From: Piromyces finnis finn
Lineage: Eukaryota; Fungi; Neocallimastigomycota
Assembly: GCA_002104945.1 (NCBI GenBank)
Contig: MCFH01000019.1
Span: 310,001-374,000 of the forward strand
Direction: 5' to 3'
Length of the DNA stretch: 64,000 nucleotides
In this document: positions 1 to 64,000 of the stretch, in pieces
How positions within the stretch are numbered: position 1 is the first letter of the stretch
How the letters are laid out: each line of letters begins with the position of its first letter
Notes under the pieces: generated by a model
Database searches by the model: none
What the model was told of the DNA's origin: nothing
Seen by the model: only the letters and a program-made list of their open reading frames with translations
Translations under genes and position numbers: made by a program

Positions 1-363
1 AAATGATACATACTAACTTTGTAGTCACCAGTAGCCTTGTCATCAATAATCATACCAACATAGTAGTTATCACAGTATTTGTATGGCTTGCTTTTGAAAT
101 ATTTTTCATGCTATTTTTTTTTTTTTAATTATTATTATAATTATTTATTGTTAATTATTATTCCTAATTTTAAACATAATTTTTTATTTTTTACTTACTA
201 AAGCAACAAATAATCTGTTATCTGGAAGACTAATTTCACACTTTGGATTCTTTTCAGTGTGACATTCATCTGGACAACCATAGAAAGTTGAGGAATATGG
301 ATAATATGTACCAACAACTGAACCAACAAATATGGTGAATAAAGCAAAAATAAAAGATTTCAT
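1..363 (-). CDS. Secreted RlpA/expansin-like (double-psi beta-barrel) protein, 3' end outside the window
   Basis: ATG at 363. Exon 1 reads MKSFIFALFTIFVGSVVGTYYPYSSTFYGCPDECHTEKNPKCEISLPDNRLFVAL, then a GTAAGT intron, then HEKYFKSKPYKYCDNYYVGMIIDDK. Signal peptide plus VAL..F..C pattern resembles RlpA/barwin-like proteins (inference). Confidence 0.55.
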
Positions 364-3300
364 CTTTTTTTATTATATATATTATATTAATTTATATTTT
401 TTTATATATTATTTTTATTTGTTTATTTTTTTTTAAGTAAATCTCCCTTTTTTTATTATTTTTATTATTATTAATTAATTTCTTTTTAGATTCCAAAAAA
501 AAAAAAAAAGGTTCAAAATATTTTTTTAATATTATTTAAAAAAAATTAAAATATAGAAAGGAAATAGGCCTTTATTTATATAATTATGATAAATAAATAT
601 AATTAATAATAATAATAATTTTTTTTTTTTTTAAATATATTTATAATCAATAGAAATGAATATATAAAGTCGTATTATTAAAAGATATTAACAAATATTC
701 ATAAATATTCATGTATATTATATATTAATATATATTAAAATTTAATAGGTAATATTGATTTTTAATTTATATTTTATATTAGAATATATAGTTATAATAA
801 ATTTAATTAAAAATTAATATTTCCAATATATTGTTTGTTCTATATTTTTTTTATACATTTTTAAATAGCATTTCTATTCGTTAACAAATAATTCATTCAT
901 TATAAACTATATTTATAATAAATCATCTAATTTAAAACTATATATTAAAAGTTAAAATATTAATAAAGGGTTTTTTTATTTTATATTAATATTGTATTAC
1001 AAAATAATATAAAAATATATTTAACAAATTAATATGTTATATATTTGTGTAATATATTGATTTATTGATTTATATTAATAATATATTTTTTATGTAATAA
1101 TTATTAAAATAAAATAAATTTATTATTATTTAAAGTTTCAATAAAAATTCTTTAAAAAAAATAATATATATAATTAATATATTTCTATATATATTTCGAT
1201 TAATATATATTATAGTATATATAATTAATATATTCTAATATACAATTTAATTTAAAACTAAAAAATTTTAATTTTTAAAAAGAAAAATTTAAATCTTTTT
1301 GTGTCACCTAGAATAGTAGCACCACCATCATAAATAATAGGAATGAAACAAAAAAAAACAGAAAATTATAATATAAAAATGTGGGTAGTTTTCTTTTTCG
1401 TTTCCCTATACTTTAGGCTTATATGAAAATAAAAGCATCGCAGAACCATCATATTGTAGGATAAAAAAATAATATTTATGGATAAATGAATTCCATTTTA
1501 AATTATAGGTAAATTATGGGAATAGAATCATAATTTATATAACATGCATAGTATTAAATATATTCTTTTCTTTTATATTTAACTTAATATTATTCATTAT
1601 AAATAGTTTTTTTTCTTTTTTAATCTGACATTACTACTTTATAAAATGCATTCTTTTCTTTACTAATTCAATGTTTGCCGTCGTTAAAATCAGTTCTTTT
1701 TTATCAAAATTGTAAAGGATAAGTGAGGATGCTTTATTTTAGGGTTAGATTTAAAGTATATTAAAAGGGGTGGTTTTTTTATTTTTTTTTTTTTTTTGAT
1801 TTAGAAAAAGCCTTTTATGTTATTAATAATACTCTCACATATATTAGAAATAAATGTTAATTTTTAAAATTTCTTAGTATAAAATTTGGTAAACATTATT
1901 AATTATATTTTATATATTTTAAAAAAAACAAATAATTTAATGAAATATATTGCATGATGATTCTTTATAATATATTATTAATTAAAGTTTAAACTTTATA
2001 TTAAATATATATTAATTTTTCTTATTTGTGACACTTTATAAATTGAGCTTAATTTGGTTTTTAATCTTTTACTTACTACAATAAGAAATTTTAATTTTTT
2101 TTTAATTAATTGTAATAAATAGAATAATAAATTTAATTCATTATTTAAATATAAATAAATGGATATAATAAATAAATTTTACTAAGAAAATAAATAGATA
2201 ATTACATAATTTCTAACAGTTTATATTATATTTAAGTGTATAATTAAATAAATTTAATTTATACTTTTTAAATATAAATGGATAATTAGATAAATAACTA
2301 TAAATTTAATATAGAATTTATTTTCCAATAAACATACCAAGAAAAAAAAAAAGAAATTAAACTTTTTTATTTAAAAAACAGTAGATTTTTAATAATTCTA
2401 CCTTTTTTTTTTTAAATAACCACAATAAAATTCTATAGCATTTTAAAACTAACCACCAGTACCACCATCCCATAACAAAATTATACTACAACACCCAGAA
2501 ACATATTTAATCCTACTAATATTTAAAAATTATTCAAAATAATAATACTATTTTAATTAAATAGGATGTAAATATTTTTAAAATAATTCTAATGGCTATT
2601 TTTTGGTTTAGATTGATTCTTTTAGAATATTTTTTTTTTTTGCTGAGTATTATAATCTATATTCTATAATATTATACTTTATTTTATTACATCTTTTTAT
2701 TTTTTTTTATATATATACTTTTTGTCATTATATATAACTTTTTCTTTACACCATTAAAATTAAAATACATATACCTGTATTATCATCCTTGATCATCATC
2801 GTAGGATGTATGATAGACACAAAAGAACAAAGAAGTTATCATCATTAAATATATACATTTATAGTAAATTGTAAATTGATTAGTACTTGAATCGTTTTAC
2901 ATTTGTAAAATTTTAATGTTTTACAAATTTATGACGTCTTTTTGTCCAAAGAATTCAAAATATACAAAGCATGACCTATTATTAATTATGGTTTAAAACA
3001 TATATTAATTAAAAAAAAATGATTAATAATTGTCCTATACAAAATAATATTAAACTTTATCAATAATAATTAACTGATATTTTATAGCCAAAAGTTAAAA
3101 TGCTTTAATTACATTTATGTATAAATTAAGTATTTATAATTTCATACAATGTATTAAATTGTAACATTAATTGTAATATAATAATGTAGAATTAGAATGA
3201 AATTAGAATGGAATTAGAATAGAATTAGAATAGAATTAGTGTTGTCACAATATACATGGTTTCTTTTTTTAACACTCATCAAATATATATATGTATTTAT

Positions 3301-3501
3301 ATATTATATATTTTATTTTTTTTTTTAATTTTATAGTATCTATTTTATTTATTTTTCATATAAAATTAGATTTTCTTATTTAAAGAAAAAAAAAATTAAA
3401 ATCTATTTTACAATAAAAATTATTTATTATGCTATTAAGGATAAAAAATTTAATTACAATTATTTTTATTTTAAATAAATAGATAGGTGGGTGGGGTGTG
3501 C

Positions 3502-5295
<1,794 letters not shown>

Positions 5296-5351
5296 CTTTT
5301 TTTTTTTTTTTTTTGGAGTATTAATGTTTTTCTTAAATAAGCATGACGTTG

Positions 5352-5382
<31 letters not shown>

Positions 5383-6766
5383 TTTATTTATTTATTTATT
5401 TACTTATTTTTAGAACAAAGAATATTATATATATTATAGAATTATAATTCTAGTTGGTTATAATATCATTTAATAATAGTGATGATTAAATCATTAATAA
5501 ATTTCTAATCATATAATCACTATAATTTTTAACGATTCATTGATAATATATTAAATACTTTTATAGCATTAAATATACAATATATTTTTATTATTATTAA
5601 GCTTTATTATCAATCAATTGTTGTAATGGATATAAAATATTCTTCTTCCCTTTTTTTTTTTTTATGTTCTAACAACTTTTATTAATAAAAATAAATTTAT
5701 ATTTTATTTTCATCCTAATTGGATGGATTTTATTGGTTAATACAAAATTTAGTATTTCCTCTCTAATTATAATAAAAAGATATGTGTAAAAAGTTTTTCA
5801 AGTTACATAAATAGGATTACAAGTACTTTTATAAAAAGTGAAAAGAATTAAAAAAAAAAATAAAAAGTCTAGAACTAATAAAACTTTTATTATTTGATGG
5901 AATATAAAAAAATTATATTTCGCATTCCCAACTCTCTTGATGAATTAGCCCAGAGCTTATAGATACAAATTGAATGAAAAAATGGAATAACAATTTCGAT
6001 TGTTGACTTTTATAAAAATTTATTCAAACATACCTATCTATTCATGATCTACTAAAAAAAGTTAAAAAGGAAAAGATGTCATCGTAAAATTATACTAATT
6101 TTCAAAACTCTAAATAAAGTATTACAACTTATTAATGTTATATTTATCGTTATTCATTATTACTATTTGAACATTGATAGTTTCTTTAAAATAAATAAAA
6201 AAAAAAAGTCTTTTTTCAATTTTACTTTTATTTTTTACTTTTTTTTTTTTTTTTAATTGTAATGTTGATTAGTTTGAAAATAATAGTTAAAATATTTAAT
6301 AATTACTTGTGATTACGGTAGGTAATATCGTTTCTAAAAACTTTAAAAATAATAATAAAATATATTAAAAATATAAATAAAATAAAAAATATTTTAAATC
6401 TTTACTTTTGGCCTTTGAACAATATATATATATATATATATTTTATGTTAAAAAACATAACTTGAATAGTGGAAATCATAGAATAAATATATTCTTTTTT
6501 TTTTTTTTTTTTTTTCTTGTTTTTAAAATAGTTGTTTTTAAAATTATTAAAAAAAAAATGAAATATAGATTTTTTATTGAGTAAGAAATATATGAAATAT
6601 ATTTATAAAATATAAAATAAAAAATCTATATCAATAATTTGAAATTTATTGGGTATGATAAAAATATAGATTATAATGATATAAAGATCAAATCCGTTTG
6701 GCCAAAAAAAAAATTTGAAAAAGCAATGGCTATTGTATCGTGAATATGGAAAAAAAAAAAAGGCTT

Positions 6767-9700
6767 TCAAAACTTATTTATAGCAAGACATTGTGCTGAA
6801 AGAAGTCTTAAATAACCCATTAAATTATATTGAGAAGAACGATCATGTTGTGAAAGCCAGGTTTCAAAGGATTGTCGAATGGTACGAATTTCTTGAATAC
6901 TTGGGAAACGTTCTTCATAATAAATATTATTATGAGTGGTGGTGGTGGTAGCAGTATTGGAAATAGGTGAAAAAGACGAAGGTTTGGTATATAAATTAAT
7001 ATTTTCGAGACTAAGAGAAGAATTGATAGTTTTAGCATTTAATAATACATCAAAAAGTCTTTGCCATAATTCTCTTTGCCAGTATCTTTTAAAGGTCTTC
7101 TTAATACGAAGATGTGGTCTTTTACGAATAGAAAGTGATGATAAATCAGAGGAAGAATACGTTGTTTTCTTTATTGGTTTCTTTTCTTGACCAGAAAAGT
7201 CATATATAGTATAGTTGGCATCTTCATCCCTTCCAAATTCCCGTCTTTCGTTTTCGGAAAGCTTATCTGTATTATGGTAGGCATCGTCGCCGCTCGTGTC
7301 TTCCTCTTCTTCAACTTCCATATATTCATTGAAAAGAAGGGCATGAATAACACCTGCAACACCATACCAATCAATTTCATAAAGGTAGGGTTGATGATGA
7401 CGAATTTCCCAACAATGATTGCCTTGATTTAGATTGGGGTCGGGATTAACTGTTTTTATACGAGAAGATTCGGTTGAAGTTCTCTTTTCATAGTTACGGG
7501 AAGAAATGCTATTAACACTTGTCGCTGGTGTAGCTGCATTCATTTCAATTTCTGATATGGATTGTCTAAACCAAAGACTACCTTCAGTCATGCTAAAGTC
7601 TGTTAAATCAATACTTTGGCCAAAGTCAATCAGTGATAATCCATAGTTATTCCAACCTTCTTGTCCACCGGCACAATATCTTGGGGAACAAAGTTCTTTG
7701 TCATCGTTAAAGAACTTTCTATAACTTTCTACTAACGGCATTCTTAACATGAAATTATCAATCTTAATGTCCGAATGAATAATGTTGCTTTGATGAAGCG
7801 TTTCCACCATCTTTAAAATTTCAATGGTATAGAAAACAACTAAAACTTCATGAATCTTTTTCGTTTCATCAAATCCATCATACTCTGATGAAGACGAAAG
7901 AATACATTGATATATTTTTTCCTTGGTTTCACTGAACGAATTATTTTCTATCACCATTTTTGATTTAGATCGACGATGACTATTAGCTTTGGAACGACTT
8001 AATGCGGATGATAAACTTTTAATACTGTGCTTCAGCAATGTATCATAGGTATTTGCCATAGCTGCTGGACTACTAATGTCACTATGAATACGGAATTGAT
8101 AATTTAAAGCTTCCAAAAGACTACCAAATTCACAATATTCCATAAGAATATGACAAGCATTCTTATATTTGTAAAGTTGTTTGACCTTTACAAATGATGA
8201 ATCCATACCTTCATAACTTTGCATTCTTTGATGTAACTTTTGAATATTATAATATTCCATTGAATTAATGGCATTGTGTTGAATCTTTAAGGCTAGTTTT
8301 ATTCTCTTAGTGTAGGATGGAAGACTAAGTCGCTTTTTATCGATTGCATTATTATTAAAACCATACTCAGAATCATTGTAGGAGGAACTTAATTCATCAT
8401 CTAAAGAATTTAAACCAACTAAGTAAATCTTTGAAAATTCTCCTCGACCAATCTCTTTTATAACCTTGCACGAATTATTTTCGTAAAAAACGTATGAAAT
8501 ACCTTTTTTTATTTCATCTTCTAAAAGAGTAGGTGATGGGTTTCTAACTGTATTTCCAGAAGCTTTGGTATAATCTTCAATGATACATTTTAAATTTAGA
8601 AATTCTGGTCTTTTGGTATAATCTATTATTTTATTGTTAACAATATGGTTATTAATGTTTTTAATAAGATTCTTAAAATAATCATCCGTAATGTTATTGA
8701 ATTTTTTATCGATATATGGATTGGCGGTTCGAATATCTACAATAGCAATTTCATTTCTATGTGAAATAATTTTATTGTTTTCAGTAGGGAAGGGTGATGA
8801 AAAGGAAGAAACTGAAGTGACTCTTGATCGCCTTTTATTTTTTAGATTGTTTGAATAGATATCATGATTACTTTCTTGATTATAGTAAACTCGGGTAGAC
8901 GATGAAGTATTCATGTATGGCTTTTGTGTGGATTTTTTAACAGATGAAAAATGATTAATTATGCCATTGTCATCCTCCTTATTCTCATTGGTATCATCAT
9001 CATTATTACCAGTGTAAATTTGTTTACTCGATAATTTTAGATTTTCCATGGACTGATTTAAATCTACATGAAGATCAGAAGATGATGGCATATAATGTTT
9101 TTTAATTGATCTTCTGGAAGAGGTATCTAATTTATATTTATTACTTTTGGTTGTGCTTTCATTTTTAACATGAGAAATATATGTAGGAGCAACATTATCG
9201 TGATTCCAGGATGGTTCTCTAGTTTCATCTTCATCTAAATACTCATGGGTATTATAATCAACCTCTAGAAATTCTCTTTTATTAATTTCATCCATAATAT
9301 CAGATTTTTTATTTATTCTTTCTCTATTACGTTGACTTAAAGCCATTTGACTATGACGCCGTATTCTATCTTTCTTTATTTTTATTGGACTTTGAATTTC
9401 ATCAACCTTTAACGTATTCTTAGGTGTGGCACTGATATTATTTCCATTCCTATAGTAATAATAATTATCCATCTGTTGATTCACACTAGCCTCATCATTT
9501 TCTCTGGAATCAAAAATTGAATTAACAGTATTTTTTAAAATATCATTAACCTCTGACTTTGATACTCTTTTATCATGATCATCAACCCTTTTTATTGTTT
9601 CTTTCATATGGCTTACATTTTTATCTAAATCACTAATTGAACTCTTTAATTTATTTATTATATCCTTATCGGTAATTTCATCATCATTATCATAATCCGA

Positions 9701-11972
9701 ATCCTCTTTATCATTCCCTTTATTGACTTGATTTCTATTTTTTTTAATATTTAATGATGGAGAGACTAATTTATCATCATCAAACTTATATACGGATGGA
9801 AATAAACTATCTTGGGAATCTAATGATTCATTATTATCCCGAATAGTATGATATATTGGTATTGTTTCATTTTCATTTATTAATTCCTGTTGTAGTGAAT
9901 ATGATTTTAATGTATCATTATTATTATTAATATAGATTGGAGTTGGTGTATCTTCAATATGTTTTAAATTTTGTTCTTTATTTGGAGTTACTTGATTAAA
10001 AAGCAAAATAAAAAAAAAAAAAAGTTATATATATAGAATAATTTTAAAGAATGAATAATTATAAAATATAAAATTATATTTAAAATGAATAAATAATAAA
10101 ATTAATAAATATATAAATAAAAAATTAAAATTAAAAAGTTTAACATTATTTATGCATAGATGAATAAATCTTGTATTATGATTAATAATAATAAATACTT
10201 ACTTAAGTTTTCTTTATCATATTTTTCACTATCCATTGTTTCATAATATTTTGGATCAATGTTAAAGGTTAGATTATTATTATAAGAAGATTTATTATTA
10301 TTGTATTTATTATTCCTTTTTGAATGGAGAGGAGCATTTTGGAATATTGAACTTTTATTTGGATCATTCTCTTTGGAATTGTTACTTATACTTGCAGATA
10401 TATTAGTAAATATTTCTTCAAACATTTTATCATTATTATTATTATCATCATGATCAATATCCATATCTTCATCTGATATACGTTCCGATGAAGATGCGGA
10501 TTCCTTTCCCATTTTCAATGGATATCCTTTCATTATAGCTCTTAATTCCTCGAACGATATTTGATTGTTTTTGTATTCAAATACTTTACAATTTAACTGA
10601 TTCCATTGATTATTTAATAAATACTTGTATTGACTGCAGGTTATATCAGATGATAACTTTTCTGAATTTATTTTCATAATATTTTTATCCTTAAATATAT
10701 TACGTTTTCTATTATTATTTTCTTTCTTCGGTATTAATTCATTTGTGTTCTCTAATTCAACACTATTAACTATTACGGACTCATTTTTAATAATTGGTAA
10801 ATAATTGTCATAATTTTGTTCTAATGCTTCCTGTTTTAATTCACTTTCAATATCATGTTCAATAATGTTTAAATCAGATAATTGTAATTTATTATCATTC
10901 GGTATTTCATCTTGGCTGTATTCATAGTTATTTTTTAAATAATCTATTGAACGATATGGAAACTCAAAATTTTTAATTGCATCACATGAATTTAATGATT
11001 CATTATTCGCCTTTATTATGATATATTGTATTAATATAAAAAAAATATATAAATATAAATAATAAAAATTTATAAATATTATTATAAAATTATTTTAATT
11101 TTAATTATATTAGCTGTATAATATGGTTACATTATTCATTTTTACACGGTAAAATTCACTTTCTTGATTCTTATTTAAAAAATCTATTCTTCTTTTAAAT
11201 GCCTCATAATTTCTTTTTAGTCTTGGGAATGGTCTAGCTTTCCTTTTTATTCCTAAATGATATATTTTTCTTGCTTCATCATAACTTTAATATTAAAAAA
11301 ATAATAAAAAAGAAAAACAAGTTATATTAGAAAAAAAATAACTAAAAAGATTACTTATCTATACTTAAATATATAAATAAATGTTTTGTTTTGATAATTA
11401 TTATCATTATTATGTTTGATTTGAATTTAAGTTTTATTTTTTTACCTTTTTTCTATTTCTCTTAATTTTGAATATTCTTCATAATATGCAGCTAATTTTA
11501 AACATAAATTGTTCTTTTCTAAAAATTCAAATATGGATACAGGATCGTCAACAAATCCGGAATATATAACCCAGAATTTCAAATATCTAATATCATTAAT
11601 GTATCGTGGATCTCCATTTAATAATTTTAGTGCTTGAAAGATTATTGGTATAACATCATCCTCAATACTGAAATTTTCTATAGATTGATAATTTAGTTGT
11701 AACCATTGAACATACGAATTAAATACATCTAGTGGGTCATCCAATTCATCTATCAAACTAAGACTTTTCTTAAATATTATTTTAAGTTGTTTAATGTTTT
11801 TTATTTGATGACTATATATCATTCCATAGGATAGTACTTCTACCTCTGTATTACTATATTGAAAAAAGGAATTATTTAGACTTGATCTATTATTATCATC
11901 TCCATAATTATCTTTATTTTGCATTTCCATATAGAGTTGATTATTTATCATACTATTTTTATGTATATCCAT
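6767..11972 (-). CDS. BUB1: Spindle checkpoint kinase BUB1 (Mad3/Bub1 TPR, GLEBS and kinase domains), multi-exon; 5' start uncertain
   Basis: Exon 11442-11972 has DDPLDVF..YVQW and YINDIRYLKFW (Mad3/Bub1 TPR). ISFEELRA (GLEBS) is in 10150-10677. Kinase motifs ALKIQ, HSDIKIDN, LIDFGQSIDL and FKRYWQRELW are in 6767-10006. Confidence 0.9.
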
Positions 11973-13501
11973 GTTGTTTTTATTGATATACTATAAGATT
12001 CTATTGTTGTTAATAATTAAATCCTTTGGATTAAATATTATTCTTAGATAATGTGTATAAAAAAAAAAAGCAATTATAATATTATGAATGATTACCAAAG
12101 TTGAATTCAATTAAAATAAAGATAATTATAATTGATAATAAAATGAGTTGCTTTATATAAAATATTCTTAATTTTAATTGTTTAATATTTATTTAAATAT
12201 ATGATAGATTGTGTTTTTATTTTTATCCTTTCCTAAGAATTCTGTTGTGTAAACATTCCTTTGTAGTAATAAAATTTAATTATATTAAATTTTAAATCTT
12301 TTTTATTAAATAAAAATATTTAGTTAAGATATATTTATTTCTGCTTTGATTTATATTGACTTTTGGTGTGTGTTTTCAACTATTTAATAAAAAAGTGGGT
12401 ATAATCATTTACAATGAATATTTATTTTTTTTAATGATATTCATTTTTTTTATATAAAGATATAAAAAAAAATTTTAATTTTTTCCTTTTTTTTTTCCTT
12501 TTTTTTTTATTATTTTAAATTTTTTTTTCAAGATTTTTTAAACGAATTAATTAAATTAAAATGAATATAATCTAATATATGGATATTATATTTTATTGGA
12601 TAGAGAATATAATAAACTTTCAGTTTCAATAAAATAAAATATATTGACAATATAAAATAATATATTAGTAATATGTTTTTTATATGGTATAATATAAATG
12701 TTAAAAATTAATTGTACGACAATGAATTTAAATTTTATATTTTAAATATAAATAAATAAATAATAATTAAATAAATAGATAAATGTATAATTAAATAGAT
12801 AAATCAGTAATTAATTAAATAAATAATCAATTAATTAATGAAATAAATAAATATATAATGAATTTATCTCTACCTTCATATCCTCTTTTAAAAAAGGCAG
12901 AATTAAAAAGATTTATAATCAAAATAGGTAAACCTTTTTTCTTCATTATTATTTTTTTCCTTCATTATTATTTAAATTATTATAACTACTATAATAAATA
13001 AAAAAAAATTATATCCATTTTTCAAACACTACTATCATTTTAATAAAAAAACATTTTATGTATTTTATTTTTTAGAGTTATATGACTTATTTCATTACAA
13101 TGTGTTTATATTTTTTCTACTTGATATAGATGAATCTTTTATTAAAAGAAAAATATTTCTATTGCATTAGAGAATTTAACTTTTATGCGCAAAAAAATAA
13201 ATAAATCCCTTTTTATTATTATTGTATTTTCTTAGTATTTCATTATTGTGGTTGGTATTTATGGTAATAGTATTGTTATTTTGAATAATGTTATTGTTGG
13301 TATTTTTATTATTGATATTATCATAATTATTCTATTATTATTACAATCATTGTTATTATATTATCATTACTATTATAATTATTATAGTTTATTATAAATT
13401 AAATATATGGTATTTTTTTTTATTCAGATTACATAACAGTTATGATCTGTGTAATAAAATAGTATGCGGAATAATCAATAAATATAAAAAAAAAAAAATA
13501 T

Positions 13502-15046
13502 TTAAGGTGTGATAATATTATCAACAATTTCTGAAAAGGTGGAAGCTAAAGATAAATCTTTGTATGATTCAACAAAAGTATCAGTTTTTTCCATACATTC
13601 AATAAATTTTGGGTCTATTGGAACCTTTCCTGTTAAAAATTTAATAATTGTATTCATATAATAAAATAGTGATAATAATATGTATTTAATGCACAATGCA
13701 AAAAAGTTTGAATAATTATAATTTGAAATTAGGAATATAATAAATAAAATAAATTTTATATATAAAGTAGTTATTTAAAAAATATACATTGATTATATAT
13801 TTTTCATGAAAATATATATATATATATATACCTAAGAATTTAACATTATATTCTTTAGCTAATTTTTCACCACCACCAGAGGAGAAAATTGGAGTACAGT
13901 CCTATAATAAAGTTAAAAATAGAATAATTAATAGTTAATGATTTATAATAATCATTGTTTAAATATATATTGAAAATAAAAATTAAATATAAAAATATAT
14001 TGTAAAAGGAATAAATAAATAATATAACCTTTACAATAAATTTTAAATATTGTGATACTATGTATTTAAAAGTTAAAATAAAAATAAAAAAAAAATACTA
14101 ACAGAGCAATGTGGGCATACATAACCACTCATATTTTCAATAATACCAGAAATTGAAACACCAACTTTTTTACAGAAATTTAATTCCTTTTTAACATCTG
14201 AAATAGCAACATTTTGTGGAGTTGTAACTAATACGGCAATTGGGTTAAGATTGCTTAAATATTCAACAATTGAAATATGTTCATCAGAAGTACCTGGTGG
14301 AGTATCAATAACTAAATAATCTAATTCACCCCAACATACATCTTCTAAAAATTGTTTAATCATGGCTATCATATAATAATATTAATAATAATATAAATTT
14401 TAACAGTTTTGGTCAGATATTTTTGATTTCAATAAAACATAGTAAGGGTAGTAATTAGAAATCATTTAATTTTAAATTTTAAATTTTAAATTTTAAAAAT
14501 TTTTTTTTTCTATCTATTATCTATTATATATTTACCTGACTTCTTTGGACCTCTCCAAACAACAGCATCATCTTGATTTTCAAGTAAAAATCCAACAGAC
14601 ATTGCTGAAAAGTTCTTATCATTATCAACATAAACTGGAACCCAACTATAGTGAAATGGAAAAGAAAAGTATACACAGACATTATTTAAATATACAATTA
14701 TTTAAATTATTATTAAACATTTAACATTAATTTTATATTATTATATGTAATTTTTTTTTACTTTATAATAACATTATTATAAATTATTAAAAATAAATAT
14801 TTATATATGTATATATATTTACCCATTAGAAGATTGGTGGATTTGTTTATTTTGAATACCAAGCATTCTTGGAATACTTGGACCACATAAATCAATATCC
14901 AATATACCAACTTTGAAACCCTTTTGAACTAATGAAAGGGCAACTTGAACTGAAACAGAACTCTTTCCAACACCACCTTTACCAGATAAAACCATAACAA
15001 TGTTTTTTACATTTTCTAGAGACTTAAAATTTGTTGCTTCTGCCAT
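13502..15046 (-). CDS. CFD1: Cytosolic Fe-S cluster assembly P-loop NTPase CFD1/NUBP2, multi-exon
   Basis: [40 protein letters not shown] and [11 protein letters not shown]. No N-terminal ferredoxin-like Cys cluster, so CFD1 rather than NBP35. Confidence 0.9.
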
Positions 15047-16024
15047 TTTATTTTATTTTTTTTTATTATAAAATTTTAAAATAATTCGAAATTTGATTTA
15101 AAAGAAAATTTTTTTATTTTTTTTTTCTTTATTAGTAATTAATTATCATTCATAAATTATCTTTTTTAAAAAATAAAGGTTAGATTATGTAATATTAAAT
15201 AAATAGGAACAATTAACCAATAAAGAATAAAATGTTAAATATTAAATAAAATATGTAAATAAAACATACATTTATGTTTACTGCATGTTTTATCACGAGT
15301 TTAATTTTTTTAAGATTATGAAAATAAAAAGTTAATGCTATTATCACACACTACTAATTATTTAAAATGTGTGAATAGTTTTTTTTTTTTTTATAAAATA
15401 CTTAATAATAGATCTTAATTTACTATAATGAATAATGACATATTTTATTTTTTATACTATATCTTATCTTTCAAAGTTTATGTTTTTAATAATATATTAT
15501 TTATTTTTCATTTCATTATCCATTTAAGAAAAAAAAATAATTTTAATTTAACCCTTTCTACCTAATTTTGTCAAATAGATTGAGTAAACTTAAAAATGAA
15601 AATAGGACTATTGTAGTAATACAATTAACTACTATAAAAGTCATATAGTAAAAATAGATAAATATCTCATGCTAAATAGTTTATTATTACACATTAAAAA
15701 AAAAAAGTGTGAATAACTTTAATACTTTGAAAATATTATATAATGAAATTAAACATTTGATAGTATTTATTAATTTATCTTTCTATTACTTGTATAATAT
15801 AGTGTTAGAAAATCAATGTGATAAAAACTTTGTAATAATAATAATAAAAAAAAAGATAATTGTATAATAATTGAAGATATATATAAAAAGAAAATTTTCT
15901 TAAAATATTATTCAATAAAATCGTAAATAAATATTTTATAAAAAAAAAAAAAAAAACACTTTTATATAAAATATTCATATATATATAATAAATTTTTTTT
16001 TAACTGCTATTACTTTTAATAAAA

Positions 16025-19000
16025 ATGAATTGTGAATGGAAAAATATTTTAATCAATTCACTAAAAGTTAACCTTCAAGAAAATAAAACAACTAATAGAA
16101 TATCTACATGTAATAAAATATTAATAGAATATAAATAATGAAACTACTATAGTATATAAGCTTTAACTTTTATTTTTTTAAATTTTACTCCTTGGAAACT
16201 AGTTAAATTACCTGTTTCTTCTATTCAAGTATTAATTTTTATTATATTGCCTTTTCTTTCTTTCTTTTTTTTAAATATATTATTTGATTTTTTTGTTTTA
16301 TATTAAATTCATTCATCTATTATTTTAAATATTTTAATTTTTTTAGCAAGATGGAAAACCCGATGTAAGAATTTTATCATTTGCCGGCTTTATTCAATTT
16401 AAATGTTATCCCGATAGTAATTTAGAAAATCAAAATCAAGATTATCCAAAACATAAAGAAATCCCATTTATAATACTGGATGATACCTTTTTACCAGCAA
16501 AAGACAAATTACTAAACTCATTATTAGTATGAAAAATCATTATTTTAATAATCTAATTAAGTAAGAATAATTTAAATTAATTTGTATTATTTATAGTTTA
16601 AAGTTGATATTAGGTCATCCTTTTTAACCAATATTTCAAAGGGATCAAAATTTACTAAAGTAAACTGGTTTCTTCCATATACAAAAGAAGAATTTCGATT
16701 ATCAGGGACCTTTCATACAAGTAATGATCTATTTTTATCAATAATAATTATAAATAAAAAAAATAAATATTAATTATAATATTATTATATGTATGTATGA
16801 AATATATATAGTAATTTCATTAACTACGGCTGATAAATATAATGAACCAATAATTGGTAAGCCTTTCTGCAATTCAAATTCCTGCAATGTTAATTGGGAA
16901 TTACTTAGAAGGATGGTGTGGAATCAAATGTCTGACAAAGAGAAAAAAATCTATTTTACTTATTTTAATGAGTGTAATGCTAATGATCAAAGAAATGTTT
17001 GTGATCCATTCAAAAAGAATATTAAAGAAAATTCCTATAATTATAATTATAATGCTTATTATCAATATTCAGCAATAACATCTCCAAAATATTCTCAGAG
17101 AAATTCCATTTCAAGTAAGAGTAACAACTTGTCATTTTCAAAGAAAGATAATCTTAAACCAAGTTATAATTCAATTAAGAAAGATGTACAAAATGATAAT
17201 GAAGATAATGAATATGATAATCTGTTAGAGCCAAAACCAAATTTATCGGTAAATAAATATTTATTTATTTTGTGTTTTTTTTTTTATTATTATTATTTCA
17301 GATGTAATAATACTATTAATTATTATTATTATTTTTTTTTTTTTAAAAAAAAAACACATTATATTATATATATATTTTAATATGGATAACATATAATTTT
17401 TGATAAGTCACTAAAAAATAAAAATAAGGATGCAAAAACCTATGAAGAATATAATAATAAAGAAAAAGGTGATGATTATCATTATACCTCCCTATCAACC
17501 AAACATAGTATATATATTGAACGAAAAAATATAACAAAATATGATCATCGTAATAATAAATTTGATCAACAAACAGAAATTAATATTCATCGAAAAAATT
17601 CAAAGGAAAAAACAATTGTGAAGTCAAGGGATAAAAATTTGTTAACTATGGATAATTTAAATAGTTCTATTAATAGTTTTAATGGACCAGATAATTCTTT
17701 TAATATTAAAAGTCCTATAAGTGATTACTTTACAGAAAATAAAAATAGAAAGAGTAATAATAAAGATTCGAATATGCCATGTCAAAATAGCAAAAACAAT
17801 GAAGATATAAATAACGAAAATAAAAATAGGGATATTAAAAATTATGTTAATGAAGATGATGACGATTTTCTATCTGAAGTGGAACCATATTTAATGGAAT
17901 TATATTCTCATGATCCCTCCTTTTCGGAAGACCTTAACAATAATGAAACCCATGATAATAATAATTTTTCAATAAACGACAAAATTCATAAAGAAAATGA
18001 AAAAGAAGTCTATCAAAAAGAAACTAAAGAAAATTTAAAACAACCAACTACAGACGATAAAAAAAGAAATGATACAGAAATCTATCAAAAAGAAACTAAA
18101 GAAAATTTAAAACAACCAACTACAGACGATAAAAAAAGAAATGATACTAAAGAAAATAGTACAAACCCTATTGATAATCAAAATGAAATTAAAAAAGAAA
18201 ATAAAAATATGGAGATTAATAGTAAGTATTACTTTTTTTAATATCTGTTTGAAAAAAAGTTATAACGATATATATATATACATCCTAATTAATAATTAAT
18301 AATTACAATTACTATACGATTCATATTATTCATTTTTTAATAAAATATTTCTTTCTTTTTTTTTTTTTTAATTAAAAAAAAAAAAGATGAAATAAAATAT
18401 AAATATCGTTCCAGCTACTTTAACAAAACTATGCTGATAAAACAACCAACATTTAATTCAAAATATTCACCAGATGATACCTTTTTATCATCATCATTAG
18501 ATCAAAAACCATTAACTACCGATGAAAAATATGATAAAGATAATACCAAAAATGAAACAAGTGATAGTAAAAAGTATGATAAGAATTTAAATGAGAAAAA
18601 AGAAGAAACAGAAAAGAAAAAGGAATTATCAACTGAAGATTTAGAAGAAGCTTATAACAATTTCTGTTTATTAATTGTGGATATTGAAAGTATTGATTAC
18701 ATCGAAATGTCTTATTTCCCACAGAAAAAAACTACATTTTACAAAATTGAATGCCCATACTTTTCTTATGAAGACGAAAAATCGTCTGATACTAAGGAAG
18801 AAAATAATTTCAATAAAGAAGAAAAGATTAACGAAAAAAGTATGCATAATTATTATGACAACTTTAATAGTATTTATCCTTCTATGTCCACAAAGAAAGA
18901 AAATATGGGTTATGAACCTTTTACTGGAAATCAAATTCAAAATGATTCTTTTATATTTGACACTAATGAACCCATGTCAAAAATTTCCAATAATCAAACA

Positions 19001-19039
19001 ATTTATAAAAAAGTATATTGGATAAAAAAGAAAGATTAA
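16025..19039 (+). CDS. Pyridoxamine 5'-phosphate oxidase-like FMN-binding split-barrel protein with a very large low-complexity insertion, multi-exon
   Basis: Exons read MNCEWKNILINSLK, DGKPDVRILSFAGF, WFLPYTKEEFRLSG, WELLRRMVWNQMS and, far downstream, NFCLLIVDIESIDYIEM. These match the YGR017W-like family pattern. Exon boundaries are approximate. Confidence 0.6.
18009..18147 (+). repeat. 72-bp in-frame tandem duplication (24 aa: YQKETKENLKQPTTDDKKRNDTE)
   Basis: Copies start at 18011 and 18083 and are near-identical. Confidence 0.95.
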
Positions 19040-19549
19040 ATATTATTTTTATAACTAATATTTAGCGTTTTATTTTATTTTTTTTTTATATTTACATATA
19101 TTTGTTTTCTATTTTTTTTTTATTTTATTATATTTTGTTTAAAATATTCTTATATATATATTTAAATAAATAATCATTATACATTGATTAAATTTTGAAT
19201 ATTATATAGGCTATATATATTATTTATTTTCATTGGATATTATTAATATTTTTTGTAAATGAGTAATTTATTAATATATATAACATTTTTTATTTTATCT
19301 TACTTTTCTTCTTCTTCTTCTACTTCTTGCCTTTTTTTGTTGTATATTATAATAAAAGCATTTTGAATATTATTTTTTCATATTTACTTTTTAAAAATAT
19401 GAAATATTACTATTATCCTGTATAATATTTATAGTTATGGAAATCAATAATAATAATAATAGTAATAGTAATAATAATAATAATAAAAAGTTTTCCAAAA
19501 TACTTTAACATATTCTTTTCCAAAAATAGATTTTATAAATTGATTAAAG

Positions 19550-19708
19550 TTAGGTTTGAATATTGAAATTTTTATTTCTAACATGTACAAATACAAGTGA
19601 AAGAGCGATAAAAGAAATAAATTTATAAAAAGAATTATTTTTTATTCTTTTTTCTTCTTCTTCTGTACGAGACTCTCTATAGATTTCTCTAAAATTTGGA
19701 AGATTCAT
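19550..19708 (-). CDS. Small (52 aa) single-pass membrane protein, possibly TOM5-like
   Basis: MNLPNFREIYRESRTEEEEKRIKNNSFYKFISFIALSLVFVHVRNKNFNIQT: acidic/basic helix, one TM segment and a basic tail. Divergent from RPB4, about 300 bp apart. Confidence 0.4.
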   Translation of the reverse strand: MNLPNFREIYRESRTEEEEKRIKNNSFYKFISFIALSLVFVHVRNKNFNIQT

Positions 19709-20005
19709 TTCCGAAAACTTTACAAAAAAAGCAGTCTTTTTTTTTTTTTTTTTTTTGTATTTCAAAAAATGATAATTTTTAAGAAATAATCAAAATAAAA
19801 AATTTTAAATAAATTTTCTTTAATAAAAATTTAAAAATTTTTTTTTTCTTTAAAACCTTTTTTTTTTTAAATCTGTAAATATATATTTTTTCTAAATTGT
19901 AAAAAAAAAAAAAAAAAAGAAATTATTATTTTTAGAAATTTAATTTATTTTTAAAAGATACCTTCCTTTATAATTAAACAACAATAACAACTGTAATAAT
20001 AAAAA

Positions 20006-21106
20006 ATGGCTTCAGTACCTACAGAAAATGAAAGAATTCATCGTGGTCAATTAGAAGAAGATGATGCCTTCAAATTGAAATTTGGTGAAGGTACAGCTTT
20101 TTATCTTAATTATTTCATATATTTATCACTAAAAAGAATATAAAGCGTAATTTAGAGTATTTTTAAAGAAATAACAAAAATAATAAATAATTAAAAAATA
20201 TAATGTTTTTATATATATATATTTTATTTATGTATATATGCATATATGAATGATATTACATCAAATAATCAAATAATTCAATTCTTTTAAAAAGAATTTC
20301 AAAATACTCAATGTCTTTTCATTGCCGAAGTTAAAGTTTTAATGGGTGTTCAAAAAGAAAATCGTTTATCTGAAACTGATATGGGAGAAAGTTCATTATC
20401 AGAGTAAATTTCAGTAAAAAATAAAGTTAAAAAATTTATTCAAATTATTGGAATTAAGAAACATATTATTATTTTATCCAAAAAATATGGTTATTAAAAC
20501 AAAAATATAAAAATGATTTTATTATTTATATACATATATATATATATTAAAGAGTTTTCCAAAAGACTATGAATTACTGTAATCAATTTGGAAAATATCA
20601 AAATCATGAAGCTGTCAAAGAAATGAGAAAGTATGTTGTTTGATAATTAATGATAATATCTATTATTATAAAATTTCAGACTTAAAAACGTTATGTATTA
20701 ACAAGATTTTTAAATTATTTTGAAATTTTAAAATAATAAATATAACATTTTTTTTTTTTTGGCATTGACATTGGAATGAATATGAAATATAAATTTTATG
20801 AAAATAGAATTTTCCCAGTTAATGAATTTAAACAATTTGAAGTTGCCCAACTTGTTAATTTAGGTTGTGAAACCACTGAAGAAGCTAAGGCTGTAATTCC
20901 AAGGTATGTTTTTTTTTTTTTTTTTTTTAAAATTTTTATTTTTCTATATTATTAAAGTAAATAAAATAAAATGTTTGAATTTTACTAATTTCATATTTTT
21001 TTATATAATTGTATAAATCTTATTTTTTAATAGTTTATCAAGAATGCAAGATGACCGTTTACAAGAATTATTAGACGAAATGCATTCATTAAAAACTTAT
21101 TCATAA
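20006..21106 (+). CDS. RPB4: RNA polymerase II subunit RPB4, multi-exon
   Basis: LEEDDAFKLKFGEEF, QCLFIAEVKVL, FEVAQLVNLGCETTEEAKAVIPSL and LQELLDEM; canonical GT-AG introns. Confidence 0.92.
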
Positions 21107-21812
21107 AATACCACTTTTATTTTTCATTTTTTTTTTAAGAAAAAAACAAACAAACAGACATAAAACACAGAAAATAATTACCATTTTTTTTTTTTTACCA
21201 TTTTATGTTACTATAGACTTTCTAAAATAAGGAAAAATTGTTTTTAAACTATTAATATTAATGATAATAATGATAATACAATAACAATAATATAATGATA
21301 ATGAAAATAAAATAATAAAAAAAATAAAAAAAAAAAATAAAAATTAAATACAACTAATAATTCTATGAATCTTTTTTTTTTTTTTTTTAAAGAAAAAGAT
21401 ATTATAATAAAACCTATAGAATTAAATGCATTTATATTTTTTTCTTTAATAATATGATGTTAGTATTGTTATTATTGTTATATTTACTTGAAAATACAAC
21501 AACAACAACAACAACAATTGTTTGTGGATGGGTGTGGTGTGGGTGTGGTGACTTTATTTAATAATAATTTAAGTTGAGAAAAAAAAAATTTTTTTTTAAA
21601 GTTTTTTTTATTTTTAATATTAATATTCTTTTAATACATATTTTCTTTCTTTCTTTTTTTTTTTGATAAATAATAGTAAAAGATAATAAGAATATAAATG
21701 TTTTATACATATATTCAATATAAAATTATATAAGAAGAAAGAAAGAAAGAGAGAGAGGGAAAAAAAAATTTATATATTTTTAAATTTAAATAATAATAAA
21801 TAAAAAAATAAA

Positions 21813-24550
21813 ATGTCTTCATCAAGTTCAAAACAAGAGGGTGAACCCTTAACTAATAATGTATTAAATTCTATGTCTGTTGGTAATTATATCATAAGAA
21901 ATTTGAAATTTAAGAAAAAGAAGTGATAATATACATATTCATTATATATTAATTACAAATTTCTTTATTAAAGAATGTTAATCAAATTGTTAAGAATTTA
22001 ATTAGAATTTCATGAAATTTATTATCCATTTTATTTCCAACTTTTTTTTTTATCAATACGAATAATAGTGTTTAAACAATTTTATGTTTTTGTATTAAAA
22101 TATTAACTATTTTATGTCTTTATATTATGATGATGTTATATATTTCTATTTTTTTTTTTTTTAAAAAAAAAGGTAAAATCTTTAGAGATTGTTCCAAACG
22201 TATTACATCTATAGATTTTGATGCTAAAGGAGAATATTGTGTAACAGCATCACAAGATGAATCTATACATTTATATGATTGTAAGCAAGGAAGGTAGATA
22301 TTTACATTTAAGAGTAAATAAATAGGAAAGAAAGAAAACTTTCTAAATAAATATAAGCCAATTAATTTCAATTTTCATAAAATTTTAACAATTATTAATT
22401 AATATATATATATATATTTCTTTTCGGGCATAATAAATTCTTTTTTTTCTTCGATTATTAAAAAAAAAAAAGATTAGTAAGAACAATTTATAGTAAAAAA
22501 TATGGTTGTGATCTTGCTAGATTTACACATAGTCAAAATAATATTATATATGCATCAACAAAAGAAGATGGTATTTAATAATTTTTTATTATTTAAATAG
22601 AATTATAGTTTGCCTTTTTTTTTTTTTTTTAAACATTAATACTTTTTTCAATTAATTCATAATTTAATAAAATTATATTATTACATTGATAAAAATGAAA
22701 ATAAAATGAAATTTCTTAAAAAGATACCATTCGATACTTATCCTTATATGACAATAAATATTTAAGATATTTTAAAGGTCATACAAAAAGGTAAACTAGG
22801 CCAAGAATCATGTTATAAAAATTAATAAAGAGTTTATAAATAACAAATGATGTTCATTTAATTAAATTTCAATTTTTAATAATAGAGTAACATGCTTAGA
22901 AATGTCACCAATGGATGATCTTTTCCTATCTTCATCAGTTGATCAGACCATACGACTTTGGGATACCAGAACACCTGTTTGTCAAGTAAATAAATAATAT
23001 GTATATATTTTATTACTATTAAACTATACTATTATTATTACTTTAATATATTTGATATGCATATATAAAAACAAATATAATATTTATTAAACTTTTTTTT
23101 TTTTATTATTATTAAAACTTTTTAAAAACCCATCCTATCAATTTTCCCTTTCAAAATAGGGAATAATAAATTTACAAGAAAAAAGCAATTCAAAACAATG
23201 TGTAGCTTTTGATCATGCAGGTTATTTATTTGCTGTTGGAATTGATTCTTATCGTATTCATTTATATGATTTGAAAGATTATCAAAATGTAAAGATTTTA
23301 TTTATACAAACAATAATTTTATTATCTGTATTGTTAAATCGATGTTATCTATTTTATGACATACTAAACTTATTCTCTATATAAACATACTTTATCTATA
23401 TATCTATCATTATCATCATCATCACCAATACATCCTCTTGTAATTTTTTATAAAATAAAATAAATGAAATAAATTTTGTTATAAAGGGTCCATTTGAAGT
23501 ATTTGAAATTAACGTAGATAACCAGAATCCAGTGGAATGGACATCTCTAAAATTTAGTAATGATGGAAAATATATTCTTATATCTACAAATGCAAATATT
23601 ATTTATGTAATAGACGCTTATGAAGGAACAATACTTCAAACTATTGAAGGTTTTGAAAATAAAGTACAATTAAATTTAGCTGCAGGTTTCACACCAGATG
23701 TTAAATATATTTATTCAGGTATAAATAAATAAATAATAATAATAAAAAAAAAAAAACATTGAATTATTTTTATATGAAGGAAGCATCAAACTTTTATCCA
23801 TGCACTTATAAATAATAATGACCAAGATCAAAGATAAAATATATATATAATAATTTAAAATTTCATTGTATTTTAATAATTATTTATAAATAGGTTCTCA
23901 AGATGGTAGTATTAACTTTTGGGAAAGAGAATCAGGAAAACATGTTTCTAAACTTCGTTGTCATAATGAACCTTCTTCTGTAGTATTATTTAACCCAAGA
24001 TATTTAATGTTTGCTAGTGCTGATGCTAATTTAGTAAGTATAAAAAATATTTAAAGAAATAATATATATATACTTGTTTAGAAAAAAAGGAAAAGGAAAA
24101 TATTTTTCTTTCTTTTTTTTTTTTTTTTTTACCTTTTATTTATTGTATATATAATCGTTTGATCAATCGTTTTCCCCATAACAATAAAGTTTCATATTGC
24201 ATTTATGGTTTTAATTTGATCAAAAAATGATTTATTGTTTATATTTATATAGATTACTATATATATATGAATATAGTTATGTGTATTAATATATATATGT
24301 AAAAAGTATATAAAATATATAAATAATAATAGAATTATCCACTTTCATAATATTTTTTATTTCTTTCTTTATAAAGTTTATCCTTTTTTTTTTAGGATAA
24401 ATTTTATAGAGACATGGAAATATATATACATAAATATTATGAGATATTTTAATTCTACATCACCATTACTATATATACAAAAATAGAGTTGATTTCTATA
24501 TTACAAATTATTTTCAAAGTATCTAACAAAATAAAATTTTATTTATATTC

Positions 24551-24582
<32 letters not shown>

Positions 24583-24627
24583 AAAAAAAAGGCATTCTGG
24601 ATACCCAAAGAATATATTGGTCATTAA
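21813..24627 (+). CDS. SWD2: WD40 protein WDR82/SWD2 (COMPASS and CPF subunit), multi-exon
   Basis: [53 protein letters not shown] and [14 protein letters not shown]; ends [11 protein letters not shown]. Confidence 0.92.
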
Positions 24628-26233
24628 AACTATCAAAACTTAATACGCATTAATATCTGGTTATTCATTCCGAAACCGAATAATTTTAACAATAACAAAA
24701 ATAAAAATAAAAAAAATTAAAAAAAAAAAAAAAAAAACATCGAAAATCCATTTAACAATCGTATTATTTTATAATTTTTTTTTCTTTATACACGTCCACT
24801 TTTAATAAGATTCATACCTTTTTTTTCTTTTTTTCTTTTTTACAAAATATAAATATCTTAATTTTCTGATTGTGTTATTTATTTGTTGAATATCAATACT
24901 TTTACAAAAAATATTTATATATACGTTAAAGGGGAGGGGGAAAGAACAATAATAATAAAAACTAAATAAATGCATCTCTTTAATTTTAGTAGATTTTCTT
25001 TTAAAAAATATATAAAGTCATACTACTATTTTTAAAAGGTATTCGATTGTGTTTGCATAGATGAATATTATAAAGACCTTTTTACATTTAAAAAGATAGA
25101 GATTATAAAGAAAAGGAATCGTGCTTATTTTATAATAATAATTAAAAAAAAAGCATTACCATAAATTAAAAGTGATATATATTAATGGTGATATTACATA
25201 AATAATTTCATTTCAAAGTAATAATAACAGAGGTGTTAAACAATATCAGTTAAAAAAAGAAAAGGCAATCTTAAAAACTTGAAAAGTCTTTCAACTTTTT
25301 TTAATAATAATGTGGATTTTAATTATTTATATTCAATAATGTATACATTAGTATGTACTACTTTGTAAATGTATTAATAGGTTTTAAAATGAATTTTATT
25401 ATAGGAAGTATCCACCAATACTTTTAATTCAAAATAAAAATATCAATTTTAATATATATATATTAATATAATATATTAAATTAATATATATAATAATATA
25501 TGGGGGAATATTTTTAAAATCTTTTTTATATGAATGTGGCCCATGCCAAAGCCGTTGCTTTTACATAGCCATATCACCATAGGAAATTTTCAATTTCCTA
25601 ACCAGAAAAAGTTTACCAAAAAAAAAAAAACTAAGCAGTTTAGTCGTAGGGGACAATTTTTATAATAATATTAATCAGATGAATTAACATAGCCTCATCC
25701 ATATTTTTACATAGCCCAAAAAGCTATAATAATAGTAACAATAAAATAAAAAAAAAAAAAAAAGGAAATGAACTAAAATAAAAATAAAAAAAAACAAAAA
25801 CTATATAAAACAACAAAAAGAAGGGAAATTTAAAAGCATTTTTATTTAATATTATAAATTTAAAAAACAATTTTTTATTAAAAAAAATATAAAACTCTTT
25901 CTTATACAAACCAATTAAAACATTTATAAAAAAAAAAAGAAAAAACTAAAAAGTAATTCATAAAAGATAAAAAAAAAAAAAAAAACATTATAATAATAAT
26001 AATACAAGCAAAAAATAATACACACACACACAAAATACTATTTAATTTTATAATTTATTTTATAAAAAAAAAACATTCATTATAACAATATTACCAACGC
26101 AATTGAATTGTTATCATTAACACTATTACAATATAATTCATTTATATTTCAAAAAAATAAGGAGAATTTAAAATAAAAAATAAAAAATAAAAAAATAAAA
26201 TAAAAAAAATCTTTTAATATATCTATAATAAAA

Positions 26234-27943
26234 ATGTCAAACGCAACCGATGTTAGTGAAGTCAAACTTAACTTTGATGGTGAAGGACAACTCCTTGACA
26301 AAAAAAACTATAAATGTAGTAGTTATTCAAATAATCTTTCTCAAAATAAGAAAAGATTATATATGTCATTAGGTTGTTGTTTCCTTTTCTTTTTATTTGA
26401 ATTGATTTTTGGTTTAATTGCAGGTAAGATATTGGCAATGATACTTTTTTTTTTATGTAATATATATCTAGTAATTTATATAAAATATTTATAATAACAA
26501 AAAAAAAATTTTTTTTAATATTTTATCAGGTTCATTGGCTTTAGTAAGTGACAGTTTCCATATGTTATCAGGTAAAGAAAGAAAGAAAAAAAAAATATTA
26601 ATAAAAGTTTATGTGGGAATAAAAATAATATATTAATTTTTAAAAAAAAATTTTTTTTGTAAACTTCTTATAGATGCTAGTGGTTTCATTATTTCTCTTA
26701 TTGCTATCTACGTTTCTAATCGTCATGCTACCAAAGGTACTTTGAACTATTTTCTTTTATAATCAAAATTATAAATAATAAATAAATAAAGAAAAAATGA
26801 ATAAAATACTAATTAACAAAAAAAAACTATCCTATTTTTAATAAATAAAAAAAAAAAAAATAATTAAATAGCCCATTCCTTTGGTTTCCATCGTGTAGAA
26901 ATTATTGGTGTATTTGTTTCAATTTTATTAATTTGGGTAGTAACTGTCTTTTTAGTTATTGAAGCCATTGATCGTCTTCGTAATCCAATTGAAATTAATG
27001 GAAAAGTAATGTTAATCACTGCTATTGTAGGCATTGTTATGAACATTGTTTTATTTTTCACTTTAGGTGATGGCTCAGATGGTCATGGCCATGGTCATAG
27101 TCATGGTGGTCATTCTCACGGTCATTCTCATGGTCATTCTCACGATAAATCTAAAAAACATAATGATCATGACAGTGATAATAATGAAAAAGCTGTTCCT
27201 GAACAAGAAGGTGAAACCAAGAATACTTCTTTAAAACAAAAAGTTAAAGATTTTGATAAGGTAAATAATTTTTTTTTTTTAAAAAAAAAGACTATTGACA
27301 GTAATAATAATAATAAAAAAAATTTTATAAATATATTATTAATCTATAATTTTTTTTTTTTTTTTAAAAAAAAAAAACCTTTAAATAGAATATGAATATT
27401 AATGTAAAGGCTGCCTTCATTCATGTTTTGGGAGATTTATTATCATCTATTGGAGTATTAATTGCTTCCATTATTATTTGTATTAATAAAGATTTAGTAT
27501 TCTTTGATCCAATATGTACATTTGTCTTTTCCGTATTAATTATCATTACCACATTTAATTTATTACGTCAATCTTTATCTGTTGTAATGGAATCAACACC
27601 AAAAGATATTGATATTGATAGTATTATCAATGATTTATTAAATATTGAAGGTGTAGAACAAGTTCATGATATTCATATTTGGAATTTAACGGTTGGTAAA
27701 CCATCTATGATTGCTCATATTACCTTTAATGTTGATACTGACCGTGAACCTATTCTTTGTACATTTGAACGTATTCTTTATGAAGCTCAAATGATTATTT
27801 GTTCTAATTATCATATACATCATTCAACCATTCAATTAGAAATAAGTAAAAATAGTGAGCATTGTAAATTACATGATCATTATTTAAATCATTTCACTGA
27901 ACATTGTGAACCAGCAATGTGTCATATTAAAAAGAATAAATAG
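26234..27943 (+). CDS. Cation diffusion facilitator (SLC30/ZnT) zinc transporter, multi-exon
   Basis: SLALVSDSFHMLSD, FGFHRVEIIG, His-rich loop HGHGHSHGGHSHGHSHG, NVKAAFIHVLGDLL and VHDIHIWNLT. Confidence 0.92.
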
Positions 27944-28832
27944 AAAAAAAAAAAAAAAATACATAACATAAAAAAAAAAAATACTATTAATTAATATCCC
28001 CTCCCTTCACTCTATAATAGAATATTTAGCAACAAAAAAATTAGTAAATAATCCTATTTATTTTACCTTTTCTTAATAATGATTTTCATTACTATTATAA
28101 TAACAAAAAAAAAATATGTTATTATTATATCACTAGAAATAGTAAAACTCATTATCTTTTCACTTTTTTAAAATAAAATAAAATAAAATAATAATAATAA
28201 TAATAATTAAAAAAAAAGTTATTTGTTCATACACTTTTTGTTTTTTGTGTGTCTTTTAAAAAAGGTTTAATTTTTATTTTTAAAAGGTTTATTGAAAAAA
28301 AAAAAAAATCTTTTTTTTTTTTTATAGTAATTTTCTATCTCTTTTTTTTTTTTCTATTATTTGTAAAAGTGTCGAATGTTATTTTAATGCTTTTTTTTTT
28401 TTAAAGAGAATTTACAATAAATTTTACAATGAAATAATGCTTTTTGTACTAATATATTAAAACAAAATATACATACAAAATAAATAATGTTGATTCGAAT
28501 TTTTTTCTTTTTTAACGATTATAAAAAAAAAATAAATAAAAAGGATAATAATAATAAGTATTGATATATCATGAATGATGAAATGAAAAAATAAAAATGA
28601 TTTTCACCTATTTTCATTTATAGGATATATCTAGAAAGTATGACGAGAAAAAAAAAATAAATCTTTTTCTAAATTTTATATAGATAATACCATCTTTAAA
28701 ATAAAATTTTAAATTTTATTTTGTTGGTTTTATTTATATAAATAAAAAAGATAACGAAATGATTTACAAAGTTTGTTGAATAAATAATTTATATCTACAT
28801 TGTCAATAAGTTGTGTGAAAAAATCTTTTTTC

Positions 28833-29900
28833 TTACATAATAAGAGTATCCTTGTTAACATCAACCTTTGGAACTCCTGGAATTTCAATAGTTTCAGATG
28901 AAGTACCAATAACAGGGACTTCAGGAATCTTTAAAATAGTATTGGAAGTTACAGGATAAGCATTTGATTCAGAATAGGTATATTGAGAATCAATTTTTGT
29001 TGGACCTGGAATTGGACCTTGTCCTGGTGAAAGAATTGGTGAAACATTATTAAATGGTTGTTGATTATTCATTGGAATTTGTGGCATGACTGGTATAGTA
29101 GCTGGTGTTGTTTGAACTTCAAGTTGTGGGCTAGTATTATATTGGAATTGATTTTCATTATTTCCTATATAAGTTTCATTGTTAACAATATTGTCAGATA
29201 CAACAATTCTATTTGGATCTAAAACAGATGGTTTAGCCTCAACAACTGGTTGTGGTTCAACGTATTCAGCTCCATTGACATATAATGGAGTAGCAATACC
29301 TTCTGAGATAAATTGAGGATCAGTTTTTCCGATTTTATCCTTCTTTGACTTTTTTGAAGAAAGACGAGAAGAAAGGCCACTTTCATCAATTTGAATTTCT
29401 TCCATAGGAGCATCATCAAGTTTCTTGGATCTTTTGTACATGATAAGAAGAAGAATTAAGATGAAATCAATAAGTATTCCAATGATATCCAAATAATAAT
29501 TCTTTAATGGTGGAACCCATTGAGAAATATAACGGAAACCGTAGATAAAGAATATGAATACCAAACCAGTGGCATGAGCACAACATAAAATGACATGAAG
29601 CCACTTTGCAACTTTATTACTGTCTAATGATGTTAAACCAATTACTGCTAAGTTAAGCAAGGCAACTATACATAAATAAACTACAGTATAAACAGTTAAT
29701 TGAAAAACTGTACTTTCTCTAGCTTCTATATTATTCATATAGCCAAATTCTAAGTCACCATTTTTTAATGTTAAGAAAATACCAACATTTATTGGGTCTT
29801 GATTATCCCAGTAAGGTAGCATTAATAACAAGAGTGTAAATATGCAAGATACAGCATAAAAACTGTAAATTAAAAACTTTAAAACAGCTCTTTTACCCAT
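28833..29900 (-). CDS. Four-TM membrane protein (claudin/PMP22/SUR7-like topology) with Pro/Gln-rich cytosolic tail; intronless
   Basis: 355-aa ORF. TM1 is followed by LPYW...VGIF (claudin-like W...GLW pattern), then three more TMs and a ~200-aa low-complexity tail. Family assignment is inference. Confidence 0.6.
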   Translation of the reverse strand: MGKRAVLKFLIYSFYAVSCIFTLLLLMLPYWDNQDPINVGIFLTLKNGDLEFGYMNNIEARESTVFQLTVYTVVYLCIVALLNLAVIGLTSLDSNKVAKWLHVILCCAHATGLVFIFFIYGFRYISQWVPPLKNYYLDIIGILIDFILILLLIMYKRSKKLDDAPMEEIQIDESGLSSRLSSKKSKKDKIGKTDPQFISEGIATPLYVNGAEYVEPQPVVEAKPSVLDPNRIVVSDNIVNNETYIGNNENQFQYNTSPQLEVQTTPATIPVMPQIPMNNQQPFNNVSPILSPGQGPIPGPTKIDSQYTYSESNAYPVTSNTILKIPEVPVIGTSSETIEIPGVPKVDVNKDTLIM

Positions 29901-30601
29901 TTTTATATTATTTATCTTTTTTTATTTATTTATTTATTTATTTATTTGTTAATTTGTTTTGTTGCTTATTCGTGTATTTGTTTGTTTTTCTTGGTAATTA
30001 CTATAAGAAAAGGGCTTTATTTTTATTTCCTTATTATAATAAATAAATAAATAAATAAAAATAAAAATAAAAATATTAATATTACCTTTTTTATTTTAAA
30101 AAAATATACTTTTAAAAATTGTTTTTTTTTTTATTCCTTTTTTACCTTTTTTTTTTAATATTAATAATAATTATAAATATTTATGAGAATATATTGCTAT
30201 TTTGTTTATAGTTATTTTGTTAATTGATGAAATATAGTAATTTTTTCTTTTTTAAAAAGTGTTTTTATTACTATATCGTTTTTTTCTTTTTTTAATGTTT
30301 CAAAACGTTTTATTATAAATTTGTTTTTTTTTTAATTTAAAAAAAAATTAATTTTTTTTTTCAAAAAGAAAATAAAAAAAAGTGGAATATTTTTCTTTTT
30401 ATAATTTTTTTTTTTTTATATTTAATTATTATGAATACAAAAAATAAAAATTATTATAAAATAAAAAAAAAATGTTGCAATCTTTTCTTTTTTTTCTTTT
30501 TATTTTTTCAATTTATAATTTTGGATTATTCTATTTAAATTAGATGGATAAGTAAATAAATATATATAATATAAATGGATAAATATGTTAATATTTAAAT
30601 A

Positions 30602-30661
30602 AATAATAGTAATCTATTGATTTATTTTTAAAACTGCATAAATCAATAGATTACTATTATT
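30602..30661. repeat. Perfect 24-bp inverted repeat with a 12-nt spacer
   Basis: AATAATAGTAATCTATTGATTTAT - TTTTAAAACTGC - ATAAATCAATAGATTACTATTATT. Confidence 0.9.
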
Positions 30662-31186
30662 ATGTATTTATTAATAAATATACAAATATATTTTACAATA
30701 TATTATAATATATTAATATACATTGAATTTTAATTAAAAACTGAATAAAAAAATTTTATTAATAATTTTTCAAAAATATATATTATTGAATTGATTCTGA
30801 AATATATTAAATATTATTTATGGATATATAATTTCAATATTTTAATTTATTTTTGATATATTATAATATATGATATAATATATTTCATTCAAAAGATGAA
30901 ATGAGTTTTCAACTCTAAGAAATAATAAAATATTTAATTAAACAAACTGTAACTAATTAATTATAAAAAAGAACCAATGAAATGGTGCTTTCAATACATT
31001 GTTTATAATATTAACCAATAATTATTCTGTTATAATGTAAATATCTAAGAAATAATGTAGGAATACTCAAAGAAAATTGTGGCAATGTTGACAGCACAAT
31101 ACTAAAAAATGATACCAAGAAAAAAATGATACCTAAAATTATTAATTTATATTAATAATCAAAAAAATTACTTCTTAGCAGCTATG

Positions 31187-31264
31187 TTCAACAATCTATT
31201 ACTGTTTTATTATATAAATGTGCAATTCAACAATCTATTACTGTTTTATTATATAAATGTGCAA
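31187..31264 (+). repeat. 39-bp perfect tandem duplication
   Basis: TTCAACAATCTATTACTGTTTTATTATATAAATGTGCAA x2. Confidence 0.9.
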
Positions 31265-31507
31265 TTATTAAAGGTGTTTTCTTTATTCTTCATTTTTTAT
31301 ATTTATTTATTTATATTTGTTCCTTGCTCAATAAAAAAATTAACTGTATCTTTACTTTCGCCGTCACTATTTCTAATTAAAATTGAAGTGCATTAGTTGT
31401 TATTTCACTTTTTTTTTTTTACTAAAAATATTATTATACATTTATAAATTAATTTTTATTTTTTGTATTAACAATTAATTATTTTAATTGTTAATATTTA
31501 TATACTG

Positions 31508-31509
<2 letters not shown>

Positions 31510-31539
<30 letters not shown>

Positions 31540-32061
31540 CTTCCATATATCCTCATCTAACCCCCTGAGTTATATATGGTATGTGATTGTACATTATTGT
31601 ACATTGCCATATCAGAACGACGTCGGCACAATCATCCCTCTGGGCAGGGCTAATATGGAATGGCTTATTGCTCTTAACGATCCTATCACACAAAGACCGA
31701 GCTACCAACACCAGTGATCTCCTGAACCTTTATTGGCGAAGGATGATTAACGATGAGAACAACCCTCAAAGACCATAGTTAGTAATCTGTGAATTAATTG
31801 ATACCCCTTCCTACATATACTCTAAACTTCAGTGGGAAAACCGCTTGATACGGAGAAAACTACCAATCTGAATTAACTGCTTAGGGTAGAGTCCGGTGGT
31901 ATAGTTATACTTACCTGAATTGACCTTTAACCCCTATACTTTAAGCGCAAACCTGAAACAGAAAAATCACTAAAGAACTGTCAATTGCGGGGGTCGAACC
32001 AGAAGCCTTATGAATGCTAAGCGGGGGTCTTAACAACCAGGATAGAAACTGGAACTACAAC
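31510..32061 (-). mobile_element. SINE-like non-autonomous retroposon A (about 525 nt plus poly(A))
   Basis: Poly(T) on + at about 31508-31536. 12-bp TSD TTATATACTGTT at 31498-31509 and 32062-32073. GC-rich, no long ORF. Its head is homologous to element B. Confidence 0.85.
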
Positions 32062-32305
32062 TTATATACTGTTAGTGTAGTAGGTTTTGTCAAAGTTTAT
32101 TAATATGATTTAGGATAAAGAACTATTTTTACTATTATTATTACTACATTCATTATAAACTACATATATTTATTGTGGCTTCAATATACAATCTAACACA
32201 ATTCATGTATATACGTTTCAATACATTTGTCATACGTTTCACATATTTTACAAATAATCAATGGACATAGAAACTAACAATTAAATAGAATTATAATATT
32301 ATATA

Positions 32306-32837
32306 GTCGTTCCAGTTTTTATCCTGGTTGTTAAGGCGTTTCCTTAGCATACATAAGGCTTCTGGTTCGACCCCGCAGATGTCAGTGCCTGTGGATTTTC
32401 CCACTGGGTTTGCCATGGGTTGGGTTATGATATTCAGGTAAGTATAAATGAACTTTCTAATTTACTACTATGATAATAACACTCGTCTAGCCGGCCTGAG
32501 AGGGTCTAGTATACATGGTACATTCCAAATTAGAACTTAATAAGTGGTGACTTAGGCTATGCCAAAAACACATAATATTCCTTAATCAATTTAAGTGTAA
32601 ACATTAGGGGGCGGTTGACACGTGATCAAATTGACTATAAGAGGCTTAGCATTGTAGTTGTGAAATATCGTACAACGACATGCATCTAATGTACATGGAT
32701 TAAGTGAGCGTCGAAGCTGAAGAAACAGTATGACAGACCAGGAGGGTCACAACCACCTAGCAATAGGAATGAGCCAACGTTTCTCTAAGAACCACCATTG
32801 GAGCTAACTCTGATCGATGGGAGAAATGCACTCGGAA

Positions 32838-32890
<53 letters not shown>
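32306..32890 (+). mobile_element. SINE-like non-autonomous retroposon B (535 nt plus 50-nt poly(A))
   Basis: 13-bp TSD ATAATATTATATA at 32293-32305 and 32891-32903. B-box-like GGTTCGACCCC at 32364. 39/44 identity (32706-32749) to the LINE 3' end (55907-55950). Confidence 0.88.
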
Positions 32891-32893
<3 letters not shown>

Positions 32894-33095
32894 ATATTAT
32901 ATAATATTATATTATAATTATATATTTGTATATAATTTTGATATTTAAATCTCAAACAAAGATGAAGAGCTAGTTTTTTTTTTCTTTAAATATTAAAAAG
33001 ATATTTTAATAGTAATAGCATTGAAATTATTATAATTTTGATAAATTATAATAATAATAATAACAATAATATCAATAGATAATAGATAAATTAAC

Positions 33096-33810
33096 ATGAA
33101 ATTAATTTCTTTATTGTTTATTATTTATTACTATTTCTAATGCCAATTTTATTACTTTTTCATCTTTATTCAAAAGAGATAATACAAATTTTATTGAAGA
33201 AAATCTAATGAGTGAAGAATGTCTTGAAGAAGAGTTAAATTCAGAATATAGTAATTAATGTATGTCTACTTATATAGACATTACAAATTATGAAGAACAA
33301 TGTTCAGTTTTTAATTCTGAAAAATGTCAAATATTTTATAATGATTCTGATTTATCAAAGTATTATCCAATCTGTACTCAAGATGAAAAATCTAAAAATA
33401 TGTATAATCCAGTTATGTTTAAAAAATTAATTAATAATGTTAAATCTAAATGTTACATGAATGAGAATGATGAATTATGTCCACTTTCTATATTTAGAAT
33501 TACAAGCCCTAATACACCAATTGATTATCCTTTAATTAGAAATGATACATGTAAATCTAAAAAATGTACCGACTATTTTATTGAATATTTAAAGGGATTT
33601 GATATGGAATATTTTTCTTCTTTTGAAAAAATAAATCCAAATCGTAAATTTTCATATGAAGATATGATTATACCTAAACAATATATTTCTGATTTAAAAT
33701 CTTAAGAATGTAGATCCATGCATGTTACTAGTAATGCTATTACTATTAATAATAATAATATTATTATATTATTATTATTATCATTATCATTAATATTGTT
33801 ATATTAATAA
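33096..33810 (+). pseudogene. Pseudogene of a Cys-patterned secreted, probably GPI-anchored, lineage-specific protein
   Basis: Frameshifted signal peptide followed by LFKRD..SEEC..SEYSN*C..NYEEQC..SEKCQ.FY..CPLS..CKSKKCTD..LKS*ECR. Two in-frame TAA codons sit next to conserved Cys; hydrophobic C-terminus. Confidence 0.7.
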
Positions 33811-34599
33811 TAATATAATTAAATTGTTTACATTTTAAAATATAAAAATAACTCTTTTATATTACTCTTATTATTTAATTGCTTGTTATATTGCTTTAAA
33901 TATATTTTTAAAAAATCGAGTAATTGTTTTTAAAACATAACTAAATGATATGAAAAATAAAAAGATATATATATCTCATTAATTGCAAATATTGTAGAAA
34001 AGGTATATATATTTGTTAAAAGATATTAATAATGATAAAAAGTATAATTTAAACAAGATTAATTATATAAAAAACATTAATATAAGATATAAAACTGTTT
34101 CATATAAATATATATAGAAACGTTTTTATCTACTTTCAATAAATATTTATTAAAAATTTAATAAACATAAGTTAAGTAAACATATACCAATATATTTTTC
34201 TAATATAGGTTTACCTATAATAATAAGAAAATATATAATAAAAATATTACTATATTATTATAATAGTAATAAAAAGAATAATTAAAAAAAAAAAAAAAAT
34301 AATAATAAAAAAGAATAACAAATAAAAGAATAATAAAAGAATAATGAAAGTATAATAAATAATAATAAATGTTTAAATACAGTATTATAATAACATCTAA
34401 TTGGAATAAGGTATAATCAATATTAATATTATCGTTAATAATAATAAATATTTATAATAGTCAATAATACATAAAAATGAAAAATATATAATGAATGGTA
34501 TTATTAAAAGAAGAGTATTGAAGAAAAATTAAGGAAAAGTAATAATCCAAAACTAAATGTGATTCCTTAAAAAATTCTTTACTTTTTATTCATTCAATA

Positions 34600-35650
34600 A
34601 TGATCCTTTATTTTTTTATCTATTTTTTATTTAGTACAAAAAATGGCTCGTATTACTAACAATAGTTTCATCCAATCCAACAATAATATTTTTTTATAAT
34701 GCTTTTATTTTAAAAAAATATAAAATTCTATATAGAATAATTACTGAATTATAAAGTGAAATGAATATAATATTATTTATTAAAATTAAATTATTTTATT
34801 AGAATTAGACTCTAGTGTTTTAACTAATGATGACATTGGACATAAATGTCATCATGGTGGCAAAAACATTATAAATATGAATATTTAATTACTATTAATA
34901 AGTAATATTATTAACATTATCATAACAATTGATAAAAATTAAATTAGTGTATGAAATGTCGAAATTTCTATCAACTAAACTTTCATTTAATTATTGAAGT
35001 GGGTCATACATTTAATTTATTAATTATTAACAAACCTACAACTTGCGAAAGAAAATCATGACCATTAAGAATATTTGGTAATATATAAATATAAATATAT
35101 TATACTTTTATTCCATTTCTTCAATATTTAATTTTGGAACTTCTTTACATAAATGTTCATATATTGTTCATCAGTATTAATCATAAAATATTGATTACTT
35201 AATATACAAAGTTCAATTACATTTCTATGATTCTTTAATTTATCATTATTAAAAAGTGGTTCATTTAAAAAAATATTTTTTTTCTTGCCTTGCAATGTCT
35301 AATAATTTATTAGGATCACATTCATGTCTCAATCCTTCATAAAATGCTTTAGTATTCCTTTCATACTTTCTTATCTTTATACCCCTACACTTTTACTGTT
35401 ACTGAAAGCTATCTAATATAAAAACTATAATAAATTTATTAAAAAATTATATAAATTTTTAAAAAAAATATGAAATTATTAATATTTAAAATTTTTGAAT
35501 ATTAGCCAATTATTTTGTGATTTTGTTAATTTCAATAAAGAAATTGCTTTGGATGTGGTAATTTATTAAGTGCTAATGATGATGATGGAAAAAAGCAGCT
35601 AGATAATAATTGTAAAGCATCTCTAGAACTTTTACGAATATTAAAATTAA
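34600..35650 (-). pseudogene. Degenerate coding remnant, product unknown
   Basis: Short protein-like stretches (IRKSSRDALQLLSSCFFPSS; KYERNTKAFYEGLRHECDPNKLLDIARQE; IYILPNILNGHDFLSQVVGLL) broken by stops and frameshifts. Confidence 0.35.
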
Positions 35651-36965
35651 TATTTATAAAAATTTTGATCTGAGTTCAATTAAAACCAAGATACAATAAT
35701 CATTAATAAATATACTTAAAAAAATGTTAATAGGCCTTATAATGTTAATGAAACTCCAAATTAAAAGGATTTTTATTCATTTTGATAATACTAATTCAAA
35801 AAAAAAAAAAAAAAAAAAAAAAAAACAATGCATCTAATTATGACAAGTATAGAGGATATTATTCACCCGTTAGGATATAAGAACACACATGTTAATTTGA
35901 TTGGAAATGGCACGGACGCTTTTTTTAGTGTTCGGATAACAATTTTTAAACTTTGTAAAAAAAAAAAGACTAATTCATGATAATGAAAAGTATTAATAAA
36001 ATAGTAATCCAGTACATTATTTACCATATAAAGCATTAATTGTATTAGTATGAAAATATAAAAAGCAAAAGATATACTGTAGGAATAAGCAAAGAAAATG
36101 TAACAAAGTTGAAAACTTTATGTCATACCAAGAATAATAAGAATAAAAAATAAATAAGAAATATTTTAATATAAATTAGTATTAAAATAAATAATGAGTA
36201 GAATAATTAATCTAAAGTAATTAAATCATCCATTCACCATAATATATCTAAAATATCTGTTTATAAAAGTTGAATTACGTTTATAATAGATATAATAATT
36301 AATTTGATTATGTTTTTATAAAGTTAATATATTTTTATAATGTTTTAATAGATTGATTATATTGAATAGAATAATATATTTATTTCCTTATATTAATTAT
36401 ATATAATATATAATGATAAAAAAAAGATATATTACATATGAAATTATATAAATAATATTCATTCCTTAAAATTCAATATAAAAATTATAGGTTCAAATGT
36501 CCTGAAAAAAATACTTTTTTTTTTTTTTAATAATGTAACATATAATACATAGAATCTTTTTTTTTTTTTTTTAATTTATTCATTATTTAATGTTTATAAA
36601 AATTCATTTTTTAAATACCCATCTATAATAAAAAAAAAAACATTAAAAATATATTTACATTTTATGTCCTTCTAATTATAATTATGAACAAAAATGTATA
36701 TTATAGAAACAGAAAATCATAATGGATTAGAATTTTTTTTATTTTTTATGGTCAAACCTGACCAGATACATTTCATGAAATTATTTTAAATTTTAATTAA
36801 TTTTCTTTATTTTGATTATATTTAATATATCTCTTGCTGGAAATTTATTGGTAATTAATTTAAAAAGGGTGGACAAGATTTTTTTTATATAAATTAAAAA
36901 TTATTTAAGGGAACTTCTTTTTTTTTTTTTAAAAAACTAAAAGTTAAAATTTATATATATTTAAT

Positions 36966-37809
36966 ATGAGCGGTTGCTGTGGAGGATGTTGTTGTAATAA
37001 TAGCCAACCAAGCAAAGTAAGAAAGGTTGAAATTGAAAAGGATGTTCCTGTTGTAGATAGAAACATAAAAATTTATATTAAGAAACTTTCTGAAAATGCT
37101 TTCATTCCAAAACGTGAAACTGAAGGTAGTGCAGGAATGGATTTAAGAAGGTAAGTTTTTAGTAATTTTTATCGTATATAGATTTAGAATTTAAATTTTA
37201 TGTAATATTTATGTGAATATGGAATTGTTTTTTTTTTTATAAAAAATTATTTGAGTAAGGTGTATTAACATTATTATTATTATAAAATAATTAAAACAAT
37301 AACTAGTGCATATGATGAAGTTATTCCACCAAATTCAAGAAAAATAGTTAAAACTGATCTTGCCATTAAGATTCCAAAAGATTGTTATGGACGTATTGCT
37401 CCAAGAAGGTATGTAATATATACAATCTTTTAAAATTGTTTGAATTGAATTATTATTATTATTAGTGTTATTATAATTATTTTTATCTTTATATCATATT
37501 TTTAATGTATTTTGTTATTATTATTTTATTTTTTATAACTAATTAAATTCATTTTAATAAATGAAATATAGTGGTTTAGCAATTAAACATTTTATCGATT
37601 TAGGTGGTGGTGTTGTTGATTCTGATTACAGAGGTAATCTTGGTGTTATTATGTTTAATTTTGGTGAAAAGGAATTTGTTATAAAAAAGGGTGACCGTAT
37701 TGCTCAATTAATATTAGAAAGAATATATGTTCCAGAAGTAGTAGAAGTTGAAGAACTTGATGAAACTGAAAGAGGTGCTGGTGGTTTTGGTTCTACTGGT
37801 GTTAACTAA
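36966..37809 (+). CDS. DUT1: dUTP pyrophosphatase, 3 exons
   Basis: [33 protein letters not shown] and [12 protein letters not shown] (motifs I-V). Confidence 0.95.
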
Positions 37810-38512
37810 AAAAAAAGCAAAGTTGAAAAAAAAAACTATTAAACATTAATAGAATCATAACACTATTATTTTTTAAGTTTTTTTTATAATTTATATCTCA
37901 ATTCATTTAGTTATACTATATCTATAATTAGCGTTTTCATAAAAATGTAATTTATTCTTTCAATAATATTATTTAATTAATTAAAATTTTACAAAAAAAT
38001 ATACAAAACATTAAATATTATAATTATAAATAAATATATTCATTATATTCATAGTTAATATTAAGAAGAAATAAAAAAAAAAGGAATATCCATTTTATAA
38101 TATTAATAATCTTTTTATAAAAAAATATTAAACATGAATGAATATTTTAAGAGTATAGTATATCAAATGTATAATTTGATTTTAGTGATTGATAGAGTTT
38201 AATAAAAAGTTAATTTTTTTTTATTTTATTTTTTTCGTTGTATTAAAAAGTATTAAAAAAATGTGGTTATACCTATGGTATACATAATAGAAAAAAAAAG
38301 TGTTATTAATAATAATATGAAAAGAATAATTGTTATTGTGGAAGGTGTGTTAAAAAAAAGTTTTATAATAAATTTTTATTATAAAAATATTTTATTATAA
38401 ATAAATATATTAAAAAAAATTTTTTTTATTAATATTATTATTATTATTTGAAAATTGTAAAATTACCTTTTAATATTAATTTAGATATTAATACCCAATT
38501 TTAAACTTTTTG

Positions 38513-38546
<34 letters not shown>

Positions 38547-38810
38547 ACCACTTTTTTAAATGTATATATTTATTTCTTAATACTTAAATTCAACTTTTTT
38601 TTATATTTCAATAAAGTATAAAATATAAATATAACCTTAAAAAATAGATTATACAATTTCTTTGTTTTTTTTTTTTTTTTTTTTTTGTTCATTAATAATA
38701 ACGAAAACAATAAATCACAAAAAAGTCAATAATATTGTTGAATATATAAATTTAATTTATTTAAGGGTGATAAAATTTTTATAATTTTCTATTAATAATA
38801 TATTTATAAT

Positions 38811-41604
38811 ATGGATAATTCACAACAAAGTGATAGTTCAGCTATCCCGTTAAGTAATAGTAATCCTTCTCTTACTCAAGAATCATCAATACAAACTTCT
38901 ACAACTGCTTCAGTGGAAACTCCAAATGTTGATTCTCAACTAATATTTGATATTGATTTCAGTAATATAACTTTACCAACTGAAACCTCAGATGATATAA
39001 CATCAAATACTTCAAATACTTCAAAAATAGAAGCCTCAATTACTAATACAACAACTTCTTCCACAAATAATCCTACATCAGATTTAAAACAAACTCCTAT
39101 CAATCTCCCGAAATCAACATCATCAAATCCTCCTTCATCTTCTGAGGATACTTCAACACAGGACCTTACACTACCATTAACTAGCAATTTATTATCAACA
39201 TCACCATTAATTTCACAACCAGCTTTAACATCCATTAATCCTCCTTCTATCAATAATCCATTACCTCTTCCAATTATACCACAAGTTTATCCATTTCCGT
39301 TAAATTCACCATCATCACCATTATCTGCGGATATTTTAAAAAATATACAAAAATACCCTAACTTTAAAGCAGCTATTCCTCGTTCCCAATCTTTTAAGCA
39401 AAGACCACCAAAGCCAATATCACCTGTTACTTCTTCACCAAGACCACCACTCATTTCTAATCCATTAGCAGCAGCAGCTGTTGGTGCTAGAAAACCTCAA
39501 CCTCTTTTACAATCTAGACTTCCAAATCAACCTCTCACCCCAAATCTTCCATTAAAATCAACAACTACTAATCCAGTCATTAATCCATTAGCTAATCCTT
39601 TAGCATCCAATTTAACAAATCCAGCAACGTCATTAGTTACTCTTAATACTTTAGATTCATTTTACAATTCTACTTTAGAACAATTAAAACCGGAATTCAA
39701 AAGGAAATTTACTGAAGATTTTAATAAATACAAGGTAATTCTTTATTTTATTATAGTTTATATTGATGTTTGGAAATCAGATTATGTTTAAAATGAAATT
39801 TTGATTTGCCAAATAATTAAAAATTTCTTAATTTATAAAAGATAAAAATATTTATTTACTCTATAAATTGATTAAAACATTTATTTGAATGAAAAATCAA
39901 TAAATCTTTTATGAATGTCATAAAATTCCTTTTTTTTTCCCCCCTGTTATTATAGCTATCAATATTTTTCTTCTTTTATTGTTATTAATAATAATGCCAT
40001 TTTATTTTTTTTTTTAAAAATAATAGTTGGGTCAGATGAATTTAGATCAATTTAATACTAATTCAAAGGAATATTTATCTGATAATCAACAAAATATTTT
40101 AAAAGGTTTAAAAATACAGGTACATTATACAAAAGATTATGTCAATGAGTCAAATAAACAATTTTTCTTTATTTTATTTCATCAATTTTAATATATATCC
40201 ATTATACTTTATTATATTTCATGTAATAAGATGTTACCAAAACAAACTAATCCTACAGAAGATTTAATTAATTCTACAAAGAAGCGTAAATTAGATGAAG
40301 CATATCCTTTTTTTAATATGAACAAATTGAAATATATATTAAACTTTATATAAAAGATTTTCTTTTTTTCCTTTTTTTCATTTTTTATTTTCCTTAACTT
40401 TTCTATTTTTGTTGATCTTACTAATGCAGCCTCATTTAAAAAAGCAAAATCAGAAACAAATACCAGCATCAATTATATGGGTCCACCACCATCACGAATA
40501 AATCAATTCTTTCCAATTGATACACCAGGAATTGGGGGTAATAAAGTATCTAATACAATAACTAAAGCAGCTCCTGAAATTGATGTTACTAAATTAGATT
40601 CAGAAAGTTTAGGTGATGTTATGAAATATGTTGGTGTAGATTTGAAAGAAGAAACAGATAATATTTTAAGGGATAATGAAATTTTAAATATGCAACAACA
40701 GCAAATTAATCAGACAGATGATCGATCAAAGGCACAGTCATTTTTAAGTATTCCATATATGTCAAAAATGATAGAAGAAATAATTTCAAAAAATGAAATT
40801 ACAAAAGTTGATCCTGATTATTATAATTGTTTAGCATTAGCAGCTCAAGAAAAAATACGGGGATTAGTAGAACAAATGATTTTAGCAAGTAAACATCGTG
40901 TAGGTCTTCTTCACGACTATTTCATGGAAGAAAGTAAAGCAAATAATTCAAAGGCAGCTGATGGTGAAGAAACCTATGAATTTTCTGTAGCTATTAAAGA
41001 TGATGTAAAAAAATCACTTCAACTCATTGAACGTCATGAAAGAGATAAAGAACGTAAAGAACGTCAACGTCGTGGTGAAGAAGAAGAAGGTCGTGGTGAT
41101 GGTAAAGATGGTGATCCTTCCAAGGGTGGATCATCTAAGCGTAAAAAGAATAAAACAATAAAAAATAAGGATGTACCGGATGCAGTAAAGCAAAGAATTA
41201 CCAATGAAACAGCTTTAAGAGCAGCTGGTGGATCAGGTAAAAAATATAGTTGGATGACTCAAAGTTCTAATGATGAATGGCGTGCTAGTTCTTCACTTCA
41301 TTTCCATAAGAGTAGTTCACAGTCAAAGGGTGATAGTTTAGATAAGAAATCCGGAGATGAAAGTAAGAGTTTTGATGGAATAAAAAGAAGTTTTGGTAGT
41401 TCCAAGAGTGGAAAGTCAAGTAGTGGTTTGTCAAAGAAGAAAGATGGTCATTCAGGTTCAAGTTCTAAAAATCGTAATGCTCTTCGTCGTACTATTTCTC
41501 AAAAAGATATGTATCGTGTTATTTTAAAGGATGCTATATTTATATTGGAAAATGACAAATTTTATAAACGTAGTGATTTATTATATAAATGGTATACAAT
41601 GTAG
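38811..41604 (+). CDS. TAF4: TFIID subunit TAF4, multi-exon
   Basis: SLGDVMKYVGVDLKEE, histone fold LALAAQEKIRGLVEQMILASKHR, NETALRAAGG.GKKYSWM and C-terminal ILKDAIFILEND; Pro/Ser/Thr-rich N-terminus. Confidence 0.88.
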
Positions 41605-41803
41605 ATTAACCGTAGATGATCAACATGAAAATACCAACATTCATTTTAATTTTTCCAAGACAAAAAAAAAAAAAAAAGCATTATTATAAATTATCATTTC
41701 TCATTATAAAGTAATAAAATTTCTATCATTTCGATATTTAAAAGAAAAATTTTATATATATTTATACATACATACATACATATACTTAACATTATTATCT
41801 ATT

Positions 41804-41851
<48 letters not shown>

Positions 41852-42579
41852 GTAAAAGGGAATTATGAAAAGAAAGAAAGAAAGAAAGAAAAAAAAAGCC
41901 ATCTATGTTTTTTTTTTAATAGAAATTTTTAATAGATGTAAAATAAAATAACATCTTATAAATAATATTATATATATATATATTTTTTTTTAATAATAAT
42001 TTTATTTAAAAATATACCAAAAAAAAAAAAAAAAAAAAAATAAAAGTCTTGCAAAAAAAAAAAAAAAAAAAAGAATCTTTTAAACTTTATTTTTTCTCCT
42101 TTATATATTATTTTTGTTCCATTATTATTTATGTAGTTTTTTTTTTTAACTTTTTATCAAAATATATAAATTTGTTATCAGCATTTATACAATTAATAGT
42201 AGTCTAATCTACAAGAAGTATTATAACTAAATAATGTATTATTTATATACAATTTTAATTTTATTATTATTATTAGTATATATTAGTATAAATGGAAATA
42301 GTTATCAGAGGATAAACAATTCAATATTGGTATTTAGAGAGTGTGTCAATCCACCAATTTTTTTTTTTTTTTTTTTTTAATACATCTACCACTTAACTAT
42401 TTTTTAATTATATATAATTTTAACTTAATTTTTTTTTCTAAAATTTTATTTTAAAAAATTTACTACAGCTACAAATAATTTTATTTAAAAAGTTTCTGTA
42501 AAAAAAAAAAAAAAAGGATTTAATAATAATACTTATATACAAGATTTATACTTTTATAAATACGAAATAATAAAAAAAA

Positions 42580-44210
<1,631 letters not shown>

Positions 44211-45652
44211 AAATACCAACACTTATTATTATACTATTGAATTACATAGAGTTTTTTTTTTAATCGACAAATAAATATCATTATCATCATTATATGATAT
44301 TTATGATATTATCTTTTTTTTAAATATATATATATATATACCTAATTATAATAAAAATCATTTAAATACTCAATCGTAATTCCGTTATAAGAAAACCCAG
44401 GCTTTTTAATACTAAATCTAAAATTTGTTATCTTTTTTTTTCAATAAATATATAATAATTAAATAAAATATATTAATAGATTTTTACCTTTATATTGGTT
44501 TATTTAAAATAGAAAAAAGAAAAACATACACTTTATTTATATATAATAGTGATAACAACAACAACAACAACAACAACAGCAGCAACAACAACACTAATAA
44601 TAATGTAACTTTAATAAAATTTAAATGATACCAAATTTAATAATAATGTTTAACCACTGAAATCAATATCTTTTTTTATTTAATATTTTTTTAAATATGT
44701 ATATAGTAATATAAAAATAAAAAAATAAAAATAAAAATAATAAAATAATAATAAATATAGTAAAATATAGTAGTAATTAGCTTTTTTTTTTTTTTTTTTT
44801 TTGTCACCTTCTTTAAAGTGCATGCATGCATATCATTAAATGCATTAAATTTACTCTACACTATCGTAAAGTATTGTAAAGTATATTATATGCAGTAGTA
44901 AATTATTTAGAAAGAAAGATAGTTTATAAAAAAATGAATACTATAATTAATTTATTCATTGTAGATTTGAGTTATATTAATAGATACCCAAATAAAATAT
45001 TAATTATAATACAAAATTATACAATACAAATAATGAATTTTTATTAAAGGAATATATAAAATTAATTTTTTATAGATTATTCAATTTAAGGTTAATCCTA
45101 ATTTAAAAGAAAAGAGTATTTTAAGTTATCAATCTACCACTTCACTTGAATTACTCTATGCTATTTCTTTAAGTTGGTTATATTTACATTATTAAAGTAA
45201 AACGGTGTTATTTAATGTTAGAAATTTAGATATATGAAATAACTACTTTTTTATTACATTAATTATTTTTATAATGAAACAAATGGAATGATAAATAACT
45301 ATTGTATTTTTTTTTTAAAAAAAAGTAGTCATTCCTAATTATCATAAAATAATATAAAACACTTTTTAACTTTTTTTTTTTAAATTCTTATATATTTAAT
45401 TATTTTTTAATTTATTATTAATACAAATCGTTTTGTCATACCTTTAAATATTAAAGTTTAAGATAGCCAATAAATTTAAGATTTTTTTTTTTTAAAAAAA
45501 TTTCAAAAAAGAAAAAAAAAAAAATATTTATATTTGACAAGGAGATAGACTTTATTCATAAATTTAGAAAAAAGAAGTTGTATTCTAGATTATTATTAGT
45601 TTTTATTATTTAATTAGCTGTTTATAAGGAAAAAAAAAGATATATATATAAA

Positions 45653-46214
45653 ATGGAAAACGAAAACGTAAATAATTTTCAAGAAGAAGAAGAATACATT
45701 AACCAAGATGAAATTGCTGAAGTTATCGATCCAGAAGAATTAGAAGGTTAATAACCATAATAAGAAATATATATTGAAAAAAATAAATGTTCGATTTAGT
45801 TATATATAAATGTATACAAATATATATATATTCATTTATAAAAAGTATATATATGAATGAAAAAAAAAATAAATAAAATTATTAAGTAGGAAATTTTTTA
45901 AAAAAAGTATAATTATAATATATATAATTATTATTACAACAATAAAAGTAACAACAACAATAACAATAATAATAACGACAATAACAAATCAAATAAAGAA
46001 AAGCAAATTAAAAATTCTTAATATATTAATAAACTTTTTTAATAATTAAAATGTAGGTGTTGATGAAGATGTTGAAATGGAAACTGAAGAAGATGACGAA
46101 GAAGTTGTTGAAAATGATTCTGAAGTTAGATTCACTAAACATACTGGTAATAAATAATAAATAATTATTAATTTAATTAGTTTATATATAATAATATATA
46201 ATATATAGTTGCTA

Positions 46215-46276
<62 letters not shown>

Positions 46277-48069
46277 TAAAAAAATTGCTAAATAAAATTG
46301 TTTAAACAAAATATCAATATATTGTTACATTTATTCAATTGATATTTTAGGTTCTATATTTGCAATTTCTTTAAATCCAATAAATCAATGTTATGCTCTT
46401 AGTGGTGGTGAAGATGATAGAGGTTTTATTTGGAATATTGTTAATGGTGAAGTTCATGCTGAATTAGGAGGTATGACCATTATATATAACAAATATGTTT
46501 TTTTTCTTTAAAAAAAAAACTTATATATTTTTATTTTGCAATCATTTAAATTTCTTATTTATTTTTAAAATATAATAATATGAATAACAATTCAATTTGG
46601 AAAAAAAAAAATGAAAGGTCACACTGATTCCGTTGTTGCTGTAGGTTTTAATATTACTGGTGAATTCGCTGCTACTGGTGGTATGGATGGTGTTATTAAG
46701 ATTTGGGATTCTAATACCGGTAAACTCGTCGCCAATTTAGATGGTCCAACTGAAATTAATGTAAATTTTTCATAAACTGTTTATCCTTAATTTAATAAGC
46801 TATTTTCATTATATATATATTAAAATTGATATTCTTAATCATTAATTAATAATATTATTTTAATATTTTTAAATGAAATTTTAAATCTTTTTATTAAATA
46901 ATTGATTCTCACTTTTCATCAAAATATAAAGTGGCTTCAATGGCATCCAAAAGGTAATATTATTTTAGCTGGTAGTAATGATGGTATGCTTTGGATGTGG
47001 TTAATTCCATCCGGTGTTTTAATGAATACTTTTGTCGGTCACCAAAGTTCTGTTTCCTGTGGTTGTTTCACTCCAGATGGTAAAAATATAGTTTCTGCTT
47101 CTGATGATGGTTCTTTGATTTACTGGAATCCAAAAACCGGAGCACCAATTTATGTTATTAAACGTAAGTAAAAAAAAAACTTTTTTTTTCTTTTTTTTTT
47201 TTTAAATAAAAGAGGAATTGTATTAAATTGTAATCCTATTATTTTTATATTATTATTTACTATCTATATAAATAATTTTATAATCCTAAATATGTTAATT
47301 TAATAATATATAACAATTTTTTTCATCAATATAGCAAATGACAGCAGATGGCATAGCAATCCAATTACTTGTTTAAGTGTTTCAATGGAACGTAACTTGG
47401 TCGTTTCTGGTTCTGCTGATGGTACAATTTGTTTATCTCAATTACAATCTGGTAGAATTGTTCAAGCTTTAGATGGTCATATGGATTCTGTTGAAGATGT
47501 TTCATTCTGTGACTGGTAAATAAATTTTTATCAATATTCGTCAAATCATAACAATAATCAACAACAGCATATATATAATACTTTTTTTTTTAAATAATTA
47601 ATACTTTTTGATTAATATATTAATTTTATTATAAATGTTATTTAAATATATATTCAGTTTACCTTTAATGGCTAGTGCATCAATGGATGGTACTGTTAAA
47701 ATTTGGGATTTAAATAATTACAGTGTTCGTCATGTCCTTAACCATGATGGTGCTGTTATTCGTTTAAAGTGGCACCAAAATTCACCAATCTTTACAACTT
47801 GTTCTAATGATAAGACTGTTCGTATGTGGGATGCCAGATCAGGAACTTGCTTAAAGGTTTGGAAGGGTCATCGTAAAAGTATATTAGATTTCGCCATGAC
47901 TCCGTAAGTTTAATAGAAAATATATTGTATAATTAATGATAATGCATTATAGATCTTCTTATTAATTTTTTAATTCAATATAAACCTTTTTTTTTTCAGA
48001 GATGGTAAGGTTGTTGCTACTGGTGGTGATGATGGTGAATCTCTTGTCTTTATGATTGATGGAGAATAA
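45653..48069 (+). CDS. SQT1: WD40 ribosome assembly chaperone SQT1/AAMP-like, multi-exon
   Basis: Acidic N-terminus, then LSGGEDD, GHTDSVVAVGF, ATGGMDG, WLQWHPKGNIILAGSNDG and VRMWDARSG. Confidence 0.8.
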
Positions 48070-48870
48070 ATCCTTTTATAAGATTACCGATATTTTATTA
48101 TAATTTCTATACCTAAATAGATATTCTTAATGCAATAAGAATATAAAAATTAAATATTAAAAATCGAGAAAATAGCAATATTTAATTAGAAATATTTATA
48201 TTTTATTATCTTTTTATTATTATTTAATAATATTCATCATTGTATTTTTTCTTTAAATTTCATAGATTTTAAATTATTTAATAATAGATGCTTCCTATAT
48301 ATATATATATACATACATTATATATAAATATTTAAAAAGTTTAATATTTTATATGAATCTTTAATAATTACCAAAAATATAAGTAAAATAATAAAAGTAA
48401 TAATTATTAAATACTACGAACTCTTTGTGTATAAATGGTAAAAGTGTTGTAAAAAAGGTTTTTATTATTTTAAAATCATATAAAAAAGTAATTTAATTTA
48501 GAATTAAACTAGTATTGAATATTGATATCTTTATATACAGGTTGATTAATGTTATTGTGTTATTCTATCTATTGATATATGAATTCGTTTATAATATTAT
48601 TTTGAACATGCCCTTTTTTTACAGAAATATTAATAACAAATAATTAATAAAATTGAACTTTTTTTTTCTATAATCCATTAAAATAATTGGTGGAAAATCA
48701 TAAATTTTTTTAAATTATAATATATTATAATATATAATGTATTATATTAAAATATATGGTGAATACTATTTGTAAACTATAAATTTTTTTTTTTTTTTTT
48801 TTTTTTCTCTACGCTTTTATTTTTTATTTATCACTATCTTTTTAGATATAAAATAATTTAAAAAAAAAAA

Positions 48871-50057
<1,187 letters not shown>

Positions 50058-50687
50058 ATTTGATTAACAATAAGAATAATGAACAAACTAAATTGAAAAA
50101 AAACCTTGATCAAGAGAAAAAAAGAAGTGATAGAATTATCAATGCAATATTTTTTTGATGATAATTACATTGATAATTTAATAATAAAATAAAAACTAAA
50201 CAAAAAAGTAAAATAAGTAAAGAAAGAAAAAAAAAATTTATTATAAATTTATAAGAAATAACTTTTATAAATTTATATTTAAAAAAAAATGCAATTATAG
50301 AAAATTAAAAAAGTAAAAAAAAATAAATAAAAATAAAATAGAAAAAAAAATTAATCTAGTGTATTTTCGTGGATTATTAATTTTGTTATTTTATATATTT
50401 ATATATCATTAATTAAAATTTAGCTGTTCCTTTTTTTTTAAAAAGTGAGATAATTACTAATAATAGTAATTATCTATATGTTTGGAATATTTAATTGAAA
50501 TTAATATTGCCATAGCAATGCATATATCGATATCAGTATCAATATCGAAAAATTCGTGCCATTCCTCTCCATGATCAAGGATCTTTCGAAAATAGTTTTG
50601 TAATTTTTTTTTTTTTTTTTTTTTTTAAAAAAATAATTTTTTATTTTATAGGAATGAAATCAAATCGAATATGGAATGGAAAGAGAA

Positions 50688-50843
50688 AAAATTTACTACA
50701 GCTACAAATAATTTTATTTAAAAAGTTTCTGTAAAAAAAAAAAAAGGATTTAATAATAATACTTATATACAAGATTTATACTTTTATAAATACGAAATAA
50801 TAAAAAAAAATGTTTTTATTAACAGGAACTTCGTCTATTCAAA
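50688..50843 (+). other. Captured copy of the SIW14 5' region (about 42455-42613)
   Basis: Near-identical to 42455-42613 apart from A-run length. Confidence 0.95.
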
Positions 50844-51259
50844 ACACCATTCTTGACGGTAACCGCGGAACTTCTAACCAAAATCATGCCTTTTGCTATT
50901 GGCCAGCAATGGTCAATGTTCAAAAGGTTTGAAGCAACATCCAAGAGCGTCAATGCTGAAGAAACAGTAAGACAGGCCAGGAGGGCCAGCGCAACCAATG
51001 GAGATCATAATTTTGTTCCATGACAAAATTTTGATCTTTGGCTCGGTGTCCCATTGGAAGTCAAATACAATTATTATACTTTAGTATGATAGTGGCTTTC
51101 TTACTTTAATTAAAATTACTAGAATACATTATACCCAATTTTTATTCATTTGTGTTTATTTAAACATATTTTTTTTTATTTTTATTTTATTTTAATTTTT
51201 ATATTACATGTATTATAATTTTAATTAAATTAATAATAAAGTTTAAAATATTTGATGCC

Positions 51260-51305
<46 letters not shown>
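50844..51305 (+). mobile_element. 5'-truncated copy of the same LINE (3' ~415 nt plus poly(A)) nested in the captured exon
   Basis: Matches 55805-56216 with one substitution in the coding part and a T-run difference. About 33-35 nt of the SIW14 copy (42614-42648) is missing at the site; no TSD. Confidence 0.95.
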
Positions 51306-51307
<2 letters not shown>

Positions 51308-51427
51308 AATAGAAGAGTTAATTCCAATGGAGAATTTTAGTATGATTTGTAAAGGTGTGTATAGAGGAGCATTTCCAAAAAAGAAAAACTTTCCTTTTTT
51401 AAAAAAACTTGGTTTAAGAAGTATATT
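51306..51427 (+). other. Captured copy of the rest of SIW14 exon 1 (42649-42770)
   Basis: 122 nt with 2 substitutions; ends at AGTATATT, exactly where the GTAAGT intron starts in the host gene. Confidence 0.95.
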
Positions 51428-51470
51428 TATTTATTTTATATTCAATATTTTTTAATTAGAATTAATTATC

Positions 51471-54400
51471 ATGTCAGTCCTTTATATTAAAGATAAGAAT
51501 TATATCAGACGTGGTACCCGGTCTTATGGTATCCCCTTAGATGATATTCGCTCCTTCTTTATCCGTGGTATTCGATCATGGTCAGTAAATATGCTATGGG
51601 AAAAACTCGAGGTTATTCTAGAAGATAAATTTAATTCAGTTATTAGTGTTAAATATTTTCAGACTTTCAATGATCACTTTTTCTTAGTCAAGGTTCATGG
51701 TTCATCGAAAGATTGTGTTAAAATCTTACACATGTTAAAGAAGAAACTTTCAGTTACCTCAATTTCCTTTTCAGCTCGTAGTAGAAGGAATCACAAATAC
51801 ACTTTTTCCACACTCAAACGTAAAATTTTAGTTTCTAATAAACATCAACTTTCAATTCAACAATCAGTTCAACAATCAGTTCAACAATCTCATCAACAAT
51901 CCGATCTTCAACAAGATCTTCAACAAGATCTTCAACAAGTTTCCCATCATGAAAATATTCCAGATCTACAGCAAACACAATTTCAATCTCAACATTCAAC
52001 AATTAATTCTAATAGCTCTATCAACTCTGCTAACAGTTCAATAGTTGATAGTTCTTCAGTTTCACAGCCATCTAGTAATAGTTCTACTTATTCCTCTGAT
52101 GCATCATCCATTAATAACGATGACTTTAATAATAATAATAATAGCAACGATTCTTCCTCATCCAACAAGCCTGATAACTTTTCTTTTTGTCTTAGTTGGA
52201 ACACCAATGGGTGGAATCACGAAAAGAGAGATAGTATTAGCTATTTCACAGCTATTTTCAAACCATTATTCTTATGTTTCCAAGAAACTGGTAATGGTTC
52301 TGGTTCGAATACAGATTATCCTTGTCGTGTTACTTTGCGAAACTATAGACACTTTTTCAAGAAAGCTGACGAATCAGTTCCGGGAATGAGAGGTTTATAT
52401 TTAGGTTTTCACAATTCGTGTCAAGCCTCACTTGAAAACTTCTCTGGAAAGTATATTATTTCTATTTATACTTTTAGTCTTTGGAATAGATTCAAATGCT
52501 CGATTGGAAATGTTTATATGTCTCATAGTCATCACAACATCTATGTTGATCATGCAAAGTTAGAAGTTCGCTTGTGGTTACAAACTCATTCATCCCATCC
52601 ATCGATTCTTGTTGATGATTTTAATATGTCTAAAGTAAAATTATCCAACTGGTTATCAACTAATGGATTAGGAGATTGGGAAATTCTTCCGCTTAGAGAG
52701 TCGACTATCTCTTGGACTCGAGGTGATCAATCTTCCGACATTGACCATGCTCTTATCAATTCGAAGATGAAAGATCTTATTCACTCAGGATCATTTATAA
52801 ATAATTTTTATCCTGTATCAGACCATAAGCCACTTCTTATTAATGGTAAAATTATTCCTATGGAAGATTTTTCTAATGACTTTAATGTTCCTAAGAAAAT
52901 TCTGAAATGGAATAGATTAAAATGTATTGAGGAAAAGGAATCTATTCTCAGTCATAATAAATTCCAAATACTTTCAGCAAAATTCAACGATCCTAATGTT
53001 TCTACAGATGAACTTTCCAAAGAGTTTACTTCAACTGCTTTTTCAATTGCAGACGAGCTCAGTATTACCTCAGCAAATAATGTTATAAAGTCTTCATTTC
53101 ATATTTCACAACAAATTTTTAATCTTCAAAAAATCAAAATGAAGTTGTATAAGAGATTTAAAAAAGAAAGAATTTATGATATAGATGAATTTATTAAAAG
53201 AATTAAAATCTACCGTAAGCTCATTGATTACATCCACAAAAGATGTAATGAATTTAGGAAACAAGAATATCTTCATTGGATTAAAACAGGATGTGAGTAT
53301 ATGAAGAGTCATAATCCTAAGAAGGCCTGGAAATGGATCAAGAAAACTGCAAAAATAGGAAAAGATTCTTTCTTTATTGCTCAACCAATTAAAAATAAAA
53401 ATGGAGAATTAGTTGTTGCTACAGAAGAACAACTAGAAGTGTGGCATGATCATTTCGAAAAGCTTGCATCAGATCCAAGTGGTGTAAGTCTTGATTTGGA
53501 GCATTGGTATGAAGAACCAATGAATAAACGTTTTTCACTTCCTATGCTTGATGAGTGGGATATCAACCAAGATATTAGTATTGATGAAGTCAAGTCAGCT
53601 ATCCTCTCTACTCCAAATTATAAAGCATCAGGTCCGGATGGTATTCCAATTGAATTTTACAAAGCATTAATTCCATCAAGTAATGATTCTAATAATGCTA
53701 CAGATAATAATTCTTCCGGTAATACCACTTCAGATAATGATGCTCATGGTTTAAATTTTATTCTTAAATTATTCAACCGTATTTGGGATGGAGACTTCCC
53801 CAACTCATGGAATGAATCCAGTATTGTTTCTATTCCTAAGAAGGGAGATTTGACAGATTGTGATAACTATCGAGGTATATCACTTATCAATAATGGCATT
53901 AAGTTGATTTCCAAAATTGTCACCACTAGAATCTCAGAAAATGGTCTAAAGAATAATTTCATTAGACCTGAACAATTTGGTTTTCGAAAAAAGGAAGAAA
54001 GTATCAGTCTTTTCATTTCAATCCAAGAAATATGCCGTAGACGTCAATTAGATAATAAAGAGACATATTTGGCCTTTTTAGATCTCAGGAAAGCATACGA
54101 TTCAGTCCCAATCGGTAATATTCTCCATAAATTAGATTGTTTAGGAATCCGAGGTAAGAGTTTACAATTTATCAAAAATTTATATTTAACATCTAAGGCT
54201 AATGTCAAATTAGATGGACAATTCTCGAAATCTTTTGATGTGAAGAAAGGAGTCCGTCAAGGATGCCCTCTTTCTCCTATTCTCTTTAATCTCTTTATTA
54301 ATGATATATTTAAAGAGTGCGAAGATCTAGGAGTCAGTTTAGGTGACACTCGATGCTGTGGTGGACTTTTTGCAGATGATATAGTTATTTGTGCTCCAAC

Positions 54401-55985
54401 AAGAGGATGCTTAAAAAAGATGCTAAGAAGAGTTAATGAATGGGCCTTGTATAATGAAATGGAATTTGGTATCCAGAAGTGTTCAACGATGGTGATTCGT
54501 CCTGAATCAATAGAAAATCAGAACAAGAGAGATCCAACATTTTACTTAGCAGGACAACCCATTCCAACTACTGATTGCTATACTTATCTTGGTGTTCCAT
54601 TTGATAAGAATCTGTCCCTTAAACCAGTAATTAAAGCTCTTAATAACAAGGTTTTGAAAGGACTTTTTTCAGTCAGTAAATTCTTAAGAAATCCTAATAT
54701 TCCTATTCCCTTCAAAAAGCTAGTACTTAACTCACAAGTGATTAGCAGAGTTTCATACTTTGCACCATTACTTGGATCCAACAAAGCCAGGTCTAGGATT
54801 GCTCAGAAGCATGTTAACAAAGGAATACGATGGGTTGCCGGAGTTCATAAAGCTGTATCGTTTATATCTTTATACTCTATCTCAAAAGATTTGAATATTC
54901 CTCCATTGTCAGCCAAATGTGCGTTAGCTCAGGTTAGATGTTTTAACAAATGGAAAAACTCAAATTGTATTATCTCATACCTTGTCAATTACATTCCTAA
55001 ATTTAGAAAATACACGTGGTGCAAATCAAGTAGGACACTTGATAAAAAATTAAAGAAACATGGAGATGTTAAAGCAGTTAAAAACTTTTATTGGAAAGAT
55101 CTCAAAGGAAATTCAATCAAAGCGCAATATTATGATGATAATAAATTTATTGAAACTAAAGATTTTATCAAATTATGTTATGAGTACCCAGAGTTTGCCT
55201 ATGGCTTCTACTGGCTCTTGAAAGCAAGAAGCGGATACAAGTTGGATGCTAGAGTTGCCAAAGCTGCTAAATTTGTTGATCCAGTTTGTCCTAACTACTG
55301 TCCATGTTGCAAGTGTGGAGATCAAAGTATTAAACATTGGTTATTAGATTGTCCAACATTTAGAGATATCCGTATTAAACATTATGAATCCATAGTCCAG
55401 CTACTAAATTTTTTCAGTCAACGTAATTCCAATAGTCCTATCAATAATAATGAAAATGTTAATATCAGTAGAGATAGCAATAACATTAATAGTAATAGTA
55501 ACAATAGTAGTAATAACAATAGTAGTAATAGAAATAGTAATAATAACAATAGTAGTAATAGAAATAATAATATTAGTAATGATAACAATAGTGAAGATAA
55601 TAATTCTAATTTAGATAGTAATTTAGTTAATGATAGTAATAGTTCTAATAATCCGGTGAATATTAATGTGTATGATTATTCTAGTGTGTGCAGTAAAATA
55701 TTTAAATTCCTTCTTGGGGGAAGAAGTTTTAACAATATTAATTACAATTCAAGGGAATGGAAAGAACTTTGTAAGCGTCAGATTCAATCTGGTACTAATG
55801 AAGGAACACCATTCTTGACGGTAACCGCGGAACTTCTAACCAAAATCATGCCTTTTGCTATTGGCCAGCAATGGACAATGTTCAAAAGGTTTGAAGCAAC
55901 ATCCAAGAGCGTCAATGCTGAAGAAACAGTAAGACAGGCCAGGAGGGCCAGCGCAACCAATGGAGATCATAATTTTGTTCCATGA
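51471..55985 (+). mobile_element. Non-LTR retrotransposon (LINE), single 1504-aa ORF: putative RRM-like N-terminus, APE endonuclease, reverse transcriptase and CCHC knuckle; 3' UTR and poly(A) extend to 56253
   Basis: APE motifs SWNTNG, FQET, DDFN, IDH and SDHKP. RT motifs GPDGIP, NYRGISL, QFGFR, DLRKAYDSV, GVRQGCPLSP, FADD and YTYLG. CPCC..H..C near the C-terminus. Clade not determined (RTE-like single-ORF layout). Confidence 0.95.
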
Positions 55986-56213
55986 CAAAATTTTGATCTT
56001 TGGCTCGGTGTCCCATTGGAAGTCAAATACAATTATTATACTTTAGTATGATAGTGGCTTTCTTACTTTAATTAAAATTACTAGAATACATTATACCCAA
56101 TTTTTATTCATTTGTGTTTATTTAAACATATTTTTTTTTTTATATTTAATTTTTTTATTACATGTATTATAATTTTAATTAAATTAATAATAAAGTTTAA
56201 AATATTTGATGCC

Positions 56214-56256
<43 letters not shown>

Positions 56257-56496
56257 AATCGAATATGGAATGGAAAGAGAAGAAAGGTTGTCTTTTCGAA
56301 GCATTTCCTGTAGTATTCAATAGATTGATTTATAATTAATTATTTATAGTTAAAAAAAAAATTATATATTTTCTATTCATTTTTTTTAACGACAAGAATT
56401 TTTTGATATTGATATATACATTGATATATTTTTATTCAACATTTTCATAATTTGAATATTTAATCATTAATATTATAAAAAATATAGTATATTAAA

Positions 56497-56908
56497 ATGA
56501 AATAAAGTATTATTTGTATTGAATTATTGGCATTATTATGCTTAAGTATTGGTGTTAGACCATATGGTACTACTGAAATTTGCTCACAAGGTCCTAATAG
56601 ATTATACCGTAACCGGCGTAATTTATCTGTATTTGGATGCTATCATTTTGGTAAAGCAAATACTAATTCTTTTACTGAATGTTGTGTTGTAGTTGCTAAT
56701 GGTAATGTTAAAGTACATAATACTAATGTGCTCAGGACCAGCAAAAAAATTAATATCCAATGTATGTTGATAAATTTAATCGTTTATACAATGTGCCTAT
56801 CGTACTAATGAATTTAATACACAATGTGGTAATGTTAGTAATAAAACAAGAAAATGGGTTAACTTAAAGGAAAGCATTGAAAAAGAGTGCAAAGATCATC
56901 CAAATTAA
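56497..56908 (+). pseudogene. Possible pseudogene of a small secreted Cys-rich protein
   Basis: ATG AAA TAA, then in-frame SIICIELLALLCLSIGVRPYG (signal-peptide-like) and several Cys; apparent frameshift before a ..QCGNV..KECKDHPN* tail. Confidence 0.35.
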
Positions 56909-57185
56909 GTATTTTTTTAAAAAGTATTCTTATATATATTAACACTTCCATTATTATAGATTATATAGTATGTATTATTCTATCTATTTATATTTATAGT
57001 CATATTTATATTATATATAAATGTGTTAAAATGTATTAAAACATATCAATGTATATATCAATATCAGTGTCAATATCAAAAAATTCGTGTCATTAAAAAA
57101 AATGAATAATTCAAATAATGATATTACTGACTTATTGACAAGATAGTTTTTTATTATGCGCATTGAGTAATCCTTTTTATTATTT

Positions 57186-57237
<52 letters not shown>

Positions 57238-58486
57238 TTGAATAATACTTATTAAAGAATATATTTTCATTCTAAACCTTTTTTTTATTGTTATTAGAAA
57301 ACCGACAAAAAAAAGGTTATGAAAATTATTTTTTTGTTCCTGATTAATGTAGATAATATAATTCATCTTTTTTCTGATTAATTTTGTTTTAAAGGTTTAT
57401 AATAAAAAGCTGTCAAAGTATGCATTATGGTATTTGGATAATACAATTTTTTTTGTAATAAAGTATAGATGTAATGATTTTTTTAAAATATGTTGTATAG
57501 AATTAGGTGAATGATTAAAAAGGAATAAAAAGTAAAAGTTTTGTTGTGACAGGTAACTCCACCAAACAATTATATTAAAATCTAACCCTACACAAATAAT
57601 TAGACTTTTCATTTTTTCTTATTACCATATCAAATGTATACAAAAAATTGTTTGTATAACAATTATTAATTTTTAAATGGAGACATTTATTGTTTCCATT
57701 TTTTAATTAAATTTTTTTAAAATTTTACATCTTCAAAAAAAAAAAAAAAACTAATTGTTAGAGATAATCATTTTATATTTTATTTTTAAAAAAGGAAAAA
57801 GATAAAAAGATATAAAAGTTTATTATAAATTTTAATATAGGAAAAAAAAAGAATAGAGGAAATAATAACAGAAAAAATAATTCTATTAATAGTATTAATT
57901 AATTATTTTATAATTCTTTTTCTTAATAAAGTTTTATTTTCTAAAAATTTATAATTTATGAAAAAAAAAAAAAAAGAAATTATTTACTTTTTTAAATAAT
58001 ATTAATAATAACAGTTCATTATCATCATCTTAATATTATGGGTAGTAATACTAAATAAAACAAAAAACTAAATAATAAAAATAATAATTAATGTATATTT
58101 AAATATTTTATATTTAATTATTAGTATTTTTTTTTTTATTGGTATCGAATAGTTGTAAAAATAAATAATACTTTAGCTAAAAAGAATAAACTTTTTTTTT
58201 TTAAAAGTCAAAAATAAAAAATAATAATGAAAAAAAAAAATAAACGTTTATTCTTTTTTTTTTATTTTATAGTAATAATCAGACAAAATAAAAATAAAAT
58301 AAAAATAAAATAGTCATTTAATTCCTATTTTTTCAATATTAATCAACTATTCAACTGATGTTTTTTTTTTTTTTTTTTCTTTTTTTTTTTATTTTTTTGA
58401 AGATTTTTTTTAATATATTTATAATTTTATTTGCTTAAATATTACATATATATATAGGTTTTTTCTTTCTTTTTTTTTTTTTTTTT

Positions 58487-61400
58487 TTAATAATTATTCT
58501 TGGGAATATAAGACTTGTAGGGTGGTGCATTAAGATTATTTTGATTGTAATATAATGGATTAGAATTTGTAGTAGATGAGGTTGAATTATTATTTGGTGG
58601 TATATTCGATGAAGAAGGGGCAGAAGCCGGGGTATTAGTATTTGTCGCATTGATAAATGGGGCTTGATTAGCAGCAGAAGTAGGTGTAGATAACTTGATT
58701 GTTGAGGATGAGGATGATTGAAATATATTTGAAGAAGAATTGGATTTGGATAAATTAACAGAGGATGATAAATGATTCATTGATGAGGTATTGGATTTTT
58801 TTGAATTTCTAATACTTTGAAGAAAGGGTTGATTTTCAGGATTTGCCTTTTCCATTTTAATTGCTGCATCAATCTTACTCTTGTTATTATTTATCTTTCT
58901 CGAATCAGGTTTTATCACATTACTATGAATCATAAATAATAGTTCCTCCGCTTTATCTGATGAGAGATAGGCTTTATTATTAAACATATTCGATTGCATT
59001 GGGTTCATAGGCATCATAGGGTTCATTGGATTCATTGAGTTTATTGGGTTTATTGGATTCATTGATTTGTTAAGGGGAATATTATTAAAATTAGGTAAAG
59101 GTATCATAGTATGGAAATTAAAGGTTTGCATAATAAACCCTATAGCTTCTTTAATATCCATATATTTTTTTATCTGAAGATTTTTTTCACGTTGCTTTTC
59201 TTCTAGTATTAATCGTAATTTATTTCCTTCGGTTCTTTCTGATTGAATATCTTGTCTTAATCTCATCAAGGTTTGCTCTGAATATTTTATTTGCTCCTTT
59301 TTATCTTTAATATTTTTTGATGAATTAAGATAAGATTCTATTGGTGATACCGAATATACATTTGAAGTTGGATTTCCAGCTTTTATATAAAATTATTTAA
59401 AAAAAAAAATTAAAAATTTACTATTTCATTTATATTATACATATAAATTTAAACATATACACAAATATATATTATATAAATACTTTGCATAAACTGCTCT
59501 ATTGATCGTAATTCTTGTTTTTTATCTTTTAGTATTTTCATAAAAAAATCTATTTGTGGTTTCGATAATGGTTCTTCCCTACATTCATAAATTATAAATA
59601 ATTAAATGTATTATTTTTGTTAAATAAAAATCATTACCATTAATATTGATATATATTTTACTTTTAATATTTATATCATAATACTTAATTATTAAATCTA
59701 TTAAGCATATATTTACTTTTTAATTATTGTTTTAATCAAGTTTTTAAATTTCTGGGATTGTGTTATTGGTGGACATTCACCCTTTATTATTAACATTTTT
59801 AAAAAGAAGGTTGTTAATAATATTATAGATAGATGGATATTGTAAATAGAATTTCAAATTATTTCCAATCTATTAATTTCTATTTTTACCTCTTCTAATT
59901 TTAGTTTCTTTTCTGAACTATTGGTATCTTTATTCTTTAAAGAATTTGAAGTGAGGGTGCGTTTATTCTTTTCTCCAGAATCCTTTGTTAATGATCTCTT
60001 TCTTTTATTACTATAATTATCAATATCTATGACATCTTTTTGATTTTCTTTTGATTCTTCATCTATTATTTGGTTTTAATAAAACATAAAAAAAAAAAAA
60101 AGTAGCATAGATATCATTATGATTAATATATAATTATATTTATGTTTTAATAACAACCATTATTTAATATTTTAAATAATGTCATGGTTATCGTTATAAT
60201 TCAAATATATTTCTTACCTGATTTTTCATCACTTCCTTGTTGATTCTTTTTACGTTTAGTTCTTTTATTGCTGCCTTCCATATGATTTTTGCAAGTTAAT
60301 TTTTGTTTCCAAAATGCACTTGAGGTATATTCATAGCTTAAAGCACAGGTAACATGAATGAAACTTTTTTTTTTTTAAAAAAAAAGAGGGAGTATAGTAT
60401 AGTATATTATAGTATAATATAATATAATAAAATATAATATATATAATATATATAATGTAATATAATATTAATTCGTAAATCTTGAAAAATTTCAACATTA
60501 TTTATAGAATTATTATAAGAAATGATTCTTTTATATTTTACTTTTCACATTGTGTTGGATTTTTTGAGCAGCAACGAATTGTAAACCCTTCTTTTGAATT
60601 ACATATACTACAACTGTGTTCTCCTGCAATACATTTATCAATATTATAACATTTATCTTTATCGTATTTATCTATATTTGAATTCCAAAAAGCACATTCT
60701 ACATGTATATATTCATCCGATTTATTTGTACGTCTAAAAGCACCTTCTTTTTTTGGGCAACATATAATTTTCTTTAGAGTAATAGAATAGAATAATAATA
60801 GCAATGTATATTAATAAATATGGTAAAATTTTATGGATTTTTTTTTTTTTTTTTTACATATAAAAACTTACTGTTTTATTAGTTTTAACATGATCTGCAC
60901 ATCTGTAGTAACAACATTAAATTAATTTAGAAATTCATTTTTAAAACTTTTTTTTTAATTTCATTTGTCGTTTAAAAAATTTATATTTTTATTTTAAATT
61001 CTATTGTAATATATACCTATCGCAAAACCAAGATTCCTTCCCTGGAGGGACTACATTAATCCCATAACATTCTAAATTCATTATTGAAATTATTTTAATT
61101 ATTTATTCCTTTTTTTTTTTATTCTACTTTTATATATATATTTATTTTCAAATACAATAATAATAATAAATACATTTACTTACTTTGATGTACAGGTATA
61201 TCACAACCTATTAATTTTTAATTAATTGAATAATATACAAATACACATATATGAATGAGTCATCCATTTCAAAAAATGAAAAAAATTTTTATATAAAATT
61301 ATGATTTAATACCCTTCCCATCACACAATACTATTTGATTTTTTTTTGTTGAGTAGCCATTATTACATATAATACAAACCGTCTTTCATTTTGTAAATAA

Positions 61401-61582
61401 TAAAAATAATGTATTTTATTTTTTTTTTTTTTTAAAAAAAAAGATATTATATCATTATTAATTGCTATTAAAAGTTTCATTCTTTTTTTTTTTTACTATC
61501 ATTATTTTAATTATAGAAATAGTAATGTTATATATACCTCATCAGACTCATCCTCTGAATAGTCTGCTGCTTTTTTTGACAT
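58487..61582 (-). CDS. PHD-zinc knuckle-PHD (PZP) chromatin reader, AF10/BRPF/Jade/NTO1-like, multi-exon
   Basis: Exons read MSKKAADYSEDESDE, CIICNNGYSTKKNQIVLCDG, GCDIPVHQ, ECYGINVVPPGKESWFCD, CCPKKEGAFRRT..YIHVECAFW, CSICNSKEGFTIRC and SFHVTCA. Coiled-coil and Asn/Ser-rich C-terminus. Confidence 0.8.
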
Positions 61583-64000
61583 TTTATATTTTATTATCTA
61601 TTTTTACACTTTTGAATGTATTTAATATATTATTTGTCTGTTATTTTGTCTATATTAGTTAATTTAACTTATAATATTATATAATATTATACATTTCTCT
61701 GAATTATATTCATATATAACTATTTTTATTTTTGCTATATTATTGTTTCTTTCATATACTTTGAAAGAAAATTATAAAAGAAAAAGAAAAACTAAAATAA
61801 TACTTTTTTTATATATTATGTGTAACTAATATTTGTTGTAAATATTAATTCTTTATTGCTATCTATTTTTTATATAATTATTTTTATTCTGTTATATTTT
61901 ATACTTTTTTTTTATTATTATCTTTACAAATAATAGCAACTTTAAACTTTTTATTTGTTAAATAATATCGAAAAGTTAAAGTTTAGAAAGTGATAATGAT
62001 ATGAAATAATAATTATAGCAAAATAAAAATAAAATCAAAAATAATTCAGTAATATTATAATATCTTTAGAATTAGTCAACAATAACTTGTGTGTCTATAT
62101 CTTTAAAAGATGTATATGAAAACAAGGTCTATATATATATATATAAAGTAAAAAAAAAAAAAAGAATAAATTAATATCTATCAATTAAATTTTAATATTA
62201 TTAAATATAGATGATATAGTAAAAGATGAATCATTATCATTATCAATAATAATAATAATAATAGTAATATTTAGTATACGATTAGGTATTATCATCAATC
62301 ATTACTATTATTATTACTATTATTTCTTTATTACCACCACCATCATTACCACCACCATTTTATTTTATTCCTATTAATTAGTGGTTCATTTATTAAAAAA
62401 TTTTTAATATACTTTTAATACTATTTTATATAAAAAAGTATAAAAACTAAAAAATTAAATTTTTATATTTATTTAATATATTAAAATATAAAAATTTTTT
62501 AATTAATAAAATGGGAATTTTTTTTTAAAAAAAAAAAAAAATTTATAGCAATCATAGTGGTAATGCTTTGATGGCAGTAGTAAAAAGTAGGGAAAATAAA
62601 ATTTTTATTATCAATTGAATAATTGAAAGTTTTAATTTTTTTTATTTCTCCTACTTTTTTTAAGCTACTTTTTTTTTTTTTACCTTTAAAAAATGGTTTA
62701 TTAAAAAAAATTAAAAAAATTTCCTTATCCCCTACTTCCAAAATAAAAAGATGAAAAAAAAAAAGAAAAAATAAAAAATTAAAAATTTTTAAAATAAAAT
62801 GAAACAAATTAAATTTTAAAGTTTCTATTATTTTGAACATTTTGATTGGTCAGTTGATACGTTGTTCGATTTTAACGTAGTTAAATAATGTAATTAAATT
62901 TTGAATTTTAACCTTTTATGGTTCGTTGGTGAAACTTTAATAAATAATAATTTATAGTAGATAAAAAGGTATATTTTTACCTTTAACAAAGGGACTATTC
63001 ACAAGGTTTTAAAACATAGTTATAAATGTATAAACTATTGTATACACTGTATACATTGTATACAAATGGAAATGAATAACTATTCTATTATATTAATGTG
63101 TAGAGAAGGATTTTCTATATAATAATTATAATATAAATGAAACCCTTTACCAATTATATATTTAGTTGTATTAAACTGTTTTGCATCAAATTGTTTATTC
63201 ATTCTTTTATGTATAGTAATGAAAGTTTATATAGAATAATAATAATAAAAACATTAAAATATAAAGTTAAAAAGTTTAAATTTTTATTATTATCAAAATA
63301 AAGTTTTAAAAAGCTTTCTATAAAAATTTTTTTAAATGTGAAAAATCTTAAGAAACTTGTTTTATTAGTATTATTGAGTTTCCATAAAGGGAGAAAACTC
63401 TAAAAAAACCTTTTTCAAATTAGATAGAATAGAATAGTAAAAATGATAAAAAAAAAGATTTCCTCATAGACATCCTCATCTTGATTATTTTTAAATAGCA
63501 TAATTCAAATATTCATATATAAATAAATGATATAAAAAAATAATTGTTATTGTGGATTTTGTATATTTGATTCTACTGATTACTATACATTCAAATGGTA
63601 AAACTTTTTACATAGTTTAATACTTTTTATAGTTTAATAAATTATAAAATATTATATTGAATAGGATAAAAAGGCATTATTGTGTATCCTATTATCAAAA
63701 TTAAAAAAAAAAAGATGATATATAATAAAATCAAATCATAAATAAATTTAGAGTTCTATAAATCCATGTATTTAATATTTTTCAAATTTCTTTTATTTAG
63801 TATAAAAAAGACCTATTAGTATTTTTAAAAAGTAGAAATAATGGTATAAAAAAGGTTGATTAAATGGGATGAAATAGTATGGTCTATATTATTTCATGAT
63901 GATTTTATTCATTGAATATATAAGTAAAGTCAAACATAAAGTAATAAATAACATTAAAATAAGAATTTTTACATACTAAATGATTAAAAAATAGTCTTAT

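Follow-up and report, generated by a model that had tools for sequence, protein, structure and literature searches.

At one locus of the anaerobic gut fungus Piromyces finnis, two repeat-like units of about 530 nt lie head to head, begin alike and continue with different bodies. The locus thereby raises the question of what kind of element these units are, where their common head and their separate bodies and tails come from, and what copies them. We addressed this question in the window (the whole stretch of DNA that was analysed, 64,000 nt) and in a 56,455,805-base assembly of 232 contigs, calling the unit on the minus strand element A and the unit on the plus strand element B. A and B are recent, independent insertions of two related SINE families. 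The explanation as a whole, in which two such insertions came from families that carry an internal promoter, are copied by a LINE and have exchanged bodies and tails, is in our judgement very probable.

Two insertions from two families

A sequence-only reading of the window had described two separate insertions 244 bp apart, each with its own TSD and poly(A), and both the coordinates and the anatomy were found to be as claimed (Table 1). The TSD of A measured 10 bp, or at most 12 bp if two T residues hidden in the tail are counted, and that of B measured 12 bp, or 13 bp with the preceding A. The 244 bp separate the 5' ends of the two elements, which are oriented head to head. Without their tails the bodies were 525 nt (A) and 535 nt (B) long, in line with the similar total length of about 530 nt read before, and in both the poly(A) indeed came directly after GGAAGT(C)T. 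The longest stop-free stretches in A and B were 52 to 63 codons, and both elements are non-coding. Their GC content was 42%, versus about 20% for the genome and throughout the window. The A copy in the window had a private 5' end (GTTGTAG where the family has GTCG), and the B copy differed from the consensus of its family at one base.

Table 1. Features of elements A and B and of the LINE copy in the window (positions count from the first base of the window).
Feature	Position	Strand	Remark
Element A, TSD copy adjoining the poly(A) tail	31498-31507		TTATATACTG; same letters at 32062-32071
Element A, poly(A) tail	31508-31536	-	A29 in element orientation (plus strand: T29)
Element A, body (copy of the smaller SINE family)	31537-32061	-	97-99% identity to 22 further copies
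Element A, shared 5' module	31890-32061	-	element positions 1 to ~172; homologous to B 1-170
Element A, consensus 5' splice-site motif TTCAGGTAAGTATAA	31905-31919	-	same in A and B; closes the shared module
Element A, TSD copy at the 5' end	32062-32071		TTATATACTG
Element B, 5' TSD copy	32294-32305		TAATATTATATA; same letters at 32892-32903
Element B, body (copy of a large, very young SINE family)	32306-32840	+	292 intact 3' ends genome-wide
Element B, 110-nt head unit	32306-32415	+	triplicated in tandem in a different B copy (L061)
Element B, B-box-like motif GGTTCGACCCC (candidate Pol III promoter element)	32363-32373	+	read from the sequence
Element B, consensus 5' splice-site motif	32433-32447	+	end of the shared module; 19/20 bases as in the LINE 5'UTR
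Element B, LINE-derived tail	32705-32848	+	aligns to the LINE ORF end and the start of the 3'UTR
Element B, two-hairpin module in common with the LINE	32706-32755	+	both RNAs predicted to fold alike
Element B, poly(A) tail	32841-32891	+	A51
Element B, 3' TSD copy	32892-32903		TAATATTATATA
5'-truncated copy of an abundant L1-like LINE, probable SINE driver	51428-56253	+	open 1509-aa frame with RT domain RVT_1

A copy-number search showed that neither A nor B was single-copy, and the reading of the two as members of dispersed families withstood this challenge. The 3' terminus of B (last 26 nt, at most 2 mismatches) had 292 matches in the genome versus 0 for a reversed control, and the full B sequence, with 884 first-look candidates, matched no fewer than 40 places at an identity of about 100%. 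A search with the A sequence returned 23 copies at 97 to 100% identity, each in its own flank, plus an older layer at 71 to 88%, and the A terminus (last 28 nt) had 32 intact matches. Altogether the A family comprised about 40 copies, about 25 of them young and the others older (71 to 93% identity), and B was about sevenfold commoner than A. A 21-mer of the shared head that includes a B-box-like motif matched the genome 235 times (0 in the control); exact matches to this 21-mer in public metagenomes numbered 0. Among 70 sampled B copies, 45 were equal to the consensus and the mean divergence was 0.31%; the divergence of young A copies was 0.62%. With hundreds of copies, most of the sampled ones identical to the consensus, family B looks currently active.

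The copies carried a uniform insertion signature. Clear TSDs of 9 to 16 bp were found in 72 copies, with a mode of 12 to 13 bp in B and of 13 to 14 bp in A, and in 64 of the 72 the base at position -1 was T, followed by A (T/A target sites). Full-length copies started at one common base (GTCGTTCCAG...), 5' truncation was frequent (truncated copies began at positions 13 to 68 and beyond) and the tails were pure A of 5 to 130 nt. This combination of a defined 5' end, 5' truncation, pure poly(A) and 12- to 14-bp TSDs at T/A sites is the hallmark of target-primed reverse transcription by an endonuclease-bearing LINE. Both families thus showed what defines SINEs, being short (<~700 nt), non-coding and dispersed in multiple copies with TSDs and an A-rich 3' end. 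As the window also holds an L1-like LINE of an active kind, the earlier description of the pair as SINE-like retroposons, about 530 nt long, TSD-flanked and poly(A)-tailed, was borne out. The head-to-head adjacency of A and B itself looks like a coincidence, a chance pairing aided by a common preference for AT-rich spacer, since about 330 copies in 56 Mb give a genome-wide chance of about 10% that some A lies within 300 bp of a B.

A shared 5' module joined to unrelated bodies

Local alignment of A with B gave a score of 110 over positions 1 to 90 (19 +/- 3.9 in shuffled sequences; z = 23) and of 42 over positions 90 to 180 (18.4 +/- 3.5 shuffled; z = 6.7), followed by z = -0.2 over positions 180 to 330 and z = 1.8 from 330 to the end. 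The homology spans positions 1 to about 170 and stops right after an identical 16-nt block, ATTCAGGTAAGTATAA, which sits within the diverged stretch from 90 to 180. The common head is genuine, with a likeness that greatly exceeds chance, and it extends to about 170 nt, beyond what had been read by eye; the bodies, described as unalignable, had no significant A/B similarity past position 180. The suggestion of a modular family stood in so far as one 5' module is joined to unrelated bodies. Only two head/body combinations were in evidence: of the 235 heads, 40 of 40 that were sampled in contig order outside the earlier lists of element and head hits were B, and the rest fit A. Among these 40 there was no third family with the shared head (a variant, G39, was a B copy), and none of them was a gene that consisted of the head alone. 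In one of the B copies (L061, G000:C150:542346-542659) the element carried its first 110 nt three times in tandem, with repeat boundaries that fell exactly at the 5' terminal G of the element.

The head had earlier been left without a match to a canonical tRNA, 5S, 7SL or snRNA, and the Rfam and ARAGORN runs agreed with this. Rfam at gathering score identified no tRNA, 5S, 7SL or snRNA family in the whole window. At E <= 10 it gave nothing relevant for the 1.4-kb element region and no tRNA (RF00005), 5S, 7SL or snRNA for the isolated B head and the consensus A head (106 to 130 nt). ARAGORN reported no tRNA at default settings in the window or in any of 109 loci, and at a 60% threshold on the heads it returned inconsistent pseudo-folds only. 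A head derived from 5S, 7SL or U1/U2 snRNA (as in SINE3, SINE1 and SINEU) was rejected on the lack of an Rfam match in window and heads. An ordinary recognisable tRNA head was likewise rejected, with no tRNA match by Rfam or ARAGORN; the ordinary known tRNA-derived head against which the sequence-only reading had staked its claim is not what these programs show.

The head could still descend from a tRNA that has eroded. If GGTTCGACC is taken by eye as the T arm, the spacing in the 3' half is exactly that of a class-I tRNA: TTAGCAT, as a loop of 7 nt, would supply Y32, U33, the anticodon AGC and A37, and is followed by 5+5+5 nt with AGG at 44-46 and Y48, and then by G53 T54 T55 C56 G57 A58 and C61. 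In the A head an acceptor-like pairing is possible between GTCGTT at the 5' end and ATTGAC, after which one A is left unpaired, and the head stretch GCTTAGCAT...AGG...GGTTC.A..CCC is similar to tRNA-Ala(AGC) genes. The 5' half departs from this register, as it has no U8, A14, D stem or 5' strand of an anticodon stem and is 7 nt too long for a tRNA. Searches for a host counterpart yielded no match in the genome for one pattern of the tRNA-Ala(AGC) 3' half and only mutated SINE heads for the other tRNA-Ala(AGC) patterns; a genome scan with RF00005 scored only 63 of 2914 candidates. Going by the spacing of the 3' half, tRNA(Ala) ancestry of the head is plausible, with chances that are about even. 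The fuller alternative, in which the head is an eroded tRNA-Ala-AGC-like head and A and B are plain SINE2-type elements whose A and B boxes direct transcription by Pol III, we put slightly below even: the class-I register with its AGC loop and the possible acceptor pairing speak for it, but the isolated heads had no Rfam tRNA match at E <= 10, ARAGORN found no usable fold, and the 5' half departs from a tRNA in the ways just listed.

Alternatively, the head may come from an undescribed cellular small RNA or be a promoter module assembled de novo, and so belong to a class outside tRNA, 5S, 7SL and snRNA. The lack of any Rfam family at E <= 10 is consistent with such an origin. So is the way in which the head may fold: the 110-nt head unit of B folded better than shuffled sequences (z = -3.1), and an alternative fold has a terminal 4+4 bp stem in which GUCG..CCAG at the 5' end would pair with CUGG..CGAC, the B-box-like motif itself, around a hairpin; from one family to the other the arms of this hairpin are fixed and its loop varies in both sequence and length. 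In addition, the module reaches 170 nt and closes in a conserved splice-donor motif that is absent from any tRNA head. This alternative is unlikely nonetheless, given the tRNA-like register of the 3' half, the lack of a head-only gene among the 40 sampled heads and stems that do not covary. In the covariation check of the head stems 96% of cells paired, with invariant stems and 0 compensatory pairs, and since the proposed stems are invariant and without covariation, the earlier description of the head as structured is not demonstrated. The B-box-like GGTTCGACCCC lies at +58 to +68 of the element, and no clear A box was found.

The ATTCAGGTAAGTATAA block that ends the module reads as a canonical 5' splice site and is complementary to the 5' end of U1 snRNA. 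The 5'UTR of the full-length LINE carries GTTTGATATTCAGGTAAGT, which matches B at 19/20 positions (z of about 4 to 5, a value inflated by the generic consensus), and A has 12 nt of the splice-donor motif in common with the same 5'UTR. No spliced SINE copies were seen, and the internal deletions in A copies lie elsewhere. From these matches the block is regarded as a conserved element common to A, B and the LINE 5'UTR. One could go further and take the 170-nt module as a new kind of SINE head, in which a promoter domain resembling a small RNA is combined with a strictly conserved 5' splice-site motif of U1 type, with the LINE and the SINEs both depending on binding of U1 snRNP. We regard this as rather improbable; if it held, U1 dependence might serve escape from premature cleavage and polyadenylation in a genome of 80% A+T, or nuclear retention.

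The tails and the resident L1-like LINE

The LINE of which the window holds a truncated copy was abundant, with more than 110 genome copies that were 96 to 98% identical over the last 361 aa, many of them with an open frame of about 1513 aa. An APE endonuclease domain was detected in it, and its closest solved relative was human L1 ORF2p (E = 2e-32, versus 4e-18 for R2). A full copy (L106) had a TSD of 11 to 12 bp. A second LINE lineage, with a 1478-aa ORF, was also present in the genome.

Positions 401 to 544 of B (the last ~145 nt) aligned with this LINE at a score of 79, versus 32 +/- 5 and a maximum of 45 in shuffles. The B tail corresponds to the last codons of the LINE plus the first ~45 nt of its 3'UTR, and blastn aligned it with window positions 55907 to 55959 at 85% over 53 nt. 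The core of this segment is predicted to fold into the same two small hairpins in the B and LINE RNAs. In the stem of the second hairpin one compensatory pair was found (GGCC/GGCC in the LINE versus GACC/GGTC in B). The hairpin module common to B and the LINE comes down to this single compensatory pair. The poly(A) of B begins where the LINE reads GGAAGTCAAATACAA, and the LINE continues for about 200 AT-rich bases; the segment copied into B is therefore internal to the present LINE and not its terminus. Its counterpart is the end of the ORF, which precedes the poly(A) of the LINE by about 290 nt. The B tail is thus derived from the resident L1-like LINE, and B combines tail homology with a LINE in numerous near-identical copies with open ORFs, as is expected of a SINE and its partner LINE.

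For A no such source was found. In Smith-Waterman comparison with the LINE the 3' half of A scored at the shuffle mean, and two genome pattern searches (3 mismatches) and a tail-only DNA search for a LINE source of the A tail returned A copies only (43 first-look candidates in the tail-only search, every one an A copy). Weak A matches near ORFs (L103 and L104) were rejected as LINE-linked sequences, being old truncated SINE copies beside host genes. What A has in common with the LINE is TSD length, target site and TGGAAGTC, the terminal octamer of A, only.

These comparisons also bear on whether A and B are internally deleted LINE derivatives, a piece of the 5'UTR joined to a 3' piece and transcribed by Pol II like the LINE. 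B has the ORF-end module of the LINE and the near-complete match to its 5'UTR at the splice-donor motif, and A agrees with the LINE in the terminal TGGAAGTC and in 12 nt of the motif. Positions 1 to 110 of A or B, however, had no significant LINE similarity on either strand (z = 0.4 to 3.2), the bodies (positions 180 to 400) had no LINE match, and the 5'UTR match is largely generic splice-donor consensus. Moreover, the AATAAA at position 325 of A would truncate a Pol II transcript, and the 3' end of the SINE maps inside the LINE, so that the ends are not collinear with the LINE ends. We consider a LINE derivative improbable. A placement of the head within the LINE 5'UTR was rejected as well, as a 20/24 match of the B-box region falls inside the shuffle range. 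Highly improbable is that A and B are processed pseudogenes of two cellular non-coding or unspliced transcripts with a common first exon: the shared part does stop exactly at a consensus splice donor, as exon 1 followed by different introns would, but families of 292 and about 40 copies that are nearly identical, form subfamilies and are still active lie far above retrocopy numbers, the donor-proximal intron-like bases are kept in all copies, and no spliced variants were seen.

A proposed route of copying, and known systems

The preferred reading remains that of two related SINE families, each inserted independently, and the following sequence of events would account for them. Transcription of SINE RNA would be driven by an internal promoter that lies in the shared module, and Pol III, acting via the B-box-like GGTTCGACCCC, is the most likely polymerase. 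The B-box-like motif, the small number of T runs and the lack of a poly(A) signal in B favour the predicted Pol III transcription; against it are the lack of a convincing A box and the presence of runs that could terminate Pol III, namely T5 in B at +11 to +15 and T4 in both families. A poly(A) signal, AATAAA, is present in A at position 325. The LINE ORF protein may then capture B RNA through the borrowed hairpin module and the A tail. Capture of A RNA would probably proceed through the A tail and the terminal octamer alone, a route suggested by the few features that A shares with the LINE; the second LINE lineage, with its 1478-aa ORF, could also be the driver of A. The LINE protein would nick AT-rich DNA and copy the SINE RNA into the genome. 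The shared module would be retained because it bears the promoter, while bodies and tails would be swapped, probably by RT template switching. Such switching is plausible because the junctions of the head triplication in L061 lie at the 5' terminal G, as an RT jump between RNA 5' ends would leave them.

In the literature that was searched, SINEs of Neocallimastigomycota, the anaerobic gut fungi, are not described. A and B thus seem to be two apparently undescribed SINE families of a known design, with a head, a body, a LINE tail and several families per head. If active, family B would be a source of insertional variation between isolates and a ready strain marker, and could also confound gene models in these fungi, which are used in biotechnology. 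The two families offer a natural comparison as well, with the same head and one active L1-like LINE, and with the LINE hairpin module in B only. Their contrast bears on how much a SINE gains from a borrowed LINE 'handle' compared with an A tail alone.

tRNA-derived SINEs with LINE-derived tails (SINE2, in 'stringent' pairs with their LINEs) are known from animals, plants and a few fungi, as in the SINEs of Magnaporthe and Fusarium. B resembles them in having a head, an unrelated body and a tail copied from a partner LINE, and both A and B do so in their TSDs, 5' truncation, B-box-like motif and the presence of several families on one head. Unlike SINE2 elements, A and B have a head that tRNA models do not recognise, the LINE segment in B is the ORF end and not the extreme 3' end of the LINE, and A has no detectable LINE-derived tail. 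In bivalves, SINEs are reported to depend on more than one LINE partner (PMC11481361).

With Alu and B1, which depend on the poly(A) tail and form a 'relaxed' system with L1, A and B have in common an L1-like driver with APE and RT (human L1 ORF2p being its best PDB match), long pure A tails, T/A sites and TSDs of at least 12 bp, and A could depend on its A tail alone. They differ from Alu and B1 in being about 530 nt long and monomeric and in having no 7SL-derived head, and B also carries the LINE hairpins. SINEs whose heads are not of tRNA type, SINEU among them, have been described (Kojima 2015, PMC4494074). A and B are like these elements in that a head without obvious tRNA, 5S or 7SL identity is joined to a LINE-type tail. 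Unlike SINEU, they have no U1/U2 snRNA match, and their only U1-related feature is the sense-strand splice-donor motif complementary to U1, which is not a U1 gene. Chimeras that arise by RT template switching are also known, for example the U6/L1 chimeric retrocopies. L061, a single example, differs from these in that the RT would have jumped to a further copy of the SINE RNA it was already reading, whereas its triplication junction at an RNA 5' end and the exchange of heads and bodies between A and B would be of the same kind as in template-switch chimeras.

Copies of the B family

A B copy from a second contig (locus L061) carries the first 110 nt of the element three times in tandem, and the junctions between the repeats coincide exactly with the 5'-terminal G of the element, which suggests that the tandem heads arose by RT template jumps at the 5' end of the RNA. 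At two loci 17 kb apart on contig C101, L086 (G000:C101:687262-688482) and L087 (704101-705321), one B copy is present twice, with private substitutions in common and identical flanks; this is a segmental duplication with a SINE inside. Head substitutions set apart at least two minor subfamilies of B. In one, T>G in the loop is accompanied by C>T, which makes a G-C pair of the inner hairpin a G-U pair; the other has CATACAT>CATATAT.

Locations of the features discussed (G000, genome assembly; C, contig; L, locus fetched from the assembly)
Feature	Location	Detail
B copy with tandem triplication of positions 1-110	L061:1847-2160 = G000:C150:542346-542659	minus strand
B copies of minor subfamilies	L064, L065, L070, L080; L071, L073, L083, L089, L093	
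5'UTR of full-length L1-like LINE	L105:171-1045; L106:112-992	~870 nt
5.6-kb composite	window 50661-56282	28-nt direct repeat on both sides, at about 50661 and 56254
Second LINE lineage	G000:C20:23042-23671; C2:1114291-1114920; C68:780272-780901; others too	

The abundant L1-like LINE and a composite in the window

Two monomers of ~124 nt stand in tandem in the 5'UTR of the full-length LINE (L105 174-299 and 301-422). At about 540-560 of L105 the 5'UTR matches the 5' splice-site consensus, and immediately upstream of the ATG it has a T-rich tract and TAG. These features could represent an intron in the 5'UTR of a LINE. In the window, two stretches of a phosphatase-like gene (42453-42613 and 42625-42770) have second copies within the composite (50686-50843 and 51282-51427), separated by a 457-nt LINE 3' fragment followed by A43; the 5'-truncated LINE (51428-56253) begins immediately after the latter copy. 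The composite looks like the product of two events, first template switching or 5' transduction mediated by a LINE and then another insertion. Elsewhere in the window, a microsatellite with a 3-nt period is common to 4201-4302 and 46159-46274.

Other RT-bearing elements of the genome

A second LINE lineage, rarer than the abundant L1-like LINE, has an ORF of 1478 aa, and its APE match scores higher (49 bits versus 31 bits in the abundant LINE). RT-bearing elements are very numerous, with 1499 first-look candidates for RVT_1 in the genome. The best 150 of these gave compact RT matches of 161 codons within open frames of 1250 to 1570 aa, and probably represent LTR elements of the Ty3/gypsy-like kind rather than the LINE.

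Follow-up and report, generated by a model that had tools for sequence, protein, structure and literature searches.

Two SINE families of Piromyces finnis share a conserved 16-nucleotide block with an exact 11-nucleotide complement to U1 snRNA

Genomic context and identity of the elements

The window, a 64,000-nucleotide stretch of the Piromyces finnis genome (contig MCFH01000019.1, positions 310,001 to 374,000), contains two short retroposons arranged head to head and, further downstream, a LINE whose open reading frame (51471-55985) encodes a reverse transcriptase domain. The other open reading frames of the window belong to ordinary host genes, among them an ABC transporter, a kinase, TAF4 and spermidine synthase. 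The features relevant here are listed below; a slash within a sequence or between two positions marks an exon/intron-type boundary.

31508..31536, minus strand: poly(A) tail of SINE B, which reads as T on the plus strand
31537..32058, minus strand: body of SINE family B, with young and older copies in the genome
31905..31920, minus strand: 16-mer of SINE B, boundary at 31915/31914
31990..32058, minus strand: shared 5' head block of SINE B
32294-32305 and 32892-32903: target-site duplication of SINE A, TAATATTATATA
32306..32840, plus strand: body of SINE family A, starting exactly at GTCGTTCCAG, with the same 5' end beside target-site duplications in about 50 copies
32306..32374, plus strand: shared 5' head block of SINE A with the B-box-like motif GGTTCGACCCC, 87-88% identical to family B
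32432..32447, plus strand: 16-mer of SINE A, donor-like CAG/GTAAGTAT, boundary at 32437/32438
32706..32749, plus strand: segment of SINE A common to the LINE 3' UTR (41 nt at 90%)
32841..32891, plus strand: poly(A) tail of SINE A
51426..51470, plus strand: stretch just downstream of the LINE 5'-UTR acceptor, fused here to a copied host first exon (51306-51425)

The SINE bodies span ~535 nt (A) and ~520 nt (B), with no open reading frame longer than 63 aa, and their 5' blocks form a 69-nt inverted repeat at 87% identity (31990-32058 / 32306-32374). Measured from the 5' end to the donor-like boundary, the head of SINE A is 132 nt long (32306-32437), as initially annotated, while that of SINE B, put at 147 nt, is 144 nt counted from GTAGTTCC at 32058 and reaches 147 nt only with three additional 5' bases.

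We searched the whole genome (56,455,805 bases in 232 contigs, ~20% G+C), and all copy counts given here are lower bounds. Family A has more than 200 copies that are 98-100% identical; in a set of about 50, nearly all start at GTCGTTCCAG and are accompanied by target-site duplications of 10-15 nt and A tails of 10-130 nt. Family B comprises ~23 young copies at 97-99% identity as well as older copies at 70-88%, and the head block conserved in the SINEs has at least 227 matches. Both are real SINEs: short, non-coding, present in many copies, with target-site duplications, poly(A) and a defined 5' end. In the literature that we searched, we found no description of SINEs or of the 16-mer in Neocallimastigomycota.

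The shared head folds into a cloverleaf-like structure that includes the B-box-like motif, with no match to an A box. It was not called as a tRNA by ARAGORN and had no match in Rfam, either at the gathering threshold or at E up to 10. An origin of the head from a tRNA is plausible given its fold and B-box-like motif. At the other end of the element, the segment shared with the 3' UTR of the LINE (32706..32749) suggests that this LINE is the likely partner of SINE A; family B has no corresponding BLAST match. Directly before poly(A), both SINE families carry GGAAGT(T/CT) (32835-32840 in A; 31537-31545, minus strand, in B), perhaps as a short 3' recognition motif that they share, perhaps by chance; the LINE 3' end, GATGCCGTT, is different. 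One SINE A copy (L099; G000:C150:542100-542800, minus strand) has the first 110 nt of the head three times in tandem (GTCGTTCC...GGGTTTGCCA) ahead of a normal head end and donor, an arrangement that resembles the tandem 5' monomers of some LINEs.

A site of maximal complementarity to U1

The window contains two exact copies of the 16-mer ATTCAGGTAAGTATAA, at 32432-32447 (plus strand) and 31905-31920 (minus strand), and no further site is found there even with two mismatches allowed, which bears out the initial annotation in its observation that the two elements are identical in this block. Genome-wide, at least 262 sites match with at most one mismatch, as against 4 for a reversed control. An Rfam search for U1 returned two genes above the cut-off in this genome, both starting with ATACTTACCTG, and CAGGTAAGTAT, recognized from the outset as an exact complement of the U1 5' end, is therefore a true 11/11 complement of the fungus's own U1 snRNA. 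This perfect 11-mer is present at least 259 times in the genome (34 for the control). Among the first 100 listed, ~92 coincide with the SINE 16-mer, and by extension from these 100 about nine-tenths of the 259 sit in SINEs. Taken together, these comparisons strongly indicate that the 16-mer is a predicted site of maximal strength for the U1 snRNA of this organism.

Host splice donors probably reach 11/11 complementarity rarely, if ever. One host donor could be read in the window, ATATT/GTAAGTATT. The hexamer GTAAGT is not enriched there (17 occurrences, 47 for a control hexamer), and a host donor consensus from the window was abandoned, 17 being too few to define one. In the minimum-energy fold of either head, the 16-mer is left unpaired. 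A common RNA structure around it was considered and rejected, as the folds differ between families (z of -2.45 for A and +1.13 for B).

A similar donor at the end of the LINE leader

The canonical leader of the LINE is ~235 nt long and ends in GATAYTCAG/GTAAGTTTG. It is followed by ~500 A+T-rich bases of 5' UTR and then by an acceptor, TTATTAG/, located ~45 nt before the ATG. About 218 LINE leaders in the genome carry the donor, in two variants, and the donor region of SINE A has 16 nt in common with that of the LINE leader (TGATATTCAGGTAAGT). The leader (in L062 and at other loci) also contains the motif CTCATGGTACTGAG twice, ~110 nt apart, and a perfect TACTAAC lies within the 5'-UTR intron, ~180 nt ahead of the acceptor in use.

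The LINE copy in the window is without the donor-bearing leader. In its place, the copied first exon of a host gene is fused to the LINE acceptor; the original of this exon lies at ~42650-42770 and ends in ...TATATT/GTAAGTATT. As read from this junction, the LINE acceptor has worked in vivo at least once, with a host donor. Directly upstream of the chimera is a 5'-truncated LINE 3' fragment with poly(A) (50843-51305), so that two LINE insertions follow each other in tandem here.

Conservation between source lineages

Comparison of A with the B consensus gives 58 of 66 identical positions in the 5' block (88%), 28 of 73 in the middle segment (38%), 16 of 16 in the 16-mer (100%) and 22 of 60 in the columns that follow it (37%); by BLAST, the families resemble each other only in the 5' block and in the 16-mer. 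The initial account, in which the block is identical and its flanks have diverged, is thus accurate for A against B. The 16-mer is less apt as a unit within family B, where the constrained block is ~50 nt long and takes in a further ~14 nt on the 5' side of the 16-mer and ~25 nt on its 3' side.

A wider alignment was built from five lineages: A, young B (B1), old B (B2), a divergent B-type copy (L041) and a metagenomic relative (L103). Here AGGTAAGTATAA is the only long run that is invariant throughout, preserved on a par with the promoter-like blocks of the alignment. The run reaches 2 nt past the U1 footprint (+9 and +10), and position -3 is T in the metagenomic relative. Judged from these alignments, the 16-mer is conserved best within the 5' module that the two SINE families have in common, and it is mirrored at the end of the LINE leader.

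Cross-species evidence comes from a single metagenomic contig, L103 (Ga0138317_1043819, 36% GC), the one true relative found in a metagenome scan with a 20-nt head block. It has the same head, a donor region reading TAG/GTAAGTATAACTATA and a B-like body. Next to it lies a Snf7 gene whose protein shares 86-94% identity with the P. finnis (G000) orthologue, and the contig is therefore from a different but related fungus. Several features of this contig are unusual. A 5S rRNA gene (1176-1294, minus strand; 106.9 bits in Rfam) precedes the SINE-like element (1159 downwards), from which its end is separated by 16 nt that hold no T-run terminator, and the element is without poly(A) and abuts the stop codon of the convergent Snf7 gene. 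The Snf7 reading frame is intronless where that of P. finnis has introns, and the contig may therefore be cDNA-derived or come from an intron-poor relative. We considered whether L103 represents a conserved RNA gene locus and rejected this, the orthologous Snf7 locus of P. finnis having neither a 5S gene nor a SINE. The B-type copy L041 (G000:C1:2463430-2463844, minus strand) retains its first 19 nt and the donor block perfectly and is the only copy that is missing the whole B-box region; it ends in 17 A and is flanked by a short target-site duplication. A propagating subfamily of this type would argue against Pol III, but L041 is a singleton in the genome and therefore uninformative as to the need for a promoter.

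Decay of the motif at the rate of its flanks, together with a lack of spliced reads, had been named initially as evidence against a selected U1 site. In old inserted B copies (L091-L095) the 16-mer has accumulated 1-4 substitutions, predominantly G to A; these copies do decay at about the flank rate, while the source lineages keep the 16-mer. Inserted copies are dead, and neutral decay is therefore to be expected of them whatever happens in source copies; the relevant comparison is the one between source lineages. There the U1 complement is kept far better than its flanks, which fits the selection proposed in the initial annotation, with U1 itself as the putative ligand. Given this conservation and the ~218 LINE leaders with a similar donor, it is likely that selection on source copies keeps the site and that inserted copies decay neutrally.

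Alternatively, the shared stretch could have no function and simply not yet have diverged, SINE A, SINE B and the LINE leader having acquired it through modular assembly, template switching or gene conversion. The elements are indeed mosaics, with a shared 5' block on different bodies and one copy bearing three tandem partial heads, and 16 of 16 identities would not be extreme were the local rate that of the 5' block (0.88^16, ~0.13). However, both flanks of the 16-mer are at background similarity (38% and 37%), the core is kept in the relative from another species and in all B subfamilies, and the LINE retains it in two leader subfamilies. We consider this explanation quite improbable.

It is also conceivable that the block is conserved for a reason other than U1, as a binding site for a LINE protein or RNP, an internal promoter or an RNA structure required for mobilization, with the U1 match being incidental. 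The length of the constrained block in family B and the 2-nt offset between the invariant run and the U1 footprint would both fit, as would the presence of the same motif in the partner LINE leader, as expected of a shared recognition element; a TATAA-like stretch in the block would suit an internal promoter. Against this, the motif has no conserved pairing partner that we could find and stays single-stranded in both folds; the LINE has only the donor core in common with the SINEs and not its flanks; a chance 11/11 complement to U1 in three element families is unlikely; and the leaderless LINE copy in the window was still retrotransposed. On balance such a reason seems unlikely to account for the block.

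The genomic record of splicing

A donor of this strength might simply be spliced, the head serving as a first exon joined to an acceptor within the SINE or downstream in a host gene or LINE, with the genome recording only the RNA that remained unspliced. The perfect complement to U1 is what a working donor would show. Candidate sequences for the remainder of an intron are also present: in SINE A, TTCTAAT is followed by TCTAG, which lies 53 nt after the GT, and all B copies keep TTACTAAC followed by TTTGAG. The element start, TTCCAG, is acceptor-like, so that head and donor could act as a cassette exon, and the LINE acceptor has been used in vivo by a host donor.

We scanned the genomic record for spliced retrocopies using short junction patterns of up to 28 nt. 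Neither the A head, represented by its last 16-17 nt, nor the B head has a genomic match in which the next base is anything but G. Two matches were returned when the A head pattern was extended by G and a base other than T, and both carry the same point change of GT to GA. The initial annotation had proposed the head as a leader exon; among ~230 heads, none precedes anything but GT, apart from these two point mutants. Its further suggestion of splicing onto the LINE 5' end fares no better, there being no junction in the genome of a head or LINE leader to the LINE acceptor. One apparent junction of this kind (L098) proved to be an old LINE with its intron in place and a TATCAG acceptor. The LINE leader followed by a non-G base has four matches among ~218, three of which are point mutants at +1. 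In the fourth (G000:C216:154564-154581, minus strand) the leader has T instead of G after CAG; it fits neither a +1 point mutant nor the known acceptor junction and is the one match that might reflect splicing or rearrangement of the leader.

The two donor-killing changes are identical (CAGGAAAGT; G000:C156:814103-814130 and G000:C157:619047-619074), which suggests that the two copies belong to a small subfamily or lie in a duplicated segment. If these copies do form a subfamily, a source copy without the donor could still propagate.

Since spliced copies are lacking, the RNA templates that were copied are, by this record, unspliced at the donor, which argues against the 53-nt mini-intron, at least in retrotransposed RNA. 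The candidate branch and acceptor sequences (at 53 nt in A; TACTAAC at ~150 nt in B) are in addition not conserved across A, B and the metagenomic relative. The absence of intron-less or exon-joined copies among ~230 heads, the absence of head-to-LINE or leader-to-LINE acceptor junctions, and an 11-bp U1 duplex stronger than host donors use all weigh against a working splice donor, which we regard as unlikely. Two related identities were tried and rejected. A spliced-leader RNA is at odds with a head of 132-147 nt, with the absence of the Sm-type sequence AATTTTTGG after the donor and with the absence of head-joined sequences from the genome; in an introner-type element, the donor would not be internal (+133/+145) nor the 3' end a poly(A).

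Which polymerase transcribes the SINEs

Runs of five T in the heads had been taken in the initial annotation to argue for transcription by Pol II. This argument is weak: the T5 at +93 in the SINE B copy of the window is a private change, the B consensus having T4 runs only, and the T5 at +11 of family A, which also has a T4 at +91, is specific to that family. The metagenomic relative has two T5 runs, and no run reaches T6 in any lineage checked. The B-box-like motif in turn hints at Pol III. If the SINEs are Pol III transcripts, co-transcriptional functions of U1 would not apply to them.

A possible role for U1 without splicing

With only somewhat less than even confidence, we hypothesize that the 16-mer is a docking site for U1 that acts without productive splicing. 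U1 snRNP would dock on the element RNA ~130-250 nt from its 5' end and mark the transcript as mRNA-like; once docked, it would guard against early termination or premature cleavage and polyadenylation in a genome of 80% A+T, and might hold the unspliced RNA in the nucleus as a template for retrotransposition, the full-length unspliced RNA being the form that would be copied. Maximal complementarity to U1 is typical of sites at which U1 acts without splicing, such as retroviral leader donors. Telescripting by U1 is established in animals, and we know of no demonstration of it in fungi. It is likewise established in plants (PMC11489095). Against docking by U1, the constraint in family B, as read from the alignments, is longer than U1 would need; the 2 nt by which the invariant run exceeds the U1 footprint and the T at position -3 of the metagenomic relative also count against it.

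The leader donor of retroviruses provides the closest parallel. In HIV-1, for example, U1 bound at this donor suppresses the promoter-proximal poly(A) site and stabilizes unspliced genomic RNA. As in the SINEs and the LINE, a strong U1 site lies within a few hundred nt of the 5' end, and the unspliced RNA is the template for replication. Retroviruses also make subgenomic mRNAs from the donor, however, whereas the P. finnis elements have left no spliced product in the genomic record; in addition, the latter are non-LTR elements, and one class is non-coding.

Human LINE-1 likewise resembles the P. finnis LINE in having a 5'-UTR donor with an acceptor upstream of the ORF. Its splice sites are weak and incidental, and spliced copies (SpIREs) are found. 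These illustrate that a spliced, chimeric RNA can be retrotransposed, comparable to the host-exon/LINE copy in the window. In contrast, the P. finnis LINE donor is near-perfect, conserved and shared with SINEs, and at most one self-spliced candidate was found among ~218 leaders.

Short blocks shared by SINE families with differing bodies and tails are familiar from the central domains of SINE superfamilies (CORE, V, Deu, Ceph and others), which are kept by selection on source copies and have no proven function. The P. finnis block differs in being only 12-16 nt long, in its position at the junction of head and body, and in having a candidate ligand, U1 snRNA. SVA and other composite retroposons trap exons by splicing, with SVA acceptors capturing upstream exons, and splice signals thus shape chimeric copies in SVA as in the P. 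finnis elements. The SINEs described here, by contrast, carry a donor and show no captured sequence. Like them, SVA is non-autonomous and mobilized by a LINE (PMC3287187).

It is tempting to go further and to speculate that the LINE and SINEs of this early-diverging fungus use splicing-free U1 binding of maximal affinity as a form of RNA licensing, through antitermination and/or nuclear retention of the template, or else that the ~230 heads, dispersed only recently, are mobile promoter and first-exon cassettes spliced into downstream host genes; on the sequences at hand, we would give this broader proposal a low probability. Should U1 docking prove to be the selected function, these elements would clearly exemplify how non-LTR retroposons, a non-coding SINE among them, can exploit a function of U1 that is independent of splicing, and U1-dependent protection of transcripts would extend to fungi with extremely A+T-rich genomes. 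The ~230 very young SINE copies, which hold about nine-tenths of the perfect U1 sites as estimated from the first 100 listed, are a likely source of aberrant or new splicing and termination events in host genes, as well as of gene-model errors in this biotechnologically used fungus.

Follow-up and report, generated by a model that had tools for sequence, protein, structure and literature searches.

The LINE insertion at 50657-56281 of the 64-kb stretch of fungal DNA analyzed here (the window) is very probably the DNA copy of a hybrid RNA, in which the splice donor of a host gene's first exon had been joined to a splice acceptor in the 5'UTR of the LINE. Retrotransposition of a spliced hybrid RNA is the preferred reading because the join runs from the exact donor of the gene to the LINE's own acceptor. 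The two exact splice-site boundaries, the reality of the LINE intron, the hallmarks of retrotransposition and the uniqueness of the event were observed directly. An RNA-level, splice-site-guided event had been suggested in a first-pass annotation of this DNA, and the exact donor and acceptor boundaries described below bear this suggestion out.

The insertion is enclosed by two identical 31-bp target-site duplications (TSDs), the 5' copy at 50657-50687 and the 3' copy at 56251-56281. As the first-pass annotation had described, this single TSD surrounds host sequence, a 43-nt leader, the LINE ORF and a poly(A) tail, and the host part and the LINE part both lie on the + strand. The full order is TSD, host 5' region with the first part of exon 1, a LINE 3' fragment with its own poly(A), the second part of exon 1, leader, ORF, poly(A) and TSD. 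The first host segment (50688-50846, +) is a copy of about 42455-42613 and carries the copied host ATG at 50810; in the alignment of 50686-50846 with 42453-42616, the sole difference is an A-run shorter by three A. The second segment (51307-51427, +) copies 42650-42770 and ends at the last exon base, with two substitutions, at 51346 (A in the chimera, G in the host) and 51395 (T in the chimera, C in the host), in the alignment of 51305-51427 with 42648-42770. Overall, the captured sequence is ∼99% identical to its source. The earlier claim of a host exon 1 copy thus holds as to its presence but not as to its continuity, as the nested LINE fragment at 50847-51306 splits the exon.

Downstream of the captured exon, comparison with native copies defines a 43-nt LINE leader (51428-51470, +), which extends from the native 3' splice site (AG/TATTTATTTT) to the ORF start. 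It is followed by an uninterrupted ORF of 1504 aa (51471-55985, +), identified from the ORF listing and its RVT_1 match, and by the LINE 3'UTR and poly(A) (55986-56250, +). The terminal tail consists of about 37 A and runs into the 3' TSD copy.

The donor of the captured exon is a Y_phosphatase2 / Siw14-like gene, whose 5' region and exon 1 occupy 42453-42770 on the + strand according to sequence, alignment and Pfam. Its ATG is at 42580, and the captured stretch begins about 125-127 nt upstream of this codon, at what may be the transcription start of the gene. In the window sequence the host donor reads ...AGTATATT/GTAAGT at 42770/42771. Exon 1 matches positions 1-36 of the Pfam PF03162 (Y_phosphatase2) profile (E 5.6e-11) and exon 2 (43146-43239) matches positions 39-68; because the profile continues across the two exons, the end of exon 1 at 42770 is real. 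The host piece therefore stops, as had been proposed, at the last base of exon 1: the copy ends at the equivalent of 42770, the gene continues with GTAAGT, and Pfam agrees. Intron 1 (42771-43145, +; 375 nt, GTAAGT...TCGTAG) is absent from the chimera. A genome-wide search found the chimera to be the only other copy of host exon 1. The donor gene itself is intact and a near neighbor of the insertion, with a spermidine synthase gene (49398-50057, Pfam) lying between the phosphatase gene and the chimera.

Sequence similarity identifies the element as a probable non-LTR LINE with an L1-like reverse transcriptase. Residues 788-1043 of the ORF match RVT_1 (E 2.5e-35), and among solved relatives human L1 ORF2p scores best (E 4.7e-33), R2 being weaker (4e-18). 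A weak zf-RVT match was also obtained, and a zinc knuckle is present C-terminally in the ORF. Residues 1-760 gave no Pfam or PDB sequence match; the motifs SWNTNGW, CFQET, LVDDFN, SDIDHALIN and SDHKPL, read by eye at about residues 238-470, occur in the order expected of an APE endonuclease and may represent such a domain. Public assemblies were also searched for the exact ORF protein, and no record was found.

The family is large, with more than 300 near-identical copies in the genome. A genome search recovered at least 1116 candidate 3' ends versus 317 ORF starts, and many copies are 5'-truncated. The native 5' part consists of ∼750-1100 nt of tandem monomers and leader upstream of the acceptor and bears the promoter. 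No clear TSD was seen in three other cases, two full-length pairs and one truncated copy. More than half of 29 sampled LINE 3' ends adjoin a further stretch of LINE, and in many of these the poly(A) passes directly into sequence from the interior of the element. In two full-length copies, L002 and L075, additional pieces of internal LINE sequence are joined to the native 5' end.

The LINE side of the junction was defined by a genome-wide pattern search. In 286 native copies, ...TTATTAG stands directly before the junction base, and the AG is missing before the leader in only three copies: the chimera and the copies on C165 and C192. The latter two have different flanks, lack exactly 77 nt (GTACTATCC...TTATTAG) and are joined at the junction base used by the chimera. 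Because exactly 77 nt are missing from both, the LINE 5'UTR has a real 77-nt GT-AG intron, and, judged by sequence, the chimera appears to use its acceptor. The fixed AG acceptor that had been anticipated for native copies was found, as TTAG before TATTTATTTTATATTC, in 286 of 286 matched copies. A junction formed by microhomology was considered and rejected: exon 1 and leader have no bases in common at the join, the next host base being G and the native LINE having AG upstream. Also rejected was an exon 2 resembling the LINE leader, considered because runs X2 and X9 show loose ends at 51439, since exon 2 starts with AACACTTATT, unlike the leader.

Searches for related junctions gave few matches. 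The acceptor patterns VAG, VTAG and BG had 0 matches and BTTAG matched one native SNP variant; non-native bases at -1 to -5 before the leader were confined to the chimera, the two intron-less copies and the one native SNP variant. Different host first exons had been expected in other copies, but none besides that of the chimera was found at the acceptor among 289 copies. These are part of 317 copies with an ORF start, of which the other 28 (for example C101:188354, C1:278539, C1:2591342, C112:1330165, C112:1537182, C113:117102, C69:5381 and C130:8539) do not have the exact AG+leader word. No copy was spliced from a stronger upstream donor, CAG/GTAAGT, to the chimera's acceptor, none was spliced to the AG after the TACTAAC box, and no progeny of the chimera was found in the genome. 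The 77-nt 5'UTR intron is almost always retained in transposing RNA, and the frequency of spliced forms, one host chimera plus two intron-less copies per 289, can serve to estimate the rate at which splicing enters the retrotransposition pathway.

In the preferred reading, the spliceosome would join the 5' splice site of phosphatase exon 1 to the 3' splice site of the 77-nt LINE intron. The host 5'UTR and exon 1 would thereby substitute for the promoter-bearing 5'UTR of the LINE (∼750-1100 nt). At an A/T-rich site, the LINE-encoded protein would then use the hybrid RNA as template for target-primed reverse transcription, a process that would leave the poly(A) tail and the 31-bp TSD. Of the two routes put forward in the first-pass annotation, this corresponds to splicing of exon 1 to a LINE 5' acceptor followed by retrotransposition. 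This route is favored because the 77-nt intron that ends in this AG is real, and it is now strongly supported.

The other proposed route, a jump of the reverse transcriptase from the end of the LINE template onto the free 5'-exon intermediate of a nascent phosphatase transcript, is very improbable. It would account for the host part stopping at the donor, and template switching is evident in the family, as the extra pieces at the native 5' ends of L002 and L075 illustrate. However, the LINE part does not reach the 5' end of the RNA; its boundary is ∼750-1100 nt into the native element, exactly at the internal acceptor also used by the two intron-less copies. A lariat-3' exon intermediate would have brought along the intron up to the branch point, and no such sequence is found in the chimera. 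Furthermore, template switching would not be expected to coincide exactly with splice sites twice, independently.

An assembly mis-join, or the fusion of a LINE to a DNA-level duplicate of the 5' end of the gene, is equally hard to credit. More than 300 near-identical LINE copies are a classic source of mis-joins, and the read evidence is at contig level only: it consists of assembled contigs of public runs, so that the junctions rest on one assembly and one short contig. That contig, from run X1, covers 51319-51455 and crosses the exon 1/leader junction by 28 nt; at base 51395 it has C, as in the host, versus the substitution in the assembled chimera. Against an artifact also stand the perfect TSD around the whole unit, the placement of both breakpoints on splice sites, the differences of the captured exon from its source, and the poly(A)/TSD boundary, which a mis-join would not produce. 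In the putative RNA runs X2 and X7, none of the listed contigs bridges 51427/51428, although such contigs drop rare forms. A read joint that skips 5598 nt (21-nt side) was disregarded, as it falls inside AT-rich sequence and not at the TSD. The sequence is present in gut-metagenome runs. Metagenome scans gave zero matches with a TSD word and two chance matches, neither of them a LINE, with a non-native leader word.

As for the source of the LINE RNA, splicing in trans is slightly favored over splicing in cis because the chimera itself is the only LINE in or downstream of the gene. BLAST with the native element matched the chimera, the nested fragment and a 53-nt SINE-related stretch at 32706-32755; neither a native LINE 5'UTR nor a second LINE body was found in the 64-kb window, and no LINE sequence lies between the phosphatase gene and the chimera. 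The distance between donor gene and chimera has to be set against this. Gene and chimera share their orientation, and the insertion is 7.9 kb downstream. If insertion were uniform, P would be about 2.8e-4, and such proximity is not predicted by plain trans-splicing with random insertion.

A position downstream on the gene's own strand is what a local process would give, and splicing in cis is accordingly possible, if on balance doubtful. Here, the gene would once have had a native LINE downstream of it and oriented like it, most simply at the site of the chimera; in a read-through transcript the exon 1 donor would have been joined to the acceptor of that LINE, the hybrid RNA re-inserted at or beside its source, and recombination would have left only the chimera. 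Same-orientation neighbors one element length apart are frequent in the family (C1:1522348/1527860/1533481, C57:127526/133240, C112:799789/805467, C124:138287/143950), the family also occurs in head-to-tail arrays, and a human case of cis-splicing from an intronic L1 is on record (bioRxiv 10.1101/2025.02.02.635956). The read-through transcript, however, would have had to extend through the remainder of the gene and through the spermidine synthase gene, skipping all their exons, and several additional steps would be needed. Moreover, LINEs do not excise, and the source LINE, whether as a native 5'UTR or as a second body, is absent from the window. The TSD also directly adjoins the captured host sequence, and the present copy is therefore a complete insertion in its own right.

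A local form of trans-splicing is unlikely. In it, LINE RNA with its 5'UTR intron retained would already have been in the nucleus, at or near the integration site, and its acceptor would have been joined co-transcriptionally to the exon 1 donor of a nascent transcript of the gene 8 kb away; the nested fragment would represent another template copied in the same event. If this were true, the proximity would record the location of the LINE particle when the splice was made, and LINE integration complexes would be open to the spliceosome. The 8-kb proximity, if not due to chance, thus bears on where in the cell hybrids form.

The interruption of the captured exon means that at least one step beyond splicing and retrotransposition is needed. 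The nested fragment (50847-51306, +; about 460 bp by alignment) consists of about 420 nt of a 5'-truncated LINE 3' end plus a separate tail of 43 A, and about 33 nt of exon 1 (host ∼42614-42647) are missing in its place. Microhomology at its junctions is limited to 1-2 nt of A. Compared with the outer LINE 3' end, it has T at 50913 where the outer copy has A at 55875, a position polymorphic 15:14 among 29 family copies; it also differs at a second family-polymorphic site and in an AT-rich indel block.

This fragment has two about equally probable explanations, an out-and-back template switch within one event and a later insertion that was 5'-truncated and deleted ∼33 bp of its target. In the template-switch explanation, which we place just short of an even chance, the cDNA end would have moved, during the copying of exon 1, from an A-rich stretch to the poly(A) tail of another LINE RNA and been extended there by ∼420 nt, before going back to the hybrid RNA at a point 33 nt upstream of where it had left. 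The frequency with which sampled LINE 3' ends adjoin another LINE piece, the minimal A microhomology at both nested junctions and the youth of the chimera, as judged from its identity to the source, are all consistent with such a double switch. An independent hit in a 316-bp target would have an a priori probability of <1%, given about 1100 3'-end copies in 56 Mb. On the other hand, 5'-truncated insertions with a small target deletion are an ordinary outcome for LINEs, and the double switch demands that the enzyme come back to the same hybrid RNA. It also requires two different LINE RNAs, because at family-polymorphic sites the nested copy does not match the outer one.

Acquisition of a host leader by this LINE, presented earlier as a general capacity, was observed once, and neither recurrence (among 289 copies) nor progeny was found; it is probably a dead end. 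The chimera lacks the native promoter and contains a long upstream ORF, features that fit its zero progeny, and the event looks like an evolutionary dead end. It is a single example, and the kind of process has already been described for human L1 and SVA. It nevertheless documents with unusual clarity how, in nature, a host 5' exon was spliced to an autonomous LINE and the product fixed in DNA, and it extends splice-mediated exon capture, so far known from primate L1/SVA, to a very distant and extremely AT-rich lineage, probably that of an anaerobic gut fungus.

The closest parallels are the human mRNA/LINE-1 5' chimeras, in which a near full-length LINE is preceded by the sense-oriented first exon or exons of a host gene, the host sequence stops exactly at a splice donor, the LINE starts next to an acceptor, and TSD and poly(A) enclose the whole unit (bioRxiv 10.1101/2025.02.02.635956). 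Trans-splicing was proposed for these because most donor genes have no intronic LINE (bioRxiv 10.1101/2025.02.02.635956). The fungal chimera shares the sense first exon, the donor and acceptor boundaries and the TSD with poly(A). It differs in its acceptor, which belongs to a demonstrable LINE 5'UTR intron rather than being a cryptic site, and in its non-mammalian host with an AT-rich, gut-fungus-like genome, the donor gene 8 kb off and the nested LINE fragment.

Similarly, SVA_F1 (MAST2 exon 1) and the chimpanzee pt_SVA_D6 (STK40 exon 1) arose by splicing of an exon to an acceptor in the 5' part of a retroelement and subsequent retrotransposition (PMC6139936). These elements are non-autonomous and mobilized by L1 in trans, their GC-rich exons act as promoters, and they founded subfamilies of 84-94 copies (PMC6139936). 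The fungal chimera likewise has a host first exon spliced to an acceptor in the element's 5' part; its element, in contrast, is autonomous, and no subfamily followed.

The two intron-less copies on C165 and C192 recall the SpIREs (spliced integrated retrotransposed L1 elements), which involve intra-element donors and acceptors only (PMC5860796). Like SpIREs, they are retrotransposed spliced LINE RNAs, and their rarity (2 versus 286 unspliced) is as expected if splicing is a dead end for the element. The chimera differs in that a host donor was joined to the element's acceptor. Template-switch chimeras of the U6/L1 type have junctions at RNA ends or at arbitrary sites, within one TSD. The fungal insertion resembles them in being chimeric within one TSD, and template switching may explain its nested fragment, but its main junction lies on two splice sites.

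The LINE copy that carries a host exon lies within C101:310001-374000 of a very AT-rich, 56.5-Mb genome assembly of 232 contigs (G000), and is bounded by two identical copies of a 31-nt repeat (50657-50687 and 56251-56281). Inside the repeat, 50688-50846 is a copy of 42455-42613, the 5' region and first 34 nt of the coding sequence of the Y_phosphatase2 (Siw14-like) gene with its ATG at 42580; the sole difference is an A-run shorter by three A. A nested LINE fragment (50847-51306), made of ~420 nt from the LINE 3' end and 43 A, stands in place of ~33 nt of exon 1, where the host reads ...TTCAAA|CCAATGACCCTAATAATAATAAAAACAATACAG|AAGAAATAG... The host copy resumes at 51307-51427 (42650-42770, two substitutions), followed by the 43-nt leader (51428-51470), the open LINE frame (51471-55985, 1504 aa), the 3'UTR and 37 A. 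All components of the order described in the first-pass annotation are borne out, the nested fragment having been overlooked there.

The captured piece had been said to stop precisely at the end of exon 1, and the donor gene agrees. Exon 1 (42580-42770) covers positions 1-36 of the Pfam Y_phosphatase2 (Siw14/Oca family) profile, the next exon (43146-43239) positions 39-68 and the last exon positions 103-156. Because the profile runs on across exon 1 and the next exon, which are separated by a 375-nt intron (GTAAGT...TAG), the exon-intron boundary at 42770|42771 is genuine.

The LINE belongs to a large and young family, with at least 317 copies that have the ORF start, more than 1100 candidate 3' ends and ~97-99% identity between copies. 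Its ORF contains an RVT_1 domain (E 2.5e-35), and the closest solved structure to the reverse transcriptase is human L1 ORF2p (E 4.7e-33). APE-endonuclease-like motifs were seen by eye in the translated N-terminal part, for which a profile search returned no match. Native full-length copies reach ~750-1100 nt upstream of the leader (-1110 to 0 relative to the acceptor in locus L024). Their 5'UTR starts with 1-4 tandem ~116-nt monomers, each opening CCCTCTTGGGAACGTGCC (loci L002-L030 and L032-L033), and continues with CAG|GTAAGT, a TACTAAC box (~170 nt from the acceptor), a variable A-run and ...AACAATTTTT GTACTATCC...TTTTTATTAG before the leader. CAG|GTAAGT is a perfect donor, and no copy spliced from it was found genome-wide. 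While the chimera has a perfect 31-bp target site duplication, none is recognisable in L024/L058 (C1:703-711 kb), L026/L085 (C182:135-143 kb) or L065. Near contig ends, LINE 5' regions form two inverted head-to-head pairs with a spacing of 0.2-0.9 kb (G000:C21:1368(-)/1573(+) and C54:590(-)/1486(+)).

The fixed AG acceptor predicted for native copies is present. In 28/28 native upstream regions examined, ...TTATTAG directly precedes TATTTATTTTATATTC, and a search with an exact 27-nt word for AG plus leader gave 286 copies genome-wide, all of them TTAG. Genome pattern searches at the leader returned no VAG, no VTAG and one BTTAG, a native SNP variant. Once chance matches were removed, three copies alone lacked AG before the leader: the chimera, C165:298823 and C192:234162. 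The latter two have different upstream flanks, and in both a stretch of precisely 77 nt that opens with GT and closes with AG is absent, which brings ...AACAATTTTT directly against TATTTATTTT. The exact loss of this GT-AG segment from two copies identifies a true spliceosomal intron in the LINE 5'UTR and, as judged from these sequences, spliced LINE RNAs are occasionally retrotransposed.

The LINE part of the chimera starts at the same base as the join in these two copies. A chance coincidence of breakpoints would need one position in the ~5.6-kb element and one in the gene to match; as the host part stops precisely at its donor and the join has zero shared bases, this is implausible. The splice-site-guided, RNA-level event proposed earlier is upheld by this arrangement, which strongly supports a hybrid made by the spliceosome and then reverse-transcribed: exon 1 would have been joined at its donor to the acceptor of the LINE 5'UTR intron, and the hybrid RNA copied into DNA. 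The other route suggested, a jump of the reverse transcriptase onto a free 5' exon, predicts a junction within the intron or where the LINE RNA begins; the junction sits at the acceptor base instead, and this route is not supported.

Read support was sought by comparing Logan contigs of public runs with the chimera. One 152-nt contig covers 51319-51455 and passes the exon 1-leader junction by 28 nt (tool criterion 31 nt); it comes from run X1, whose organism A is probably the strain that was assembled, and hence gives no independent support. Among the listed contigs of putative RNA runs, none bridged the junction. At 51395 the assembly has T and this sole covering contig has C, as in the host gene, which makes the assembly base uncertain; given this site, and possibly also 51346, the chimera may be closer still to its source than the assembly suggests.

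Whether the splice occurred in cis or in trans was weighed on the surroundings of the insertion. BLAST of the native element detected no native LINE 5'UTR or further LINE body in the whole window, and neither the donor-gene introns nor the 6.4 kb from stop codon to chimera contain a LINE. Within those 6.4 kb lies a spermidine synthase gene, likewise on the + strand, whose last exon (49398-50057; PF01564, E 8e-75) ends 600 bp upstream of the insertion site. The absence of a LINE from gene and interval argues for trans-splicing, the route put forward for most human cases (bioRxiv 10.1101/2025.02.02.635956), and we hold it slightly the better bet. A purely random trans event is disfavoured by where the insertion lies: it follows the donor gene at a distance of 7.9 kb and in the same orientation (P about 2.8e-4 under uniform insertion). 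Trans-splicing may have been onto LINE RNA already in the nucleus near this locus. A cis origin, which we rate at somewhat under even, would require a native LINE once at this site, spliced to exon 1 in a read-through transcript, re-insertion of the hybrid at the preserved target and collapse of the tandem by recombination. Local reinsertion is made less far-fetched by the frequent same-orientation family neighbours one unit apart, and the lack of any other LINE body in the window speaks against this course.

The nested fragment departs from the outer 3' end at 50913 versus 55875, where 29 family members divide 15:14, at another polymorphic site and in an AT-rich indel block, of which it has the majority form; it therefore stems from a different LINE RNA. 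At its 5' junction 1-2 A are shared as microhomology, and the tail adjoins the A-rich stretch of exon 1. Chances are roughly even that it inserted later, as a 5'-truncated copy that deleted ~33 bp of the target. A switch of the reverse transcriptase from the hybrid RNA to the tail of another LINE RNA, and back, is made credible by the family context: more than half of the sampled LINE 3' ends adjoin another LINE piece, internal LINE sequence often directly follows poly(A), and two full-length copies have internal LINE pieces fused to native 5' ends. In these two (L002 on C161; L075, C1:1182093-1185615), an extra sense fragment of ~100-190 nt is fused to the first monomer downstream of another copy's poly(A), and the fusions look like template switches at the RNA 5' end. 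Head-to-tail arrays of 5'-truncated copies (L061, L064, L066/L078/L083 at C232:14.8-17.2 kb, L079, L059 and L063) pass straight from the poly(A) of one fragment into internal sequence of its neighbour, no target DNA intervening; they point either to reinsertion targeted at poly(A) or to template switching in series.

Exon 1 occurs twice genome-wide, in the donor gene and in the chimera, and the chimera has no descendants. It lacks the monomer region, which presumably holds the LINE promoter. Prior to the nested insertion, an upstream ORF of 72 codons would have run from the host ATG into the leader and ended there; the absence of progeny fits both features. Other host first exons, anticipated in the first-pass annotation, were not found at the LINE acceptor in any of the 289 copies examined, out of 317 that have the ORF start. 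The other 28 do not match the 27-nt word exactly, about the number expected from 0.5-1% divergence.

The event type is already known. In mRNA/L1 chimeras the host part ends at a splice donor and the L1 part starts at an acceptor (bioRxiv 10.1101/2025.02.02.635956), MAST2-SVA_F1 and STK40-pt_SVA_D6 are subfamilies of the same type (PMC6139936), and human SpIREs (PMC5860796) have their counterpart in C165:298823 and C192:234162. New here are the host lineage, an acceptor from a LINE intron that can be demonstrated, the insertion of the chimera beside its donor gene, and the nested LINE fragment. Gut-metagenome runs contain the sequence, in keeping with an anaerobic gut fungus as host.

LINE sequence also recurs in SINE-like contexts. 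At 32706-32755, within a SINE-like pair, 53 nt match the LINE 3'UTR (5590-5642 of the native element) at 85% identity. A SINE-like unit of ~700 nt in L073 (C167:815076-818598) opens with ~40 nt from the end of the LINE head (CAG|GTAAGTTTGTATA among them), after which come an unrelated body (CTTCTTGGTGGAACTTTAGC...) and a poly(A) of its own. The unit is flanked by a LINE tail and by a LINE 5'UTR starting at GGTAAGT, and the same body also occurs 3' of LINE tails in L065 and L059.
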